DNA of 64,000 nucleotides from a virus. The stretch spans positions 23,549 to 87,548 of the IMG/VR virus record IMGVR_UViG_3300042898_002521. One strand, 5' to 3'. The notes beneath the pieces are model-generated. The model was not told the DNA's origin. It saw only the letters and a list, made by a program, of their open reading frames with translations, and made no database searches. Position 1 is the first letter of the stretch; the number at the start of each line of letters is the position of its first letter. Below are positions 1 to 64,000 of the stretch, in pieces. The position numbers were made by a program, and so were the translations under genes.

Positions 1-260
1 GTAGTGCGCTCAGATTTGGCATGACGTGCGTAACTAGTAGCTTCAGCTAAACCTGCATATCCAGCTTCCCTATCAGCTATGTCTTCTCTGATGTCAGACT
101 CATCCATTTGCATCATGTAACTGCTGGCTTGTTCATAAGCATTTGGGCGACGACCTGGATCGCTACCACGGTCTGGTGGAGTTAGGGACTCAGCGTGTTC
201 ATCTTGCCATTCAGATGTATGGCTAAAATCGTTAGGATTGTCGTTATCTCCGCGTGACAT
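1..260 (-). CDS. Hypothetical acidic protein, runs off the window edge; carries the PPDRGSDPGRRP motif
   Basis: Manual translation from ATG at 260: MSRGDNDNPNDFSHTSEWQDEHAESLTPPDRGSDPGRRPNAYEQ...; open to position 1; abuts the stop of the 262..714 ORF; not in the ORF track. Confidence 0.75.
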   Translation of the reverse strand, partial: MSRGDNDNPNDFSHTSEWQDEHAESLTPPDRGSDPGRRPNAYEQASSYMMQMDESDIREDIADREAGYAGLAEATSYARHAKSERT

Positions 261-261
261 A

Positions 262-714
262 TTAGTACCCGCCCATATTAGGACGACGTGCCTCACTATT
301 ACCGCGGTCTGGTGGAACTACGGGCGTGTCATTAACATCATAACCATCGCGATCACGCGTTGCGTACAATGATTTTCCACCCAGTTTAGCCAAGTCGTCT
401 CCACTTATAGGATAACCTGGAATGTCTCGTTCGGCTTCTTTTTTTGTATAGCCCTTTTTTCCATACTTTAAAATAAAATCATGCTGTTGTTCTATGTGGT
501 CTGAGTACCGTTCTTTAACATCTTCTACACTAGAATGGGCTATAGAAGGGGTAATGGCTGGGCCAAAGTAAGGATGATAATCTTCTTGATGATCCTCTGG
601 ATTATCTAAAATAGCTACGTTTTCAGTAGGCTGTAAATTATTGTCGCGCAAATCTTTAACATTTTCGGCAGAAACAGCCCTGTCAAAAGTTGGTTTTTTT
701 GATTTCTTAGCCAT
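262..714 (-). CDS. Hypothetical protein, paralog of 717..1160, C-terminal PPDRG motif
   Basis: 150-aa ORF, tightly packed; MAKKSK N-terminus, PISGDDLAK, PPDRGNSEARRP. Confidence 0.8.
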   Translation of the reverse strand: MAKKSKKPTFDRAVSAENVKDLRDNNLQPTENVAILDNPEDHQEDYHPYFGPAITPSIAHSSVEDVKERYSDHIEQQHDFILKYGKKGYTKKEAERDIPGYPISGDDLAKLGGKSLYATRDRDGYDVNDTPVVPPDRGNSEARRPNMGGY

Positions 715-716
715 TG

Positions 717-1160
717 TTATACCTTTGAACGGCGTGCAGGGTCGCTGCCACGATCTGGTGGAGCTACTACATTTGCACGAATAGCAGATTTACTAGGGGT
801 TAACATGTTTGGGCGAATAGGATATCCGCCTTCATCTGCGTCATCATATGACCTGTACAGAGTGGTGTACCCCTCTTCATCGTCATAATTACCCCTTCTT
901 GGACTAGGGTCAAGTTCAGTTCGTGAGTTACGCATTTTTGCAATGTCGTCCCCACTTACGGGACCGCTAGGTGCGTCTTCAAATCTTGAGTTTACAAGAC
1001 GATCAACTGGTGCTTTATACCCATTTCGAGGGTGCTGTAAAAATTTTTCTGGTTCATCTAGTACAGCTTCGTCATCAATATGCACTGCTTTACCTAAAGT
1101 ATCGCGGGCCTTAGCGTGCTCTCGTGTAATAGCTTTACTAAATTTTGACTTTTTAGCCAT
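717..1160 (-). CDS. Hypothetical protein, paralog of 262..714
   Basis: Start moved to ATG 1160 (MAKKSKF, AGGAG upstream); PVSGDDIAK, PPDRGSDPARR. Confidence 0.8.
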   Translation of the reverse strand: MAKKSKFSKAITREHAKARDTLGKAVHIDDEAVLDEPEKFLQHPRNGYKAPVDRLVNSRFEDAPSGPVSGDDIAKMRNSRTELDPSPRRGNYDDEEGYTTLYRSYDDADEGGYPIRPNMLTPSKSAIRANVVAPPDRGSDPARRSKV

Positions 1161-1161
1161 A

Positions 1162-1368
1162 TTATGCTCCTGGGTTGACTTTTTGCGGTTCCTCGGAGTT
1201 AATAAAACCATAGTTCATGTAAGGATGCAAACCTGCGCGGTTAGCTACGACAGACTGGTCACCCATGCCAGCAGCGACTGTTGTATTTGGGCGACGCTTT
1301 CGGTATTTTCCATCGGTAGACCCTTCATTAAGCTCTGCATTAGGCGAGCGGCGATATGGTACGGTCAT
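1162..1368 (-). CDS. Hypothetical protein
   Basis: 68-aa ORF, TAATG-coupled to the upstream gene. Confidence 0.7.
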   Translation of the reverse strand: MTVPYRRSPNAELNEGSTDGKYRKRRPNTTVAAGMGDQSVVANRAGLHPYMNYGFINSEEPQKVNPGA

Positions 1369-1601
1369 TAGGACACCATTCCGTTCTTTACGTGGTTGTA
1401 AGACTTGCGATTACTGCACCCTGCACAATATTGATTATGCAATGCACGGTAGGGGTCTAAATTTAAACCGCATTCTATACAAGGCTTACTATTATTGTAG
1501 TACGTATTCTCAAGGTTTTTCTGGGTAACTAAGGAAACATCTGTGGCTCCCGCCATACCCTCGCCTGTAGCGTCTGTCATTATTCCTGGATCAATAGCCA
1601 T
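1368..1601 (-). CDS. Small zinc-ribbon protein
   Basis: Two CxxC pairs (CIEC, CAGC); TAATG coupling. Confidence 0.7.
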   Translation of the reverse strand: MAIDPGIMTDATGEGMAGATDVSLVTQKNLENTYYNNSKPCIECGLNLDPYRALHNQYCAGCSNRKSYNHVKNGMVS

Positions 1602-1948
1602 TAGACTCCGCCTCCTAAAGTATTTCGTGAGCTTGGTTCAGCCTGGGCCGCTGGCTTAGCTGTGTCCACACGCTCGGTCATTGGAACATTCAAGTCTATC
1701 ATGTCATCTATCCCGTACTCACGGGTTTCGTAACCAAATCGTGGGGGAAATAATTGAATCTGCGGCAGGTTAGGACGAACGTACTGTTGGATGTCTTCGC
1801 TGGACATCTGAAGGGACGCCAGGGCCTGTGACAAGTTTTGCTCTTGGTTGCTAGCAAAAGGACCAATGTACGCCTGTGGAGGATACGCAGCCTCTGGTGG
1901 GGCAATCCACGGCCTATTAGAATAGACACCGCTAGTTAAATTAGGCAT
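1601..1948 (-). CDS. Hypothetical protein
   Basis: 115-aa ORF, TAATG-coupled at both ends. Confidence 0.7.
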   Translation of the reverse strand: MPNLTSGVYSNRPWIAPPEAAYPPQAYIGPFASNQEQNLSQALASLQMSSEDIQQYVRPNLPQIQLFPPRFGYETREYGIDDMIDLNVPMTERVDTAKPAAQAEPSSRNTLGGGV

Positions 1949-2172
1949 TATTTACCCCTTTTAAGACATGTGTCACTGTGTGTTTCTAAAGTACCGACGC
2001 AATCTCTGCAAGGCATGTCCGCAAACATACTACGGGAAACTTTATAATAAGGGTATTCTCCAACCATGTTTTCTGGTTTGGATGCTTCCGCAGCAGCTCG
2101 CATGGTGGCTCCATGTTGTTGTTCTGGGGTAAACCCCTTAGCATCAAGAAAATCTTTTTTGTTTCTTGGCAT
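1948..2172 (-). CDS. Hypothetical protein, possible C-terminal CxxC-H-C zinc site
   Basis: 74 aa, CRDC...HSDTC; TAATG coupling. Confidence 0.65.
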   Translation of the reverse strand: MPRNKKDFLDAKGFTPEQQHGATMRAAAEASKPENMVGEYPYYKVSRSMFADMPCRDCVGTLETHSDTCLKRGK

Positions 2173-2645
2173 TATTGGTATTCCTTAGGATAAACTTCTT
2201 TAACTTTTTTCAAGTGTTCTTCATGGGCTTGAATAAACTTCTTTGGGTCCATATCAACTGGGCCCATAACGTTGGGGTCAGGGTGACTAATGTTAGTAAC
2301 GTCTAATGTTCCGTGCTTAGCATGGGTATGGTCAATATAAATGCCGCCACTCCATGTTGATTTCCAAGGGCCACTTGAATGCTCAACATAAGGTGAGTTA
2401 TCTTCATCAGTTTTAACCATATGAGGTGGAAACGATCTCATTTTGTACAAATTATGCGCATCTACAGCGGCTCTAAACCCGCCCTTTTCCCCCGTCATTG
2501 CCATTTCTAAACCTTCAAACAAGTGTTCACCAATGGCACGCCCCTGCATTTCACGAGATTCACGTTGACTAATGCCAAAATCTTCAGGGTTAAGATTAGG
2601 AGTACGGCGTGGGTCAGACCCTTTATCTGAAGGGGTTTCGTTCAT
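2172..2645 (-). CDS. Hypothetical protein with N-terminal PSDKGSDPRR motif
   Basis: Start moved to ATG 2645 (MNETPSDKGSDPRRTP), GGAG upstream, just after the stop of 2647..3186. Confidence 0.75.
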   Translation of the reverse strand: MNETPSDKGSDPRRTPNLNPEDFGISQRESREMQGRAIGEHLFEGLEMAMTGEKGGFRAAVDAHNLYKMRSFPPHMVKTDEDNSPYVEHSSGPWKSTWSGGIYIDHTHAKHGTLDVTNISHPDPNVMGPVDMDPKKFIQAHEEHLKKVKEVYPKEYQ

Positions 2646-2646
2646 G

Positions 2647-3186
2647 TTATCTCCAGCTTGGGCGCATGTTACGAAGCTGGGATGCCCGCTTTTGGTCAAT
2701 GTTGTAGGGGGAATCGCTACGTACGTCAGGGCCAGCCTTGCCATCATTTGGAAGGTGAGGGGCTGGAACAAGTTTTTGGTTCTCAACGTGACGAGGCACC
2801 ATGTAGGTACTGCCATCAAACTTAGCTTTCATTTGACGCTTAACCCCACGGGCTGGGTCTAATTCAGTTGGGTAGTAGTAATCAGACGGGTCAATGCGCT
2901 CACCACGGTGAACGCCTCTTTGATAACCGCGCTGACCGAGGCGTTGCTTCATGCTATTCAGAACTGTGTCTGAAGTGCTAGAAGGACGACCTCGGTCATC
3001 ACGGCGGGAACGAATAGTTCCTAAATAGCCATCAGGGTATTCAGCAGATGGAACCCTACCTACACCAAGGCGCAAGAAATCAAGCTCTCCGCGAGCTACG
3101 GGTACGCCACCGCCACCATATGTGGTGTTAGTGCCGTATAGACCGTTGGCGCCTAGATTTTGAATGTTCTGGTGGGCTTGAGGCAT
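2647..3186 (-). CDS. Hypothetical phage protein, leaderless
   Basis: 179-aa ORF; TAAAAT -10 box 6 nt before ATG. Confidence 0.75.
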   Translation of the reverse strand: MPQAHQNIQNLGANGLYGTNTTYGGGGVPVARGELDFLRLGVGRVPSAEYPDGYLGTIRSRRDDRGRPSSTSDTVLNSMKQRLGQRGYQRGVHRGERIDPSDYYYPTELDPARGVKRQMKAKFDGSTYMVPRHVENQKLVPAPHLPNDGKAGPDVRSDSPYNIDQKRASQLRNMRPSWR

Positions 3187-3206
3187 ACCCTAATTTTACG
3201 GGTAAA

Positions 3207-4235
3207 TTACCTTGCTGTTGACCTAAACTCAGTACCTGCGTAAACTGCCCAGCCATCCATGATATGAATATTTTCAATACTAAAATCGTTGGCACCTTTA
3301 AAGTCGCCTGCTGATTTGTACCAAACTAGACCCATACCTTGTTGCCAGTCTTCGTACTGTAATACTGGGCGTTCATCAGCTTTAATCCCGCCTTTAACGG
3401 AAGGAACTGCGCCATCAATACGGCATAAGCAACCTGGGCTATACGCACCGTTTTGAACAGGACCTGCAAGTGTATCGTGAGTCTTGTAATGCAAATCCAT
3501 GCGGTGTGAATGACCGTAAACAGTAGTGTACATAGGCTCTTTACTTACGTACTTTGCCGCTGTAGAACCGTTAGAGTTGGCGGTCACGCCGTGGCGTGCT
3601 ACAAGACGATCGTTAATCCAAAACTTATCTGCTGGATACCCGTCTACATAGGTTACGCCAATATCGTCAAACCTAAGCAAATGAGGAATACTCATAACGG
3701 GAGTATCACTACCAATTTGTTTCATACGTGAACTAGCCATTGCGTTTAAGCCCACGTATCTTACAAGACGGCAATCATGGTTTCCTTCAATAAACACAAT
3801 TTCTGCGTCAGGGGAGATTGCTCTTTGACCAGCAATGTAATCATGACCAGCTTTTAAGGACTCATTAACAGTGTTAAAAAATGCATTTTCTTGAGCATAC
3901 TTACCAAACATAGGTAGGTCAATAGTATCTCCAAGATTAATAATTTGATCAATTCCGTATTCTTCTTCTAAAGTAGCCGTTACTTGCATGGCAACATTAA
4001 TAGCATTTATATCGTGGAATGGGTCTAAAGAACCGTCTTCATAACGACGGTATCCAATTTGGGTATCTGGCAATAGAACTGCCAATTTCCAATCGGTTTT
4101 GCCTTTTTTATTTTTAGTCTTTGTGGTTTTAGGCAATTTAGCGGCATTTACTGGTTTGAGAGTTGTTGACTCATCTACTTGTGGCTCGTTTAACGCAGCC
4201 ATAATGATGTCGATAAACTCTATTGTGTTTGACAT
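3207..4235 (-). CDS. Calcineurin-like metallophosphoesterase
   Basis: Motifs PDTQ, NLGD, EGNHD, HG, GHSH in canonical order. Confidence 0.85.
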   Translation of the reverse strand: MSNTIEFIDIIMAALNEPQVDESTTLKPVNAAKLPKTTKTKNKKGKTDWKLAVLLPDTQIGYRRYEDGSLDPFHDINAINVAMQVTATLEEEYGIDQIINLGDTIDLPMFGKYAQENAFFNTVNESLKAGHDYIAGQRAISPDAEIVFIEGNHDCRLVRYVGLNAMASSRMKQIGSDTPVMSIPHLLRFDDIGVTYVDGYPADKFWINDRLVARHGVTANSNGSTAAKYVSKEPMYTTVYGHSHRMDLHYKTHDTLAGPVQNGAYSPGCLCRIDGAVPSVKGGIKADERPVLQYEDWQQGMGLVWYKSAGDFKGANDFSIENIHIMDGWAVYAGTEFRSTAR

Positions 4236-4456
4236 TTACAGTCCCCTCGCACATGCGATTTAAAAGTGGTTGATTTGAATGGAAGGTCGGTTAAGGTAGT
4301 CATAGAACGGTATAAATTAGCTACATTGATTGATTTTTTTTGCATTAATAAAGCAAAACCTTCTTGGTCTGATTTACTTTGTTGATGTAACCAAGCGCCA
4401 AAACTACACTTAGCATCTGCATCATTTAAATGCTGTTTAATAATTTCACTAAACAC
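4220..4456 (-). CDS. Small hypothetical protein coupled to the phosphoesterase
   Basis: GTG start with AAGGAGG RBS; overlaps the next gene. Confidence 0.75.
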   Translation of the reverse strand: MFSEIIKQHLNDADAKCSFGAWLHQQSKSDQEGFALLMQKKSINVANLYRSMTTLTDLPFKSTTFKSHVRGDCKCQTQ

Positions 4457-4514
4457 GATTCCTCCTTGGAATTTCGTTGCCCATTCAGACTAGCATACAC
4501 ATAAATCTAAAAAC

Positions 4515-4546
4515 AACAAAACCCCAACTGAAAATTCAGTTGGGGC
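4515..4546 (-). terminator. Intrinsic terminator
   Basis: CCCCAACTG-AATTTT-CAGTTGGGG followed by TTTTGTTGTTTT on the minus strand. Confidence 0.75.
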
Positions 4547-4581
4547 GTGTCGAAAGTCCACCGTAGTCCACGGTAGTCTAT

Positions 4582-4911
4582 TTAGTTAGTGCTGTACATT
4601 CCTGCAAGGAAATTAGGTGCGCTTCGGTTGATAGCATGCTGGAACAAACGTCCGTTAGCCTGCGTCATACCAGCTTCTGGAGCAGTGTGAGCTTCAAAGC
4701 CGACCTGTATGCCGTAGCATGCGCCACAACGCTCTTTTGGAGCAAATACATAGGCAGGACCTGCTGGAGACAAAGCTGGGTTTACAGATTTGCTGTGTCC
4801 CTTAGGCATTAGCATTGTGTTCTTTGATGGCGCACCTGATGCGTTCACAACAGCGCCAGCGCCCATAGGGGCTGAACCGTCTGCTGGAACAGGGGCAATA
4901 TTTTTAGCCAT
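4582..4911 (-). CDS. Hypothetical protein
   Basis: 109-aa ORF, GAGG RBS; upstream CTGACT-N17-TATCCT promoter. Confidence 0.75.
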   Translation of the reverse strand: MAKNIAPVPADGSAPMGAGAVVNASGAPSKNTMLMPKGHSKSVNPALSPAGPAYVFAPKERCGACYGIQVGFEAHTAPEAGMTQANGRLFQHAINRSAPNFLAGMYSTN

Positions 4912-4976
4912 TTAAACCTCTTTAAGAGTGGGATATCCTTATTAAAGGATAAAGGGGTTTTCTTTAATAGTCAGGC

Positions 4977-5255
4977 TTAATCAGAAGTGATTGTAAAAAC
5001 AATAGCTGAAATATCGCCATCATGACTTGTAATAGTGGAAAACCCTGGAATGCACTTAAGGTCTAAACCTCTAGGAGCTGTGTAACCGCGTGCAATGGCA
5101 ATAGCTTTAACAGCCTGGTTAACCGCGCCTGCGCCAACGGCACGAAGCTTGCAAGAATGATTTTCATAAATACTGTGGGCAATAGCCGCAGCCACTGACT
5201 GGGGGTTAGACCCAGCGCCAACTTTTAAAATTTGCTCGTCTTGTATTTCAGACAT
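4977..5255 (-). CDS. spoVS: SpoVS-family protein
   Basis: LKVGAGSNPQSVAAAIA...RAVGAGAVNQAVKAIAIARG...IPGF...ISAIVF matches the SpoVS signature. Confidence 0.9.
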   Translation of the reverse strand: MSEIQDEQILKVGAGSNPQSVAAAIAHSIYENHSCKLRAVGAGAVNQAVKAIAIARGYTAPRGLDLKCIPGFSTITSHDGDISAIVFTITSD

Positions 5256-5313
5256 TTTGTACCTCGTATTGTAATAGTGTTTTTATCAATTATGAGGTAT
5301 TACACCCGCATTT

Positions 5314-5856
5314 TCAGGGTGAAGTTAACTTATCGTACACTTCTTTTTCATATTCAAAATCATGCTTATTCATTACAATACGAGCTAATCCATAGGAATC
5401 TGCTGCGTTATCGTCAGTAAAATCAACATCCCATTTTTTGTAAACCGCTAGTAACATCTGGCTTTTACTTATTCCTGTGCCTTTTCCAGTCACGTATTTC
5501 TTTAGGCTAGTTGGAGGTACCACTAAAGGGAACCGCGCTTGGGGAACCGCTGGGTACAAGTCATACATTAGTAACCTAAGCATTCCACCTAATTCACCTG
5601 CCATGTTAGCCATCTGTGATCCAAATGCATAGCCTTCCATGCAAGTTTTTTGCACATCATAACTAGATAAAAAATCTTCAGTATAGTTACGCAAGTTTGA
5701 AAGTCTTTCTACACCAGTTCCCTCTGGCTTATACACCTCAGTGTAATAGTTAAGATTTTTATCAATAGCGGTTATAGCAAACCCGCTATACGACTGGTCA
5801 ATACCTACGGCTACTGCTCCTCGCAGGTTTGGCTTACCAAAAATTTTCTTAGCCAC
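5314..5856 (-). CDS. ruvC: RuvC-like Holliday junction resolvase
   Basis: GIDQS, MEGYAF, PTSLKKYVTGKG...K, DDNAADS catalytic pattern. Confidence 0.85.
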   Translation of the reverse strand: MAKKIFGKPNLRGAVAVGIDQSYSGFAITAIDKNLNYYTEVYKPEGTGVERLSNLRNYTEDFLSSYDVQKTCMEGYAFGSQMANMAGELGGMLRLLMYDLYPAVPQARFPLVVPPTSLKKYVTGKGTGISKSQMLLAVYKKWDVDFTDDNAADSYGLARIVMNKHDFEYEKEVYDKLTSP

Positions 5857-5981
5857 TACTTTTTGTGCTTTTCTTTAATGTGAGCTATAAGGTCTAGAAC
5901 CTCAACAAACGTGGACTCACAATAAGAACAACGGTGTTCTTGGTTATACATTCGCATCATATCCTCAGTTTTATTGCACAT
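5856..5981 (-). CDS. 41-aa C2H2 zinc-finger miniprotein (not in ORF track)
   Basis: MCNKTEDMMRMYNQEHRCSYCESTFVEVLDLIAHIKEKHKK; exactly fills the gap with stop/start overlaps. Confidence 0.7.
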   Translation of the reverse strand: MCNKTEDMMRMYNQEHRCSYCESTFVEVLDLIAHIKEKHKK

Positions 5982-6469
5982 TAGGTTGTAAACTTACTGG
6001 CTCTGTTAGTAAAGCTGGAAGATGTGCGGCGAGTAAGATCACGGCTAATAAACGCACAGTCGCGTTCTACGTTAGCGTGCATCATTTCCATACCTTTGCG
6101 GTACGCATTGGCCTCTGTGTGTGCTTGAGCTAGTTTAAATACGTTAGGATCAGCCATAACTTTAGCCTTAATAGCTGAGACAGTCATTTTAGGTTGAGTA
6201 TAGTCTTCCATGGCAGAAGCCTCAGCGTAGTCCAACCGTTTCTTAGCGTTGACTTCATCAATTTGTGCGCACGCCATTTGAGCAGTAATAAAAGACAAGA
6301 AAGCGTTGTATTCTTGAAATAGTCTCATAGCACCCAAATCATCTAAGTCTGTAATATCAGACGGCATTATTGGGTTGATACCAGTAAACTCTGAATCAAA
6401 AGTAAATCCTTGAGCACGAATTGTATCAATAGTACGTTGGCTTTCCTCAGCCCTAAGTTTAATTGACAT
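5981..6469 (-). CDS. Hypothetical coiled-coil protein in the recombination block
   Basis: Start moved to ATG 6469 (MSIKLRAEE); helical sequence. Confidence 0.7.
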   Translation of the reverse strand: MSIKLRAEESQRTIDTIRAQGFTFDSEFTGINPIMPSDITDLDDLGAMRLFQEYNAFLSFITAQMACAQIDEVNAKKRLDYAEASAMEDYTQPKMTVSAIKAKVMADPNVFKLAQAHTEANAYRKGMEMMHANVERDCAFISRDLTRRTSSSFTNRASKFTT

Positions 6470-7334
6470 TAAACACCTCACATTTAGAACAGCTACCTGT
6501 TGGAGATATATTACACCCAGGAGGCTGTTGTTTGTCAATTGCAGCCATAATCATGGTAGCGGCTTCAAACAAAGGTGTTACCCCAAAATCACTTTTAGGA
6601 ATAATAAATTCTTTAACTTCTTGATTAGGTTTAGCTTCGTAAATAAATACAGCTTCTTTAGGGTAGTTAGTTGGGTCCATAAGTTCCAGTAGTTTCATGT
6701 AAACCTGAGCTTGCATGATATGAGTATAAAACGGAGACTTTAAATTAGACCATGCTTTTTTAAAATCTTCTCCCTGTTCTTGCCAACCCATTCGGTCTTC
6801 CCAAGCAAATGTACCTTCACCTACGGACTTAATCTCAAGCAATAAGTCATCCCCAAAATCTTTAAGCCAACCGTCAGCATGACCTGAGATACCATGCGCT
6901 GGACTGGACACAGGAACTTCGTTGTATACCACTGGCCCACAACCGTCAATGTGAGGTTCCATTTCAGCCGATAAGCCCCACTCTTTAAGTCCGCAATTTA
7001 AACATTTCCATTGACCATACAGCTTACCCATATCTCTAAACCAGTTTTGCCAACGAGCATGGATGCGATGACCCTCTTCAAAAGTAAGATGAGTCTTCAT
7101 GCTGGAACGGTATTTAGGAGGAGCAGGCTCCGCGCCCTGTAAGTGGTAGTACTCAGCTCGGTGGCACCAGTCAGGCTTAATCATAGCCGAAGGGTGAATT
7201 ACATCAGTAGCACGGCTCTTGTCAGCTGGTCGTGCAAGAATCCAACGCTCTACAGAACCAACAACTCTAGTTTGTTTTTTCCCAACGTCTACCAATTTTT
7301 TAAGAGTACCTAATGGGCGGGTGATTTGGGTCAT
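6459..7334 (-). CDS. Cas4-like PD-(D/E)xK exonuclease
   Basis: HPSA..DWC, G..IH, GHADG, EIKS, QAQVYM; C-terminal C-x7-C-x2-C consistent with an Fe-S staple; start moved to ATG 7334 with AAGGA RBS. Confidence 0.8.
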   Translation of the reverse strand: MTQITRPLGTLKKLVDVGKKQTRVVGSVERWILARPADKSRATDVIHPSAMIKPDWCHRAEYYHLQGAEPAPPKYRSSMKTHLTFEEGHRIHARWQNWFRDMGKLYGQWKCLNCGLKEWGLSAEMEPHIDGCGPVVYNEVPVSSPAHGISGHADGWLKDFGDDLLLEIKSVGEGTFAWEDRMGWQEQGEDFKKAWSNLKSPFYTHIMQAQVYMKLLELMDPTNYPKEAVFIYEAKPNQEVKEFIIPKSDFGVTPLFEAATMIMAAIDKQQPPGCNISPTGSCSKCEVFNVN

Positions 7335-7551
7335 GTGGGTCCTTCTTATTTGGTTTATGGTAGTCATTGCAAGAATGCCAATCGTACTTAGTTACATTCT
7401 TACCACACATTGGACAAGAAATCCAACCTTTGCGTGGAGAGTCTGTAGCTTTGCGTTGATAATCTGTATTTGATTTTGCAACTATGCATTTGTGCGTCTC
7501 TCCACGCCACCATACACTACAGTCAGGACATTTAAAAGGATCATACGTCAT
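7300..7551 (-). CDS. Small double zinc-ribbon protein
   Basis: CPDC...HKC and CPMC...HSC. Confidence 0.65.
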   Translation of the reverse strand: MTYDPFKCPDCSVWWRGETHKCIVAKSNTDYQRKATDSPRKGWISCPMCGKNVTKYDWHSCNDYHKPNKKDPHDPNHPPIRYS

Positions 7552-7871
7552 TTTTTTTTACCACTTTCTACCCAGTCTTTCAGGGTCACTCCGTTACGTT
7601 CAGCTTTGCGTTTTAACGCATTTCTTTCTCTATGGCTTAGCCCACCCCAAATACCATACTGCTCGTTCATAGTTTCTGAGTACATCAAACACTCTTTACG
7701 AACAGGGCATTCAGGACGACCGTCTCTACCAAAGCATATTCCTTTAGAAACATCAGCAATAGATTTGTAAAGTTCTTTTTCTCTGGGTGGAAACCATAGC
7801 TCCGTATCCATACCTTTACATTTAGCGTCTGCGCGCCAGTTCTCTACGTCTAAGGGGTCTCGCACGAACAC
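7548..7871 (-). CDS. whiB: WhiB-family transcription factor
   Basis: W..DAKC, TELWFP, C...CPVRKEC, GIWGG, ER motifs. Confidence 0.92.
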   Translation of the reverse strand: MFVRDPLDVENWRADAKCKGMDTELWFPPREKELYKSIADVSKGICFGRDGRPECPVRKECLMYSETMNEQYGIWGGLSHRERNALKRKAERNGVTLKDWVESGKKK

Positions 7872-8182
7872 TCCTGGAGCTTTTGGCGAAGCTCCAGGAA
7901 ATCGTTTTCATCTAACATGACATAGTTCTCGCCATTAAGATGGAAACCTAGGACAGGCATCCTACCGTCAAGGATAGCTTCCTTAACAATTTTTTCCAGG
8001 ACCCCCGCTTTAACGGTTACCTGTTGCTTGCCTGTCCACTTATGTTCTATAAGTAGGTCGCGAGACCTGACATCACCTTTGCGGCTCCAAAAAGCTCCAC
8101 TGGCAGCTACGGTACTACCGCCAACTGCTTTAGCTAGTCTGTTCTCGTGCTTCTTAGACTGCTTTTGCCCTTCAGAGCGCAC
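7850..8182 (-). CDS. Hjc-like (PD-(D/E)xK) resolvase/endonuclease
   Basis: HE..LA, SGA, KGDV, LIEHK; probable GTG start at 8182. Confidence 0.7.
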   Translation of the reverse strand: MRSEGQKQSKKHENRLAKAVGGSTVAASGAFWSRKGDVRSRDLLIEHKWTGKQQVTVKAGVLEKIVKEAILDGRMPVLGFHLNGENYVMLDENDFLELRQKLQECSCETP

Positions 8183-9230
8183 CAGCCACCTCGTAAGTTG
8201 CACTAGCTTCTGGACGTACGATTCTTCGTACGTCTCGTTCTAGAGCTTCTTTGAGGTCAACCTCTTCCCTAATAGAGTTTACCACAGCATCTCCGCCTAG
8301 CCATTTTCGATCTCCGTAGCTGTAATAAGCGCCTGCACGAGTAATTATCTTGTAAATAATGCCCAAGGCTACAATCTCTTTTGCAAAGTCAAAATCACCT
8401 GCGTAACAGTTACCACCGTCACTGAAGTAAAAATCTACGTACGCTACCTGTGCTGGTGGGGCTGACTTATTCTTTATGGTGCGTACCTTGATAGTTTGAC
8501 CTACCTTACGCTTCTCCTGTCCTGTACCAGCCTCAATCCACTCATCACGCTTTACTTCAAGACGAGTAAAGAACGCGTAGTTCTTAGCCTCTCCACCTGG
8601 GGTGGTACGAGGATCACCGTACATAACGCCAATCTTCATGCGGTACTGGTTAATGATAATGCCAATGAATGGTCTTTCTGATTCTACAAGGGAACGACGT
8701 GATGCCTTACCTACCTTGCGGAAAAACTTACCTGTAAGCAGTGCACCGCGACCAACGGTTGCTTCGTCCATGTTCTTGTCATCTTCTGCTATTGGTACAA
8801 GAGCAGGTAACGAGTCAATAACTACGCAGTCAATGGCTTTGGTCTCTACTAATTCAATAACTGCTTCGTAGGCTTCTTCCATAATGTTAGTAGCAACTAC
8901 GTACACGCGAGATAAATCTATGCCACACATCTCTGCGTATTGTGGCACCCAAGTTTCAGCGGCTACCCAAACAGTAGTAAATTCTGGATCACGGGCTTGG
9001 TTGGCAGCAACAGTCTTAAGCGCAAGAGCTGTCTTACCGTTAGACGCTTCGCCTACGATCTCATGCCATTGATTAACAGGAAACCCGCCACCAAGAATCA
9101 TGTCTACTGCAAGTGATCCTGTAGTCATACGACCTAGGACATCGTCTTTAATGTCTGCTCCTAGGACAATCATTTCTGAACCAAACTTTTTGTTAAGTTT
9201 GGCAATTGCTTTGGCGAGGTCTAAGTCCAT
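8172..9230 (-). CDS. recA: RecA/UvsX-like recombinase
   Basis: TTGSLAVDMILGGG, Walker A GEASNGKT, VIDS, INQYRMKIGVMYGDPRTTPGG, KNK, AGAYY. Confidence 0.95.
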   Translation of the reverse strand: MDLDLAKAIAKLNKKFGSEMIVLGADIKDDVLGRMTTGSLAVDMILGGGFPVNQWHEIVGEASNGKTALALKTVAANQARDPEFTTVWVAAETWVPQYAEMCGIDLSRVYVVATNIMEEAYEAVIELVETKAIDCVVIDSLPALVPIAEDDKNMDEATVGRGALLTGKFFRKVGKASRRSLVESERPFIGIIINQYRMKIGVMYGDPRTTPGGEAKNYAFFTRLEVKRDEWIEAGTGQEKRKVGQTIKVRTIKNKSAPPAQVAYVDFYFSDGGNCYAGDFDFAKEIVALGIIYKIITRAGAYYSYGDRKWLGGDAVVNSIREEVDLKEALERDVRRIVRPEASATYEVAGAL

Positions 9231-9613
9231 TATTCAATCTTTCCGATGATAGTTTGCGGGTTAAAATTATTAGCAGTACTAATTTGTCTAGCTGGAGTGG
9301 CTGGTCCCCCGCCACCTTGTTGAGAAACGCCTCTACCCATACCGCTACCTGATTGAACTATAGGGTAGCCACAGTCGTAACACCTAGCTTTAGACTCAAG
9401 AGTTACCGATCCATAGTTTCCGCTACCGCAACCAGGGCACCTATTGGCTGTTCTAGCGCTCTGAGGCAGCGTAGAAGCCTCTTGAGGGGGCATATTAGGT
9501 TGGGGTACGGGATTGTAGGGAACTGGCGCTGGAGGCGTGTACGGAGGCGTAGGAGAAGGCCTACTTGTTGGAACTGGGGCACCTAGTTTGTCTGCCCACC
9601 AATTACCGCTCAT
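9230..9613 (-). CDS. Pro-rich zinc-ribbon protein
   Basis: CPGC...CYDC; start moved to ATG 9613. Confidence 0.7.
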   Translation of the reverse strand: MSGNWWADKLGAPVPTSRPSPTPPYTPPAPVPYNPVPQPNMPPQEASTLPQSARTANRCPGCGSGNYGSVTLESKARCYDCGYPIVQSGSGMGRGVSQQGGGGPATPARQISTANNFNPQTIIGKIE

Positions 9614-10067
9614 AGAAATCTCCCGATACAAATGACCCTGGGTTTACCAAGATACCTAACTCTAAAGCAGCCGCAAGAGCTGGAATAAGAACTGCTGCTG
9701 ACACCCGTGTGTAAATCTCAGCCATTAATTCCATGTCTTCTGCAAGGCTTGAGTCATCACCAATAACGCCATCTTCTTTTAACGTTGTAGTAAGGGTCTC
9801 CGCTAAAACTTGTCCGTTCATGGAAGCCATCATGTCAACAAAAGCTTTGTAAGGAATAACTTGAAGCAATCTGTCAAGGCTTTCTTTACGTTCCATCTCG
9901 TCACCCTCATCACTTACAGGGGTAAACCCAGCCGTTACTGCGTATTTATTAGGGTTATCAATACCACTATCGTACAAGAACCACCTGTAAAGAGTAGTTG
10001 CAGGAACGTCTGCGGTCTCAAACACATACTCAGGCTCGCTATTACGTTCCCAAAATTTCCAATTCAT
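9603..10067 (-). CDS. Hypothetical protein
   Basis: Start ATG 10067 overlapping the polA stop (ATGA). Confidence 0.7.
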   Translation of the reverse strand: MNWKFWERNSEPEYVFETADVPATTLYRWFLYDSGIDNPNKYAVTAGFTPVSDEGDEMERKESLDRLLQVIPYKAFVDMMASMNGQVLAETLTTTLKEDGVIGDDSSLAEDMELMAEIYTRVSAAVLIPALAAALELGILVNPGSFVSGDFYER

Positions 10068-12043
10068 TTTGCTTCTCCCCAACGGTCTACTACTTTTATG
10101 TCAGCTACTATAGGCACAGATAACAAATCAATACCCTCCATAGCATCTCGGATTGCTGACACCGTGTCATCAACCTTATCATTTGGAGTTAGTGTAACCA
10201 ACTCGTCATGAACTGTAAGAAGGAGCCTAGCACCTTCTGGCAGCCTTTTGTACGCACGCACCATAGCCAACTTAATAATGTCAGCGGCAGAGCCTTGAAT
10301 GCGTGTATTAAAAGCCTGTCGCTCTGCGGCAGACCTTAAAAATGGGTCACTAGATAAAATGTCTGGAAGGTACCGTTTACGACCTAATACGGTAGTTACA
10401 TAAGGAGGAGTGTTAGCTTTAGTTGCCCCAATAACTTTTATCCTATAAGAACTTACGGATGAAAACTCTGCCCCAAACCTAGAAAGCAAATCGCGGGCCT
10501 CAGTAATAGAACACCCAATAGAACGAGAAATTTTATCTGGGCCTACTCCGTATGCCATAGCGAGCACTAACACCTTACCTGCTTTACGATCCACTCCCAT
10601 GGTGTCACCTACTGTTGTGTAGATATCCCCACCCCTTGAATAGTTTTCCATCATAATAGGGTCTTTAGACATAGAGGCAATAACGCGGGGTTCAATCTGG
10701 GAGTAATCCGCCACTACAAGTTTGTATCCTTCGGGGGCAAAGAAAAGGTTTCTGATTGCCTTTCCGTGTGCTGTATGAGGTGCAGGAACGTTTTGAAGGT
10801 TAGGGTTACGACTGCTGAAACGACCAGTTTCCGCGCCGTGCTGTATGAAATCGCAATGAATCCTACCGCTAATAAGGAGCGAGTTTTTATGTTCACGTTT
10901 TTCCTTTCCTCCTGTAGTTCGAACTACTTCCCCACCTAAATAAGGCACTACATAAGTAGTACTCAATTTGTTAAGATCAGCGTAGGTAAGCATAGCATCC
11001 ACTAAAGGATCAGCTAACTTGTACGCTTCTAAAGCCTCGGCTGACACAGAGTAGTCTGAATAAGTAAGTTCCAAACCTTGTTCGGCCTTACGATTTCCAG
11101 CGGTAGTAAGAATTTTAGGCTTAAGCCCCCTACCGCCCTCGTCCTTAGAGCCGTACAACAATAATTGTTTTTCCTGGTTAGAGTTAATATTAAATGGGCG
11201 CTCAGCAATACGGAATATCTCTGCCCTGGCAGTTTCAATGTCAATTCGTAATTGCGCATCAAGGGCCTCTAGTTCAACCACATCTATTGGAGCACCTTCA
11301 AGTTTCATAGCGCATAAAACTTTAAGCACGTCCATTTCTAAACTCATAATAACGTCAAGCTCTGAGTCTTTAATTTTTGGAACTAAAGCTTTCCATAATA
11401 AGAAAGTATATTTAGCATCAAGAAAAGCATACTTGGCAACTTCGGTAAACGAATACTTCTCTACCTCTTTACCTACACCTTTAACCATCTCGTAACCAAA
11501 CTCACGCTTAAGGCAAGCGTCAAGCCCGCACTTGTTCTTGTTACGGTTATCACTAATAAATGATGCAATCATAGTGTCAAAATATGGGCCTGTAGGAACT
11601 TCCCCTTTATAGTACTTTGCGATGGATGTCAAATCAAAGATTAGGTTATGACCTACTGTAAGAAGGTTACTATTGAATAGAATAGGACGCAAAGCCTTAA
11701 ACACTTCATTAGGGTACAGCTGGGCTGGTGGGGGACCAAACTTTTTAGTGGCTTTTTTCTTATCCCGTGAGTAATCACTAGGGCGAGCGGTAAGGCCTGC
11801 TTCTACGCGTTTCTCGCCTTGGCCTGTAAGTGGAAACACTTCCTCTACAAAATCACCGTTAGGGTGTCCCATTGGAATTACATCGCACCGACCGTGAGTG
11901 GCAAAAGTAATCCATAAGACCTCGTTAATCGGAGTAACCCCACGATTATCGCCAACGGTTTCTACGTCAAATGCAAAAGCGTCTTGTGTTAAATAATGTG
12001 CGACCATGTCATTTAACTGGTCAAGTGTAGTAATAATATTCAT
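10064..12043 (-). CDS. polA: Family A DNA polymerase with 3'-5' exonuclease
   Basis: Exo I DVET, Exo II GHNLIFD, Exo III YAFLD; TGRFSSRNPNLQN; motif A DYSQIE; motif B RKAGKVLVLAMAYG; motif C VHDE; start ATG 12043 with TAAGGGG RBS. Confidence 0.96.
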   Translation of the reverse strand: MNIITTLDQLNDMVAHYLTQDAFAFDVETVGDNRGVTPINEVLWITFATHGRCDVIPMGHPNGDFVEEVFPLTGQGEKRVEAGLTARPSDYSRDKKKATKKFGPPPAQLYPNEVFKALRPILFNSNLLTVGHNLIFDLTSIAKYYKGEVPTGPYFDTMIASFISDNRNKNKCGLDACLKREFGYEMVKGVGKEVEKYSFTEVAKYAFLDAKYTFLLWKALVPKIKDSELDVIMSLEMDVLKVLCAMKLEGAPIDVVELEALDAQLRIDIETARAEIFRIAERPFNINSNQEKQLLLYGSKDEGGRGLKPKILTTAGNRKAEQGLELTYSDYSVSAEALEAYKLADPLVDAMLTYADLNKLSTTYVVPYLGGEVVRTTGGKEKREHKNSLLISGRIHCDFIQHGAETGRFSSRNPNLQNVPAPHTAHGKAIRNLFFAPEGYKLVVADYSQIEPRVIASMSKDPIMMENYSRGGDIYTTVGDTMGVDRKAGKVLVLAMAYGVGPDKISRSIGCSITEARDLLSRFGAEFSSVSSYRIKVIGATKANTPPYVTTVLGRKRYLPDILSSDPFLRSAAERQAFNTRIQGSAADIIKLAMVRAYKRLPEGARLLLTVHDELVTLTPNDKVDDTVSAIRDAMEGIDLLSVPIVADIKVVDRWGEAK

Positions 12044-12059
12044 AGCATGCCCCTTAAGA

Positions 12060-12099
12060 GCCACTAGCGGTAGGAAAGGGGGTACCTACCGCTAGTGGC
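12060..12099 (-). promoter_or_regulatory. 15-bp perfect hairpin with anti-SD-like loop UACCCCCUUU, immediately upstream of the polA RBS
   Basis: GCCACTAGCGGTAGG / CCTACCGCTAGTGGC inverted repeat, 10-nt loop. Confidence 0.7.
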
Positions 12100-12113
12100 A
12101 GTCTGTGTGTTAT

Positions 12114-12797
12114 TTAGGAATTACGAAGGCTTTCAGCAATTTCAAGAAGCTGATCGTAAGGTGTTTCACGGATTACTTCGTCAGTATAAACCTCTACTGT
12201 TGCAATGTAAGCGTCTGCATCTGCCTGGTTAATTCCCCAGTCTTCATCTAGATCGCGTGCCTTAATAGCGTTGACGTGGTAAGTAGTACCAGCCTTTTCT
12301 CCTGTGCGACTAATCGCCCAGTAGTTCTTATTAATTGGACCTTGTGGAGAACTGTTTGCCTGCAACAAAGTGCGAAACAAAGGAGGGGTTGCAGTAAGGA
12401 TTTGGCGCTGTGGGCCACCTTCTGCGCTTAGGTTAACAATCGTGAAGCCACGCTTGTCGTCTGGACGGTGATCTAAAACTGTGCACAATGGGCAAGTCTG
12501 ACCACTTGGCTTGAGGCAAATGTATGACTTTTTGCCTGGCTTGTTAGTTAAGAAATGTTGCTTGTAGGTAGCAAAGGGGCCACCTTCATCCAAAAACTTT
12601 ACAACTTGCAAAGTTTCACTTGCTTTGAAGTCAATTGGAAAACTACCTGATGGGGTAGTCATGCTTTCGGCTGCATCCCAGCCTGACTTAACTGCACCGC
12701 TACTTGCTTGAGCGGGACGGGCGTTTACATCGAAGTCTTCACCAAAGCTATCTGCTACGGAGTACTTCTCTTCTTCTATCGAACGGTTAACTGGCAT
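12114..12797 (-). CDS. Single-stranded DNA-binding protein (gp32-like), probable
   Basis: VVKFL, QHF, C...CPLC zinc site, ISRTG..TTY; next to polA; start moved to ATG 12797. Confidence 0.65.
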   Translation of the reverse strand: MPVNRSIEEEKYSVADSFGEDFDVNARPAQASSGAVKSGWDAAESMTTPSGSFPIDFKASETLQVVKFLDEGGPFATYKQHFLTNKPGKKSYICLKPSGQTCPLCTVLDHRPDDKRGFTIVNLSAEGGPQRQILTATPPLFRTLLQANSSPQGPINKNYWAISRTGEKAGTTYHVNAIKARDLDEDWGINQADADAYIATVEVYTDEVIRETPYDQLLEIAESLRNS

Positions 12798-12798
12798 T

Positions 12799-13293
12799 TT
12801 ATTTCTCTTTTTCTGCTTTATCGGCATTGTTGGTTGTTTCTTGCATCTTAATGTGTTCCCACATCTCAGCAAGTTCTTGGGGAACTTGCTGGTATTCGGA
12901 CCACTCGATTCTATCTAAACCTAATAGTCCGTGCTTGTCAAATAGATCGACAGCTGCATCTACCATAGCACGGCTGTACAGCTTTCGACCTCTTCTTGTG
13001 TCACCATTTTTATCAACTACATCAGGTAATCGATATGGTGCGTTAGGTAAATACCCTAACATACCCCAGGTTCGTACCGTGACAATCGGTCTACCTAGAG
13101 CCTGTGCCAAAGCACCGAGCGTAAACATTTCTACGTCAATACCACTTGGCAAAGTTTTTACAAAAGGACGAGCATCCCAAGTTTTTTCTACAATTACTTT
13201 GGGCTTCTCTTCTTTAACTAATTTTCTTTTACGTTTACTGCCTGGGTAATACTGGTCAATAGCAGAAAACATTTCATCAATTAAATCTTCCAT
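12799..13293 (-). CDS. MerR-like helix-turn-helix DNA-binding protein
   Basis: FTLGALAQALGRPIVTVRTW...G.LP...R.YS pattern. Confidence 0.7.
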   Translation of the reverse strand: MEDLIDEMFSAIDQYYPGSKRKRKLVKEEKPKVIVEKTWDARPFVKTLPSGIDVEMFTLGALAQALGRPIVTVRTWGMLGYLPNAPYRLPDVVDKNGDTRRGRKLYSRAMVDAAVDLFDKHGLLGLDRIEWSEYQQVPQELAEMWEHIKMQETTNNADKAEKEK

Positions 13294-13294
13294 G

Positions 13295-13702
13295 TTAACT
13301 CTTTGACATTACTAACGCCCAAGTTATTTTAGCTGGAAACATCTTGTCAATATCTTCTTCAGTAACTAAGCCTTCGTAATAAGCAGCCATAATTGCTTCC
13401 TCATCTAGAACAGGAATCATTGTGACGCAGCGCTCGTGCAATCCCTTTTCTTTTAAGATGTCCTCAGCAATATCCATGTCTAAAGACTTGGATACTTTCC
13501 GCTGATTAAGTACTCTCTTGATGCCTGTTATGTCGTCATTAATTTCTACTACAACATGCCCACGATCATCAACTTCACCTAGCTCTTTTAAACCGTCGCG
13601 TAGTTTTTCTTTAATGTCATTTTGAATTGCAATTGTGCTATCAATACGATCTTTAAGCGTAGCGTTTTGGCGGACTAGGTCTAACATATCTTCTACGTTC
13701 AT
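13295..13702 (-). CDS. Hypothetical phage protein
   Basis: 135-aa ORF, AAGGGGG RBS, own promoter. Confidence 0.75.
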   Translation of the reverse strand: MNVEDMLDLVRQNATLKDRIDSTIAIQNDIKEKLRDGLKELGEVDDRGHVVVEINDDITGIKRVLNQRKVSKSLDMDIAEDILKEKGLHERCVTMIPVLDEEAIMAAYYEGLVTEEDIDKMFPAKITWALVMSKS

Positions 13703-13726
13703 GTGAACCCCCTTCTTAGGTAGAGA

Positions 13727-13900
13727 TTACTCTAGCACATCAACCTGACGTGCACGGGCACTCTTTAGATACGAGTACAACCCGTCAATAATAATACTAG
13801 TTACCGTAACTCCGTCAATTCGGGCTTGGTCTTGAACAGCAAGCCAAAGCTCGTCATCTACCCGTAGGGTGCGAGTTGGCGTCTTAGGTGCGTTAGGCAT
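13727..13900 (-). CDS. Ribbon-helix-helix (Arc/MetJ-like) regulator, 57 aa, leaderless (not in ORF track)
   Basis: MPNAPKTPTRTLRVDDELWLAVQDQARIDGVTVTSIIIDGLYSYL...; TACAAT -10 box 6 nt before ATG. Confidence 0.8.
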   Translation of the reverse strand: MPNAPKTPTRTLRVDDELWLAVQDQARIDGVTVTSIIIDGLYSYLKSARARQVDVLE

Positions 13901-13906
13901 ACCTAT

Positions 13907-13937
13907 ATTGTACCAAGATGTACTGACAAAATCAGTA
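13907..13937 (-). promoter_or_regulatory. Promoter GTCAG-N10-TACAAT with overlapping palindrome TACTGA-N5-TCAGTA
   Basis: Read directly from the sequence; same geometry at 13729-13749, 14515-14535 and 58441-58461. Confidence 0.6.
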
Positions 13938-13941
13938 AAGA

Positions 13942-14508
13942 TTATAATTTTTTAAACCAAACTTGCGAGTTAGCCACTAAAAGTTCTATTAAATCCTTAC
14001 AAATATGGTGAAAAGCATCAACTCCTGGGGCTGGGTCATAGTATGAACCCTTACCTGATGCCCAAGTGTAGTCATCAAACGCAATGATTCCCCCAGGCTT
14101 AAGTAACTGAAAAGCGTTAAGCCCGTCTTTAACAGTTTGACTAGCCGTGTGATCACCGTCAATGTAAATAAAATCATACTCATCTGATTGCTGATAGTAT
14201 TCATAGAAGAAACAATCGCTAGTCATTTTCCATTTGCGAATTGACTTATTATCTTTATGGCGAGAATCGTAAACAGATTCAACTTTAGTAAAATCTATTT
14301 GCTCGTGCGCATCTTCCTGACTACCCTGCCAAGTATCAACGTCATCAAGTTCCCATTTAGTATTGTTTGCAATCCACTCAGTAGCATCTCCTGTGTAAGC
14401 ACCAATTTGTAAAGCTTTTATACTGGAGTTACTACGCATTTTTTTAGGCAGTAAAGTGTCAAAGTTGTCTTTGGCAGTAATGTTAAACCAGTTGGGAAAA
14501 TCAGACAT
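13942..14508 (-). CDS. Class I SAM-dependent methyltransferase (Methyltransf_24-like), leaderless
   Basis: LQIGAYTG, VDTW, YDFIYIDGDH, LKPGGIIAFDDY; TACTAT -10 box 6 nt before ATG. Confidence 0.85.
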   Translation of the reverse strand: MSDFPNWFNITAKDNFDTLLPKKMRSNSSIKALQIGAYTGDATEWIANNTKWELDDVDTWQGSQEDAHEQIDFTKVESVYDSRHKDNKSIRKWKMTSDCFFYEYYQQSDEYDFIYIDGDHTASQTVKDGLNAFQLLKPGGIIAFDDYTWASGKGSYYDPAPGVDAFHHICKDLIELLVANSQVWFKKL

Positions 14509-14534
14509 GCCAAGATAGTATCACAAGATACTAA

Positions 14535-14720
14535 CTACTCGTCGTTGTCTTTATCTTCACGAATCCGAATAGTGATTAGATGTATAAGGGTTACTAATAG
14601 GATTGCGTAGCCCACAACTGTGCGTGCGCTGCCTTCCAATAGTAGCCAGGCTACAAAGAACCCAAGGAGTGTGTATCCCTGGTTCAATGATTCAATGATT
14701 GCGTCTTTTAACCAGCGCAT
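14535..14720 (-). CDS. Small two-TM membrane protein
   Basis: Two hydrophobic segments; coupled to the upstream surface protein. Confidence 0.75.
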   Translation of the reverse strand: MRWLKDAIIESLNQGYTLLGFFVAWLLLEGSARTVVGYAILLVTLIHLITIRIREDKDNDE

Positions 14721-14721
14721 T

Positions 14722-16416
14722 TTATCTCCTTGCTAACGAGGTGGTAACTCCACCAACAATTACTTGTCCAACAAGAACCACAGCTACTGTGCCTTGTTGA
14801 GCGGTCTTTCTAATTTCTTTTGGTAGGTCTGCACCTACGTTGGAAATAGCTTTAAGGGCTTTTTCTGGGTCTGTGAATACTGTGGCAAGAAGTTCTGCTG
14901 GGTCTTCAAAGATTTCAATAGCGTCTGCAATTTCTGCAAGCAAAACCACACCGTTTTCTAATGTGATCGGTTGGTCTGGAGGCAAATCTTCGTAATCCAA
15001 ACCAGACTCTTCAAATACATCAGCGGGAATGGCTGTATCTTCGTACGCGGCTACCAAAACATCAGATAAAAATTCTTTTTCATCTTCAGTTAAAACCACA
15101 GTAGGGTCAAAAGTATCAAACAGATTTGTTAATTCTTCTTCAGTAATCTCTCCATCAGACAAAAAAGCATCAATTACATCAGCCGTATCCGCTGCAGAAA
15201 TTGAACCGTCAGATAGTGCTTCAGAAACAAGTTCTGTAGTTTCTTCTGCGGATGTTATAGTTGGTTCTATTGTAGGTTCAGGAAATGGTGATTCACTTTG
15301 AGTAGGTTCAGGTATTGGCGTTGGCTCTGGGTCCAGAGGTGGCTCAACACTCGCAGTCGGTTCAGGCTCTGGAGTCTGTGTTTCTACTGGCGTTGGTACA
15401 ACAACTTCAGGAGTTGGTTCAGGTGTTAAAGTTTCTGAAGGGCTTGGGGTTGGCTCTGGGGTTGGTTCTGGGGATGGCGTTGGTTCAAGGCTTGGTGTTG
15501 GCTCTGGCGTGGGTGTTACTGTTGGTTCTGGTGTCGGGGTGGGACTAGGTTCCACAGGGCACGTCTGATTCCACATAATTACAGACCCGTCCCAGCAAGT
15601 AATGTCTGGTGGCGTAGGCGGACATTGAGCGTCCCAGCTAACTGAAGTACCGTCCCAGCACTCAAGTGGTGGAGGTTGTTGAGGGCAGGTTTGGCTCCAA
15701 GTAATCCATGACCCATCCCAACACTGTGTATCAGGCGGTACGGGTGGGCAAGTCTCATTCCAAGCTACGGTAGACCCATCCCAGCATTGGCCTGGAGGGG
15801 GCTCTGGAGGGCACGTAGAGGTCAAGGGAATGACAGACCCATCCCAGCATGACTGCATCTCTACAGGAAGCCCACCGTTGACGGTAAAGGCCTCAGAGAT
15901 GGTTACAACGTCTGTGTTAGGGGCAAATCGGATACCACGCCGCAAGTCTGCAGGAAGCCATCCTGTGGTTTCTACAGTGCCCGACCATGAAGGGTACCTG
16001 GCTATATCTACAGTTAATTTAATTTCAGTTATTGCTCCAGTTGATTGTGGGTAAGGTCGAACCTTCCAAAGCACACAAAAACCTGTGTTGTTAACGCCAT
16101 AACTTAAACTAGTACCCTCACCAAAAGTTACCCAGTCATACCCAGCAAGGGAAATAGATGGGGTATTAGGGTAGGAACTAAAATTAGCGTCAGGAGTACC
16201 AAACGTAAGCGTTCCATTAGTAGTTACATACGTAATGTCATAGGTAGTATCACCTAGTGGTAATGAAAATGGCAAAATCATTTGATGCGCAGCGTCATCT
16301 TCCCGCGTCCATGAGTAAGTGTCACAGGGAGCATCTACCACTGCGTAAGCGGGCACAGCGTTTAACGGAAAAGCAAATGCAAATGCCAGGGCAGCAAAAA
16401 TTTTAAAGGATTTCAA
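14722..16416 (-). CDS. Secreted, C-terminally anchored surface protein with five CWDG repeats and a Pro/Thr/Glu linker
   Basis: Signal peptide ending AYA; 5 x CWDG-x8-CP repeats of 21 aa; PTPE repeats; acidic domain; hydrophobic tail followed by RR. Confidence 0.8.
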   Translation of the reverse strand: MKSFKIFAALAFAFAFPLNAVPAYAVVDAPCDTYSWTREDDAAHQMILPFSLPLGDTTYDITYVTTNGTLTFGTPDANFSSYPNTPSISLAGYDWVTFGEGTSLSYGVNNTGFCVLWKVRPYPQSTGAITEIKLTVDIARYPSWSGTVETTGWLPADLRRGIRFAPNTDVVTISEAFTVNGGLPVEMQSCWDGSVIPLTSTCPPEPPPGQCWDGSTVAWNETCPPVPPDTQCWDGSWITWSQTCPQQPPPLECWDGTSVSWDAQCPPTPPDITCWDGSVIMWNQTCPVEPSPTPTPEPTVTPTPEPTPSLEPTPSPEPTPEPTPSPSETLTPEPTPEVVVPTPVETQTPEPEPTASVEPPLDPEPTPIPEPTQSESPFPEPTIEPTITSAEETTELVSEALSDGSISAADTADVIDAFLSDGEITEEELTNLFDTFDPTVVLTEDEKEFLSDVLVAAYEDTAIPADVFEESGLDYEDLPPDQPITLENGVVLLAEIADAIEIFEDPAELLATVFTDPEKALKAISNVGADLPKEIRKTAQQGTVAVVLVGQVIVGGVTTSLARR

Positions 16417-16481
16417 TGCCAGTTCTCTCCTAAGGGCAATACATAAAGTTTACCCGAAGAAAGAATAATAATCTTGGCTTG

Positions 16482-16553
16482 CTCCCCGCCGTGGACTTGA
16501 ACCACGAACATTTCGATTAACAGTCGAACGCTCTGCCATTGAGCTAGCAGGGA
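16482..16553 (-). tRNA. trnN: tRNA-Asn (GTT), CCA not encoded
   Basis: Full cloverleaf: TCCCTGC/GCGGGGA acceptor, GCTC/GAGC D-stem, TTCGA-CTGTTAA-TCGAA anticodon arm, CGTGG-TTCAAGT-CCACG T-arm. Confidence 0.95.
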
Positions 16554-16557
16554 TTAG

Positions 16558-16636
16558 TGGAGCAGTCGAGAGTCGAACTCGATTCCTAACATTTCCGACA
16601 TGCGGAGTTAATGCCAGTCGATACCAAATCTGCCCC
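16558..16636 (-). ncRNA. ssrA: Mini-tmRNA: tRNA-like domain only, no mRNA-like domain
   Basis: GGGGCAG/CTGCTCC-A acceptor with G3:U wobble; stemless D-loop ATTTGGTATCGA; helix CTGGCATT/AATGTTAG capped by TCCG-CATGT-CGGA; GAA linker; TCGAG-TTCGACT-CTCGA T-arm. Confidence 0.85.
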
Positions 16637-16645
16637 TGGTAGAAA

Positions 16646-17119
16646 TTAAACTCTACCATAGCGGACGTTAGACGTCCAGATACTTTCTATTCGTACACGG
16701 TGCCCGTGTTTAGGAGAATGAATAACCTTTCCATTACCTACATAAATTGCTACATGGTAAGCGTAACCTTGCTTAGTGACAAAAAATACTAAGTCTCCTG
16801 GTTTTGCTTTTGAAGCAACAATTTTTGTGGCAATACGATATTGACCTTGTGCAGTTGGTGGCAACTTAATGCCCTGATGGTTATATACGTATTTTGTAAA
16901 TCCAGAGCAATCAAAGCATCTGGGGTTTTGTCCACCCCGACAGTACGGGGTTCCGATATATTGTTTAGCAATAGCTACGATCGATTTAACCGCAACTTTT
17001 GTTTCGATTTTTGTCTGCATTTCATTAGCATTAGCCTGACCCTGGGCTACTGGTAGCGATACAAGTAAACTTGCAAGAAGCGCAATAGCGGTGGTCAGAC
17101 GTTTGGTTCTGTCTAACAT
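16646..17119 (-). CDS. Secreted NlpC/P60 peptidoglycan endopeptidase
   Basis: Signal peptide; GTPY..GG...FDCSGF, PGDLVFF, HVAIY, IHS. Confidence 0.92.
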   Translation of the reverse strand: MLDRTKRLTTAIALLASLLVSLPVAQGQANANEMQTKIETKVAVKSIVAIAKQYIGTPYCRGGQNPRCFDCSGFTKYVYNHQGIKLPPTAQGQYRIATKIVASKAKPGDLVFFVTKQGYAYHVAIYVGNGKVIHSPKHGHRVRIESIWTSNVRYGRV

Positions 17120-17174
17120 ACATTTCTACCCTAACATAAAAAAAGTTAAGGTTCAGATAGACAGGGTGTATTAC

Positions 17175-18758
17175 TTAAACAGATGTTCCTTCAATAAATG
17201 ACTTCAAAGAACCAAGAGTTAGGTCTACTCCGCCTTTATCGTCAATGCCTTCGCCGTCCATAACAGCGTTAGCTATTGAATTTTTCTGCTGTAGTGACTC
17301 ATGTTGGCGGACTTCAATAGAGCCAGACACTAGAAAATCCTGAATAACAATAGTTTCCCAAGTAGATGAAGCTCTTTTTATTCGACCGTTTCTTTGCGTC
17401 GCAAGGCCAGACGACCACGGCATGTCATAATTAACCAGTAGATTGGCAGCAGGAAGGTCAACACCATAACCCCCAGCGTCGCTACTAATAAGAACACGCA
17501 CATCAGGGTTAGTGTTAAATTCAATCTTATTATCTTCTTTAGATTTTGCATCAAGCTGCCCTGTGTAGGTTCGACAAATGTCTTCTCCTAGCTTATCTTT
17601 AATCATGCTTACCATGTCTATGTAAGTAGCAAAGATTACAACTTTATTGTCTGGGCGTTGCCCTAAAAAATCTTGTACATATTCAATTAAAGCGTCTAGT
17701 TTAGGAGAGGCGGTAACTCCATCTAATAACCCTTCTAACAAGAGGTAACTAGCGTATTGGGAACCTGCGTCTCCTACGGCTTGAAATTTTTCTGCACTTA
17801 ACTTAACTAGCTCTGGGTGGGAACATAGCATCTTAAGGCATCCTACTTTAGACATAATTCTGCCGCGTATCTCATCGGCTCGGCTACCTGTTTTATCGGC
17901 ATACCCGTAGTGGGAAAGCATATTAAAAGAACCGCCAAATAAATCTTTAGCATTATCAAGTTCTTGAATTAGATCATCAACAATTTTTCTGTATAACTTT
18001 GCAGATTTCCTGTCAAAGTAAACAAGAATAGGTTCTTTATGAATTGAGTCAGGTAAGTATGGAGCTACGTCTGGGTCTTTCTGCGACTTCCTTACGGAAG
18101 CCTCTTTCATTTTCGTATGTAGCGTAGGTAAATTTCTGTACCTATCAACGCCGCCCCAAGTATTACGGACAATAAATGTTGTGTCAAAAATATCAAAACG
18201 TCCCAGCACTTTCTGATCTACAAATTGCATGATTGAATACAGCTCTTCAGGCTTACCGTTTTCAATAGGTGTTCCCGTAAGGGCAAATTTAAAAGGAGCA
18301 TTAGCTAACTTCTTTACTTGTTTAGCTCTTTTAGACTTAAAAGATTTAATAGCGGTGGCTTCATCTAAAACAACAAACCCGCGAGGTAACTTAGATACGT
18401 AAGCCCAGTCGTTTACTACTTGTTCGTAGTTCATAATGATGTAGTCAACTTCAGAAGTTTCCCAGTTCATTGCTTCTGCGTATTGGGCTTGGCGTTGTTT
18501 GGGGGTTCCGTCAATTACTAGTGAAGTAGAGTCACTAAATTTTGTAATAGAGTTAGCCCACTGGTATTTAAGGCTGGACAAGCATACTACTAGTCCAGGC
18601 TCATAGATTTTGTCTTCATCCATTAATCGTTCAACAGCTGCAATGGTTAGTACAGTTTTACCTAGTCCTAAATCATAAGCAACCAACATTGAGCCTTGTT
18701 CACACATACGGTCTACAGCTTCTACCTGATAAGGCAGAAGTGTTCCAATAAATGACAT
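17175..18758 (-). CDS. SNF2-family helicase/translocase
   Basis: LLPYQ, DLGLGKT, LDEA, LTGTPIEN, SDAGGYGVDL..A, QRNGRIKR. Confidence 0.92.
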   Translation of the reverse strand: MSFIGTLLPYQVEAVDRMCEQGSMLVAYDLGLGKTVLTIAAVERLMDEDKIYEPGLVVCLSSLKYQWANSITKFSDSTSLVIDGTPKQRQAQYAEAMNWETSEVDYIIMNYEQVVNDWAYVSKLPRGFVVLDEATAIKSFKSKRAKQVKKLANAPFKFALTGTPIENGKPEELYSIMQFVDQKVLGRFDIFDTTFIVRNTWGGVDRYRNLPTLHTKMKEASVRKSQKDPDVAPYLPDSIHKEPILVYFDRKSAKLYRKIVDDLIQELDNAKDLFGGSFNMLSHYGYADKTGSRADEIRGRIMSKVGCLKMLCSHPELVKLSAEKFQAVGDAGSQYASYLLLEGLLDGVTASPKLDALIEYVQDFLGQRPDNKVVIFATYIDMVSMIKDKLGEDICRTYTGQLDAKSKEDNKIEFNTNPDVRVLISSDAGGYGVDLPAANLLVNYDMPWSSGLATQRNGRIKRASSTWETIVIQDFLVSGSIEVRQHESLQQKNSIANAVMDGEGIDDKGGVDLTLGSLKSFIEGTSV

Positions 18759-18783
18759 ACAAAAAGACTACACCACGTTAAGC

Positions 18784-18812
18784 AAAAAGAAAACCCACCC
18801 TTTGGGGTGGGT
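18784..18812 (-). terminator. Intrinsic terminator
   Basis: ACCCACCC-CAAA-GGGTGGGT followed by TTTCTTTTT. Confidence 0.8.
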
Positions 18813-18827
18813 CATCTTTAGTAAAAA

Positions 18828-19232
18828 CTATGCGTCTAGAATTGCCTGTGGATTAAGACCTGCGCCTTTTTTCCAGCCTGGACCCTTTTGAAGTTCCATG
18901 TGAAGATGTGGACCCGTGACATTGCCTTCGGCTCCAACCTTCCCAATTACATCTCCAACTGCAAGAGCTTGACCAACCTTGACGTTATTGGAAGATAGGT
19001 GAGCAAAAAGAAGGTGTCCACCTGCAACTTTCATTAATACGGAGTGTTGACCAAAGGCAGCACCCCAGCATTGACCAACTTTGACTACCTTGCCAGCTAC
19101 AGGAGCAACAACTACAGCACCCGTTGGAGCAGCAAAGTCTACTCCTTCATGCTTTCCGCTGGACCATCGTTTCCCCGCGATACCCCAAGGTGTCGTGACC
19201 TTATACTTTTTATCTTTCATTGGTGAAGCCAT
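18828..19232 (-). CDS. M23-family peptidase (candidate endolysin)
   Basis: HEGVD and GPHLH zinc motifs, AHL. Confidence 0.9.
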   Translation of the reverse strand: MASPMKDKKYKVTTPWGIAGKRWSSGKHEGVDFAAPTGAVVVAPVAGKVVKVGQCWGAAFGQHSVLMKVAGGHLLFAHLSSNNVKVGQALAVGDVIGKVGAEGNVTGPHLHMELQKGPGWKKGAGLNPQAILDA

Positions 19233-19241
19233 GTTCTCTCC

Positions 19242-20168
19242 TTAGAGACTAGTTTTATATCGAATTGAATGTCTAGCAGATTCCAAACCAAGGAGTACCT
19301 CGGTTTTGCTCATGCCACCAACATCCTTCATATCAGTACCAGAGTAGTCAAAGAACCAAGCTTCAAAGTTTTGAGTCTTAGTTAGCTGTGCCAGTTTAAA
19401 AGAAGCTGACGTACCAGCCTCATCGGAATCTAACGCCATTACAATTCTATCAGCGGAACGTATGTATTTCAGTTGAATGTCTGAAATTAATGCCCCATAG
19501 ACAGCTACTCCACCAGGTATTCCTATAGACGCAAGCCGTACAACGTCTAGTGGGGACTCTACAACTATCATGTCGCCATCTGTGTACTGCTGAAACCCAA
19601 ATAATCCGTTGGACTTCTTTACCCCCACAGGGTAATTTCGGAAGTGCCTTCCAGTAAAGGCTTTAACTTGCCAGCCTTGCAGGTTACCTGTTTGAGGGTC
19701 TCTAATAGGAATGATCCAGCTTTCAGTAGATCGTTCCCACCGTAAACCAAACTGCTGAGCAGCAGCTAGTGTCAACCCACGAGCTTGCAAGGCATGCTCT
19801 GGAGGGTCTGTAAAAGCTGCTAGAGAGGCTTCTGAAATGTAAACCAACTCTTCAAAAATTTCTTTGGGTTTACTAATTGCTCGCTCAAAAGCATCCATAA
19901 GTTCTCCGCCACTAGACAACCAAGCCTTAGCATCGTCGTAGTTTAATTCACGCAAAGTTGCTGTAAGAGAAATGATGTTACCGCGGTACTCGCACGAGAA
20001 ACAGATGTGAGCTCCAGTATCGGCGTTTATATACCAAGAAGGATTGCGGTCTGCTTTCCCTGTGCGCTGTTCATGCATGGGGCAAAACCCTTGTATCTCG
20101 TTTCCACGAGAACCTACATGCTCAATACCTAAGTCGTCTAAGACGCGCTCCATTTCATCTATGGTCAC
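19242..20168 (-). CDS. dnaG: DNA primase (CHC2 zinc finger + TOPRIM)
   Basis: CPMH...PS...CFSC; VVESPLD; LDSDEAG; KDVG. Confidence 0.92.
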   Translation of the reverse strand: MTIDEMERVLDDLGIEHVGSRGNEIQGFCPMHEQRTGKADRNPSWYINADTGAHICFSCEYRGNIISLTATLRELNYDDAKAWLSSGGELMDAFERAISKPKEIFEELVYISEASLAAFTDPPEHALQARGLTLAAAQQFGLRWERSTESWIIPIRDPQTGNLQGWQVKAFTGRHFRNYPVGVKKSNGLFGFQQYTDGDMIVVESPLDVVRLASIGIPGGVAVYGALISDIQLKYIRSADRIVMALDSDEAGTSASFKLAQLTKTQNFEAWFFDYSGTDMKDVGGMSKTEVLLGLESARHSIRYKTSL

Positions 20169-21394
20169 ATGTCATCACTACTAATCTCACGGAACTCACC
20201 TGTGTTCCAATCCCACACTAATGAAACCTCTAAAGGGCCACAGTTACGGCTAGCCATAACCTTTAACAACCTAGTGTCGTCTACGTTTTCATCCTCACGT
20301 TGCAAACCAAATACAACATCAGCATCTTGAAAAAACGAGGAGGAGTAACCAATAGAGTCTACTGTTACGTTACCCTTACGCATCTTCCATCCCAAAGCCT
20401 GAGTGGTAATAACAATTGGAATCTGATGCTTCTGTGCAAGACGCTTAAGACTACGTGTGATGTTAGTAAGAGCTAAAGCAGTGTTTGCTTCTCCAGACTG
20501 CTCATCCATCATTAAGTACACACCGTCAATAAATAAAACGTTAGGCTGCAACTGCTGAATCTTATTTGATATTCCAGAAACTACGGATGCTCCTGCTGAG
20601 TCGGTCAACCAAAACTTATGTTGAAGCATTGTCATACCGCGAAGCTTTGCTTGGTACCGCGCTTCTTCCTCTGAGGTAAGAGTTCCTGTGGTTAGGCGGT
20701 GGTGTGAGATACGAGCACGCATAGCATCGTAACGAGTAATTTGTTCTTGGTTACTCATTTCAAATGATTGAAAAACAGGAACCTTTCCACCACTATGAAT
20801 GTTATGAGCCATCTGTAATGCAAGAGTTGACTTACCAGTTTTAGGTGGAGCAACAATTACAATCAGCTGACCTGGCTGTAGACCGCTGGTTGCTTGATCA
20901 ATAGTACTAAACCCTGTTGCCATTCCACGAAGACCTCCTGGAAGGTTCTTACGCTCAAGGTACTCTTCCCAACGCTGATCAGTGTTCTGGGTAATATCAA
21001 TGTCACTAACCGCGTGAAATCCATTGTCGTCAAGTGTGGAAAACCCGCTTTGTAAAATAGATACAGCGTTTTCGTGGTTACCAAACTTTTCAATCTCTTC
21101 AATTGCTTTTCGAATAGAGTTATTAACAATAGCTTTACGTTGGGCTTTGACTACTTCATCTACTAAAAAATCAAGAGAGTCGCTAACTTCAACAAGAGCG
21201 TACGTAGGAAAATTATCTTTAATAACTTCTGTGCTAGGAACTTCATTGTAATTGGTGTAATGGTTCCTGACAAAAGACCATACTCTTCGGTCCTCATTGT
21301 TTGAAAACCAGGGCTCGGACACGCCGCGCTCAAGCAGAAAACTAATGCTTCGTTCGTTTAATGCTCGGTTTAGTAGTAGGTTTTCGTAGTTCAT
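20165..21394 (-). CDS. dnaB: DnaB-like replicative helicase
   Basis: TGFSTID..TSGLQPGQLI, APPKTGKS, SFEM, FIDG, TTQ, QDADVV, SRN. Confidence 0.93.
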   Translation of the reverse strand: MNYENLLLNRALNERSISFLLERGVSEPWFSNNEDRRVWSFVRNHYTNYNEVPSTEVIKDNFPTYALVEVSDSLDFLVDEVVKAQRKAIVNNSIRKAIEEIEKFGNHENAVSILQSGFSTLDDNGFHAVSDIDITQNTDQRWEEYLERKNLPGGLRGMATGFSTIDQATSGLQPGQLIVIVAPPKTGKSTLALQMAHNIHSGGKVPVFQSFEMSNQEQITRYDAMRARISHHRLTTGTLTSEEEARYQAKLRGMTMLQHKFWLTDSAGASVVSGISNKIQQLQPNVLFIDGVYLMMDEQSGEANTALALTNITRSLKRLAQKHQIPIVITTQALGWKMRKGNVTVDSIGYSSSFFQDADVVFGLQREDENVDDTRLLKVMASRNCGPLEVSLVWDWNTGEFREISSDDM

Positions 21395-21403
21395 CTGTTC
21401 CCC

Positions 21404-21799
21404 TTAAAAGTCCAATCCTAAGCGACCATACATTAGTTGGTGCTCTGGGTCAATTACGCCGATTACTTCTGGTCTGTATGGTAAGTCTGCAACTAACTTC
21501 TTTGGAGAAGCGTAATGGTTATAGTACCTGAACGGGTTGTTGCCTGCCCTATCAATTTTGTTAAACAAGATTTCAAGTTCAGAATCTTTGTACTCAAATG
21601 AAACTAGCTCAAGTGTTATCCCTGCACGAGTAGTGTACAAGTAAAACTTGTTTAAAAGAAACTTGTCAAACCCAATCTCTTCAGACTTAACATTAAATAT
21701 TTTTAATTTCTTTTCTATTACGGGTACCTTGATAAATATTAAATTAGCATTTACAAGTACACGCCGTGGCATGTCATTGCTTATGTCCCCTTTATACAT
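21404..21799 (-). CDS. Hypothetical phage protein
   Basis: 131-aa ORF inside the replication operon. Confidence 0.75.
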   Translation of the reverse strand: MYKGDISNDMPRRVLVNANLIFIKVPVIEKKLKIFNVKSEEIGFDKFLLNKFYLYTTRAGITLELVSFEYKDSELEILFNKIDRAGNNPFRYYNHYASPKKLVADLPYRPEVIGVIDPEHQLMYGRLGLDF

Positions 21800-21802
21800 G
21801 GT

Positions 21803-22114
21803 TTAACAAACCTCTATTTTTCCAAATTTAATAATGAACTTTCGCAGTTCTTCTGAAGACTCGTGAGCCCTATCAGTTTCTTCATCAGTTACTTCTGTAG
21901 AAATTTGTAATGGGTAAGTACCGTGGTTTTGTTTGACGCGTGAGGTTACAAATTTAGTATGCTTGCACGTCCCACGTCCAGCGTATCCTGGACAAGTGCA
22001 GATAAAGTTTCTATCTCTGTTAATACTTACTTCAAAAATACCTGGGCCTGGGGTGCCTGAACCGCCTAAGAAAATCTGAACTAACTTGGTGTCTTCCATA
22101 ACTCCCTCGCTCAT
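21803..22114 (-). CDS. SWIM zinc-finger protein
   Basis: CTCP...CKH motif. Confidence 0.8.
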   Translation of the reverse strand: MSEGVMEDTKLVQIFLGGSGTPGPGIFEVSINRDRNFICTCPGYAGRGTCKHTKFVTSRVKQNHGTYPLQISTEVTDEETDRAHESSEELRKFIIKFGKIEVC

Positions 22115-22806
22115 TTTTTTCGTAAGTCTCCCTTAGTAGATTTTAGTTCAATTGTGGCAAAAGCTTCGTGTATAAACGACCCAGTTGCTTCACCATACGC
22201 AGCGGACCAAGCATCTATGGGAAGATTTGTGGTAACTATGGTGGGAAGTCCTAGGTTAAATCTGGTACGCAAAATATGATGAAGCAAGTTCTTGTTCCAG
22301 CCACTGCCTGATACATGCTCTTTACCTACGTCATCAATGACTAGTACTCGAATGTTATATGCATCGTCTTCGCACTCACCGTGCATACCTAAAAACAAAC
22401 GCTCTTGCTCATCGGTTTTATCTGATCCCATCAATGCGCCTTTAAGTTCAATAATGTCGTTATAAGTAGCAAAGTGACATGGCTTTACAAGAACTCTACC
22501 TTTGTTTACAGCAAAATCTTCTAAATCAAATGTCCGCATCATCTCTTGGATAACCGCCAAAGAAAGAGTAGTCTTCCCATGCCCTGGCTCCCCAACAAGT
22601 AACAAGCCTTTGCCACAAATAGGTTTACCATCTGCACGGATTACGTCTCCAGACTTAACCTTGCGTATCCAATTAGATACAAGTTTTAAGTCTTGCGCAG
22701 ATACCTCTTTGCAGTCTGATAACTCCCAGCCCCTGCGGTTTGAAGGGACGTTAGCAATAGTTAACCAGGACTTACGTCGCACAGGTAACTCGCTAACATT
22801 AATCAT
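22111..22806 (-). CDS. DnaC/IstB-like AAA+ helicase loader
   Basis: GEPGHGKT, LVIDDVGKE, R..LPTIVTTN. Confidence 0.88.
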   Translation of the reverse strand: MINVSELPVRRKSWLTIANVPSNRRGWELSDCKEVSAQDLKLVSNWIRKVKSGDVIRADGKPICGKGLLLVGEPGHGKTTLSLAVIQEMMRTFDLEDFAVNKGRVLVKPCHFATYNDIIELKGALMGSDKTDEQERLFLGMHGECEDDAYNIRVLVIDDVGKEHVSGSGWNKNLLHHILRTRFNLGLPTIVTTNLPIDAWSAAYGEATGSFIHEAFATIELKSTKGDLRKK

Positions 22807-22966
22807 TTGCTTCCTCTGACTTACCGCAACTGCAATTAGTGCACTTACAATCTGGGTTAGACTTCTCTGCTTTCTGAATCCACTCAGTTATGCGCTGAAC
22901 AGATTCTGAAGTTAAACCTGCTTGACGGTAATCACGCTCAATACTTTCTTCAAACGCACGTTTCAT
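22799..22966 (-). CDS. 55-aa hypothetical protein with Cys-rich tail (not in ORF track)
   Basis: MKRAFEES...CKCTNCSCGK; fills the gap between neighbours. Confidence 0.6.
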   Translation of the reverse strand: MKRAFEESIERDYRQAGLTSESVQRITEWIQKAEKSNPDCKCTNCSCGKSEEAND

Positions 22967-22967
22967 A

Positions 22968-23900
22968 TTACTCACTTAACCACTCCTGTGACTTAGCAGC
23001 TTGTAAAGCTGATGTTTCTTTTTCCTCTGGTGTTTGTACCATACGTTTTGCCTGTACTGCAAGTTCGGGTGAACGAGTAATAAACAGTTTCCACATATGC
23101 TCTCCGTCTTCGTACTTTTCAAACTTTGTAGTTTCAAAGAATAAATCTAACATCTTGTACTCAGTCTCACCATCAGTCTGATGCACCATTCGCATTTTAG
23201 CAAATGCGCCTGTAATCCTGCGTACGGTAATGTTGTTTTTAATATGAAAATACCGAGTTAAACGATCCATAAATTCATAAGCAACTTCGTTACTACCCCA
23301 TTTTTCAACTGCAAGATCGTGACGAGAGCCTAACTTAGCCCTTTTCGTAGAAGTAAAAGTTGTCTGAGACTCCGCCATCTTAGCATCCCGTAGTTTACGC
23401 CGTTCTTCTTTACCGTCCTGAGTGTAATCATCTTCTGACTCATTTGCGTTAAAAAAATGATACGGCATTTCCTTCTCCTCTACCAAGATGTTAAATGTCT
23501 TGTCTTCGTTACGAGGGTTTCCCCTCGTAACTTCTTTACTAGTTATACTAGTTATATTATTAGGATTAATAAGCTGGTTCCCACTTAAAAGGACGACGGG
23601 TTTTCCGACCCCCGACCCCCACTCCGCAGTCGGATTATCCGACCGCGGCAACCAGTCTCTGATGTACATCCAACCAAGGTCGGTAATGTCTTCAAAGTTG
23701 TTCCATTGTTTTTGCGGCCCTGTTTGATAGCTGCCTCTTTTGATCATGCCCGCTTCCTCAAGCTCCTTTAAAGCCCCGCTCCAATAGTCTCTACCGAACC
23801 CTGGAAAGGCCTCCATAAGCCCAGGCCTGGTCATGCGAACCTTACCTGTAGCTCCTGCCATAAGGGCAACTAGTGCCTTAGGCGATAACATGCTTATCAT
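22968..23900 (-). CDS. Putative replication initiator (N-terminal winged HTH)
   Basis: GRDYWSGALKELEEAGMI wHTH-like segment; upstream of loader, helicase and primase; internal iteron-like DNA. Confidence 0.6.
   Translation of the reverse strand: MISMLSPKALVALMAGATGKVRMTRPGLMEAFPGFGRDYWSGALKELEEAGMIKRGSYQTGPQKQWNNFEDITDLGWMYIRDWLPRSDNPTAEWGSGVGKPVVLLSGNQLINPNNITSITSKEVTRGNPRNEDKTFNILVEEKEMPYHFFNANESEDDYTQDGKEERRKLRDAKMAESQTTFTSTKRAKLGSRHDLAVEKWGSNEVAYEFMDRLTRYFHIKNNITVRRITGAFAKMRMVHQTDGETEYKMLDLFFETTKFEKYEDGEHMWKLFITRSPELAVQAKRMVQTPEEKETSALQAAKSQEWLSE
23509..23643. other. Candidate replication origin inside the initiator gene
   Basis: 9-bp inverted repeat, AT-rich tract with ACTAGTTAT x2, two related 15-bp palindromes. 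Confidence 0.45.
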
Positions 23901-24433
23901 TTCTTTAATACTCGCTTTAACTCTTTGCCAATAGCCTCGGCAAAAATGTCAGCAATAATACGAACGGCTTCATATAGTGGGTCTTCAAATTCCTCTGGGT
24001 CCTCGTCATCCTCAGAGTCAGACTCAAGTTCTTCTTCCGTCATTTGTTCTTGTTCAGGAATAGCAGGTGCCGTAACAGCTTTGATTGAATCTTGAGGTAC
24101 TAGTTCGTTAAGCCCCTCAGTCAAGTCAAACGCTGGAATTCCGTTTTCTTTAGCAATAGCAAGGCTAGATAAAGACTCAGGATCATCGTCATCCCAAAGA
24201 ATGAACATAGCTGAGTTATCTGGCATATCCTCAGGGTTTGAAAGCTCTGTCTTAAACTCAATTTCCTTATCGGCAAGGTATTGTTTAAGCCAAACTTGAC
24301 CCTCGGAAAGTCTAACAGGGTTAGCTAATGTAAACTTAATTTTTGGGTTAGCGTGAATGTAGTCATCTACTAAAGCCTCAACATTTGCACGGCTAGTTTT
24401 ACCATTTCCCGTAACTATAATGTGGTCGTACAT
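23897..24433 (-). CDS. Hypothetical protein with acidic C-terminal region
   Basis: 178-aa ORF, AAGGAG RBS, TATAGT -10 box upstream. Confidence 0.75.
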   Translation of the reverse strand: MYDHIIVTGNGKTSRANVEALVDDYIHANPKIKFTLANPVRLSEGQVWLKQYLADKEIEFKTELSNPEDMPDNSAMFILWDDDDPESLSSLAIAKENGIPAFDLTEGLNELVPQDSIKAVTAPAIPEQEQMTEEELESDSEDDEDPEEFEDPLYEAVRIIADIFAEAIGKELKRVLKK

Positions 24434-24488
24434 AAAATCTCCTTATAGGTAGGAGACCTACTATACACGTACTGTTATAATTTACAAA

Positions 24489-27400
24489 TTAAGGTACATT
24501 CCAAGATGGAACTACATTATAATTCACAGTAAAATAAGGTTTTAGACTGTTAGAAGATACCGCGTGCCCATACACCTTACTGTAATAAGTTAACGAGGTT
24601 GAAGTAGGTGGTCCAAGCGTAAATCCTCTTACACCTCCATCGTATAGTAAATCCCTAATAGTTGAGTTTAATGTAACTGTTACAGTAGTATCATCTGCAT
24701 GGCTGTATGATTGTTTACGAGGGTTTATGGTACCAAAAGCTGTTTCTCCATAAGTATCCCAACTTGTACTTGAACCGCTTGCGTTTTCGTGAGTACCAAT
24801 GTAAACGGTTCCAGGGTCTGTACCAGCAGCATTACCTCTAGATAAACGCAGCGTTGCAGAGTTAATTGCATTCGAAGCGTCAAGTTTTTCCCATGCTGGA
24901 AATGTCGTAAAGCCCATTGCACTCTTTTGTGTATCCCATGATGTGTCATAGTAACCAAAGTATAGGAAGTCTCCTTGACCTGTACGGACCGCATTAGAAC
25001 CCGCGTAAGAACGAGAAATGTTAGCGTAAGCAACATCGGTTTCATTTACATAAATTGTGTAATACGCCTCATCACCAGCTACAGAAGTATAATTATTTTT
25101 AGTTGCACTAATAAAGAACTCAAAAGAAGTAGTTAAGTCAAGTGCTGGTGACGCACTACTTAAAGTTAACGTTGCTTGACCGCTAGCGTTTGTAGTGCCT
25201 GTTGCTCTAGATGTGTAAGAAGATGCTGGGAATTGAACAGCACTCCAAGTAATTGCTGCTCCTTCTACAGGTGTGTTGTACACATCAGTTACTTCAACTG
25301 TTACAGTTCCTGTAGATGCTATAGCTGGAGCTGACCCTCCTGGGGCATTAAACGTACCTTGATGGTTATATGTATCAGCAACAACAACTACATATAAAGT
25401 ATTGGATACAGGGTCAATAGTTACAGTATTGCTAATGGTTTGAGTGTATGTAGAGTCTTGAGCAACTACCATTCTAAAGTATCTAGCGGCTGTGGTATCA
25501 GCGGTCCATGTTATGTCGTTAGTTCCACTGCTAGTGTACGTGGTAAGGTCACTCCAACCAGAAGTTCCTGTTGTAGATATTTGAATAGCTACCGACCTAC
25601 CCGATTGTGTAACTCCACGCAATGTTGTGCCTGTGTTAAAGTACGGAGAAGCTCCCGAAGGAGCTGACAAAGAAGCCGACCCTTCAACTCTTACAGGTGT
25701 AGCCGTAGCAACAATTGCACTTGAAGTGCTTGATGTACCAATACTATTAACCGCAAGAACACGGAAGTTATACGCAGAGTCAGCAGTCAACCCATTTAAT
25801 GTATAGGAGCTTGAACCCGCAGAAATTCCCGTAAGAGTTGTGTAAGTAGTAGTGCTAGTTAACTTATACCCAAGCGTGTAACTTGTAATTGGTGTGTTAA
25901 CACTATTAACACTAGCGCCCGACCAAGTAATTGCAACCGTTGATGCGTTTATTGAGCTTGCACTAACGCTGGTTGGGTTAAATGGAATTGAATACGAAAG
26001 CACGGAGTTACTTGAAGCAGACCAACTCAAGGTTGTAAGTTCAGAGTTTTTAGCTTTGACCTGGTACAAGTATGAAGTATTTGCAGATACAGAAGTATCA
26101 ACATATGGAAGCGTAATAGAGAAGTTAGTTGCACCAACAGACGAGAACGATGTTGGAGAGCTAGTAAGTGCGCGTTGTATGTTGTAGCCACTAATAGCTG
26201 GGTTAGCTGTGTATGACCCTGTAACTGTAAGACTTGTTGTAGACGTAGATGAGTTGCTAGTTACAGGTGCGCTTATTGGATCGGCTAAATAGAATGCTTG
26301 TATAGAGTTACTCTCTACGTACGCGCTAGTTAATTGAGTATTTAAAGCCCTAACTCTGTACTTGTAATAGATAGCAGAGGACGCGGCAGTATCAGAATAC
26401 GAAGTTGCGGTAGGCGAACCAAGAGTTAAACTTGACCACCCAGAAAAAGTAGAGTTATTACTAGACGAGGCTCTTTGAAGTTCGTAACTTGTAACAGCTG
26501 GGTTTGCCGCAGAAACAGCACTCCACGATACAAGTAATCTGTTTGCAGTAGAGGCAACTGTAGCCGCAGTAGGAGTTGTTGTAGATATAAAGAATGGGTA
26601 AATTGCCGAGCTACTTGTGTAAGAACTATAAATATCTCCACCAACTCCAGCGGCGTACGCGGCTTTAGCCCTAATTCTATACGTGTAAGCCGTACTTCCA
26701 TTTGCAGTTGCTGTTGTATCTGCATAAGCAAAAATAGAACTTGATGTAGTAGCTAAAGTTGACCATGAAGACCCGCCGTTAGAACTTCTATCAATTTCAT
26801 ATTGACTTATTGCAGCATTTGTTTCAGGAGCGCCCCAAGATAAAGAAACAGCATTTGCCGTATTGGGCTTAGCCACTGCAGTTAAAGCAGATATTGCACT
26901 AATGTATAACGTAGTTACGCTACTAGTAGCCACTTGACTTGAAATAGAGTTTAACGCGCTAACTCTATAAGTGTAAGATACTCCAGAGGTTAAGCTTCCG
27001 TCTAAAACATAAGATGCAGAAGTAGAAACACTAGTAGCCGCAGTGCTAATTACTGTGGTAGTTGTTCCAAGAATTCTTTCAACTGATACTGTTGCTTGAG
27101 GGTTAGATACGCCCAACGCGTCCCAGGTTACAAGAACACCGTTTCCAGAAGCAACTAATGATATTTCAGGAGAAATAAAATTAAAGTATTGCGGTCTAAC
27201 AAGTTTTTCAGGCTGTGCAAATAATAACTCTGAAGACATTAACGAGCCATTAATTGAATAGACTGTTGCATCACTACTAACAGCTAATGTTGCTGGGAAA
27301 GTTCCTCCGTATGTGAAGTCAGAACCTGGTTTAACACTAAAAGAAGTTGCATTGTTTACTTTGTACACTAAAGCACTAGTTACGTTTGGCAGTACTCCAG

Positions 27401-27548
27401 TAGTTGCTGTAATGCCCGTTACTGTTACTTTAGCACCTTCAAAAATTGAGTGCGGGTTAGGCGTAGTGTACGTAATAAGAGTATTAGACTCTACAGTAGC
27501 AGTAGCTACTTGGGCAGCTGAGTTTCCCAAACTTGCTTTTTTAAGCAT
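24489..27548 (-). CDS. Tail fibre/receptor-binding protein with several fibronectin type III domains
   Basis: Repeated V.LSW...Y.I.R...Y.D...Y.YRVRA FN3 units; Ser/Thr-rich; last gene of the baseplate operon. Confidence 0.8.
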   Translation of the reverse strand: MLKKASLGNSAAQVATATVESNTLITYTTPNPHSIFEGAKVTVTGITATTGVLPNVTSALVYKVNNATSFSVKPGSDFTYGGTFPATLAVSSDATVYSINGSLMSSELLFAQPEKLVRPQYFNFISPEISLVASGNGVLVTWDALGVSNPQATVSVERILGTTTTVISTAATSVSTSASYVLDGSLTSGVSYTYRVSALNSISSQVATSSVTTLYISAISALTAVAKPNTANAVSLSWGAPETNAAISQYEIDRSSNGGSSWSTLATTSSSIFAYADTTATANGSTAYTYRIRAKAAYAAGVGGDIYSSYTSSSAIYPFFISTTTPTAATVASTANRLLVSWSAVSAANPAVTSYELQRASSSNNSTFSGWSSLTLGSPTATSYSDTAASSAIYYKYRVRALNTQLTSAYVESNSIQAFYLADPISAPVTSNSSTSTTSLTVTGSYTANPAISGYNIQRALTSSPTSFSSVGATNFSITLPYVDTSVSANTSYLYQVKAKNSELTTLSWSASSNSVLSYSIPFNPTSVSASSINASTVAITWSGASVNSVNTPITSYTLGYKLTSTTTYTTLTGISAGSSSYTLNGLTADSAYNFRVLAVNSIGTSSTSSAIVATATPVRVEGSASLSAPSGASPYFNTGTTLRGVTQSGRSVAIQISTTGTSGWSDLTTYTSSGTNDITWTADTTAARYFRMVVAQDSTYTQTISNTVTIDPVSNTLYVVVVADTYNHQGTFNAPGGSAPAIASTGTVTVEVTDVYNTPVEGAAITWSAVQFPASSYTSRATGTTNASGQATLTLSSASPALDLTTSFEFFISATKNNYTSVAGDEAYYTIYVNETDVAYANISRSYAGSNAVRTGQGDFLYFGYYDTSWDTQKSAMGFTTFPAWEKLDASNAINSATLRLSRGNAAGTDPGTVYIGTHENASGSSTSWDTYGETAFGTINPRKQSYSHADDTTVTVTLNSTIRDLLYDGGVRGFTLGPPTSTSLTYYSKVYGHAVSSNSLKPYFTVNYNVVPSWNVP

Positions 27549-30500
27549 AGTAAGTCACATCCGTAATTAATGAGTCTAGTTTACCAAATGTAGTTACCCT
27601 ATCAATGTACAAATGGCTAGGGCTTAATCGAGCCGTAGCCTCCCACATTGAGTCTCTATCATCCGAGTAATTTTGTCCGTCGTAATCTCCGTCAAAGTAA
27701 TAATCTAAAAACTCAGACTTTTCTGCCATTACTGCGTCTACTAAAAATGTAGCTGTGTTAGTCATTGCACTTAGTTTTCTAACAGAAACCGCAGCTCTAA
27801 AAACGCCGCTAGGGGCCGTACCTTTAACGGTTAACCTTGTCCATCCGCTAGCAGTAGTTATTGTTGTAGCGGTAGTAGTAGATAAAGTACCAAGTACTGC
27901 TGGGGAAGCTACACTGGAATCATACCAAACTACGTTAAGATCATAATTTGCGGAAGCCCCATTTGTTACTTTTACATAAGCACTAAATGTATATATCTCT
28001 CCACTGCTTACTTTTATTGGGTAAGACGTATCACTTGACACCACCCCGCTGTTAACCGCAGCGGCCGAAGCTACAACTGCTTCCAAAGAGGCTGAGCCTT
28101 TATAATAATCTGACGTTACCCTAGAGATTGTTACCGCAGAAGTACTTGCTGCTGCTGCCCAACTAGTAGTATTTGTTTCAAAAGAAGGATTAGGAACTAA
28201 GTTAGTTCTATTTGATTCTACTGTAATTTCAGAGGCTCTTGCATCTACAAAATTTGTTGGGATTGACGCGGCGTAGCCTAAACAAATATCCCCAATAATA
28301 TTAGCATTAGTAGCTGCATAAGTAAACGAATAATTACCTGTAGAAGCATTGTTAGTTACTGCTGTTATAGTAAAAGTTCCATCAAACGGCGCTCCTAAAC
28401 CAGTAACACTAACCGTGCGATTAGCTACAAAGTTATTTTCTTCGCTAGTAGATAAAGTAGCAAAGTCATCTGTAAGACTTCTGTAGGTTATTTGTATAGG
28501 GTGAGTAAATGAGGACGCGTCTACGTAATAACTTTCGGCAGAACCCATACTGTTAATAGCAAATGCAGGCTCAGCATAGGCCGCATTAACTGGACTAACT
28601 GCAGTTATATGATTTAAGTACCAAGCGTTTGCAGTAGATTGAGTAGCAGATGCCAACGATCCAGTAGCTGTAGTTCCTACTGATTCACCTTTTACGTTGT
28701 ACCAAGATACTCTAACTTCAGTAGTCCTAGCAGTTCCTGCGCCTTTACTAAAGTACATCCCAAACGCATACGGTTTATTTGATTGAACCGCTTGCCAGGC
28801 TGTAGATGCTGCAGGAATATCTGAAGCAGGAGGTGGAGAAAGCCAAACAGATTGGGCAGATGCTATTGATCCCCCAGTAGGATTAGATATAGATGCGGTT
28901 GCAGATGAACTTGTAGCAGAAGTTACGTAAGTTCCTTCTATAATTGAAATGCTTGAATTACCAGTAGGTAATAGCACGTAGTCATTTGTAGCTGCAATAT
29001 TTGGTTTTAAACTTAATGAAGTAGCTCCGCTACTAGCCGTAGCAGTTAGCTCCGCTCTTTTAGGCCCTGTAGAGAACAAAGGGGACCCTGCGGTTGCGGC
29101 CGTTATTTTTCCCATTCCAGATACTATGTTATCTGAAAATTGAATAGTAGCACCGCTCAAAGGAGTGCCTGGAGTTAAATTAACTATAAAAGTAGTTGAA
29201 CTTTCAACATACGTTACTACGGTACCAACAGCAAACGCTCCAGTTCCAGAGGATACGTTAACGCGCATACCAGAACGTATTTTTGAAGTGTCTGCGCCTG
29301 ATAAAGTTACAGTTTTTCCCACAGAAGATGCGGTAGCAAGAGTTAAGTTCCAGTTTGCGTAAGAAGCTAGGCTTCCATCAACAGGCCCTACTAAAGTTAA
29401 AAGGCTTGAAAAAGGAGCACTAGTCCCATACGCAGCGGAGTTTCTAGGGTACCAATCCCCAGTGTTTTCTACAAACGAAGAAGTATTGTAATCGTGTAAA
29501 TAGTTAGTCCCCGCTTGTATTGAAACTGGGTATCCGCTATGTGATTCAAGTTGATTAGCTACACCAATAGAAGAACCTGAAGTCGAGTAGTTTCTAATAA
29601 GATTTGCTAATAATGTTCTAGCTTGAATTAAACTACTTACGTTTTCGTAAGAACCGCCCAATTGTTTTATTAATAGTTTTAGTAATGGCTCATCAACTGT
29701 TTTTGGATCGGACATCTCAAATACAGCTTTATTTGAAGTACGGTAAAGGTCTATATGAAAAGCAAACAAACTTAAAAAGTCTTTTAAATCTTGGTTGTCT
29801 TGACCTCTAGCATTAAGTTTATATATTGCAGGGAGGTGTTGACGAATTGTTTCTACCGTCCCAGCATTAATAATAGCAAAACTAGATGCTTGATTTAATT
29901 TTTTCCATCTACGAGTGGCTCCGTCGTTATACTCCGCAAATAATGAATAATAGTATTTTGGAGAGTTTAATGGGCTACCAGTAACGCCTTTACCTGGGTT
30001 GGAAGTTAACGCAGAGCTAGTTCCTGTATCGTATATGTGAAATGATCCCTCTACACCCAGTTCAATTTCTGTTACCCTACCTCCAATAAGAGACGCAGGT
30101 ATTCTAATTTTATCTCCCACATTATAGTTAGAGCCGCTATTTCTAAGCGTAACTGTTGTTGTAGCAGTAGTTCCGTTACCTACTCTAGACACGTCAAAAG
30201 TTGCACCCCTACCTTTTGATGACCCTACCGAAACTCCTGCTAAATTAGTATACGTAAACGTACCGCTATCAGGAATTATTTTTGATTTGTCATACGTAAC
30301 AGTACTAAACCCAGTAGCTGTAATACCTTTTTGAGTTCCTCCTAAAGCCGTTACGGTTAAAACTAGATCAGTAACTAGTGGAGTAGCAGTAGTTGAAACA
30401 TACCCAATGCTAGCTTTTGGTATTGTTAAAGTATCCCCAACAGCATACCCACTACCGTATGAAATAATTTCAACTTCAATCACGGCTCCAAGGTCTGCTG

Positions 30501-30864
30501 ATGCTCGTGCTACATTAAATTTTGCACCTTTTGTATCACCACTTGCAGTCAGGTTTGTATAGTACACATAGTCTTCGGATAACGGAGCGTTACCCCCACC
30601 AGCGTAAGTAAGAGCTCCAAGAGAATTTGCACCAGAAACGGCTGTAGCTACAGTAATAATTATAGATTCAGGTCCTTCAGAAAATATAGCTACGCCATCA
30701 TTAATGTTTCTAGGGTATCCAGACGTGTTTCTAATTATTCTTAAGTCTGTCCAATCAGTTGCTTCAGAAGGAGGTTCCCAAGCAATATGATTAATTAAAT
30801 AGTTAGATGGTTGTGCGGAAACCTCTGAAGTAAAAAGAGCATCAAGGCTATTTACTAAAGGCAT
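27541..30864 (-). CDS. Large baseplate/tail protein (gpI-like core plus carbohydrate-binding-like domains)
   Basis: HLPAIY...DFLSLF...DP....LL..L gpI-like segment; NLVPNPSFE...W...YTFSAYV...W.RL CBM-like domain. Confidence 0.7.
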   Translation of the reverse strand: MPLVNSLDALFTSEVSAQPSNYLINHIAWEPPSEATDWTDLRIIRNTSGYPRNINDGVAIFSEGPESIIITVATAVSGANSLGALTYAGGGNAPLSEDYVYYTNLTASGDTKGAKFNVARASADLGAVIEVEIISYGSGYAVGDTLTIPKASIGYVSTTATPLVTDLVLTVTALGGTQKGITATGFSTVTYDKSKIIPDSGTFTYTNLAGVSVGSSKGRGATFDVSRVGNGTTATTTVTLRNSGSNYNVGDKIRIPASLIGGRVTEIELGVEGSFHIYDTGTSSALTSNPGKGVTGSPLNSPKYYYSLFAEYNDGATRRWKKLNQASSFAIINAGTVETIRQHLPAIYKLNARGQDNQDLKDFLSLFAFHIDLYRTSNKAVFEMSDPKTVDEPLLKLLIKQLGGSYENVSSLIQARTLLANLIRNYSTSGSSIGVANQLESHSGYPVSIQAGTNYLHDYNTSSFVENTGDWYPRNSAAYGTSAPFSSLLTLVGPVDGSLASYANWNLTLATASSVGKTVTLSGADTSKIRSGMRVNVSSGTGAFAVGTVVTYVESSTTFIVNLTPGTPLSGATIQFSDNIVSGMGKITAATAGSPLFSTGPKRAELTATASSGATSLSLKPNIAATNDYVLLPTGNSSISIIEGTYVTSATSSSATASISNPTGGSIASAQSVWLSPPPASDIPAASTAWQAVQSNKPYAFGMYFSKGAGTARTTEVRVSWYNVKGESVGTTATGSLASATQSTANAWYLNHITAVSPVNAAYAEPAFAINSMGSAESYYVDASSFTHPIQITYRSLTDDFATLSTSEENNFVANRTVSVTGLGAPFDGTFTITAVTNNASTGNYSFTYAATNANIIGDICLGYAASIPTNFVDARASEITVESNRTNLVPNPSFETNTTSWAAAASTSAVTISRVTSDYYKGSASLEAVVASAAAVNSGVVSSDTSYPIKVSSGEIYTFSAYVKVTNGASANYDLNVVWYDSSVASPAVLGTLSTTTATTITTASGWTRLTVKGTAPSGVFRAAVSVRKLSAMTNTATFLVDAVMAEKSEFLDYYFDGDYDGQNYSDDRDSMWEATARLSPSHLYIDRVTTFGKLDSLITDVTYYA

Positions 30865-32774
30865 TAACTAGCACCGCCCGTAGTAATAATGTTAATGTAC
30901 GAGCTCTCAAGAATTGGAACTTCATTTACAGAGCACGATAGGTCTGCTACGTTTCCGTAACCTTGAATAACAATTGCTGTTCCACTACTTACTGTTGAAG
31001 ATGGGGCAGTACTAACGGTTACCCCACCCGTTGTAGCGTTTGCAACAGCAGTAGATGTAGAACCCGAAGCAGCTGTTGCTACAATAGTAAACTGTGTTGC
31101 AGTAGCGCTAGCAATTGGTAAAGTTACGTTGTACTGAGTGCTAGTTGCTCCAGTAACTGCCACCGTTTGCCCAGGAACAAACGTGTTGCCTGCCGTGTAG
31201 GTAATGACCGTTCCTGATGAGGTATAAGAAATTGCTGTAATACTGGCACTAGTTCCAGCTAAGCTAGATATGGTTGCGTTATTAAAAGCCGTTGGAGAAA
31301 TGATTCTAGGCTTAACTGTTCCAGATGACCATAATCCAGCTGTGCTGTCTACTATTAACACGGTTGACCCTGTAGTAGCGTTAGTCTGTAGAGTTGCAGT
31401 TTGGCTATAGATTCCTGAACCGCTACTTGGGTTGCTAATAAACTTTTCAAAGTCATTTATAATGACATACTCAACCCCATCTACGGCATTACAAGTTGCG
31501 TAAATGTCACCCAAAGTAATTAAATCATTAAAAGTAACGTTTGCAAAGTTTAGTAACGTTTCTAAAGCATCCGCTACAGCAGCTCCTACAAGAGCCGCGT
31601 TATATTGATTGCGAACATGAACAGTAACTGTTAAGTATGGGTAAACCGCAGTAAAATCTTGAATAGACACAGTTGTTCCAGGTGGAATTTTATCAACAAA
31701 ATACTCAGACACAGTTTGTTTAAACGCAGTGGTAGTTAATCTACCGCCAGAAGCAGCAATAAATAAAACAATAGAAGCTAAATTTGTTGCCATAGCATTT
31801 GCTTTTTCTACCCCGTTAAACTGCACGGCAAGACTTGCGTAGTCTTTTAGAGACACTGCCCTATCTAAAGCTCTTAAAGAAAGCGGAGCATTTATTCTAA
31901 CGGAGTCAGTAGGTTCAGCATCAGTTCCTCCAGAAAAACCAAGCGCGTTATTTACAGAAATTCCAAACTCGTTTACAGTTTTTACTGAGCTAGCCGCCAC
32001 ATTTCCAGCAGCGCCTGCGGTTGATGAGTACCTGTAAGTTACTGAAATTGAAGACCCGTTTGGTGGAATGCGGCCAGATACCCCATCACCAAACACTACA
32101 TACGTAATTCCAGCGCCATCAGTATAAGTGTAGTAAACAGCGTCCGTGCTATTTGCGTCAATAATAAAATTAATTTTACTGTAGTTAATCCCACCAACAG
32201 TAACAGTAATTCCTGATCCAGTTATTACTCCAGTATTTAATAAAGGAAATTCTTGGTTAGGCGTGCCGATAGACGTGCCTACAGTTTCTGTTATAACTTT
32301 TCCTTGAGTTACTGTGGCAGTTTTTGTACCATTAACAATACCAACTTGTGGCGGCACTGTTACTGTGGAGTCAACAGTAAAAATTATTGCTGGATTAATT
32401 CCGTCAGACGTTGTAGAGACTTCAGTTCCAGCAACAATGTCTTTTTCAATAGCTTCAGAGTTACTAAATGTTACTGTGCCCGTTGCGGCATTAACCTCGT
32501 TTGGAATATAATTTAATAATTTAGCTAAATTAAGAACTGTTTCTCTTTGGGTAGCCGTAGAAATAAATGATTCATTAGCTGCTCTGTCAATTTGGTAGTT
32601 AAGGAGATCACCAAGATAAGCAAACAATTCAAGCAATACAATGCCAAAGTCTCCCGAGTCACGGGAAGTCCACTGAGGAGCAAAATTTGGGATAAGAGCT
32701 TTAAGGTCTTTACTTAAAGACGCGTAGTCCCTAGATGTGTAATCTACCTGTGGTAGGTATAAATTGTCAGCCAC
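30864..32774 (-). CDS. Baseplate wedge protein (baseplate J / gp6-like)
   Basis: DYTSRDY, D.GIVLLELFAY, FGDG..G.IP, GG.DAE, RAVS..DY. Confidence 0.9.
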   Translation of the reverse strand: MADNLYLPQVDYTSRDYASLSKDLKALIPNFAPQWTSRDSGDFGIVLLELFAYLGDLLNYQIDRAANESFISTATQRETVLNLAKLLNYIPNEVNAATGTVTFSNSEAIEKDIVAGTEVSTTSDGINPAIIFTVDSTVTVPPQVGIVNGTKTATVTQGKVITETVGTSIGTPNQEFPLLNTGVITGSGITVTVGGINYSKINFIIDANSTDAVYYTYTDGAGITYVVFGDGVSGRIPPNGSSISVTYRYSSTAGAAGNVAASSVKTVNEFGISVNNALGFSGGTDAEPTDSVRINAPLSLRALDRAVSLKDYASLAVQFNGVEKANAMATNLASIVLFIAASGGRLTTTAFKQTVSEYFVDKIPPGTTVSIQDFTAVYPYLTVTVHVRNQYNAALVGAAVADALETLLNFANVTFNDLITLGDIYATCNAVDGVEYVIINDFEKFISNPSSGSGIYSQTATLQTNATTGSTVLIVDSTAGLWSSGTVKPRIISPTAFNNATISSLAGTSASITAISYTSSGTVITYTAGNTFVPGQTVAVTGATSTQYNVTLPIASATATQFTIVATAASGSTSTAVANATTGGVTVSTAPSSTVSSGTAIVIQGYGNVADLSCSVNEVPILESSYINIITTGGAS

Positions 32775-33194
32775 TTAAAGCACCTCTAACGTTTCACCCG
32801 CATTATTGAGGGAAGATGTTGATATTTTAACAGAATCTGTATCCCCAGAGGGAAGTAAATAAATTATAGTAAAAGTAACCGCTGCATTGTCTGAGTCAAT
32901 TTCAACAGCAACTTCAGATAGTTCTAGGTCGGGCAACCAGGATACAAATAGTTGGGAAATAGCTGTTCTTGCATCTTCCACAACTTGAGAACTGGTTTCA
33001 AATATTAGACTGTTTAAGTTAGCTCCATAAATATAATACCAAACTCGCTCGTTAATTCCCGTTGATAACAGGGCTAAAAGCTTGTTTCTCCAAACTTTTG
33101 GAGAGTTATCAACAATAGAATTAACCCTGCCTTTAGTAGATAAATCAAAAGGAAGGTCAATAACATAAGAGTTATCTAGTACCGTTTTTTTCAT
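32775..33194 (-). CDS. gp25-like baseplate protein
   Basis: LLST..NERV....YG..L..LIFE...WLP pattern. Confidence 0.85.
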   Translation of the reverse strand: MKKTVLDNSYVIDLPFDLSTKGRVNSIVDNSPKVWRNKLLALLSTGINERVWYYIYGANLNSLIFETSSQVVEDARTAISQLFVSWLPDLELSEVAVEIDSDNAAVTFTIIYLLPSGDTDSVKISTSSLNNAGETLEVL

Positions 33195-33195
33195 T

Positions 33196-33450
33196 TTAGA
33201 ACGCTCCTAGCCATAGTGGAAAATTAGGGTCTCCGCCTTCAAACATTACCCAGACCCCCGTACCAGGATTACCTGGAGAAGTGCTAATAATAGGATAAGA
33301 CCAACCTGTAACAGCACTACCTAAAATTTGCGGAATTTGCACTTTAATGCGGTTTGCATTTTCTGGGTCGTTTTTATCAACAACAATTCCACGGTAAATA
33401 CCATAAAACCTTTTATCGGCAAGATCATTAGCAAGTAGGTTAGATAACAC
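33196..33450 (-). CDS. gp5/VgrG OB-fold baseplate spike-like protein
   Basis: FYGIYRGIVV...DP...RIKVQIP...W...VWVMFEGGD..FP.W.G; GTG start at 33450. Confidence 0.85.
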   Translation of the reverse strand: MLSNLLANDLADKRFYGIYRGIVVDKNDPENANRIKVQIPQILGSAVTGWSYPIISTSPGNPGTGVWVMFEGGDPNFPLWLGAF

Positions 33451-34768
33451 CGCGAGACTCCAACCTGGTAGCTGCTGCTCGAGAACGTACCCGTGTGTCA
33501 CTTGCAGTAGTTGCTTCTGACTTAGGGAGTTTTGCTCTCCATGTTGTTGCCTTATTAGTGACTGCAATATTTGGCAAAACTGCATTTGTTACAAGAGTAA
33601 ACCCATCATTAGCCGTTGCTTGTGACCCCGTTATTAATACGGACTTTGAATTTACTGAAACATTTTTTACTCCAGAAACTAAAATTCTTTCTGGAATATT
33701 GTTTGGCGCTTGTACAAGTCCGTCAGACCATACAGAAGCTGCTCCAATTGAGTCAGACCCAACTTCTAGAATAGTTGTATACCGTAATATATTAGGGCTA
33801 GTTTCAACTATGCGATGCGCAGCTGATAGAACTATCCAATAACCAGTGTAGTCTTTGCCAATACCACTTAAGTAAATAGGTTTATCTGGCCCTAACGTAG
33901 GAGTTCCTAAGACTTCAATTTTAGCCCTGTAAGGGAAACGGTTTCTTTGGTTGACCCCAATAGCTTCATAGTATGCTGCATCGTAGCCAGGGGCCACGGT
34001 ATCCACAGAATAGCTATCAAATAATTCAGTTCTGTATACTTCTCTTAAAGTATCTAATCTAGTGTCTGTTACTAAATTTAAATTAGTATTTTTTGGGTCA
34101 ACGCCGCCAATTTGAGTTGCGGACTTATAGGCATCTAAATACCGTACAGACTCACCAAGAGTTAAATTAAAAGAATATAAAGTAGAGCCTGCTGGGTTAT
34201 TAGCTTCTCGCATAATAAAAGATTTAGCATTTTTTCTTTGGTACGTATACTCGCTAGTTAATCCTTGAAAAAATATTGAGGTGTTTTGAATACGAAACGT
34301 GTACCCACATTGTTTAGCTAGTCTAGTTATTAATTGGAGTTCAGTTTGACCAGCCTGCACAATTTGCTCGTAAACTCTGGGATGTGGTTCTACAATAGCT
34401 TGTAAAGAATACTCCTGTGCTATTTGCTCTACTACTTGGGACGCGGTTACATTAGTAAATACTCGTTGCCTCGCTTGTTTTAACTTATAAGATGCCCCAA
34501 TTAAAGTCATTTTTACAAACGCTTTTCCAGGAGTTATCTCAGGGTTAATGTCGTGGATGTACCCCACAAATTCCCGAAGCTCTTCTCGACCTTTAATTAC
34601 ACAACGAACTGGCTCACCTGGTCTGATGTTAGCGTACTTTACATCCCAATCCCTAAATTTAACAACGGCTACTTCATGTGCGTAACGCTCTTGATTTAGG
34701 GTAAACGAAAGTAACCGTTGAGGCGGAGTTTCTGCCAACGGAAATTCAATCGTAACGTAATTAAGCAT
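33440..34768 (-). CDS. Baseplate hub (gpD/gp27-like)
   Basis: FVGYI, ASQVVEQIA, QTELQLITRLAKQCG, G.P.L.P, YTG.W.V....H. Confidence 0.8.
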   Translation of the reverse strand: MLNYVTIEFPLAETPPQRLLSFTLNQERYAHEVAVVKFRDWDVKYANIRPGEPVRCVIKGREELREFVGYIHDINPEITPGKAFVKMTLIGASYKLKQARQRVFTNVTASQVVEQIAQEYSLQAIVEPHPRVYEQIVQAGQTELQLITRLAKQCGYTFRIQNTSIFFQGLTSEYTYQRKNAKSFIMREANNPAGSTLYSFNLTLGESVRYLDAYKSATQIGGVDPKNTNLNLVTDTRLDTLREVYRTELFDSYSVDTVAPGYDAAYYEAIGVNQRNRFPYRAKIEVLGTPTLGPDKPIYLSGIGKDYTGYWIVLSAAHRIVETSPNILRYTTILEVGSDSIGAASVWSDGLVQAPNNIPERILVSGVKNVSVNSKSVLITGSQATANDGFTLVTNAVLPNIAVTNKATTWRAKLPKSEATTASDTRVRSRAAATRLESRGVI

Positions 34769-35042
34769 TAGGTATTCTTAACTCAGTTCCTGCAGGTATA
34801 TTTATAAAATCCGTTACTTCGGGGTTGTACTCAGCAATAGCCCACCATAAATCTGGTCGGTTATAGTATTTATTTGATATCCCTTGTAGAGTTTCTCCTT
34901 CAATAAGTGTATGAAGGTTAAACGATATGTTAGTTAAAGAATCAAAAGAATAAAAAACAATAGGGTAGGTATTACCATTTTCGTCTTTTTTAAAGTAATC
35001 AACAATTGAGTTTTCATACCTAGAGCCTGATACAATAGCCAT
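34761..35042 (-). CDS. LysM/tail-X baseplate protein
   Basis: SRY; GETLQGIS.KYY..PDLWWAIAEYNP...G.ELRIP. Confidence 0.85.
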   Translation of the reverse strand: MAIVSGSRYENSIVDYFKKDENGNTYPIVFYSFDSLTNISFNLHTLIEGETLQGISNKYYNRPDLWWAIAEYNPEVTDFINIPAGTELRIPNA

Positions 35043-36076
35043 TATTTTGTCGCCAATCCTGCAGTAGCCATTAAGTTGAACTGAAGGGATACATCAGTTC
35101 TAATTGGAACCATGCTTCTATTAAAAGCTATATGGCTTACCGAAATGTTATTTACATAACCTAAGTAACTCAAAGGCCCAATATCTACACGAAGAAGGGT
35201 AGGGCTTAGGAAACCAATATCAGAGCTGTCACGCCCAGTAGCTTGGTTTGTCCAACCAGGACCATTAATAGCTTTATATAAGTACTCAATGTCGGCTATA
35301 GTTCCAAGTTTTCTAAGTTCTTTTATTTTATTTTTAAAATAATCCTGGTAAGAGCCAGTAGTATCAAACGTTCCCGCTAAATCGTAGTATTGTTTATCTG
35401 CAAATTTTTTTGCAATTTGATCTTCACTTGGATTTGCAGCTCCAGGGGCAATACCTTGAATACAAGCAAAGTCATTAGTCCTATCTAGACGAATTGTAAA
35501 TGCAAGCGCCTCACCACTTGGAAATGCCCCAGCAACATCAACAAACTTATCAGCAAACGTGGGGGTAATGTCAAGGTTTACAGCAACTGAGGTGGTAATT
35601 GTGTCAGGGTTCCATAGAAACTGAAATCCGTATCTAGGGTCTTTTTTATTGGTTCCGTTATTATTACCAGTTGAAGTAGCGTATGTATTACCAGGTCGGG
35701 CATACCAATAAATTCTTCCTCGCCTATACCTATCGGATACGCCAATGTTTAACTGTCGAACTTTTTGATTAACTACAGTATTGCCTATCATAGTTGACGG
35801 TTCAACGGGCATACTCCATTGGTGTGGAGGTAAGTTCCATTGATACCGATATAAAATGTTTGGAGTAGCACTCAACGTTGGAATAGCAGTAGCGAGAGGG
35901 GCTGAAGACAAAGCATCATCTATTTTACCTAGCAACTCATCTGTTGCGGATGTTCCAAGATTTACTGGATTAAAAGGTAAACTTTCTGTTACTACACTGT
36001 TGTTTTGTGCAATTTGCCTCGAAGAAGACGCGCTAGAGCTTGGTAGACTGCTGTTACCATTAGTAATATTTGCCAT
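35042..36076 (-). CDS. Tail tube initiator-like protein
   Basis: FQFLWNPDTI, GYVNNISV....F...MVPIR..V.L; lies between tape measure and LysM genes. Confidence 0.7.
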   Translation of the reverse strand: MANITNGNSSLPSSSASSSRQIAQNNSVVTESLPFNPVNLGTSATDELLGKIDDALSSAPLATAIPTLSATPNILYRYQWNLPPHQWSMPVEPSTMIGNTVVNQKVRQLNIGVSDRYRRGRIYWYARPGNTYATSTGNNNGTNKKDPRYGFQFLWNPDTITTSVAVNLDITPTFADKFVDVAGAFPSGEALAFTIRLDRTNDFACIQGIAPGAANPSEDQIAKKFADKQYYDLAGTFDTTGSYQDYFKNKIKELRKLGTIADIEYLYKAINGPGWTNQATGRDSSDIGFLSPTLLRVDIGPLSYLGYVNNISVSHIAFNRSMVPIRTDVSLQFNLMATAGLATK

Positions 36077-36084
36077 TGTGTCCT

Positions 36085-37623
36085 CTAACTCTTAGCCGTC
36101 ATAGCTTTGTAAATTGCATCCCCAAATGCATATGGATCGTCAGAACTGCTAGTAACATTAATTGTTATGCTGCCTGTGTATAAAGGTCCAGCTTTTGAAG
36201 CCATAGTTGCGCCTGTTGTACGTATACCAGTTGACTCAATGGCTTGGTCTGCAACACCAAAATTTCTGTTTTCTGCATCTTTTAAGACTGCAGCTAGTGC
36301 CGCACCGCCAAGAAAATGACTAGCGTTTCCAGCAGATAATGCGTCCGATAAAACTCCACCAGCTCCGCCTCGTATTCCCGCAAATGTTTCCATTACGGTA
36401 GCTAAATTTAATCCTTTTCTCATAGCTGTTCTCATTTTATCTTGCGCCCCAGCCGCTTTTCCTGTTCCATATTCGCTACCAAAAATATTAAACATTCCTT
36501 GAATTGCGTTATTTGCGCTAGTAAGCCCTTGAATAACAGGATTAGACAAGTTTTGTAACATTTGTAACTCTGAAGAACTTCTGTTACTTGTGGTCATTGC
36601 GCCTTGACTTAAAGCGCCACTTTCTTCAAGAGAACCTCTTTTAGGATATTTTTTGCTTGTATTTTTTGAAAAACCCATTCCTTTTGATTTTTGAATAAGT
36701 CCAGCAATAATTGTAGAACGAATATTAGGGTCTCCGCCAAAATATTGATTAATAATACTATCTAACGCATTACCAGACATAGCAGATATAGCAATGTCTC
36801 TTTCAGTAAGGGCCCCACCTCTAGCTAGTAATGTGTATAACTGGTCAATAATATTACTTAAATCATTCATACCAGTACCATCAGGAGTTCTAACTTGAAC
36901 GCCAAACATTCTTAACATGTTTACGTTAGACGCTTGGTTTAATCCAGCCATTACTCCAGCACCACCAGTAATTCCTATACCAGGAGTAAGGTTTGAGGCT
37001 AGTGCTGCGCCACCAAGAATTCCTGTGTATCCTGTGCCAGCTCTAAAATTTTTTAAACCAGGCATTAATCCCGATGAAGTTAAACTATTAATTGCGGTAG
37101 GGGCGTCTAGTGCACTAATTGCGGTACCCATACTTGAGGCTTGTTTTTGAATATTAAAGCCTTCTTTATTGGATATATTTCCGTTATTGTAAAATCTAAG
37201 CCTATTTGAAAGTTGCTCCAGATACACAGCTTCATTAGTGGTTGGACCTAGTGCGGCTCCAGCCATTCCAACATTAAGCGCATAGGACCCAACTTTTCCT
37301 AGCATGCCAAGGCTTTTTTGAAGTCCCGTACGATCGTCTGCCGATTTAAATCTTTCGGGAGTACTAGGTATTGTAGCGCTCGGTGCGGTACTTGTAGGTG
37401 CCCCGCCTGCAAATGAGGCAAACCCAGTAGAGCCAAAAGTTCCGCCAGGACCAGGTTTAGATGTGCTTACGTTGCCTTGGCTAGAGGAACCACCACCAGA
37501 AGAAGATGAGCCACCAGATATAGCCGCACCACCTCGTTCCAGGTGGTTTGCGGTTTTTTCAGCTTTAGATACGATACTATCTAAAATTTTATCGGTATTC
37601 TCTAAATCATCATTGAGTGCCAT
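36085..37623 (-). CDS. Tape measure protein (short), probable
   Basis: Gly/Ala-rich; follows the chaperone genes; C-terminal ITINV strand. Confidence 0.7.
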   Translation of the reverse strand: MALNDDLENTDKILDSIVSKAEKTANHLERGGAAISGGSSSSGGGSSSQGNVSTSKPGPGGTFGSTGFASFAGGAPTSTAPSATIPSTPERFKSADDRTGLQKSLGMLGKVGSYALNVGMAGAALGPTTNEAVYLEQLSNRLRFYNNGNISNKEGFNIQKQASSMGTAISALDAPTAINSLTSSGLMPGLKNFRAGTGYTGILGGAALASNLTPGIGITGGAGVMAGLNQASNVNMLRMFGVQVRTPDGTGMNDLSNIIDQLYTLLARGGALTERDIAISAMSGNALDSIINQYFGGDPNIRSTIIAGLIQKSKGMGFSKNTSKKYPKRGSLEESGALSQGAMTTSNRSSSELQMLQNLSNPVIQGLTSANNAIQGMFNIFGSEYGTGKAAGAQDKMRTAMRKGLNLATVMETFAGIRGGAGGVLSDALSAGNASHFLGGAALAAVLKDAENRNFGVADQAIESTGIRTTGATMASKAGPLYTGSITINVTSSSDDPYAFGDAIYKAMTAKS

Positions 37624-37632
37624 GCTAATCCT

Positions 37633-37743
37633 TTATCTTCTGGCTCTTCTAAGCCAATTTTGCCTTTCCCTAAAAGAAAGAGAGCGCACATCGCTCATGC
37701 TCCAACCAGGAAATGCACGGATTAGTACTTCATAGGTGTCCAT
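37633..37743 (-). CDS. Tail assembly chaperone C-terminal part (gp51/GT-like), probably reached by +1 frameshift
   Basis: MDTYEVLIRAFPGWSMSDVRSLSFRERQNWLRRARR; frame open back to the TTT CGC site; no RBS. Confidence 0.7.
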   Translation of the reverse strand: MDTYEVLIRAFPGWSMSDVRSLSFRERQNWLRRARR

Positions 37744-37765
37744 TAGGTATTCGTAGTCTTTATTA

Positions 37766-38563
37766 TTATAAGCGAAATAAGTCCGCTAGACTTAGTGATA
37801 ACGGAATTTCCGTACCACATGCCTTGCAAGCCTTACTCACCTCCCCAAGGCGTGGGCCTGGGTTTCTTTTGTATATTTCATTTGCAAGAAGTTCTCGGTC
37901 AGCCATTCCCAGTCCTAGAGCAGTACTTCTACCCATTGAAGGCTCACCGTCTATAGAGATTAAACATCCTGATAGCAGCGCAGTAACAAGTTCTGGAAAA
38001 GCGCCGTTTTCAATTTCTAGTAGGCGTTTTGTTGTTACGCCATTAGGCATTCCAACTTTAAATTCGCCAGCTTTTCCTTTTACGGTAAACACTCGATCAT
38101 TAATTGGGTTTTCTAGAAATTCAGTTTTTAAATCTGTTTCTAAATCAAACTCAATATCTTGAAGTTCTCCGCAAGTGCAGGTTACTTTAAATGGAACAGT
38201 GCTGCCAAAAGTAGCAATCCTAATACCTACAAGAATAGATTCTCTATCCCCAGCTAATAAAGTATCTAAATCTTGTTTTGTAGGAGGCTCGTCCCCTAAC
38301 AATACAAGGCCTTGTTTAAAGATAACTTCTAGCGCACGACCTACAGAAAGTGTTGAGGCAATAAGTTCCTCATCAGCCCCAGTAAGTTCACGAATAGTAG
38401 CAGATTTAATTAATATTCCCTCGTTATTAATTAAACCCCCAGGTAAAAATACCTCATTACTAATTGGCATTTGAGTAGTAATAGGCTCTAGGTCACTAGA
38501 CTCGTCCATAAACTGCTTAGCAAGTTCATTAATTTTATCTGGGTTGGTAATTGTTTGTTCCAT
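37766..38563 (-). CDS. Tail/baseplate assembly chaperone (T4 gp26-like)
   Basis: LPGG, IRELTGADEE, LLAGDR..IL..IR..TFG, CxC, DR..L, CKAC; follows the tube gene. Confidence 0.8.
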   Translation of the reverse strand: MEQTITNPDKINELAKQFMDESSDLEPITTQMPISNEVFLPGGLINNEGILIKSATIRELTGADEELIASTLSVGRALEVIFKQGLVLLGDEPPTKQDLDTLLAGDRESILVGIRIATFGSTVPFKVTCTCGELQDIEFDLETDLKTEFLENPINDRVFTVKGKAGEFKVGMPNGVTTKRLLEIENGAFPELVTALLSGCLISIDGEPSMGRSTALGLGMADRELLANEIYKRNPGPRLGEVSKACKACGTEIPLSLSLADLFRL

Positions 38564-38601
38564 TAGTGCTCCTTATTTAACTCGAAATAGTCTATCGTAG
38601 T

Positions 38602-39225
38602 TTAAGCAAACCCAGCTGGTTTGTAGTTTCCAGTAGCAGCAGTTCCATCTGCGTTAAGCATTGCTACAGATAAACCTTCGTGAACTAATGTCATTTGCTC
38701 AAACATAAGCTCGTTAGCACCAGCGTTTAGATCAGAAAACGCTAGGCTAGTAATCCAAGCATTGTGTAGGTAAAATCCAATTCTTGGAATGTTGGTGGAA
38801 GTCCCAGCATTTGGGTGGTCCATAGCTTCAATAGTTACTTTACAACGGAAGTTGTTAGCGTTACTGGTAGTACCTACAGCCAGTCCTTCTCCCGATGCTG
38901 CGGCAAATAAGCCTCTCATCCAAGTAATAGCACTATCATTTCCGTACAAAGCTCCACGGCTAAACGTTACAGGCGAGAATGTAGCCATGCCAGGAACCTG
39001 GTGCATAGTAGTGTTGTACCCACCCTCACGGTACGTGATAGGAGCTACCGTAGTATTAAGACCAGATACAGAGTTAAACCCGCCACTAAAGCTAGTAATA
39101 GCGGAACTAAATGCGGTTCCACCAGCAATGTTAAATTTAGCGCGGAATCTAAATGCACGCATTGGGTCAGTTTGAATGGTAGAACGTGAGTCAATCACAT
39201 TCAGATTTTTAGTTGTTTCTGACAT
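38602..39225 (-). CDS. Tail tube protein (T4 gp19-like)
   Basis: DP.R.FRF, GF.SVSGL, YREGG, PG...F.PVT.SRG, NAW, L.HEG. Confidence 0.92.
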   Translation of the reverse strand: MSETTKNLNVIDSRSTIQTDPMRAFRFRAKFNIAGGTAFSSAITSFSGGFNSVSGLNTTVAPITYREGGYNTTMHQVPGMATFSPVTFSRGALYGNDSAITWMRGLFAAASGEGLAVGTTSNANNFRCKVTIEAMDHPNAGTSTNIPRIGFYLHNAWITSLAFSDLNAGANELMFEQMTLVHEGLSVAMLNADGTAATGNYKPAGFA

Positions 39226-39239
39226 GTTGTGTTGTCTCC

Positions 39240-41264
39240 TTAAATAGAGGTAGTAACGGTGGCTCCACCGTCAATCTGACCAAGTTTAATAATTACGAAT
39301 TCAGCTGGGCGAAGCAACGCTACGCCTACCTCAATTCTGAGTTCTCCAGCAGCAATTACTTGTGAGGTATTAATAGTTGCATCACATTTAACGTAAAACG
39401 CTTCAGATTCTGTAGAACCAAATAAGCCACCATCGTTCCAGAAGTCTGAAAGAATTCCTCTTACAGTTCCAGTTACAGTGTTCCACAATGTAGCGTTGTT
39501 AGGCTCAAATACTGCAAATGCAGTGGAGTTTTTAAGGGTGTTTGACAAGTAGTTCAAAGTACGACGCACTGGAACATACTTATCTGAGTACAAGCTGCTA
39601 AGAGTTCTAGCTCCCATTACACAAATTCCTGAACCTGGTACAAAACGAATAACGTTTAAGTTGCTTGTACTTCCGCTAATTAAATCAAACTCTTCGCTAG
39701 TTAGCGCGGGTACAGAGACCGCTGAACGAACCAATGCATTTGAACCCGCAGGAGCTTTAAACACGCCTCTAGCTGCGTCTGTGGACGCGTAAAGAGCAGC
39801 TACAGCGCCTCCAGGACCGACAGTCTTGGTAGCACCAGTTGTAGATGCTGGATCAGCAATTACAATGTACGGGTAGTAGGCAGCACCATAATTCAAGTTA
39901 TTTGTGTAAGAACCGATTCCAACATCAGCTGTGGTGCTTAATACATTAGCTACCGTATCGTTTTTAGCATCAATTACTACAAATGAATCTCCGCGGGTTG
40001 CCGCGTAGCTTAATAACCCGTTAATTGTTGCCGTAGTGCTAACATTTGGGTAGTTTAAAATAAGTGGAGAAGAAACAGCGTCTAATCTAGCAAGTACTTG
40101 AGAAGATAAAGTAGGCGCAGTTGAACCGTCAGAACCAGCAACTCCTGCAAGAGTAACAACGGTTGTACCTGTTTTTCCAAGTTTTGCAGCAGACAAAGTT
40201 GCTGTACTAAAACTTGCGGTATTCCAAACAAACGAACCGTCTACTCCGCTAATATTTGCAGACGTAGTTGCAGTTCCCCAGTAGCCAGTAAATGCTGGAA
40301 GGTCGTACCGTCCAGTAGTAGCCGCTGCATTATCTGATACCGTAATCCAATTAGAGTTGCTTCCAATAATATTTACAAAATAACGAGCGTTTGTTGAATC
40401 CATGCTTAAACTAGTAAACCGCTCAACCCTGTTAGTGGCGGTAAGTTCAGTAGATGTAGTAGCAGTAGTGCTGTAATAAACTGATAAATTAAATAAGTTT
40501 TCAGTGCTGTCTGGCTCAACACCAACCCAGATAGATTTATTATCCGAACCGTTGCCTGCCCAGGCTCCGTGATCTTTTGCTGTTGCGGTAAGCGTAGCTA
40601 CAGAGCTAGGCGCTCCACCACTAACAGTTACACCAGTAGTCTGTGAAACAGCTGTAACTGGAGATGCATTTTTCCATGCAACAGAAAGCCCAGCACCGCT
40701 TGACTCAACAGCAGAAACTACCCAAGTAGAGCTATTTAAGAAAGTGTAGTTTGTAGCAGTAACACCAGCAAAATTAACCAGTCTACCCGCTTCAAAAGAA
40801 GCAAAAGGAGTACCACTAGTAGCAGTAATAGTTAGTTTATTACTAGCGATATTTGTAGTTCCGTCAAAAGACCACGCTACAGCTTGTACGGTTTGAGAGT
40901 TACTATTACGAAGCACGGCAGTCGCTTTTACAGCGTCGGTATTAACAGCGCGTACAATGTAAGCTTGCCCACCACCATTATCAAAGAATGTTTTTACAGC
41001 ATACTTTAAGTCTTCTGCACTTGTTCCAACGTTAGCTCCGCTAAACGTGTTTACAACATTATCAAAACTAAACTGACGGGTAAAATCAGAAAAATTTGTA
41101 ACTAAAGTAGGGGTAGCAAGAACTGCGCCACTTACAACCGCAGTTGGTCCGCGATCTGCAACGCCAATAAAGGCAGCAACTGAAGACGCTTCAGTTTGAA
41201 CCACGGGCAAATTAGGCGTAAGAGTCTCTTCAACGTACACACCAGGCTTATTATAAGTAGCCAT
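39240..41264 (-). CDS. Tail sheath protein
   Basis: PGVYVEE, AAFIG..DRGP, FFDNGG, AAYYP, RGVFKAPAG, GARTL, YVPVRR, VFEPN, PAEFV. Confidence 0.96.
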   Translation of the reverse strand: MATYNKPGVYVEETLTPNLPVVQTEASSVAAFIGVADRGPTAVVSGAVLATPTLVTNFSDFTRQFSFDNVVNTFSGANVGTSAEDLKYAVKTFFDNGGGQAYIVRAVNTDAVKATAVLRNSNSQTVQAVAWSFDGTTNIASNKLTITATSGTPFASFEAGRLVNFAGVTATNYTFLNSSTWVVSAVESSGAGLSVAWKNASPVTAVSQTTGVTVSGGAPSSVATLTATAKDHGAWAGNGSDNKSIWVGVEPDSTENLFNLSVYYSTTATTSTELTATNRVERFTSLSMDSTNARYFVNIIGSNSNWITVSDNAAATTGRYDLPAFTGYWGTATTSANISGVDGSFVWNTASFSTATLSAAKLGKTGTTVVTLAGVAGSDGSTAPTLSSQVLARLDAVSSPLILNYPNVSTTATINGLLSYAATRGDSFVVIDAKNDTVANVLSTTADVGIGSYTNNLNYGAAYYPYIVIADPASTTGATKTVGPGGAVAALYASTDAARGVFKAPAGSNALVRSAVSVPALTSEEFDLISGSTSNLNVIRFVPGSGICVMGARTLSSLYSDKYVPVRRTLNYLSNTLKNSTAFAVFEPNNATLWNTVTGTVRGILSDFWNDGGLFGSTESEAFYVKCDATINTSQVIAAGELRIEVGVALLRPAEFVIIKLGQIDGGATVTTSI

Positions 41265-41294
41265 TATCTCTCCTTAAAAGGGTTAATTAAATTT

Positions 41295-41930
41295 TTAGAC
41301 CGTATATTTATCATCGGGGACCGTTGCTTCGACCCAACCACTTGAGTTTTTATTTATACTTACAGTGTCTACGTCTGGTATAGCGGTTGCCGCACCAGCT
41401 GGGGTCATTTCACTTACTACGCGAACTGTATAGACATTTCGCAGAAGTCGCTTATTACCATTTTCTCCCGTAGCAGCGTCTGCTTTTACGACGCCTTCTA
41501 GGAACATATGACGGTAAGCGGTTTCTGTAGCCACGTCGTTGGGGACAGCTAGCCGACCTCTAAGACCTGGAAACTTTTGGTTTAACTGAAAAATTATAGC
41601 GCGATCGTGCCTAGGATGGCGGGCATACGAGGTTACTTGATAAATTAAATCGTAAGCTACAGGAATTTCGTACTCATAAAATTGCCCGTTTTGAACGGCT
41701 ACAGTGCCTTGTCGGTCACTATCCACTACCCATCCAGAAGTTTGACGTTCTGGAGCTTGTCTTACATTAAGCAAATCAATAGTAATAAAAGGGTAATTTT
41801 GGGTTCTAACTTCTACATCAGGGTAACCAAACCAGACACCTACTGAGCGGTTATTGTTTTTTTCGTCAGATACAGTAATGCCTGATAGATGTGTTTTTAA
41901 AGCGGAATCTTCAGCTAAAACAAAAGTCAT
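41295..41930 (-). CDS. Tail terminator/completion protein, probable
   Basis: P.ITIDL, PVAYDLIYQV; directly upstream of the sheath gene. Confidence 0.65.
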   Translation of the reverse strand: MTFVLAEDSALKTHLSGITVSDEKNNNRSVGVWFGYPDVEVRTQNYPFITIDLLNVRQAPERQTSGWVVDSDRQGTVAVQNGQFYEYEIPVAYDLIYQVTSYARHPRHDRAIIFQLNQKFPGLRGRLAVPNDVATETAYRHMFLEGVVKADAATGENGNKRLLRNVYTVRVVSEMTPAGAATAIPDVDTVSINKNSSGWVEATVPDDKYTV

Positions 41931-42241
41931 TTGATCACCTTTGCCGCAGTAAAGAAGTCAGATACTCCTTTATACACAGCCTTACTAATATCTTCTTTAG
42001 AGTCGTAAGAAAGGTCTCTTAGTACAGGTTTAGGAGGTTGGCGCTCAAATCCGTACTCTAAGTTAAAAGCTTGTTCTTTTAATTCTTCTGGAATTTGAAT
42101 TTCTAAATTTTCAGAAACAACAATGCTATCAGCAACTTTTGGGTCCCAGCCCTTAGTCTTTGCTGCAGAACGCACGTTTTTAGTAAAGTCTGCTGCTAGG
42201 GTTTTTAAAGAGTTTTTAATATATTCTTCGGCGGATGCCAT
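41927..42241 (-). CDS. Hypothetical neck-region protein
   Basis: LEYG...PP.PVLR motif typical of neck/tail-completion proteins. Confidence 0.6.
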   Translation of the reverse strand: MASAEEYIKNSLKTLAADFTKNVRSAAKTKGWDPKVADSIVVSENLEIQIPEELKEQAFNLEYGFERQPPKPVLRDLSYDSKEDISKAVYKGVSDFFTAAKVIK

Positions 42242-42366
42242 TATCCGTTCCGCCTCAAGTAATACCCAAAAAGAAATCCAGCTAACTGTCCTGCGTATGG
42301 ATCAGAGAACAGAGCACCATGCAAAAAGTCATAGTTAGAAGGCTCTGACATTCTATTGTTAGCCAT
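42241..42366 (-). CDS. 41-aa hypothetical protein
   Basis: MANNRMSEPSNYDF...; AGGAG RBS; TAATG coupling. Confidence 0.55.
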   Translation of the reverse strand: MANNRMSEPSNYDFLHGALFSDPYAGQLAGFLFGYYLRRNG

Positions 42367-42451
42367 TTTTCAAAATCTCCTAGGAGGAGTAGCAGGGTAT
42401 TAGCAAGAGTTCTTTTTAGTTCCTGCAGTGGAACTATTACAAGGATAAATG

Positions 42452-42473
42452 AAAAAGCGGGCTTTCGCCCGCT
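42452..42473 (-). terminator. Intrinsic terminator
   Basis: AGCGGGC-GAAA-GCCCGCT followed by TTTT. Confidence 0.85.
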
Positions 42474-42482
42474 AAATCAATC

Positions 42483-42737
42483 TTAGTTATACTCAACTTC
42501 TTTTGAGTTACAGGTCCTACACGGCCTTTTGTCCAAGTCTGGCTTAGGAAAAGTAGAGTCCGCTTTATGGTAAGACTGCATCTTATCCCGACCGCAACCA
42601 CCGCAGGAAGCCTTTACGTAGTCTTTACTGCAACTATCGTCTGTGCACTTGCCAAAGCTATTCCGTCTTTTACTACAAGATGGGCAGCTAGAATTACGGT
42701 AGGGGTTGGTATCGAAATAGCCTTCTGTTTTAGCCAT
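42483..42737 (-). CDS. Cys-rich small protein
   Basis: CPSC, C....C, CGGC, CRTC. Confidence 0.65.
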   Translation of the reverse strand: MAKTEGYFDTNPYRNSSCPSCSKRRNSFGKCTDDSCSKDYVKASCGGCGRDKMQSYHKADSTFPKPDLDKRPCRTCNSKEVEYN

Positions 42738-43030
42738 TAGACAACCGTTGAGTAAATGGCCTTAACCACACCAGTAGCAGTAGCAGAAGTAGCTACAATT
42801 CCGTAAAGAACAGACCCTGAGTGTAGCCAAACAGTAACAGCTCCAGCAGCGGCAATACTAAACCCAGAAGTAGCTCCTGTAGTAGTAGCGGTTAGAGTAC
42901 TGTCTCCAAGAAACAAAGCAGCGCTGTGGTTATTCTGAATAGTAACCGCAGTGTAAGGGTTACCCTCTGGGATAGTTACAAGAACCGTAGGAGTTGTACC
43001 CACAGTAATATTAACGTGATTATAAGCCAT
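42737..43030 (-). CDS. Small beta-rich putative virion protein
   Basis: V.IQN.....LFLG...T...GF.I.....V.......LYGI. Confidence 0.65.
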   Translation of the reverse strand: MAYNHVNITVGTTPTVLVTIPEGNPYTAVTIQNNHSAALFLGDSTLTATTTGATSGFSIAAAGAVTVWLHSGSVLYGIVATSATATGVVKAIYSTVV

Positions 43031-43209
43031 TACTTCTTGCCCTTAATTTTTTTGGCAAGAGCGGTATCTTTCTTTACGTCTTCTTTACGAGACATAGGCT
43101 TCTTGTCCATCTTCTTATCTTCTTTAGCGAACTTAGCTTTTTGAGCTGGGGTCATGCCCTTCATTGCCTTAGCATCTTGCTTCTTGTCATCTTTTTTTGG
43201 AGCAGCCAT
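43030..43209 (-). CDS. Lys-rich 59-aa protein
   Basis: MAAPKKDDKKQDAKAMKGMTPAQKAKF...; TAATG coupling. Confidence 0.7.
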   Translation of the reverse strand: MAAPKKDDKKQDAKAMKGMTPAQKAKFAKEDKKMDKKPMSRKEDVKKDTALAKKIKGKK

Positions 43210-43211
43210 GG

Positions 43212-43325
43212 TTATTTACCAGCTTTCTTAGTAGTAGTTTTCTTAGCAAATTTTTTATTAGCAGCGGCTAGGGTTTTTTCACCGTGCTTGTTCTTTGGGG
43301 CTCCACAGCCACAGGTTGCGCACAT
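43212..43325 (-). CDS. 37-aa basic protein starting MCATCGC
   Basis: Manual translation; GAGG RBS; tight packing. Confidence 0.65.
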   Translation of the reverse strand: MCATCGCGAPKNKHGEKTLAAANKKFAKKTTTKKAGK

Positions 43326-43429
43326 TATGATTCCTCTGTTTCCGTAGTAATTCCGCGAGCTGCTTTGTATGCATCTTTAGCCTGAGCTATTGTCATACCG
43401 CTTTTAAGCATTTCTTGAATTGTAGGCAT
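43325..43429 (-). CDS. 34-aa hypothetical protein
   Basis: MPTIQEMLKSG...; AGGAG RBS; TAATG coupling. Confidence 0.55.
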   Translation of the reverse strand: MPTIQEMLKSGMTIAQAKDAYKAARGITTETEES

Positions 43430-43437
43430 TTTAACTC

Positions 43438-43953
43438 CTAGTTTGCGTAAGCTTGAAATTGTGAGTCGTTAACCATTTCTTCAGGCATAATCTGACGACA
43501 ATCCAGAGAGACCACGGTAAACTTCTCTAATACGATACCACGTAGCTGTGACAAAAGTGGTCGGTAAACCTGGTCTTGCCAGATAATACGGTCACGGTTT
43601 AATGGATCAGGGTTGTTAAACACCGTAGGTAATAGCCTAGAAAGCTCAGATTTATCAATAGTAATGTGCAAAGAGTCAGCGTTGTAGAAACCCTCATGGC
43701 TATGCTCTACAGTACCGTGCTTAATAACTGACCTGATAACAGGAATAGTGACCGCGTCATACCATTGGCGACCTACGCCAGCACTACTGCCAACATCATA
43801 AATTGGGTCAACTACGGTAGCCGCAGAGTTAAATCTATACCACAAAACCTCAGTACCTACTGGGTTAGTTAAATCTTTGGTTATGGCATCGTGGATTTCG
43901 GAATGCTCAAAGTCGGTATCAAACCTACCGCCAGGTGTAAATGCTCTACTCAT
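43438..43953 (-). CDS. Head-closure/neck protein, probable
   Basis: GTEV.WY, DPIYD, DRI.W....Y; lies between the head and tail modules. Confidence 0.6.
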   Translation of the reverse strand: MSRAFTPGGRFDTDFEHSEIHDAITKDLTNPVGTEVLWYRFNSAATVVDPIYDVGSSAGVGRQWYDAVTIPVIRSVIKHGTVEHSHEGFYNADSLHITIDKSELSRLLPTVFNNPDPLNRDRIIWQDQVYRPLLSQLRGIVLEKFTVVSLDCRQIMPEEMVNDSQFQAYAN

Positions 43954-44056
43954 TAAGGCCTCAAACTACTCTTATCTATATTAATACGGGCAGAGACTGA
44001 CCGCTTGCCATAGTCTGCGTAATCTAGCCTTAGTAGCCGAAGCTAGATTTATGCTT

Positions 44057-45112
44057 TTACGCAGGATGTTTATTAATAAACTCATAGTTCTTAATTAGGC
44101 GTTCATTCTCTGGATTAAGTTCAACTGCTCTATGTGCATACTTTTTGGCAAATTCTTTTTTACCTAAACTCCAACACGCAATAGATAATAAATCGTACAT
44201 TTTCCACGGCATTGACTGGTCAGTTATATAGTGTTCGTGTAATGCAAGGGAAAGTTCTTCTACTTTAATAGCTGCTTGGTAGCAATGGTTCCACATCTTA
44301 CGTTCGTAGTAGTAGAAAGCCAGGGGCATCCAAGCCTCTAAGTCTTCTGGTGCTTCCTCAACGTTACGTTGATACCAGTAGAGACCTTCTCGGTCATTAC
44401 CTAATTTGCAATAGGCTTCTCCTATAAGACGCCAGGTTTGAGCTCTTTCAACATTCCAACCAGGAATGTACTCCAACTTTTTACCAACATCAATAACTTC
44501 TTGCCACATACCATTGAAGTAATACTCACGGGCTAAATAAACAATCATGCGGTGGTCGGCTGGGTCTTCGCTGTGACCAAGCTCTAATAGTGGCAGATAA
44601 CTACTACGTGGTTTGGTATTGTCTGGCCTGTGAGTAATTAAAGTGTCTATTGTTATTATATTTTCTAAGCCTTCAGCCTCAATAATTTCGTGACAAGGAT
44701 AATTCCAGGTGTACCCGTTCCTAGCATGTACTCGGATATTGTTATTCCAAATGTTTTTTGTAGTTGGGTCCCATAAATACTTTACCCAAGCGCGAGTTGT
44801 ATCTGGCTTCCAGTGCTCTCGTATCTGGTCAAAGAAGTCTGGGTCTGGAATCTCATCCATATCTAGAGAGACACACACATCCACGTCAGCAGGTACAAGG
44901 TCAAGTGCCATGTTCCTAGCCACGTCAAACCTAAAATCGTTTAGCGTGGCGCTGTGGGTTTCTACGTCATGTTGTACAAGTAAATTATAAGTGCTGTCTT
45001 CTGACCCAGTATCTAGAACAATTCGGACATCGGCACCTTGGGTAGCATCTACCCACTGTTTAACATGCTTAGCTTCATTTTTAGCTATTGCATAAACTGC
45101 AATCTTAACCAT
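44057..45112 (-). CDS. GT2 glycosyltransferase with C-terminal TPR repeats, leaderless
   Basis: IAVYAIAKNE, LDTGSED, FRFDVARN, SLDMDE, W..PCHE, H.PD..K.R..YL.LL; TPR-like helices. Confidence 0.9.
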   Translation of the reverse strand: MVKIAVYAIAKNEAKHVKQWVDATQGADVRIVLDTGSEDSTYNLLVQHDVETHSATLNDFRFDVARNMALDLVPADVDVCVSLDMDEIPDPDFFDQIREHWKPDTTRAWVKYLWDPTTKNIWNNNIRVHARNGYTWNYPCHEIIEAEGLENIITIDTLITHRPDNTKPRSSYLPLLELGHSEDPADHRMIVYLAREYYFNGMWQEVIDVGKKLEYIPGWNVERAQTWRLIGEAYCKLGNDREGLYWYQRNVEEAPEDLEAWMPLAFYYYERKMWNHCYQAAIKVEELSLALHEHYITDQSMPWKMYDLLSIACWSLGKKEFAKKYAHRAVELNPENERLIKNYEFINKHPA

Positions 45113-45134
45113 GCTTTAACTTTAACACACTAAA

Positions 45135-45230
45135 CTATGGTCGTAGTGAGGACTTATTAATCGCTACACCTTTGCAACAATCTGCATAGGACTCACAGTC
45201 TTGTGTTGGACATCCTGTACGACAAGCCAT
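45135..45230 (-). CDS. 31-aa Cys-rich peptide
   Basis: MACRTGCPTQDCESYADCCKGVAINKSSLRP; GAGG RBS and TAATG coupling. Confidence 0.6.
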   Translation of the reverse strand: MACRTGCPTQDCESYADCCKGVAINKSSLRP

Positions 45231-45439
45231 TACTCAGTAACCTCAACTAAATCTGCAATAAGAGTTCCACATGGACCACAGTAGCAATCGTAAATAGGGT
45301 TGCCATTCTCATCTGGAATAATAATCTGTTCAGCTGTTTCTGGGTCAATGTATGAGTACGGGTCTAGTGTCTGGGGAAGCGCCACATTTTCTGCAATACA
45401 CCCAGAAGTTTTACAGGTAACAATATAATTTTTAATCAT
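45230..45439 (-). CDS. Small protein after the fibre gene (possible fibre chaperone)
   Basis: C...GC..EN...CGPCG; AAGGA RBS. Confidence 0.65.
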   Translation of the reverse strand: MIKNYIVTCKTSGCIAENVALPQTLDPYSYIDPETAEQIIIPDENGNPIYDCYCGPCGTLIADLVEVTE

Positions 45440-45447
45440 TAAAATCC

Positions 45448-49439
<3,992 letters not shown>

Positions 49440-49504
49440 AAACGCTCCCTTGGTAATTTACACTCTAATAAATAATGCCCTATTTCATAAGCAATTACTG
49501 CTTA

Positions 49505-49533
49505 AAACAGAAATAGCGGGCCGCAGCCCGCTA
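49505..49533 (-). terminator. Intrinsic terminator
   Basis: TAGCGGGC-TGCG-GCCCGCTA followed by TTTCTGTTTT. Confidence 0.8.
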
Positions 49534-49546
49534 CCTCCGACACTTG

Positions 49547-49918
49547 CTAGATAACTCCAGCTAAGTAACCTTTTTCTTCAAGGTGGCGAGCCAAGTCTCT
49601 TTGAACTTGGTACTTCTGACCTGCTACGAACGTGAACATATTTCCCGCTCCAAAAGTCATGTTTTCAATAGTTTCAACAACGCGAATGGTGACAGTGTCG
49701 TCACCCTTAGCTACTACGGTTGCTTCGTCAACTACGACGGTTGCTACCTGAGTTGGCTTGGTTGCATCAATAATTTCGGTATCTAGCGCTATTGCTTTTT
49801 GCGCAGTTGCCATAGCCATGTTGGCTGCGGCTTCTTGCTGTTGTTCAGCAAACTCTGCTTGCTGCTTTTCACGCTGACGACCAGTTGCGTCGGTAGGCTT
49901 TGCTTTTGCTGTTGCCAT
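49547..49918 (-). CDS. Hypothetical protein downstream of the capsid gene
   Basis: Start moved to ATG 49918 (GGAG RBS); C-terminal F.AGQKY.V...LA.HLEEKGY. Confidence 0.75.
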   Translation of the reverse strand: MATAKAKPTDATGRQREKQQAEFAEQQQEAAANMAMATAQKAIALDTEIIDATKPTQVATVVVDEATVVAKGDDTVTIRVVETIENMTFGAGNMFTFVAGQKYQVQRDLARHLEEKGYLAGVI

Positions 49919-49946
49919 GATTGTTTTCTCCAATGTTAGTGTCTGT

Positions 49947-49978
49947 TAAAAGAAGAGGGGGGCCCGAAGGCCCCCCTC
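49947..49978 (-). terminator. Intrinsic terminator after the major capsid gene
   Basis: GAGGGGGGCC-CTTCG-GGCCCCCCTC followed by TTCTTTT. Confidence 0.85.
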
Positions 49979-49989
49979 AAGGGGTCTTA

Positions 49990-51060
49990 CTAGTTGGTTT
50001 CTGCAACCACAATTGCTTGATCAGTGATAAGACCAAGACCAAAGATCGAGTACCATGCTAATGCATGCTCACGACCGAAGTCTAGGATACCACCGTCACG
50101 CAATTCAACAGGAAGCGAGATAGCATGACCAAAAGCGTTGTCTCCAATGAAGATAGCGCTGTAGCGGTCAGCTGAACCGTTGCCAGTGAATGTGTTAGGG
50201 GTTGTGTAACCGCCACCAGCAGAAACAACAGGAGTTGAAACTGCAGTGTCAGCGGAGTAGGAAGTGCCTGCTCCACCTGGAACCTTGAGAACCTGTGTGG
50301 TTTCAATGAACACGGTGTCGAACAAACGACCGATTTCACCAAGCATGAAGTTACCAGGAGCGGCATACTTCGATACTTCAATGAATTCAGCGTTATCACG
50401 AAGAGCACGGCTCTGGTGAGGGTGTACGAATGCAACGTAAGTTTCGCCCAAACGTGGGATATTCTTGGTTGCTAGGGTCTCAACTGCGTCCTTAACGGTT
50501 GCGGTTGTTAGGGAGAAGTTACCAGTCATTGTTGCGCGGCTGGAGCCCTTAGTACCCTTGTCGTACCAGTTATTAACTGCCTGTAGGCCAGTACGGTCGT
50601 AACCGTAGATTACCGAGGTAGCACCGTAAAGTGTATCGCGGGAAATCTGGTCTAGGTAGATTGCCATGTTGCGACCTAGAAGACGTGAGGCAGAAGCCAT
50701 AACATCATCAAAAGAAGCATTAAGCAGAAGTTCAGATACAGCAAGTGCATAGCCATGCTCTGAAACGGTGATGCTGAACTGCTGTGCAGTCAAAGCATTT
50801 GTAGTCATGCGGACACCTTCAACCAATGGCTGTGCAAAGCCAAGGTTGTTGTATCTCATGAAATTGATCTGAAGACCAGGTGCAACACCTAGTTCTGTCT
50901 TCTTTACTGCGAACTGCTCAAAGCGTAGAATCGGCATAGCCTGGAAGAGAATTTCCTTCGACCAGATTTGCTGGATTGCTTGAGTCAGTTGGCTGTTTGT
51001 GCCTGAATAGGCTGTTGGGGATGCGGCGAGGTTGCCTGTTCCCGTTAGTGCGCTAGCCAC
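49990..51060 (-). CDS. Major capsid protein (N4-gp56 family)
   Basis: G.QINFMRY, L.EG, EHG, YVAFVHP.Q...LR, GEIG....VFIET, D.GR....AWY. Confidence 0.92.
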   Translation of the reverse strand: MASALTGTGNLAASPTAYSGTNSQLTQAIQQIWSKEILFQAMPILRFEQFAVKKTELGVAPGLQINFMRYNNLGFAQPLVEGVRMTTNALTAQQFSITVSEHGYALAVSELLLNASFDDVMASASRLLGRNMAIYLDQISRDTLYGATSVIYGYDRTGLQAVNNWYDKGTKGSSRATMTGNFSLTTATVKDAVETLATKNIPRLGETYVAFVHPHQSRALRDNAEFIEVSKYAAPGNFMLGEIGRLFDTVFIETTQVLKVPGGAGTSYSADTAVSTPVVSAGGGYTTPNTFTGNGSADRYSAIFIGDNAFGHAISLPVELRDGGILDFGREHALAWYSIFGLGLITDQAIVVAETN

Positions 51061-51102
51061 GAATGGACTCCTTGTTTGTTGTTTATGGGTTTATGGGTGG
51101 TA

Positions 51103-51894
51103 TTAACCGAACAAGCCCTTTGACCGACCTTGAGCTTCTGGGCTCAATAGTTGGCTTCTGTATTTTGCGTAATCATTCAACGACATGGCTGAAATATCTT
51201 CAGCCGTAAATTGTCTAGTGCCCGTATTGACGTCCATAGGTCCAGCATCTGGGGGCGTGGTTACCCTCGTCCCAGTCATATCCCTGCGAGCAGCCTGCAT
51301 TGCTTGCTGTGCTGATTCAAGGATACGGGACGAGCGGTCTTTTAGTCCCGCGATACTTTGTTCAATTTCTTCTTGCGTGTTGCCGTCAATCAAATCTACA
51401 AGTTCAGGAATAATGTTATCCCGCTCTTGTTCGACGCGCTGACTGCGGTAGTTAGTTAACTCTGTGAATGCTCTTTCACGATCCAGAAGAGCAAAAGCTC
51501 GTTCGCGCTCTTGGCGCTCACGGTCCAACTGCTCCATTAGTTCTTGTTCCTTAACCTTTAGAAGGTCACGGACTTCAAGTTCTTCCTCAGCTTTTAGCTT
51601 CTTTTCAGCCGCTTTTGCATCCGCTTCAGCTTGCTTTGCAGCAAGTTCTGTTTCACGATCGCGCTTAATAAGGTCAAGTTCTTCTTTGAGCTTATCAATC
51701 TGAGGGTAGAGCTTTTCTTTTTCTTGACTTCGAACTTTAGCCAAATCATCTTCAGTGTAGAATTTTGACCTTGTTTCTGAGGTAGCAGCGGGTGCGTCAA
51801 CGCCCGTTGTTGCTGCTACTGGAGGTGCGACATTAGAAACCGCTTCCGCTTCAGCGGTAAAAGCTTCCATATCTGCATTTACAGATGTTTCCAT
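51103..51894 (-). CDS. Capsid scaffolding protein
   Basis: Acidic coiled coil between portal and capsid genes; C-terminal I..MS..DY...R..L. Confidence 0.85.
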   Translation of the reverse strand: METSVNADMEAFTAEAEAVSNVAPPVAATTGVDAPAATSETRSKFYTEDDLAKVRSQEKEKLYPQIDKLKEELDLIKRDRETELAAKQAEADAKAAEKKLKAEEELEVRDLLKVKEQELMEQLDRERQERERAFALLDRERAFTELTNYRSQRVEQERDNIIPELVDLIDGNTQEEIEQSIAGLKDRSSRILESAQQAMQAARRDMTGTRVTTPPDAGPMDVNTGTRQFTAEDISAMSLNDYAKYRSQLLSPEAQGRSKGLFG

Positions 51895-52018
51895 ACTATT
51901 TCCTTAGGTATTCTCTGGGTCGTTATCCAAATGGGGCAAGCCCCGTATCACGTATGACCGAACAATTGTTTATATATTCATTTTTGTACGAAGAACAGGG
52001 TTTGTCTTACTAAACCCT

Positions 52019-53755
52019 TTAATATCTATCATTTCCTTCGCCCGACGGTGCTCTTCTGTTTGGCAGAGTAGTACCGTAAGCTCTTGTTACCAAGTCAATG
52101 CGGAGCTGCTGTTCAGCCTGCTCAGACGCCATAGTTGCTTGGTCAATAATTGGCATAGGCATTGGAGGTAATCCTTCGCCTTCTTTTCCTGCTGGAGGCC
52201 CACCTGGTTGTCCAGGAGCCATAGGAACTGGTTGACCACCAAGGCCACCAGAAAGCATGCCAGTAAGTTCAGCAATGGTGTTTTCAATCTGGGTTTGTAC
52301 CAGTTTGACGGCTCCGTCAGCCTTAGCATCAGCCAGAAGTTCAACGCGAATCTCATCTAGCTTCTCGTATGGGAATTCTTCACCAAGGGCACGAAGAGCG
52401 CCAGCCTTCGATTCCAGACCCAAGGACATTTTGGTCTGAACTTCGTTAAGCACAATTAGCTTATCCAAAGGCAATGGTGGCAAGAAATGCACAAAGTTTT
52501 GGTAAGTTAATGGATCGTTAATATCAAGCACTTGGGCTTCACCTTGAGCAAGGCCACCCTCAAGTAGAGGGTTCCACATCATGGTTTCAGGCTCTTTAAT
52601 AGCAAGGTTTAAGATAATAAGTTCATTAATACGCTGAATGCCACGGGAGTACTGGGTAATCTTTTGATTCCATTTATTCATTAAAGGTTGGAATTGAATA
52701 GAAAGTGCGACGCCAGAAGTGTTAGAAATAGGTTGCGCCATACCCAAAGCAGTTTCTGGAACACCAGTAAGTTCATGCATGGACTTTTTCATAAGGGCTA
52801 GGAATTCCATAGCGCCCTTTAGACCTTGCGCGCCACCCTCAAGGTTTTCTACGCGAGCATCTTTAGGAAGACCGCCCCAAACTTTATTAGCGCCTTTTTC
52901 TAGCTGGTTAGCCTTGGCTCCGATGATGACAGTAACAGGAGCAGCATGATAATTAACGATATCTGCAATATCTGTCGAAACTTCATTGTAGGTGCGGTTA
53001 ATAGGAATGATGTCATGGCAATCAGAAAGCCCCCAAGGGGAACCAGAAACCCGAACATTAGGAATGTGAATAACTGGAATGGTTCCAAGTGGGTTTGGGC
53101 GTGAATCAATAAGTTCATCGTTAATGTATTCCTCAATAATGTCATCGGTAAGGATTTCAGTATATGTAAAGACCTGCCGAGTTCCTTCAAGCGAGGTGCC
53201 CCAAAAACGGTACTTTAGCTTGAAACGAATGAGTCGCTCGCGGTCATGCGGGTGAAACTCGGGGAAAGCAAAAGAGGCGTTAAGGGGAAGAATGCGGACT
53301 TTACCAGCATGCATACGTCCTACGGAATCTTCGTAGGCTTCTTCATAAGCAACTTTAACAAAGCAATCGCCTGAGACTGCGCCCTGTTGGCCCATTTCCC
53401 AAAGAACAGTGCCTTTATCATTATCTTGCGACCACACGCGCTCAAGCAAATCAGGAACAATTCCCTCAGTTTGCTTAGGGCTACGGAAGTGGCAACCGTG
53501 GCTAAACGAAAAGTTAATGATGTAATCAGTAAAAGCTCGATAGTAGTTAAACACCATCTGGGTCTCTCCCGCTTGACGGCGGTAAGAAGCATGATGGCCT
53601 AGATACATAGCCCAGTTTAGGGAGTAACGGTTTAGACGAGGACCGTGGACCTCAAACTCTTCGTCTGCAAGTTCTACAAGACCAAGAGGGGAAATTGAAA
53701 TGGTAAGGTCAGATGACGCCGCCCGATATGACGGGGGAGAAAAGTCAATACTCAC
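52019..53755 (-). CDS. Portal protein (SPP1 gp6-like)
   Basis: GD.F.KV, NPLG.IPV.H.PN, WG.SD, SG.AL, S...AL..LG; 578 aa; position after terminase. Confidence 0.92.
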   Translation of the reverse strand: MSIDFSPPSYRAASSDLTISISPLGLVELADEEFEVHGPRLNRYSLNWAMYLGHHASYRRQAGETQMVFNYYRAFTDYIINFSFSHGCHFRSPKQTEGIVPDLLERVWSQDNDKGTVLWEMGQQGAVSGDCFVKVAYEEAYEDSVGRMHAGKVRILPLNASFAFPEFHPHDRERLIRFKLKYRFWGTSLEGTRQVFTYTEILTDDIIEEYINDELIDSRPNPLGTIPVIHIPNVRVSGSPWGLSDCHDIIPINRTYNEVSTDIADIVNYHAAPVTVIIGAKANQLEKGANKVWGGLPKDARVENLEGGAQGLKGAMEFLALMKKSMHELTGVPETALGMAQPISNTSGVALSIQFQPLMNKWNQKITQYSRGIQRINELIILNLAIKEPETMMWNPLLEGGLAQGEAQVLDINDPLTYQNFVHFLPPLPLDKLIVLNEVQTKMSLGLESKAGALRALGEEFPYEKLDEIRVELLADAKADGAVKLVQTQIENTIAELTGMLSGGLGGQPVPMAPGQPGGPPAGKEGEGLPPMPMPIIDQATMASEQAEQQLRIDLVTRAYGTTLPNRRAPSGEGNDRY

Positions 53756-53796
53756 CTAATTACCTCAATTCTAATCTAACAAATACTAGCATACTA

Positions 53797-54105
53797 TTAA
53801 CGATAACGTTCTCCGCGAATATTTCCGCGACCAACATTTTTGGTAACTTTTTCTTTTTTTGCCGCAATCTGAGCATCCATGCGTTCTTGCACGTAATCTC
53901 TAAACCGTGGGTCAATTTGACTTGCCTTATCAACAAACTTTCCACCCACTTGCGCGTAGTGTGAATGAACCCAGTGAGCAGAAGCAGGTGATGGGTAAAC
54001 ACGAAATCGCGATTTAGCCTGTGCAACATACATGTTCCACAACTTAGGGTTGGCAGGAAGTTGTTTCGGTCCTTCTTGAACCGATTTACCTTGAATAAGA
54101 GCCAT
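53797..54105 (-). CDS. Basic hypothetical protein
   Basis: PANPKLW....AQAKSRF.VYPS..S.HW...Y...GGKF motif. Confidence 0.75.
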   Translation of the reverse strand: MALIQGKSVQEGPKQLPANPKLWNMYVAQAKSRFRVYPSPASAHWVHSHYAQVGGKFVDKASQIDPRFRDYVQERMDAQIAAKKEKVTKNVGRGNIRGERYR

Positions 54106-54118
54106 AAGAAATCCTAAG

Positions 54119-54146
54119 TGCCCCCCGCCTTGTGGGCAGGGGGCAA
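54119..54146. terminator. GC-rich hairpin, possible terminator
   Basis: Imperfect TGCCCCC...GGGGGCA stem; no clear U tract. Confidence 0.4.
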
Positions 54147-54162
54147 TTCCCAGGTAGCGGGA

Positions 54163-54567
54163 TTAGTCCTGAACGACAGATGGGTTTAAGCGGAACTGGT
54201 GCCCACCATCACGGAATACTTCCTCAAACACGTTCTGACCATGATCTGCAAAAGCATTGCTTGCAAAATCTTGTAGAACGGTTGGGGCTTCCACCCAGGC
54301 TGCCGAGCCAACGTGAGCACGCTCGCGCATTGTTTCTTCAGGGTATTTTTCGAAAACGTTCTGGTTATGGTTTGGTCGACCAGGGGCAGGAATGTATCCC
54401 TGCATAGCTCCCTTAGTGAATTCCATAGGAACGTCAGTATCCGTAGCTAAACCTTCTTCAAAACGAAGTGGTCCGCGCTGTCCTGGAAAGGCAGGGCTTA
54501 CGGTACGGTCGTATACAGTACCTGGACGCTCAGGGAACTGAGGCGTAGGTGCGATGTTCATTGACAT
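54163..54567 (-). CDS. Hypothetical protein between terminase and portal
   Basis: Start moved to ATG 54567 with AAGGAG RBS; CTGACT-N17-GATAAT promoter. Confidence 0.75.
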   Translation of the reverse strand: MSMNIAPTPQFPERPGTVYDRTVSPAFPGQRGPLRFEEGLATDTDVPMEFTKGAMQGYIPAPGRPNHNQNVFEKYPEETMRERAHVGSAAWVEAPTVLQDFASNAFADHGQNVFEEVFRDGGHQFRLNPSVVQD

Positions 54568-54652
54568 TTGGAGAATCTCCTTAAAGTTAAGGTTGAGGTA
54601 CCTCACTAAAAATTATCCCTGTTAATGAGGCTTTAGTCAGAGTAAACTCAAA

Positions 54653-56251
54653 CTACCTAGAGAAAAATGGTGAAGACGAAACTTCTGCTTCTGGCATGGT
54701 CATATCTAGTGTTAGACAGCACGCAATGGCTAAAGAATCAGCAAAATCATCATGTGCATGAGCTTCGTCTGGAGCTTGCGCCGTAAAGTTAGGGCCTTGA
54801 AATTTAGTCTCTAAATCAGTCATTTGCTGGTAAAAACGCTTATAGGTACGCAATCTACGAGTCTTAGCGTGTGCTGGAAATCCAATCATACGACGGTCAA
54901 TAAGAGCCTTAAGATGCTTCCAACGTTTAGACTGCTCAGACTGGCTACTGCTTAAAGGAACAACTTCTGCTCTTGGTAAAAGAAGTTTAAGACGCTGGGC
55001 CACTGCGTCACCTACACCGTTTGCGTCAACTCCAACAATTAACACATTGTAGTTGGCAAGGAAGTTTACAATCTGGAAGTACTGGTCTTCCCAGTCATCA
55101 CCTTGAATTTCCATCCAGTTAAGTACGCGATGATCGTAGTAACCAAATTCATCAGGTCGGTCCCAATCAACCCAGACAACGGTAACTACTGTACTGTCCA
55201 TCTTTCGAGCAGGGTCAATACCAACAACTACAGGAGTACGGTGCCAAGCACGTACTACTTCTTGGCTGGTATCTCCAAGCTCATCCATAATAGTGGACGT
55301 AACGAACATACCTTTTTCAAGCATCCACTTGCAGTTGTAAGACATCTGGAACTCATCAGAGTCTTCACCAATGCGCAACATTTCTTTACGAACGAACTTA
55401 TCGTATTTAGGGTTAACTTTAGACACGTCTCGCCAGTCCCATTGAAAATGATTTTGGCGTTTCCCACGGTTGGTCTGTCGTCTTTTATTTAACTGAATGG
55501 ACCGATAAAAGTTATTCTTAACATTAGTAGGTGTTCCAGTCTTAACCATAGTTCCCGAGTAGTACGCAAGCATAGGGCTAATAGATTTTGAAACAATAAA
55601 GTCGTCTGCGCCCTGGCACTCATCAATAACAATAAGGTGAAATGACTTGGATTCAATTTTGGCGCGGGGGTTGGCGGTCATCATCATAAGGCTACTGCCA
55701 GAGTTTTTAAGTTTGATTTGGCGCGTAATGCCTGGGACTTTTCCAAGAGAGTCGTCAATTTCTGGGTCACCTAATATTTCTTGGGCCCTTTCAGATGTAA
55801 GGCGATTTACAGTTCTACCAAACAAAGTTTCTACCTGGCCCTCAACGGGAGCGAACATACCAATCCATATACCGTGTTTAAACTGACCGAGTAAGTCAGG
55901 ATACATTTGAGCAAGACGTGGAAGTAAAACCATTAATGTGGCTACTGTGTTAGCAATGGTTTCTGATTTTCCAGACTGGCGAGCCGCAAGGGCGGTAACC
56001 TCTTCGCCATCATTAATAATTACCGATTCCATAATACGACGCGCTAAAGGAAGCTGGTAAGGGTGTAAAGAGTGCCCTACAAGAGCGTCCATGAATTCAA
56101 GCATGTTATCAATAAGTTTATTTACAAACTCTTTGGATAACTCATCCAGCTCTTCTTCATCGGATGGGTCTTCAGTGCCTATTCCATCAAGGAATTCTTC
56201 TTCTTCTTCTTCTGAACCCTCTTCGTAAAAGAGGTGTTGAGTTTCGCTCAT
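54653..56251 (-). CDS. terL: Terminase large subunit
   Basis: LHPYQ, ARQSGKS, VIDE, TGTP, GIDPAR..D, DANGVG, HDDFADS. Confidence 0.96.
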   Translation of the reverse strand: MSETQHLFYEEGSEEEEEEFLDGIGTEDPSDEEELDELSKEFVNKLIDNMLEFMDALVGHSLHPYQLPLARRIMESVIINDGEEVTALAARQSGKSETIANTVATLMVLLPRLAQMYPDLLGQFKHGIWIGMFAPVEGQVETLFGRTVNRLTSERAQEILGDPEIDDSLGKVPGITRQIKLKNSGSSLMMMTANPRAKIESKSFHLIVIDECQGADDFIVSKSISPMLAYYSGTMVKTGTPTNVKNNFYRSIQLNKRRQTNRGKRQNHFQWDWRDVSKVNPKYDKFVRKEMLRIGEDSDEFQMSYNCKWMLEKGMFVTSTIMDELGDTSQEVVRAWHRTPVVVGIDPARKMDSTVVTVVWVDWDRPDEFGYYDHRVLNWMEIQGDDWEDQYFQIVNFLANYNVLIVGVDANGVGDAVAQRLKLLLPRAEVVPLSSSQSEQSKRWKHLKALIDRRMIGFPAHAKTRRLRTYKRFYQQMTDLETKFQGPNFTAQAPDEAHAHDDFADSLAIACCLTLDMTMPEAEVSSSPFFSR

Positions 56252-56297
56252 GTATCTTCCAAACTAATAAAACCGATAAATAAAGGATACAGGAATG

Positions 56298-56378
56298 AAA
56301 GAGCTCTAGCGTGTAAGAAAGGAGGAAGAAACACGCTAGAGCTCAGTTGCCACCTTAGGAGAGGTAAAGAAGTGAGGC
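56298..56378 (-). ncRNA. Candidate anti-Shine-Dalgarno RNA element/terminator
   Basis: 14-bp perfect stem with loop UUCUUCCUCCUUUCUU followed by UUU; upstream weaker hairpin exposing CUCUCCUAAG. Confidence 0.55.
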
Positions 56379-56385
56379 TTTACTA

Positions 56386-56637
56386 CTATAGCATAGAGCG
56401 CTTATTTATTTCAGATGCCAAAGCATGTATAGCTTCAGCACCTAAAGATAAATCTTGTAAACTAACTACATCGTTAGGGTTTTTTTGATACCTGCCAAGT
56501 GCTCGGTTAGTCTCTGAAATAGCCTGTTCTGTCCATAGGTACAAGTCCGCGGTAGCTAACTTCGCTACTCTATTGGCTACTTTCTCAGAAAAAGGTTTGT
56601 CCCAGTTTTCTTTTTTAACCCAAAATTTTAGTCCCAT
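56386..56637 (-). CDS. Hypothetical protein
   Basis: Start moved to ATG 56637 (GAGGAG RBS). Confidence 0.7.
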   Translation of the reverse strand: MGLKFWVKKENWDKPFSEKVANRVAKLATADLYLWTEQAISETNRALGRYQKNPNDVVSLQDLSLGAEAIHALASEINKRSML

Positions 56638-56891
56638 TCCAATAACTCCTCTAGTGGTACGTCTAATTTCCTGCCCCAAATTGCCGCAGTAAGGGCCTCA
56701 TTTTCAGTTTGAGATTCAGCCCATTTTCCTATGACAAATCCTGGCTTAGTAAATGGTACACGAAATACTAGGCAACTGCCTCTACGGTAAGGCTCTTCAA
56801 TTTCGTGAGTCCAACCTTTTTCAAAAACTGGCAGGGCATCCCTATGTGGGTATTTAATTATTTGTCCATATAGTGGTCCAATTAAATTCAT
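56628..56891 (-). CDS. Hypothetical protein
   Basis: 87-aa ORF, TAATG coupling. Confidence 0.7.
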   Translation of the reverse strand: MNLIGPLYGQIIKYPHRDALPVFEKGWTHEIEEPYRRGSCLVFRVPFTKPGFVIGKWAESQTENEALTAAIWGRKLDVPLEELLEWD

Positions 56892-57424
56892 TAAAGTTTT
56901 CCTCCAAAAGGGGTATTTCTACTACTGTATCCAGGCACATAAGTTTTGCGCTGAGTTTTTTCTGCTATTTTAGATAAGCCTTTATACGCAGCACTTTGCC
57001 TAGAACTAATAGAAGCAGGTCCCATACTATCATCAGGCCAACCAGAAAGAGGACCATTTTCAATAAACTCGTGTTTAGAAGCAGAATCTCTAAAGTCATC
57101 CCACAGTCTAGGGTTTACATCGTAGTAATTCCACACGGTTCCGTCTCTAAACTGAACGGTAAGAATAAAGTTTTTTGAGTCATACCCAGCAGTTCTTGTT
57201 CTTGGGCGTTCAGGATTTGTAGTAGAAGTTTGATTTGACTGAGGGGCCCACACAGTTCCATTTCTAGCTGTATTTGGAGTTCTTACTTCAAAGTCTTCAT
57301 AAGCACGGCGCTCATCTTCATATGTGTTTGGATCGTCCCTAATGCCTTCAATAAAAGCGTCGTATTTAGACTCGGCTTTAGTAGGGTTTAAGGTCCTTCG
57401 TAAATCATCTGGGTCTGCAACCAT
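56891..57424 (-). CDS. KTSC-domain protein
   Basis: AGYD....LTVQFRDG..WNYYDV....W..F..S.SK..FI. Confidence 0.8.
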   Translation of the reverse strand: MVADPDDLRRTLNPTKAESKYDAFIEGIRDDPNTYEDERRAYEDFEVRTPNTARNGTVWAPQSNQTSTTNPERPRTRTAGYDSKNFILTVQFRDGTVWNYYDVNPRLWDDFRDSASKHEFIENGPLSGWPDDSMGPASISSRQSAAYKGLSKIAEKTQRKTYVPGYSSRNTPFGGKL

Positions 57425-57690
57425 TAAATATCACACTCGTGAAGGTCTAGTTCGTCTTCTCGCACCCGCTCATGGCAATCGTAACATCTGTACCATTTAA
57501 GGGGTTCAAAGTTGTTTTGAGCGGTGGCTCCCATAGGGAAGTTTTCTCCGTCTTCGCCAAACGCTTGTTCATACTCGTAATTAATAGGTCCCTGCATAAA
57601 CAACTCAGCGGGAAACGGACCTCGCGGGTTATGTACCGTACTAGGCACTGGGTGACCCTGAAACGTTTGAATTGTTCTAATTACGTGCAT
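57424..57690 (-). CDS. Hypothetical protein with C-terminal CxxC-H-C, leaderless
   Basis: TATTCT -10 box 6 nt before ATG. Confidence 0.7.
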   Translation of the reverse strand: MHVIRTIQTFQGHPVPSTVHNPRGPFPAELFMQGPINYEYEQAFGEDGENFPMGATAQNNFEPLKWYRCYDCHERVREDELDLHECDI

Positions 57691-57703
57691 AGTCTAAGAA
57701 TAG

Positions 57704-57729
57704 CAAAAGGGCGCCCCATAGGGCGCCCT
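57704..57729 (-). terminator. Intrinsic terminator
   Basis: AGGGCGCCC-TATG-GGGCGCCCT followed by TTT. Confidence 0.8.
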
Positions 57730-57739
57730 AAGCCTAGTA

Positions 57740-58072
57740 TTAGCTAAGGTGGTGGTCTGGAGTGATTGTAGTGCCATCTTCATCGTAAAGAATCTCTTCA
57801 GCTTTTTCAGCAAGTTCTGCTATAGATACTGCGGCTACTTCTTCATCTTTAATTTTAGAAAACGCTGAATTAATCTCAGAATCAGTTAGATTGCCATCTT
57901 TAAGGAAGGCCCGCGCCAGGTCTTCAGCCACTACGGCTACTGCCATAATTGCAGCAAGTGCCGCAGTTTTCCAAGTTTCAAGACCTATAATTGAACCAGC
58001 ACCAATTGTACCAAGTGATGTTGCAATTATTACTGCAATCATTCTTGTAGAGATATTTTTTACTTTTTTCAT
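57740..58072 (-). CDS. Two-TM membrane protein (holin candidate)
   Basis: Two hydrophobic helices, then DG.LT..EIN.AF. Confidence 0.6.
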   Translation of the reverse strand: MKKVKNISTRMIAVIIATSLGTIGAGSIIGLETWKTAALAAIMAVAVVAEDLARAFLKDGNLTDSEINSAFSKIKDEEVAAVSIAELAEKAEEILYDEDGTTITPDHHLS

Positions 58073-58090
58073 TTTATACCTTTCCTAAGG

Positions 58091-58324
58091 TTATTGTTCG
58101 TCTACGTGCTGTTCAAACTTGCCTTCAAGTTTGCTCAGTTTTAGTTCTATACGGTTAACAGCATCTCTCATGCTCGAACCGCCATTTGGCCTGTATTGCT
58201 CTTCTAGTTTTTCTAAACGAGCGGTAATTTTGTTAAAAAATTTTAATCCGCCATAAATAATGGCTGATATTTGAATTGCTGCAATTAATATTGCAAGCAA
58301 GGAACTAAGAGTGTCAGTTGACAT
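58091..58324 (-). CDS. Membrane protein with PNGGSSMRDAV motif
   Basis: N-terminal TM, coiled coil; start moved to ATG 58324. Confidence 0.7.
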   Translation of the reverse strand: MSTDTLSSLLAILIAAIQISAIIYGGLKFFNKITARLEKLEEQYRPNGGSSMRDAVNRIELKLSKLEGKFEQHVDEQ

Positions 58325-58432
58325 AAATTGGGTACCCCACGGGTGACTAGTTACAAAACAAGTCCGTAAGGTTGTACGAATAAAGCCACTACTAATAGTT
58401 TTACATAAAATGCTTTTTTTGTCCGCCACAAC

Positions 58433-58461
58433 TTGCTTTTGTCAGCGTCTTGGTGTACCTT
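58433..58461 (+). promoter_or_regulatory. whiB promoter TTGCTT-N17-TACCTT containing the GTCAG-N10 element
   Basis: Read directly; GGAG RBS before ATG 58490. Confidence 0.65.
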
Positions 58462-58489
58462 TTTACTACACGAGCTTATGGAGAACTAG

Positions 58490-58804
58490 ATGGCTACTGC
58501 CCCGTATTTTGATGGAACTCAACCTTGTATGAAAACTGATCCCGAAGTATTTTTTCCTGAATTGCCTACAAGACCCAACTCAGAAGACAAACGTTATTAC
58601 AGCATACTTGTAGAGCAAGCAAAGTCTATTTGCAATTCTTGCCCGTTTAACGTTGAGTGCCTACAGTATGCGCTGTACAACGATGTTACGGGAGTTTGGG
58701 GCGGTACCGTAGATAGTGATAGACGAGCCATCCGTAAGACTAGAAATATTTTACCCCCTAAACCAATGTCTTTAGTTACAGCCGCTTGGGTTAAGGGCAA
58801 ATAA
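58490..58804 (+). CDS. whiB: WhiB-family transcription factor (only credible plus-strand gene)
   Basis: C..TDPEVFFP, AKSICNSC....EC..YAL, GVWGG. Confidence 0.95.
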   Translation: MATAPYFDGTQPCMKTDPEVFFPELPTRPNSEDKRYYSILVEQAKSICNSCPFNVECLQYALYNDVTGVWGGTVDSDRRAIRKTRNILPPKPMSLVTAAWVKGK

Positions 58805-58832
58805 AAAAGCCCCCCTTGCGGGGGGCCTTTCT
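58804..58832. terminator. Bidirectional intrinsic terminator
   Basis: AAAAAGCCCCC-TTGC-GGGGGCCTTT between convergent genes. Confidence 0.8.
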
Positions 58833-58842
58833 ATTTTGGTAC

Positions 58843-60762
58843 TTAGATGCCGTAGTTGCGGGTAAACCCAACAACAGTAGCAGTTGTAGCGCCAGCCGCT
58901 GGAGACTGGGCAGAAACAACTGTGTTCTTTGGACGGAATACCAATGCAGTAGCGCCAACAGTTCCTGTGCAACCAGATGCCAAAACCGTAAAGCTAACAG
59001 TGCTTGGTACTGCGGAAACAACTGCGTCACCAACGTTAAGCGTGGTATTGGAAGAACCGCTCAAGTTAACAGTATCGCCAACCGATAGGTTGTGTGCGGT
59101 ACCTGAAGTAACTGTAAGGGTTGTAGCCGTTGTAGCAACCGTAGTAGCAGTAATATCAGATGAGAACTGGACAAAACCAGGTGTCTGACCAGCAGCGCGA
59201 ATCCTTTGGATAGCGTTAGTGGTAGTAAGACCAATGATATTAGGTGTTGTGTAGCTTTCGGTGAAGCCAGGGTAGCCACGCTCTGAGTTTGTAACTCGGT
59301 CATGGTCATCCAAGGATGGATCAAGCTGACCTGATGGGTAAGCGTAGGTTGAAGCCCAAGCCTTGTCACCAGCAACAATAGCAGTACCTGTGAAAGTACC
59401 ACTATTTTTAACAACCTGACCAACAGCGGTTACAGCAGTAGTTGTAGTGTTAGCAATTGCAAACGCATTTGCAGCCAAACCAGCGCTAATAACTGTTCCG
59501 TTTACTACGTTGTATCCCGCTGGAGCCATACCAGTAATAGCTACCTTGTCACCAGAAGCTAAGCCATGTGCTGTTTCGGAGTAGTACAGAACGTTAGTTC
59601 CGTCACCAACTGCGCCACTGCCTGATGTGCCAGAAACCTCAGTAATTTTAAAAGACGGAGCGTTTATAGAGAAGGTTTTTGAATCAACAGCAGTTACAAC
59701 ACCAGCAATATTGTAAGCGCCATTGCTTGCGCCAGCAATTGCAATGTTTTCACCTGAGGTTAAGCCGTGTGCTTGCTGAGTTACATACTGGTTTCCTGTG
59801 GAAGCCGAGAACGTAATAACAGCAGCGGATGCAACAGAAGTTGATAGTGCAGGGTTAACAGTAACTGTACCTGAACCAATTGCAGTAATAACTGTTCCAG
59901 CAAGGACAGTTGCTACAGTTGCGCTAACGCCCATACCAACAACAAGACCTGAAGTTGAGGTAATTGCAAGGGATGTAGCAGCAGCGGCAGCAGTTGCAGT
60001 TGTTGTTGAGGTTGAGCCTGCGTAAGCAACAGCGCCAACAGCGGATGAGATTACCTTGGCTCCACCAATAGTAGCTTGAGTTACAATAGCGCCGTTAGCA
60101 AAAGACGTAACAGCATCAGTGTTTGTGCTATTGAATACAACTGTAGTTGAGGTTGTGGAAGCAATTGTATTGTCACCATTGTATGTGTCTGAGTTGTAAG
60201 AACCTGACTTAATACCTTGAATTGATACACGCTGACCTGCTACAAGACCGTGGCCTGAAGCAACAGTGAATGTAACTTGACTACCATTAGCAGAAACGGC
60301 TGTGATAGCAACGTTTGCGGCACGGTCTTCATTGTTCTGAATTGGGAACGAATTGCCCCATGCTCGATCAACTACAACGTTAGTAATAGCGCTAGTTGGT
60401 AACCAGGTGTTACCATACGGTGAGTTTGAAACAAGCGCAGACTGGGTTACAAAACCAGCAACAGCTGAAGATGCGGTAGCAACTACGGCTGGAATGTTAA
60501 CAGTAAATACTGTTGAGCTAGTTACGGAAGCAACCACGGCTGGAGTACCAGCACCTGTTGCTGAGTCTGGGTCATAGTTAAGCCAAGCGTTTGAAAAACC
60601 GTTAGCTACAACTGGCTGACCAACTTTAAGATTGTGAGCAGAAGCCGTGGTGTAAGTAATTACAGCTGCTGTTGTGTTATTAGTAGCAGTTGCAGCAATT
60701 CGCTGCGCTGGGTCTACTACTGGGGGGGTGCTCGTTGTGTACGAGCCTGTATCGCGTGCCAT
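58843..60762 (-). CDS. Ala/Thr-rich putative virion protein with repeated HxLxxG beta modules and a split PASTA-like domain
   Basis: AHNLKVG, GHGLVAG, AHGLTSG, AHGLASG, AHNLSVG repeats; PNIIGL...A...AAG and SAQSPAAG. Confidence 0.7.
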   Translation of the reverse strand: MARDTGSYTTSTPPVVDPAQRIAATATNNTTAAVITYTTASAHNLKVGQPVVANGFSNAWLNYDPDSATGAGTPAVVASVTSSTVFTVNIPAVVATASSAVAGFVTQSALVSNSPYGNTWLPTSAITNVVVDRAWGNSFPIQNNEDRAANVAITAVSANGSQVTFTVASGHGLVAGQRVSIQGIKSGSYNSDTYNGDNTIASTTSTTVVFNSTNTDAVTSFANGAIVTQATIGGAKVISSAVGAVAYAGSTSTTTATAAAAATSLAITSTSGLVVGMGVSATVATVLAGTVITAIGSGTVTVNPALSTSVASAAVITFSASTGNQYVTQQAHGLTSGENIAIAGASNGAYNIAGVVTAVDSKTFSINAPSFKITEVSGTSGSGAVGDGTNVLYYSETAHGLASGDKVAITGMAPAGYNVVNGTVISAGLAANAFAIANTTTTAVTAVGQVVKNSGTFTGTAIVAGDKAWASTYAYPSGQLDPSLDDHDRVTNSERGYPGFTESYTTPNIIGLTTTNAIQRIRAAGQTPGFVQFSSDITATTVATTATTLTVTSGTAHNLSVGDTVNLSGSSNTTLNVGDAVVSAVPSTVSFTVLASGCTGTVGATALVFRPKNTVVSAQSPAAGATTATVVGFTRNYGI

Positions 60763-60918
60763 GGGGCATCCTTAGGGTTGAAGGGTTTTATTAGGTGCTT
60801 GACGGAGACTATGGCCTACACAAACTTTAAAGGTATCAAGCAACAGATATTAGACCTACAACCGCTCTGATGTCAGCCATACCAGTTTAACTTAGAACAA
60901 AGTAGGCAACTGCCTAAA

Positions 60919-61152
60919 CTATTTACCCTTTGGATGGGGATTTTTCTTATGCCAATCCTTAGTAGCTTTTACACCAGACTTGACGGTTTTAACCCCAGCT
61001 TTATCGGTCAAATTAATCTTGTCGTATTTGCCGTTCTCTTTTTTAGAGCCCGCATGGTTAACAACTACGTCACCATCTTTTTCTTTATAGACACGGTGAA
61101 CTTTACCAGATACCTTAAGAGTTGCTGGAATTTCCCTTTTTTTAGCAGCCAT
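60919..61152 (-). CDS. Small basic protein
   Basis: 77 aa, Lys-rich, TAATG coupling. Confidence 0.7.
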   Translation of the reverse strand: MAAKKREIPATLKVSGKVHRVYKEKDGDVVVNHAGSKKENGKYDKINLTDKAGVKTVKSGVKATKDWHKKNPHPKGK

Positions 61153-61313
61153 TACTTTTTCTTTTTCTTGGCAGCATTCATGTTGTCTACCAGATTAGGG
61201 TATGGACGACCAGCGGCTTTAGCAGCAGCTTTAGCAGCAGACTTCTTCTTAGGAGTAAGTTTTTTATCTTTTTTAGATGGGTCTGGAGTATCCCAAACTT
61301 CTTTTTTAGCCAT
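61152..61313 (-). CDS. 53-aa Lys/Ala-rich protein (not in ORF track)
   Basis: MAKKEVWDTPDP...AAKAAGRPYPNLVDNMNAAKKKKK; TAATG at both ends. Confidence 0.75.
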   Translation of the reverse strand: MAKKEVWDTPDPSKKDKKLTPKKKSAAKAAAKAAGRPYPNLVDNMNAAKKKKK

Positions 61314-61582
61314 TACCATTTCACCTTATTTGCCCAGTAAGCCGCAGACATTTTGCCTTTGGAAATATTTTTTGCGTGACGTGCTTTAAATGAGTCATTG
61401 CGTGCAGAGCCTTCAGGAGAACCTTTTACGCCCTGTTGACCAAAGCGGATAGTCTTAACCTGGTCGCCTTCTTTAGCTACTACAATGTGTGATTTTTTTG
61501 GGTGATCAGGGGTAGCCTTAGGCTTATTAAATCCTGATACTCCTGCACGTGCTAGACGTGGGTCTTTCTTACTTTCAGCCAT
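61313..61582 (-). CDS. Small basic phage protein
   Basis: NKPK.TP.HPKKSH.V.AK.G...K.IRFGQQG...SFKARH...SAAYWA. Confidence 0.8.
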   Translation of the reverse strand: MAESKKDPRLARAGVSGFNKPKATPDHPKKSHIVVAKEGDQVKTIRFGQQGVKGSPEGSARNDSFKARHAKNISKGKMSAAYWANKVKW

Positions 61583-61591
61583 TTGTTGCTC

Positions 61592-61753
61592 CTAGTTGCT
61601 ACTTTCGCCGTTTGGCCCTTTTCCTGGGCTACTGTATGAGAATACCGAAGGTACCTCATTATTTTGTGGAAACTTGCGTAATCCAAAACGAGAATCTTTA
61701 ATTGTTAGAGACCTTGGTACAGCCCCTGTAAAGGCCTTTGTACGGGCGTTCAC
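61592..61753 (-). CDS. 53-aa hypothetical protein
   Basis: GTG start overlapping the upstream TGA; fills the gap. Confidence 0.55.
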   Translation of the reverse strand: MNARTKAFTGAVPRSLTIKDSRFGLRKFPQNNEVPSVFSYSSPGKGPNGESSN

Positions 61754-61938
61754 GGGCTCCACCTACCCCATTGAGTAGAATCTGTAACAACGCCTCTAAT
61801 GCCCCCTGTGACCTTTGTAATGGCCTCTCTGAAATCGCGGTTGCTAGCAGAGCGAGCATTAATTTGAAAACGCTGCATTGACTGCGATTCCAACGTTGAG
61901 TAAGGCTGTGGAATGCCTTTAGGCTTTTTAGTTGCCAT
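61750..61938 (-). CDS. 62-aa hypothetical protein
   Basis: Start moved to ATG 61938 (MATKKPK). Confidence 0.6.
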   Translation of the reverse strand: MATKKPKGIPQPYSTLESQSMQRFQINARSASNRDFREAITKVTGGIRGVVTDSTQWGRWSP

Positions 61939-62653
61939 GCCGCTGTACAGATTGTTGCTGTTCAAAATTGTCTTTAGGTCCAACATTTTCTTCAAAACTA
62001 TTATTTGTAGGATTGCGTCTAGTCCAACCCACACTAGTAATTTGACCGTTATCACCAATGGTGCTGTTTTCTGAAGTAAGGGTAGGAATGTTTGCAAGAG
62101 GGTATTCTTTACCTTCTTCGTCTTCTGGGTCTTTGTAAACACCTAAAAAGGTTTGGCGCATTTGTTGTCCTTGTGCATGTGATTTTTCTTCTGGCTTACG
62201 GACAGGGAGAGTGTATCCGCCAGTTTGAGTCTCAACTCCAGCTGCAGTACGTCCTTTGTAAGCAATTTCTCCCAAACGGTTGCCGTTTTCATCTTCGTAC
62301 ACAGAAGCTTCACGAGCAGCTTTAATTGTATTAGTAATATGCTCTGGTGCCTGGGCAGAGTGCCAATCAAGAATATCTGCGTTTTGGGTGGCTTCTCCGC
62401 GCTTTAAGTCTGAGCCGTATTCCATTTCTTCACGCTTAAGTTTTGAACGATGAGAAGCTAAAATAGCCTCATTTTCATACATTGCTTTTTGTAGTTTATC
62501 TTTTTGCTTAAACTGTCGTCCTTGAGAGATGCCTCTACGAAGGTTGCGTGTACCGCGTACCGCCATGCCACCAAGGAAGTTGTGGCTACCCATCATATTT
62601 CCTTGAGTATTACCAGCAATACCAAGCGCTGCATTTGTTTCTATATCAGGCAT
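61928..62653 (-). CDS. Hypothetical protein
   Basis: 241-aa ORF, TAATG coupling. Confidence 0.7.
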   Translation of the reverse strand: MPDIETNAALGIAGNTQGNMMGSHNFLGGMAVRGTRNLRRGISQGRQFKQKDKLQKAMYENEAILASHRSKLKREEMEYGSDLKRGEATQNADILDWHSAQAPEHITNTIKAAREASVYEDENGNRLGEIAYKGRTAAGVETQTGGYTLPVRKPEEKSHAQGQQMRQTFLGVYKDPEDEEGKEYPLANIPTLTSENSTIGDNGQITSVGWTRRNPTNNSFEENVGPKDNFEQQQSVQRHGN

Positions 62654-62949
62654 TATTTTTTAGTATCCTTTTTCCCTGCACGACGCTTATTTTCTTTAGC
62701 GACATTTTTTGAATGGCTCATTGCTTGAAGATTTTTTTGACCATCGTGACCTTTACGACCACCATTGTCTTTATGGTCAACATCAGTATCTTTAGATAAT
62801 TTACCGTGCTTGTCCTCATAGTCAACGCGGGCTTTATTGCTAGAAGTTGTTTCCCATTTACCGTTTACTTTCTTTTTATAAACGTAAATAGGCCTTCCAC
62901 CATTTTGCGATGAACCTTTATACGGACCAAACTTTTTAACTTCAGACAT
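62653..62949 (-). CDS. HNH endonuclease
   Basis: DVDHKD...NLQAMSHSKN. Confidence 0.75.
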   Translation of the reverse strand: MSEVKKFGPYKGSSQNGGRPIYVYKKKVNGKWETTSSNKARVDYEDKHGKLSKDTDVDHKDNGGRKGHDGQKNLQAMSHSKNVAKENKRRAGKKDTKK

Positions 62950-62951
62950 AG

Positions 62952-63734
62952 TTAAATACTACCAATTTTTGTATTAGTACTTGGGGTAGTACTGAAAAAA
63001 CTTTTAGGAGGTTGTATTCGAGAAACTCTACCTACTCCAGAAGAAACTCTTCTAGTCTGCCGCATTGCAGGCTGATTTAATGCACTAAGGTTTACTTGTT
63101 GGCCTAAAAACCCTGAAACTCCAGACTGACCAGTAGAAAATGATGAAGACCTTGAACCATTTGAAGTAGCGGTTGATCTATCAAATTCAGTGATATCTCC
63201 CCAGCTTCCTTCTTTTCCACCCCATTGACCTTTAGGAAAAACTGCGTTAGGAAAAGCGACGTTTGCAGGTACTACTTTTCCATCTTTACGGAATTCATAG
63301 CTAATATGAGAACCACTAGGAGAGTTACCTGATGCACCCATTGTTCCAAAAGCTGTACTTGAGTCAACTGTGTCTCCAGGTTTAACTGAATAATCATTTA
63401 AATGGTTATAAGCTACTTGAGCATCGCCGTAATCAATAACTACTTGGTTACCAGCACCTTTATTGCTTGATTGTACAGAGGAGACTTTGCCATTACCATA
63501 AATGCTAGTAATAGGTGAGCCAGCTTTACCCCAGCTATCGTAACTGAGGTCAACACCGTACTTATGATTAGTGCGAGCTCCAGGTTGATCTTCACGACCA
63601 AACCCAGATTTAATACCAGAACCAGCAACATTAATTATTGCGGGGGTTTGACCAGCAACATTAACTACATTTGAAGTTTTAGCTGGTTTTGGCTCTTCTT
63701 TAGGTTTTTTTGATTTATCTACCGATGCTTTCAT
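62952..63734 (-). CDS. M23 peptidase-like protein with degenerate zinc motifs
   Basis: HKYGVD, GN.V.I, YNHL, G.MG.SG.S..SHISYE. Confidence 0.75.
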   Translation of the reverse strand: MKASVDKSKKPKEEPKPAKTSNVVNVAGQTPAIINVAGSGIKSGFGREDQPGARTNHKYGVDLSYDSWGKAGSPITSIYGNGKVSSVQSSNKGAGNQVVIDYGDAQVAYNHLNDYSVKPGDTVDSSTAFGTMGASGNSPSGSHISYEFRKDGKVVPANVAFPNAVFPKGQWGGKEGSWGDITEFDRSTATSNGSRSSSFSTGQSGVSGFLGQQVNLSALNQPAMRQTRRVSSGVGRVSRIQPPKSFFSTTPSTNTKIGSI

Positions 63735-64000
63735 TAAAACTTTGTATTTCTAGTAGGAGGTGTAATACCAACAGAATTAGTAGACCCAACAGAGCTAGAA
63801 GAAAATGGTTTTGAAGAAAACGACTTAGATGGGGATGGAAAAGTTTTAAACGGTGAGGACATTTTTTTCATTCCACGATTAATGCCTGGAGCAACTAAAC
63901 TAGCTAAGTTAACAAACTGCCCACCTGAAAAACCAGTACTAGCATTGCTAGCAGTGCCGCCTACCGAGTTAGCGCTGGTAGAAGGAGTCGTAGAAGGAGT
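63734..64000 (-). CDS. 3' end of a Ser/Thr-rich protein, start outside the window
   Basis: Open frame to TAA at 63734; TAATG-coupled to the next gene. Confidence 0.6.
   Translation of the reverse strand, partial: TPSTTPSTSANSVGGTASNASTGFSGGQFVNLASLVAPGINRGMKKMSSPFKTFPSPSKSFSSKPFSSSSVGSTNSVGITPPTRNTKF

Follow-up and report, generated by a model that had tools for sequence, protein, structure and literature searches.

A phage-borne gene for a tmRNA reduced to its tRNA-like domain, and its family in divergent phage lineages

What is the short RNA element that lies just ahead of a tRNA-Asn gene on the minus strand of a lake-water virus genome, and what might a phage do with it? Trans-translation operates in nearly all bacteria and serves as a target for antibiotics, and the original prediction held this element to be a tmRNA stripped of everything but its tRNA-like domain (TLD). 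The DNA analyzed here, called the window, makes up the right-hand 64 kb of a virus record in IMG/VR that measures 87,548 bp and has a completeness rating of 91%; the window's GC content is 43%, and every gene in it lies on the minus strand. Window DNA was found in 20 sequencing runs, all of them DNA runs from lake-water or freshwater metagenomes. The sequence quoted in the prediction (minus strand, 16636-16558) is present letter for letter.

The gene occupies 16558-16636 on the minus strand and measures 79 nt from its 5′ end to the discriminator A (16558, RNA position 79); CCA is not encoded, and CUA stands directly 3′ of the discriminator. Its acceptor stem, read from the sequence and from the alignment to the Rfam tmRNA model (RF00023), joins the 5′ strand GGGGCAG (16630-16636) to the 3′ strand CUGCUCC (16559-16565), that is, RNA positions 1-7 to 72-78, with G3 opposite U76, which is G3:U70 in tRNA numbering. 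G3:U70 is the identity pair of alanyl-tRNA synthetase (AlaRS). A stemless D-loop follows, AUUUGGUAUCGA (16618-16629, RNA 8-19), consisting of GG and UCGA(C) and aligned by cmscan to the conserved 5′ TLD of the RF00023 consensus with a posterior probability near 1. It leads into helix 2a, which has 8 bp in the predicted fold (16610-16617 with 16586-16593; RNA 20-27 with 44-51) and is capped by a bulged AAC and a 4-bp hairpin with a 5-nt loop (16594-16609, RNA 28-43), standing where the pseudoknots and the tag reading frame of a tmRNA would be. The linker GAA (RNA 52-54) and the T-arm UCGAG-UUCGACU-CUCGA (RNA 55-71), both placed by the RF00023 alignment, fill 16566-16585, and the T-arm loop UUCGACU is of the GUUCGANUC type of tmRNA TLDs. 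Acceptor stem, discriminator A, D-loop, helix 2a, G-A linker and T-arm all fall on conserved TLD columns with posterior probability near 1, and the minimum-free-energy fold has the same anatomy (-26.2 kcal/mol, z = -2.39; 1 of 200 shuffles equally stable). Every anatomical statement of the original prediction (G3:U, A discriminator, stemless D-loop, 8-bp helix 2a, 3-nt linker, T-arm) is upheld by this alignment and fold.

The match to RF00023 runs end to end, 16555-16636 aligning with model positions 1-374; it scores 61.7 bits, where the gathering score is 47, and has E = 1e-21 for the 64-kb window. As had been expected beforehand, both ends of the model are matched around one large deletion; 14 nt stand for 306 central model positions, which together with the fold bears out the claim that a 16-nt hairpin has taken the place of the pseudoknots and tag frame. 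Judged as a tmRNA, the RNA thus scores above the gathering score with both model ends matched, possesses the alanine identity set (G3:U70 with discriminator A73) and has the TLD architecture, namely a stemless D-loop with GG and UCGAC, helix 2a, the G-A linker and the T-arm. An mRNA-like domain (MLD) is missing: the strands of helix 2a are separated by just 14-16 nt, with no resume codon, tag frame, stop codon or pseudoknots. Because the MLD is absent, the RNA belongs to the TLD-only subclass and is no functional transfer-messenger RNA; as its gene is carried by a phage and encodes the complete TLD without an MLD, it is of the type represented by mycobacteriophage DS6A.

Close relatives of the virus keep this gene. 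A collinear 93-kb record (L017), 98% complete, is 89-90% identical to the window around the element, and its mini-tmRNA agrees with the window's at 76 of 79 positions; the three changes either lie in the loop or preserve pairing (G:U to A-U, U-A to U:G). Comparison of the window, L012/L017 and a further relative, L025, shows two differences at paired positions, G22 to A (which turns G:U into A-U) and A45 to G (U-A into U:G), besides two in the loop, and in L025 the mini-tmRNA is 96.6% identical while the flanking and downstream genes are about 72% identical. Contigs from three other lake-water metagenome runs cover the mini-tmRNA with zero differences, and in one 6.7-kb lake contig all 4 differences among the 1001 nt compared are outside both RNA genes.

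A wider family emerged from a pattern scan of IMG/VR. The pattern specified the 5′ TLD, a gap of 20-50 nt and the T-loop only, leaving the 3′ half unconstrained, and it returned 46 loci with 37 distinct sequences of 63-90 nt and the same architecture, which form 33 lineages at 85% identity. A 7-bp acceptor stem is completed outside the pattern in all 37. Invariant in 37/37 are G1-C72, G2-C71, G3:U70, G4-C69 and A73, whereas pairs 5 and 6 of the stem are free to vary and take all pair types; the linker A53 is likewise invariant. Over a 19-pair consensus, 97.0% of cells are paired, against 68.1% in shuffled alignments (0 of 500 shuffles reach the family value), and covariation scores 0.717, where shuffles give 0.147 and sliding the partners by 1-3 columns gives no more than 0.117. 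Compensatory changes were seen at 12 of the 19 consensus pairs, 6 of the 7 modelled helix 2a pairs among them; the T-stem is paired in 100% of cells, with covariation at 4 of its 5 pairs. The central cap is of varied length, from a bare loop (loop only in three members) up to 30 nt. RF00023 gives one end-to-end match in 46 of 47 viral records (66-93 nt, 49.5-79.5 bits, all above the cut-off); in the 47th, the mini-tmRNA sits at the extreme end of the record. Since the window's gene has 36 further distinct homologs with covariation, chance is excluded, and the gene at 16558-16636, established by model match, fold and these homologs, is real, is under selection and encodes a TLD-only tmRNA.

The same data bear on two readings that would deny the element such a role and that, taken jointly, are very improbable. 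The first, by which it would be a functionless, decaying ssrA remnant such as an attP-type fragment from integration into a host tmRNA gene, has some background in its favor, since integration often takes place at tmRNA genes and ssrA fragments can be present in phages (PMC9004378, PMC11915505). Yet both TLD halves are present and precisely paired, the compensatory changes touch 12/19 pairs, the mini-tmRNA is better conserved than its flanks, and neither an integrase nor a serine recombinase was found in the 91%-complete genome; moreover, the mini-tmRNAs on contigs of metagenome-assembled genomes (MAGs) described below are no copies of the full tmRNA TLD of the same MAG. The remnant reading is contradicted by the covariation and is the most remote of all those considered here; across the 37 distinct IMG/VR sequences the homologs covary, with no decay. 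In the second reading, scarcely more credible, the element would be an aberrant tRNA-Ala with its anticodon in the central hairpin, as the program ARAGORN calls it, tRNA-Ala(CGC), when thresholds are relaxed to 80% (-ps80). At default thresholds, however, ARAGORN makes no call at the element or at any other family locus (0/37 members), so that the forecast that a tRNA finder would miss or miscall it proved right on both counts. The forced tRNA model has a poor stem and, on inspection, C rather than U before the anticodon; relaxed calls across the family scatter over more than 20 types of 'anticodon', with Ala in 4 of 26; the central cap ranges from no hairpin to 30 nt; and the stable fold has a 5-nt loop and no D-stem. 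An ordinary or D-stem-less tRNA-Ala was rejected, there being no cloverleaf with D-stem and 7-nt anticodon loop and no conserved anticodon, and the element does not do better as an ordinary tRNA than as a tmRNA. Permissive annotation pipelines may mislabel mini-tmRNA genes as alanine tRNAs.

Several features of the family records deserve mention in their own right. Directly 3′ of the discriminator, CCA is encoded in 11 of the 37 family genes and CTA in 8, the window's included; the full tmRNA gene of an Ilumatobacteraceae MAG (L074) likewise ends ...CTCCACTA. Second, weaker end-to-end RF00023 matches exist in two records, G039 (with L040) at 18788-18863 and G025 (with L026) at 4049-4119, with 35.8 and 22.3 bits, at most a few kb from the main mini-tmRNA; each could be a diverged second TLD-like gene or an odd tRNA. 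ARAGORN also calls a 'tRNA-Pyl' (CUA anticodon, amber-suppressor type) at L031:1859-1932 and L038:1365-1438, in a 133-kb viral record with a mini-tmRNA, which may be a stop-codon-recoding phage.

Is the mini-tmRNA a phage gene throughout? The same pattern, run as a control on 596 Gb of prokaryote genomes, gave 24 hits, of which 18 lack an acceptor stem and are chance matches, 2 fall within full tmRNAs and 4 are real elements. The latter (L055, L056, L059, L061) all sit on short MAG contigs, 4-20 kb in length, that bear the labels Saccharibacteria, Ilumatobacteraceae, Gemmatimonadetes and 'archaeon'; these are probably phage contigs binned into MAGs, because two of the four mini-tmRNAs are identical to IMG/VR viral sequences. 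As 46/46 hits in IMG/VR are real, against 4/24 in prokaryote genomes, the mini-tmRNA is essentially phage-borne. The Ilumatobacteraceae and Saccharibacteria MAGs have a full tmRNA elsewhere in the same MAG; binning is weak evidence of host. Similarity of TLDs gave no closer hint of the host, as a search of 401 sampled genomes, from the phylum of an Ilumatobacteraceae MAG, with the 20-nt 5′ TLD and up to 3 mismatches found nothing under 3 mismatches, and the recurrent nearest form has only 5′ GGGGC and the TGGTATCGAC end in common with the window's TLD. Five of the genomes matched carry an unpublished flag, and nothing stated here depends on them. The DNA polymerase (PolA) of the window phage comes closest to those of Streptomyces phages, with which it shares 39% identity. 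A freshwater actinobacterium is a plausible host, and the fit of the RNA to the SmpB and AlaRS of that host is assumed. Among 50,697 cultured phage records, BLAST found no match to the 86-nt element, and a 5-kb query matched only via the tRNA-Asn.

The genomic setting suggests how the RNA would be made. The mini-tmRNA and the tRNA-Asn occupy a 229-nt gap within the replication module, where transcription passes through genes for a DnaB-type helicase, a primase, an M23 peptidase, an SNF2 helicase and an NlpC/P60 peptidase before reaching the mini-tmRNA and the tRNA-Asn, and then a 564-aa protein (14722-16416, minus strand) with no Pfam or PHROG match, a methyltransferase (Methyltransf_24, 188-aa ORF, 13942-14508, minus strand) and, further downstream, a family-A DNA polymerase. 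The NlpC/P60 gene (16646-17119, minus strand; PF00877, E = 1.9e-28) is co-directional, its stop codon lies 9 nt ahead of the first G of the mini-tmRNA, and it is the likely source of read-through transcription into the RNA genes. Because no promoter- or terminator-like site around the RNA genes stands out above shuffled background, co-transcription followed by RNase P processing would be the simplest reading.

The tRNA-Asn(GUU) gene (16481-16553, minus strand; Rfam tRNA score 64 bits, CCA uncoded), the only gene that ARAGORN calls by default around the locus, is separated from the mini-tmRNA discriminator by the 4-nt spacer CUAA (16554-16557, minus strand). The tandem arrangement with a 4-nt gap that was originally pointed out is therefore real in the window, but it is not conserved as a unit in relatives. 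In L012 and L017, 30 unrelated nt stand in place of 92 nt that include the tRNA-Asn in the window, and in L025 the tRNA-Asn lies 34 nt from the mini-tmRNA and is about 80% identical to the window's; an obligate dicistronic unit is ruled out by the absence of the tRNA from the former two and by its divergence and distance in the latter. Between the window (16464-16555) and L017 (4191-4220), phages that are about 90% identical, the tRNA-Asn appears as an insertion/deletion difference. Some tRNA gene, of many specificities, is found within the fetched flank at about 40% of family loci. This neighborhood supports processing like that of a tRNA, not a specific link with Asn.

From these features the following course may be proposed. 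Read-through from the NlpC/P60 gene would place the mini-tmRNA on a transcript shared with the co-directional genes of the replication module; host RNase P would cut the 5′ ends of both RNAs, and the 4-nt trailer would be trimmed and CCA added by a host enzyme. Host AlaRS would then charge the RNA with alanine, and the charged form would bind host SmpB and EF-Tu. The TLD of tmRNA is known to be a substrate of AlaRS, to match tRNAs approximately in its binding of EF-Tu and to bind SmpB, which fills the place of the anticodon arm; a TLD-SmpB-EF-Tu complex sits in the A site of a non-stop ribosome (review, PMC8012679). The mini-tmRNA would thereby compete with the full-length tmRNA of the host for both SmpB and the vacant A site of a stalled ribosome, and since it offers no tag template, ssrA tagging and proteolysis of nascent chains would be suppressed during infection. 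Alanylation, SmpB and EF-Tu binding and inability to tag are predicted from the sequence. Charging itself appears to be selected, because U70 opposite G3 is invariant across 33 lineages, and a ribosomal step, either A-site competition or true tag-less rescue, is likely, because titration alone would need no charging and yet G3:U70 does not vary. The SmpB used would be that of the host, because no phage SmpB (PF01668) occurs in the 47 viral records, 7 of which are at least 90% complete; the same records have no full-length tmRNA (RF00023) and no RF-1/ArfB-type release factor (PF00472). When the ORFs lying up to 4 kb from 51 loci were compared all against all, no ORF family recurred in more than 3 of the 33 lineages, and no neighboring defense or anti-defense gene was conserved across the family. 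As there is neither a phage release factor nor a conserved partner gene, all later steps would depend on host factors.

Overall, we give somewhat better than even credence to the view that the mini-tmRNA is an antagonist of host ssrA tagging through competition for SmpB and the A site. Such an effect would match the one reported for the DS6A TLD-only RNA in E. coli; the gain to the phage from blocked tagging is conjectural.

A tag-less rescuer is a possible but clearly less probable alternative, overlapping with the antagonist reading and differing in that the net effect would be rescue and not blockade. Here the alanylated mini-tmRNA, with SmpB and EF-Tu, would enter a stalled ribosome and accept the nascent chain, which would be freed untagged, with one or a few added alanines, either through drop-off and peptidyl-tRNA hydrolase or with the help of an Arf-type factor of the host; ribosomes would be recycled and phage proteins spared. 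That G3:U70 and A73 are invariant in 37/37 sequences, so that charging and hence ribosome entry appear to be selected, speaks for it, as simple SmpB titration requires no charging (PMC4131195), and CDS-less tmRNAs do persist together with SmpB in jakobid mitochondria and some plastids, where they are thought to aid with incomplete mRNAs (PMC11915505). However, neither SmpB nor a release factor is encoded in the 47 phage records, the release step is hypothetical, and the sole experiment on the TLD-only type, as quoted in PMC11915505, reports inhibition. It is accordingly with reserve that one may suppose that many phage lineages free stalled ribosomes by Ala-charged, tag-less trans-translation, leaving proteins that end in one or several alanines.

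Improbable, too, is an action outside trans-translation, in which the RNA would serve as decoy or ligand for an anti-phage nuclease acting on tRNA or tmRNA, for RNase R or for a defense sensor with an SmpB-like domain. The tRNA genes near about 40% of the loci would suit a decoy, SmpB-like domains occur in the predicted RNA-targeting CoCoNuT defense systems (PMC11090510), and tmRNA fragments are part of an anti-CRISPR complex (PMC11662646). But the mini-tmRNA lacks the anticodon loop at which anti-phage tRNases usually strike, its conserved parts are exactly those relevant to AlaRS, SmpB and EF-Tu, and it has no conserved protein partner and no neighboring defense or anti-defense gene.

If mini-tmRNAs block or re-route ribosome rescue in the way favored here, they would constitute a common take-over device of phages and a natural inhibitor of tmRNA-SmpB of only 80 nt, which would be easy to test; if tag-less rescue is true instead, a widespread, unrecognized viral take-over of bacterial translational quality control would be at hand. 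The strict alanine identity pair is present in at least 33 phage lineages, and yet standard tools miss TLD-only RNAs. The window's own contribution is modest, being a well-scoring freshwater member of the family with a dispensable tRNA-Asn beside it.

The nearest known system is DS6A, listed by Hudson, Lau and Williams (2014) as 'Mycobacterium phage DS6A (TLD only)' (PMC4131195), so that the original prediction was right in ascribing a reduced tmRNA to this phage; the RNA is tmID 11587 of the tmRNA Website and goes back to Mao et al. (2009, RNA Biol 6:355). According to citations of the latter work, a molecule similar to the DS6A form strongly inhibits tmRNA whether chargeable or not, perhaps via titration of SmpB (PMC4131195), and a 2025 database paper repeats for the DS6A form that the endogenous tmRNA of E. 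coli is inhibited by it, adding CDS-less forms from mitochondria and two plastids (PMC11915505). In the literature searched, no phage TLD-only tmRNA beyond DS6A was found, and the breadth of the present family, at least 33 divergent phage lineages, goes beyond this published record of one phage case. The pipeline of the curated tmRNA database depends on hits from ARAGORN and BLAST and regards Infernal scores under 140 bits as weak (PMC11915505), and mini-tmRNAs of 50-80 bits escape it for these reasons. We found the DS6A gene at JN698994 28478-28560. Like the window's gene, it is phage-encoded, about 80 nt long and unannotated in its record, has G3:U70, discriminator A and no tag frame, and matches RF00023 end to end with the middle deleted. 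It scores 43.2 bits, under the Rfam cut-off, against 61.7 for the window; BLAST detects no direct sequence similarity between the two, and the DS6A cap, 20 nt and GC-rich, is unlike the window's. The two also belong to different phage lineages and habitats, the window coming from lake water with a PolA nearest to Streptomyces phages at 39%. Experiments have been made on the DS6A form alone, and solely in E. coli.

Set against other molecules, the window RNA shares with canonical one-piece tmRNA (ssrA, RF00023) the whole TLD (acceptor G3:U70, A73, D-loop, helix 2a, G-A linker and T-arm) but is without PK1-4, resume codon, tag frame and stop codon, and it cannot act as a message because 306 model positions are replaced by 14 nt. 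With tRNA-Ala it has the acceptor identity elements G3:U70 and A73 and the T-arm in common, but it lacks both D-stem and anticodon arm. The CDS-less organellar tmRNAs, known from jakobid mitochondria (RF02544) and as genes of about 65 bp in Mallomonadaceae plastids (PMC11915505), are likewise natural, with little beyond the TLD and no tag frame; they are the sole tmRNA of their compartment and have a matching SmpB, whereas the window RNA is virus-borne and would be brought into a cell with a full tmRNA of its own. Engineered TLD fragments, such as that in the ribosome complex with SmpB and EF-Tu (PDB 4V8Q, as cited in PMC8012679), have the same minimal design with a loop-capped helix 2a; those are artificial, whereas the window RNA is the product of a natural gene under selection.

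Follow-up and report, generated by a model that had tools for sequence, protein, structure and literature searches.

The sequence analyzed here, referred to as the window, is 64 kb long and makes up the right-hand part of an IMG/VR virus record of 87.5 kb. The phage encodes two WhiB genes and its large terminase, TerL, is closest to the terminase of Streptomyces phage BRock (54.6% identity), suggesting that the host is likely an actinobacterium; comparison with actinobacterial 16S rRNA is therefore appropriate. DNA near-identical to the window is present in lake-water metagenomes; no RNA dataset was listed among those that contain the stretch. The terL gene (54653-56251, minus strand; phrog_2 at 1.8e-32, Terminase_6N and Terminase_6C) is the first gene of the structural module, and all genes in this part of the window lie on the minus strand. 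The ORF upstream of terL (56386-56679, minus strand; 84-97 aa) had no match in Pfam, PHROG or Atlas. The 134-nt gap between the stop of this ORF (56386) and the terL ATG (56251) contains a terminator-type hairpin, HP2, which belongs to a compact series of minus-strand elements, hereafter called the cassette.

The cassette starts with P1, a putative extended -10 element (TGcTATAGT, 56385-56393), which overlaps the 3' end of the upstream ORF, including its stop codon (56386-56388). P1 was found by a promoter scan as CTGAAA-18-TATAGT with TG, in a scan whose promoter-like matches occurred at shuffle level. The RNA predicted from P1 would begin at G56378, 7 nt after the -10 element. Its 5' domain, HP1 (56349-56378), is formed by a weak helix (GCC/GGC and ACCU/AGGU) around the CU-rich stretch CUUCUUUACCUCUCCU, and corresponds to the second, weaker hairpin that an earlier note on this DNA had placed 5' of HP2. 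HP2 itself (56301-56344) is a perfect 14-bp stem (5' arm 56344-56331, 3' arm 56314-56301) with a 16-nt all-pyrimidine loop, UUCUUCCUCCUUUCUU (56330-56315), as that note had described for the transcribed strand. Directly 3' of HP2 is the U-rich tract UUUCAUUC (56293-56300; 5 U of 8), followed by a second -10-like hexamer, P2 (TATCCT, 56284-56289), which is likely the terL promoter, and by the terL 5' untranslated region (56252-56283). The latter carries a weak Shine-Dalgarno (SD) sequence, GGAAGA (56255-56260), and its AGUUUGGA..ACAUG is conserved in the window's subfamily of relatives.

The window contains only two perfect stems of at least 14 bp, and none were found in 100 first-order shuffles. 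The predicted 86-nt RNA (56378 to ~56293) folds at -30.7 kcal/mol (z = -8.0) into two hairpins, and the HP1 and HP2 loops are both predicted to be unpaired. With regard to intrinsic termination, HP2 has a stable GC-rich stem and a 3' U tract, although this tract is imperfect in the window, while its 16-nt loop lies outside the usual range of ~3-8 nt, which is why HP2 was missed by a terminator consensus scan. Ten nucleotides of the loop, CCUCCUUUCU, are identical to the 3' tail of 16S rRNA; the proposal that the loop copies the 16S 3' end was thus borne out by the 16S genes of four actinobacterial genomes, which read ...GGATCACCTCCTTTCT/AAGGAG... A search of the region against Rfam gave no match at gathering score or at E<=10, the same search with 7 relatives gave none at E<=1, and megablast against a phage collection gave no match. 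Matches of a 16-mer of the leader to genome contigs were swamped by chance matches and gave no indication of the host.

Other structured elements in the window

The other terminators in the window had been described as having loops of 4-6 nt. This is the case for the canonical terminators at 4522, 49955 and 57708, but a large hairpin at 12060-12099 (minus strand) consists of a perfect 15-bp stem with a 10-nt C-rich loop, UACCCCCUUU. This hairpin is located 4 nt upstream of the SD AAGGGG (12050-12055) of a family-A DNA polymerase gene (ATG at 12043; Pfam 4.6e-85). Three relatives keep a hairpin before the polymerase gene with quite different stems and with loops complementary to their own SD (CCCCUU:AAGGGG; UAUCCC:GGGAUA). 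The 12060-12099 hairpin is put forward as a possible translational operator, similar to that of T4 gene 43.

At 57688-57729 (minus strand), a UAUG loop caps a terminator stem of 9 bp; TGCTATTCT comes immediately after it, then TAGACT and an ATG (57690), which leaves no room for an SD and represents a second instance of the order terminator, -10 element, start codon. At 4453-4545 (minus strand), a canonical terminator is followed by TGTGTATGCT and by the strongest SD of the window, AAGGAGGAA, located 2 nt before the GTG start (4456) of a 78-aa ORF (4220-4456); 9 nt of this SD are complementary to the HP2 loop. In addition, a tRNA-Asn gene adjoins a stretch of 82 nt that matches the tmRNA model over its tRNA-like ends only (16481-16636, minus strand).

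Conservation of the cassette upstream of terL

Among 599 candidate TerL-related stretches, 80 were taken and supplemented with motif scans; approximately 67 distinct versions of the terL-upstream region were compared, with aligned sets of n=43 and n=31. No counterpart of the cassette precedes terL in BRock. The cassette is shared by numerous contigs of lake-water phages that form a large family, and it consists of four parts. The first is a -10 hexamer with T, A and the final T invariant in the 43 and in the 31 aligned relatives, often preceded by TGn (e.g., TGcTATAGT in the window and TGcTATAAT in relative L134). In the main family this hexamer is intergenic, after the upstream stop codon, and its conservation is therefore not a stop-codon effect. 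The second part is a conserved RNA that begins with GCCUC, always 6-7 variable nt after the -10 hexamer; conservation begins at the predicted +1 and the discriminator before it varies. HP1 is the most conserved part family-wide, with the core CUCxCCCGU in the main family and CUCUCCUA(A/U)GGU in the window's subfamily, and its closing helix covaries (ACCU/AGGU in L031 and L046, GCCGCG/CGUGGC in L062). The third part, which corresponds to HP2, is a GC-rich hairpin that is followed by a U tract in all relatives and often preceded by a matching A tract; the U tracts of relatives are stronger than that of the window (e.g., CUUUUUGUUUU). The fourth part is a second TAnnnT approximately 10 nt further on, with T and A invariant in 43/43 aligned relatives.

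A covariance model identified one cassette copy per genome, before terL, in the genomes checked. Among DNA contigs, near-identical strains keep the HP2 loop, whereas in one relative the leader is the same but the hairpin after it is another one, with a short loop. The cassette is a real, conserved and uncatalogued phage RNA element. Several relatives differ in the arrangement of this region. In L134 (6860-6980), the gene directly after the cassette is not terL but encodes a GT25 glycosyltransferase; P2 reads TGCTACAAT there and the ATG of this gene comes 6 nt later, a spacing that, by its sequence, is the layout of a leaderless actinobacterial gene. L013 and L019 have neither leader nor hairpin and carry a single extended -10 element, TGGTATAGT, joined to the same terL 5' untranslated region, ~45 nt upstream of terL. 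L077-L080 carry a tRNA-like sequence (identified by eye) instead of the cassette immediately upstream of terL. Main-family members also have a palindrome, which reads TTGTCGACAA or TTATCGACAA, just upstream of the first -10 hexamer (e.g., L053 2837-2860 and L063 2861-2885); it is operator-like and is absent from the window's subfamily.

The universal second hexamer, the leaderless layout in L134 and the single -10 element in L013 and L019 favour a separate RNA gene followed by a terL promoter. The cassette is probably a self-contained non-coding RNA gene of ~86 nt (~56378 to ~56293, minus strand), located between the last pre-terminase ORF and P2, which would serve terL. Transcription would start from P1, HP1 would display the CU-rich stretch in the RNA and HP2 would be its Rho-independent terminator. 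The earlier note had proposed a small RNA derived from a 3' UTR; a discrete RNA is indeed probable, but a simple 3'-UTR origin is not supported: the conserved RNA is preceded, at a distance of 7 nt, by an invariant extended -10 element of its own.

A different arrangement would be a switch acting in cis on the late operon, in which P1 is the late promoter and HP2 a promoter-proximal terminator that RNA polymerase passes only with the help of a phage factor or of the leader RNA itself, with the CU-rich leader and the HP2 loop as recognition sites. The order of promoter, short leader, intrinsic terminator and late genes is classical for such a switch, and wherever the covariance model was applied, the single copy of the cassette immediately precedes terL. 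The main-family palindrome just upstream of the -10 hexamer could be an operator or a loading site, a loop kept on top of a covarying stem would be just as typical of a hairpin bound by a protein, and the position of the L134 cassette directly before the GT25 glycosyltransferase gene fits a role in cis as well. Nevertheless, all 43 aligned relatives have another -10-like hexamer beyond the terminator, with a leaderless layout in L134, so that read-through would be unnecessary, and L013 and L019 manage without leader and terminator. Moreover, no antiterminator candidate was recognized among the neighbouring ORFs, and loop sequence and length vary freely across the family. A late-operon switch is the main rival of the small RNA gene, though a less probable reading of the cassette.

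Covariation of the HP2 stem and variation of its loop

In 13 relatives with long loops, the HP2 stem has 12 common pairs with 96.8% of cells paired, compared to 25-55% for slid controls, and 9 of the 12 pairs have changed on both sides; none of 500 shuffles had as high a score. Five cells of the stem contain G-U wobble pairs, which agrees with the minus strand. This bears on the alternative raised in the earlier note, a plus-strand RNA whose loops, with AGAAAGGAGG or GGA, would soak up 30S subunits or CsrA-type proteins. The inverted repeat does fold on the plus strand too (z = -3.6), but the U tract, the promoter and the other -10 elements that are conserved, as well as all genes, belong to the minus strand, and no start codon was found when an antisense ORF was sought after the plus-strand SD. 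Actinobacteria are not known to possess CsrA. A plus-strand sponge can hence be regarded as barely credible.

The covarying stem agrees with what the earlier note had expected from a covariance search; the invariant loop that it had also expected was not found. In the main family, every loop is 3-7 nt long (e.g., UAAC) and CCUCC is absent, and within the window's clade the loop with CCUCC has been lost or replaced at least 4 times. By comparison, in the window's subfamily, which is characterized by the leader ...CCUCUCCUAAGGUGGC, 12 of the 21 distinct cassettes have loops of 15-20 nt with unchanged CCUCC. This motif is kept in 7 distinct loop types while the loop flanks and the stem pairs change (e.g., UUCCUCCUUUCUU, UCACCUCCUUUGG, UUCCCUCCUUUCG, AACCUCCCUUUU and UCACCUCCUCUGA), and a search of metagenome contigs found no further loop types. 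The identity with 16S rRNA is extended in the 5' direction to UCACCUCCUUU in L108 and to UCACCUCCU in L134, and in the 3' direction to CCUCCUUUCU in the window and L137, so that UCACCUCCUUUCU of the 16S tail is represented among the loop variants taken together. In the TerL tree, loops with CCUCC fall into three separate subclades, interleaved with unrelated long loops, short loops and phages without a cassette. L119, whose TerL is 93% identical over the N-terminal 340 aa (94% in the search for TerL relatives), has exactly the same stem with five loop changes. Taken together, the 7 contexts in which CCUCC is kept and the interleaved losses on the TerL tree indicate that CCUCC is selected where present, yet repeatedly dispensable.

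Variation of this kind could also be expected if HP2 were a plain terminator of the upstream genes, with a functionless pyrimidine loop whose likeness to 16S rRNA arises from its low-complexity CU composition. CU-rich stretches abound in the cassette, most relatives use loops of 3-7 nt, and L119 has five loop changes on an exactly preserved stem. That CCUCC is unchanged in 7 loop types with diverged flanks and stems, across the three TerL subclades, is difficult to reconcile with a functionless loop, and the leader and the -10 hexamer are far more conserved than a bare terminator requires. A plain terminator is thus an unlikely explanation of the cassette.

The similarity to the 16S tail could, on the other hand, reflect mimicry of the (pre-)16S 3' end itself, with the loop and the anti-SD-like/AAGG layout of HP1 binding a protein that recognizes the tail. 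Candidates for such a protein would be a maturation factor such as Era or a toxin RNase of the MazF type that cuts the anti-SD. In favour of a decoy, the match of the loop variants to the 16S tail reaches beyond CCUCC to one side or the other and is up to 11 nt long, and pre-16S rRNA (...CCUCCUUUCU/AAGGAG) resembles the window leader (ACCUCUCCUAAGGUGG). However, selection for SD binding would lead an RNA to the same sequence, no protein emerged as a candidate, and the main family is without the mimic. A decoy of this type is accordingly considered very unlikely.

Possible pairing partners of the loops

The earlier note had pointed to an 11-nt complement of the weaker hairpin in the ribosome binding site (RBS) of a surface-protein gene, near 16424-16434. 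This complement, CCTTAGGAGAG, is real and was found at 16425-16435 (minus strand), upstream of the TTG start of the gene at 14722-16416. Matches to CCTTAGGAGAG with at most 1 mismatch numbered 3 compared to 0.96 expected, and since 10 of 100 shuffles did as well, the match to the surface-protein RBS is at chance level. In the contigs of five relatives, ACGGGGAGAGG matched only the leader itself, with no analogous target, and the prediction of this gene as a target was therefore not upheld. The longest complement of the HP2 loop in the window is 9 nt (4459-4467), and no significant phage target for the loops was found in the window or in the relatives searched.

Pairing within the transcript was considered as well. 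The HP2 loop and the terL RBS could form 6 bp in the window (UCUUCC/GGAAGA), but this pairing was rejected as it shows no covariation in L113, L117, L108, L127 and L119. A pseudoknot between the loop CCUCCUU and the leader AAGGUGG was also rejected, given a U-U mismatch, the lack of compensation in AUGGUGG variants and short connectors. A search for phage-encoded S21 or cold-shock proteins as loop binders found none.

A proposed small RNA gene with an anti-SD loop

Among the explanations considered, a small RNA gene with C-rich loops that pair with SD sequences is put forward, tentatively, as the best. In the window's clade, the terminator loop would have been enlarged to 15-20 nt and would carry a selected CCUCC(U)UU, which equals the anti-SD core of 16S rRNA. 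The exposed C-rich loops may then pair with G-rich RBSs of host or phage mRNAs and hinder binding of the 30S subunit. This mode of action, proposed by analogy, is a possibility to be held with clearly more reserve than the RNA gene itself. A riboregulator pairing with SDs in trans was ranked first because the anatomy of the cassette matches that of small RNAs with C-rich loops, such as 6C, the cuckoo RNAs and RNAIII. Several observations fit this explanation poorly: the CCUCC loop is dispensable and no main-family member has it, an anti-SD of such a generic kind would act on the AAGGAG sites of the phage too, and the fixed position before the late module fits a role in cis equally well. The imperfect U tract of the window and a 16-nt loop are, in addition, atypical for a terminator.

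S. aureus RNAIII is a chromosomal, quorum-controlled RNA of 514 nt with hairpins 13 and 14 in its 3' domain. The C-rich loop of its terminator hairpin pairs with SD regions of targets, which resembles the arrangement proposed for HP2, but RNAIII has no sequence relation to the cassette. In Actinobacteria, the small RNA 6C binds G-rich RBSs through its C-rich loops without chaperones (PMC6486639). The cassette resembles 6C (RF01066; 6C/B11 of M. tuberculosis; PMC6486639) in that both are short RNAs with two exposed pyrimidine loops in one molecule, and its unpaired C-rich loops are represented by CUCxCCCGU or CUCUCC in HP1 and by CCUCC in HP2 of the window's clade. Unlike 6C, the cassette is phage-encoded, lies before terL and has no match to the RF01066 covariance model; the loops of 6C are runs of C, whereas those of the cassette are CU-rich with a literal CCUCC and one of them is a terminator loop.

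The cuckoo RNAs also have a C-rich-loop design (PMC4615179). The cuckoo/alpha-r14 family (RF02344; CcsR1-4 and NfeR1; PMC4615179) shares with the cassette an anti-SD-like word in the loops (CCUCCUCCC in the cuckoo RNAs) on variable stems. However, these RNAs are encoded on alphaproteobacterial chromosomes, often in tandem, whereas the cassette is single-copy, belongs to phages of another host phylum, has no Rfam match and carries the loop word CCUCCUUU instead of CCUCCUCCC. With lambda PR'-tR'/Q (PMC6606751, PMC9388147), the cassette shares the layout of a promoter followed by an intrinsic terminator within ~100 nt, upstream of late genes, which would give a short terminated RNA. It differs in that its sequence has a conserved -10 element after the terminator, that its leader is a conserved CU-rich hairpin and that no Q-like gene or sigma-dependent pause element was identified. 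If the cassette acted as a switch in cis, it would also resemble the AlpA or HK022 put RNA systems.

An unlikely but more far-reaching extension is that a small RNA of a widespread lake actinophage family copies the 16S 3' tail in order to compete with ribosomes for SDs, thereby favouring late messages with weak SDs or without leaders, such as terL, or to act as a decoy for a host factor that recognizes or cuts the anti-SD. If this were true, the cassette would represent a phage takeover or counter-defence device that operates through rRNA mimicry.

Essentially nothing is known about regulatory RNAs in phages of the abundant, hard-to-culture freshwater Actinobacteria. Dozens of different versions of the cassette, which is absent from Rfam, are conserved, each located where the packaging and structural genes begin. 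Its natural variants, with a CCUCC loop, another long loop, a short loop or no cassette, represent a ready series of mutants. If the cassette is a riboregulator with an anti-SD seed, as tentatively preferred here, it would extend the C-rich-loop mechanism of actinobacterial small RNAs to phages and would provide a compact handle on the timing of late translation, or on host shut-off, by these phages.
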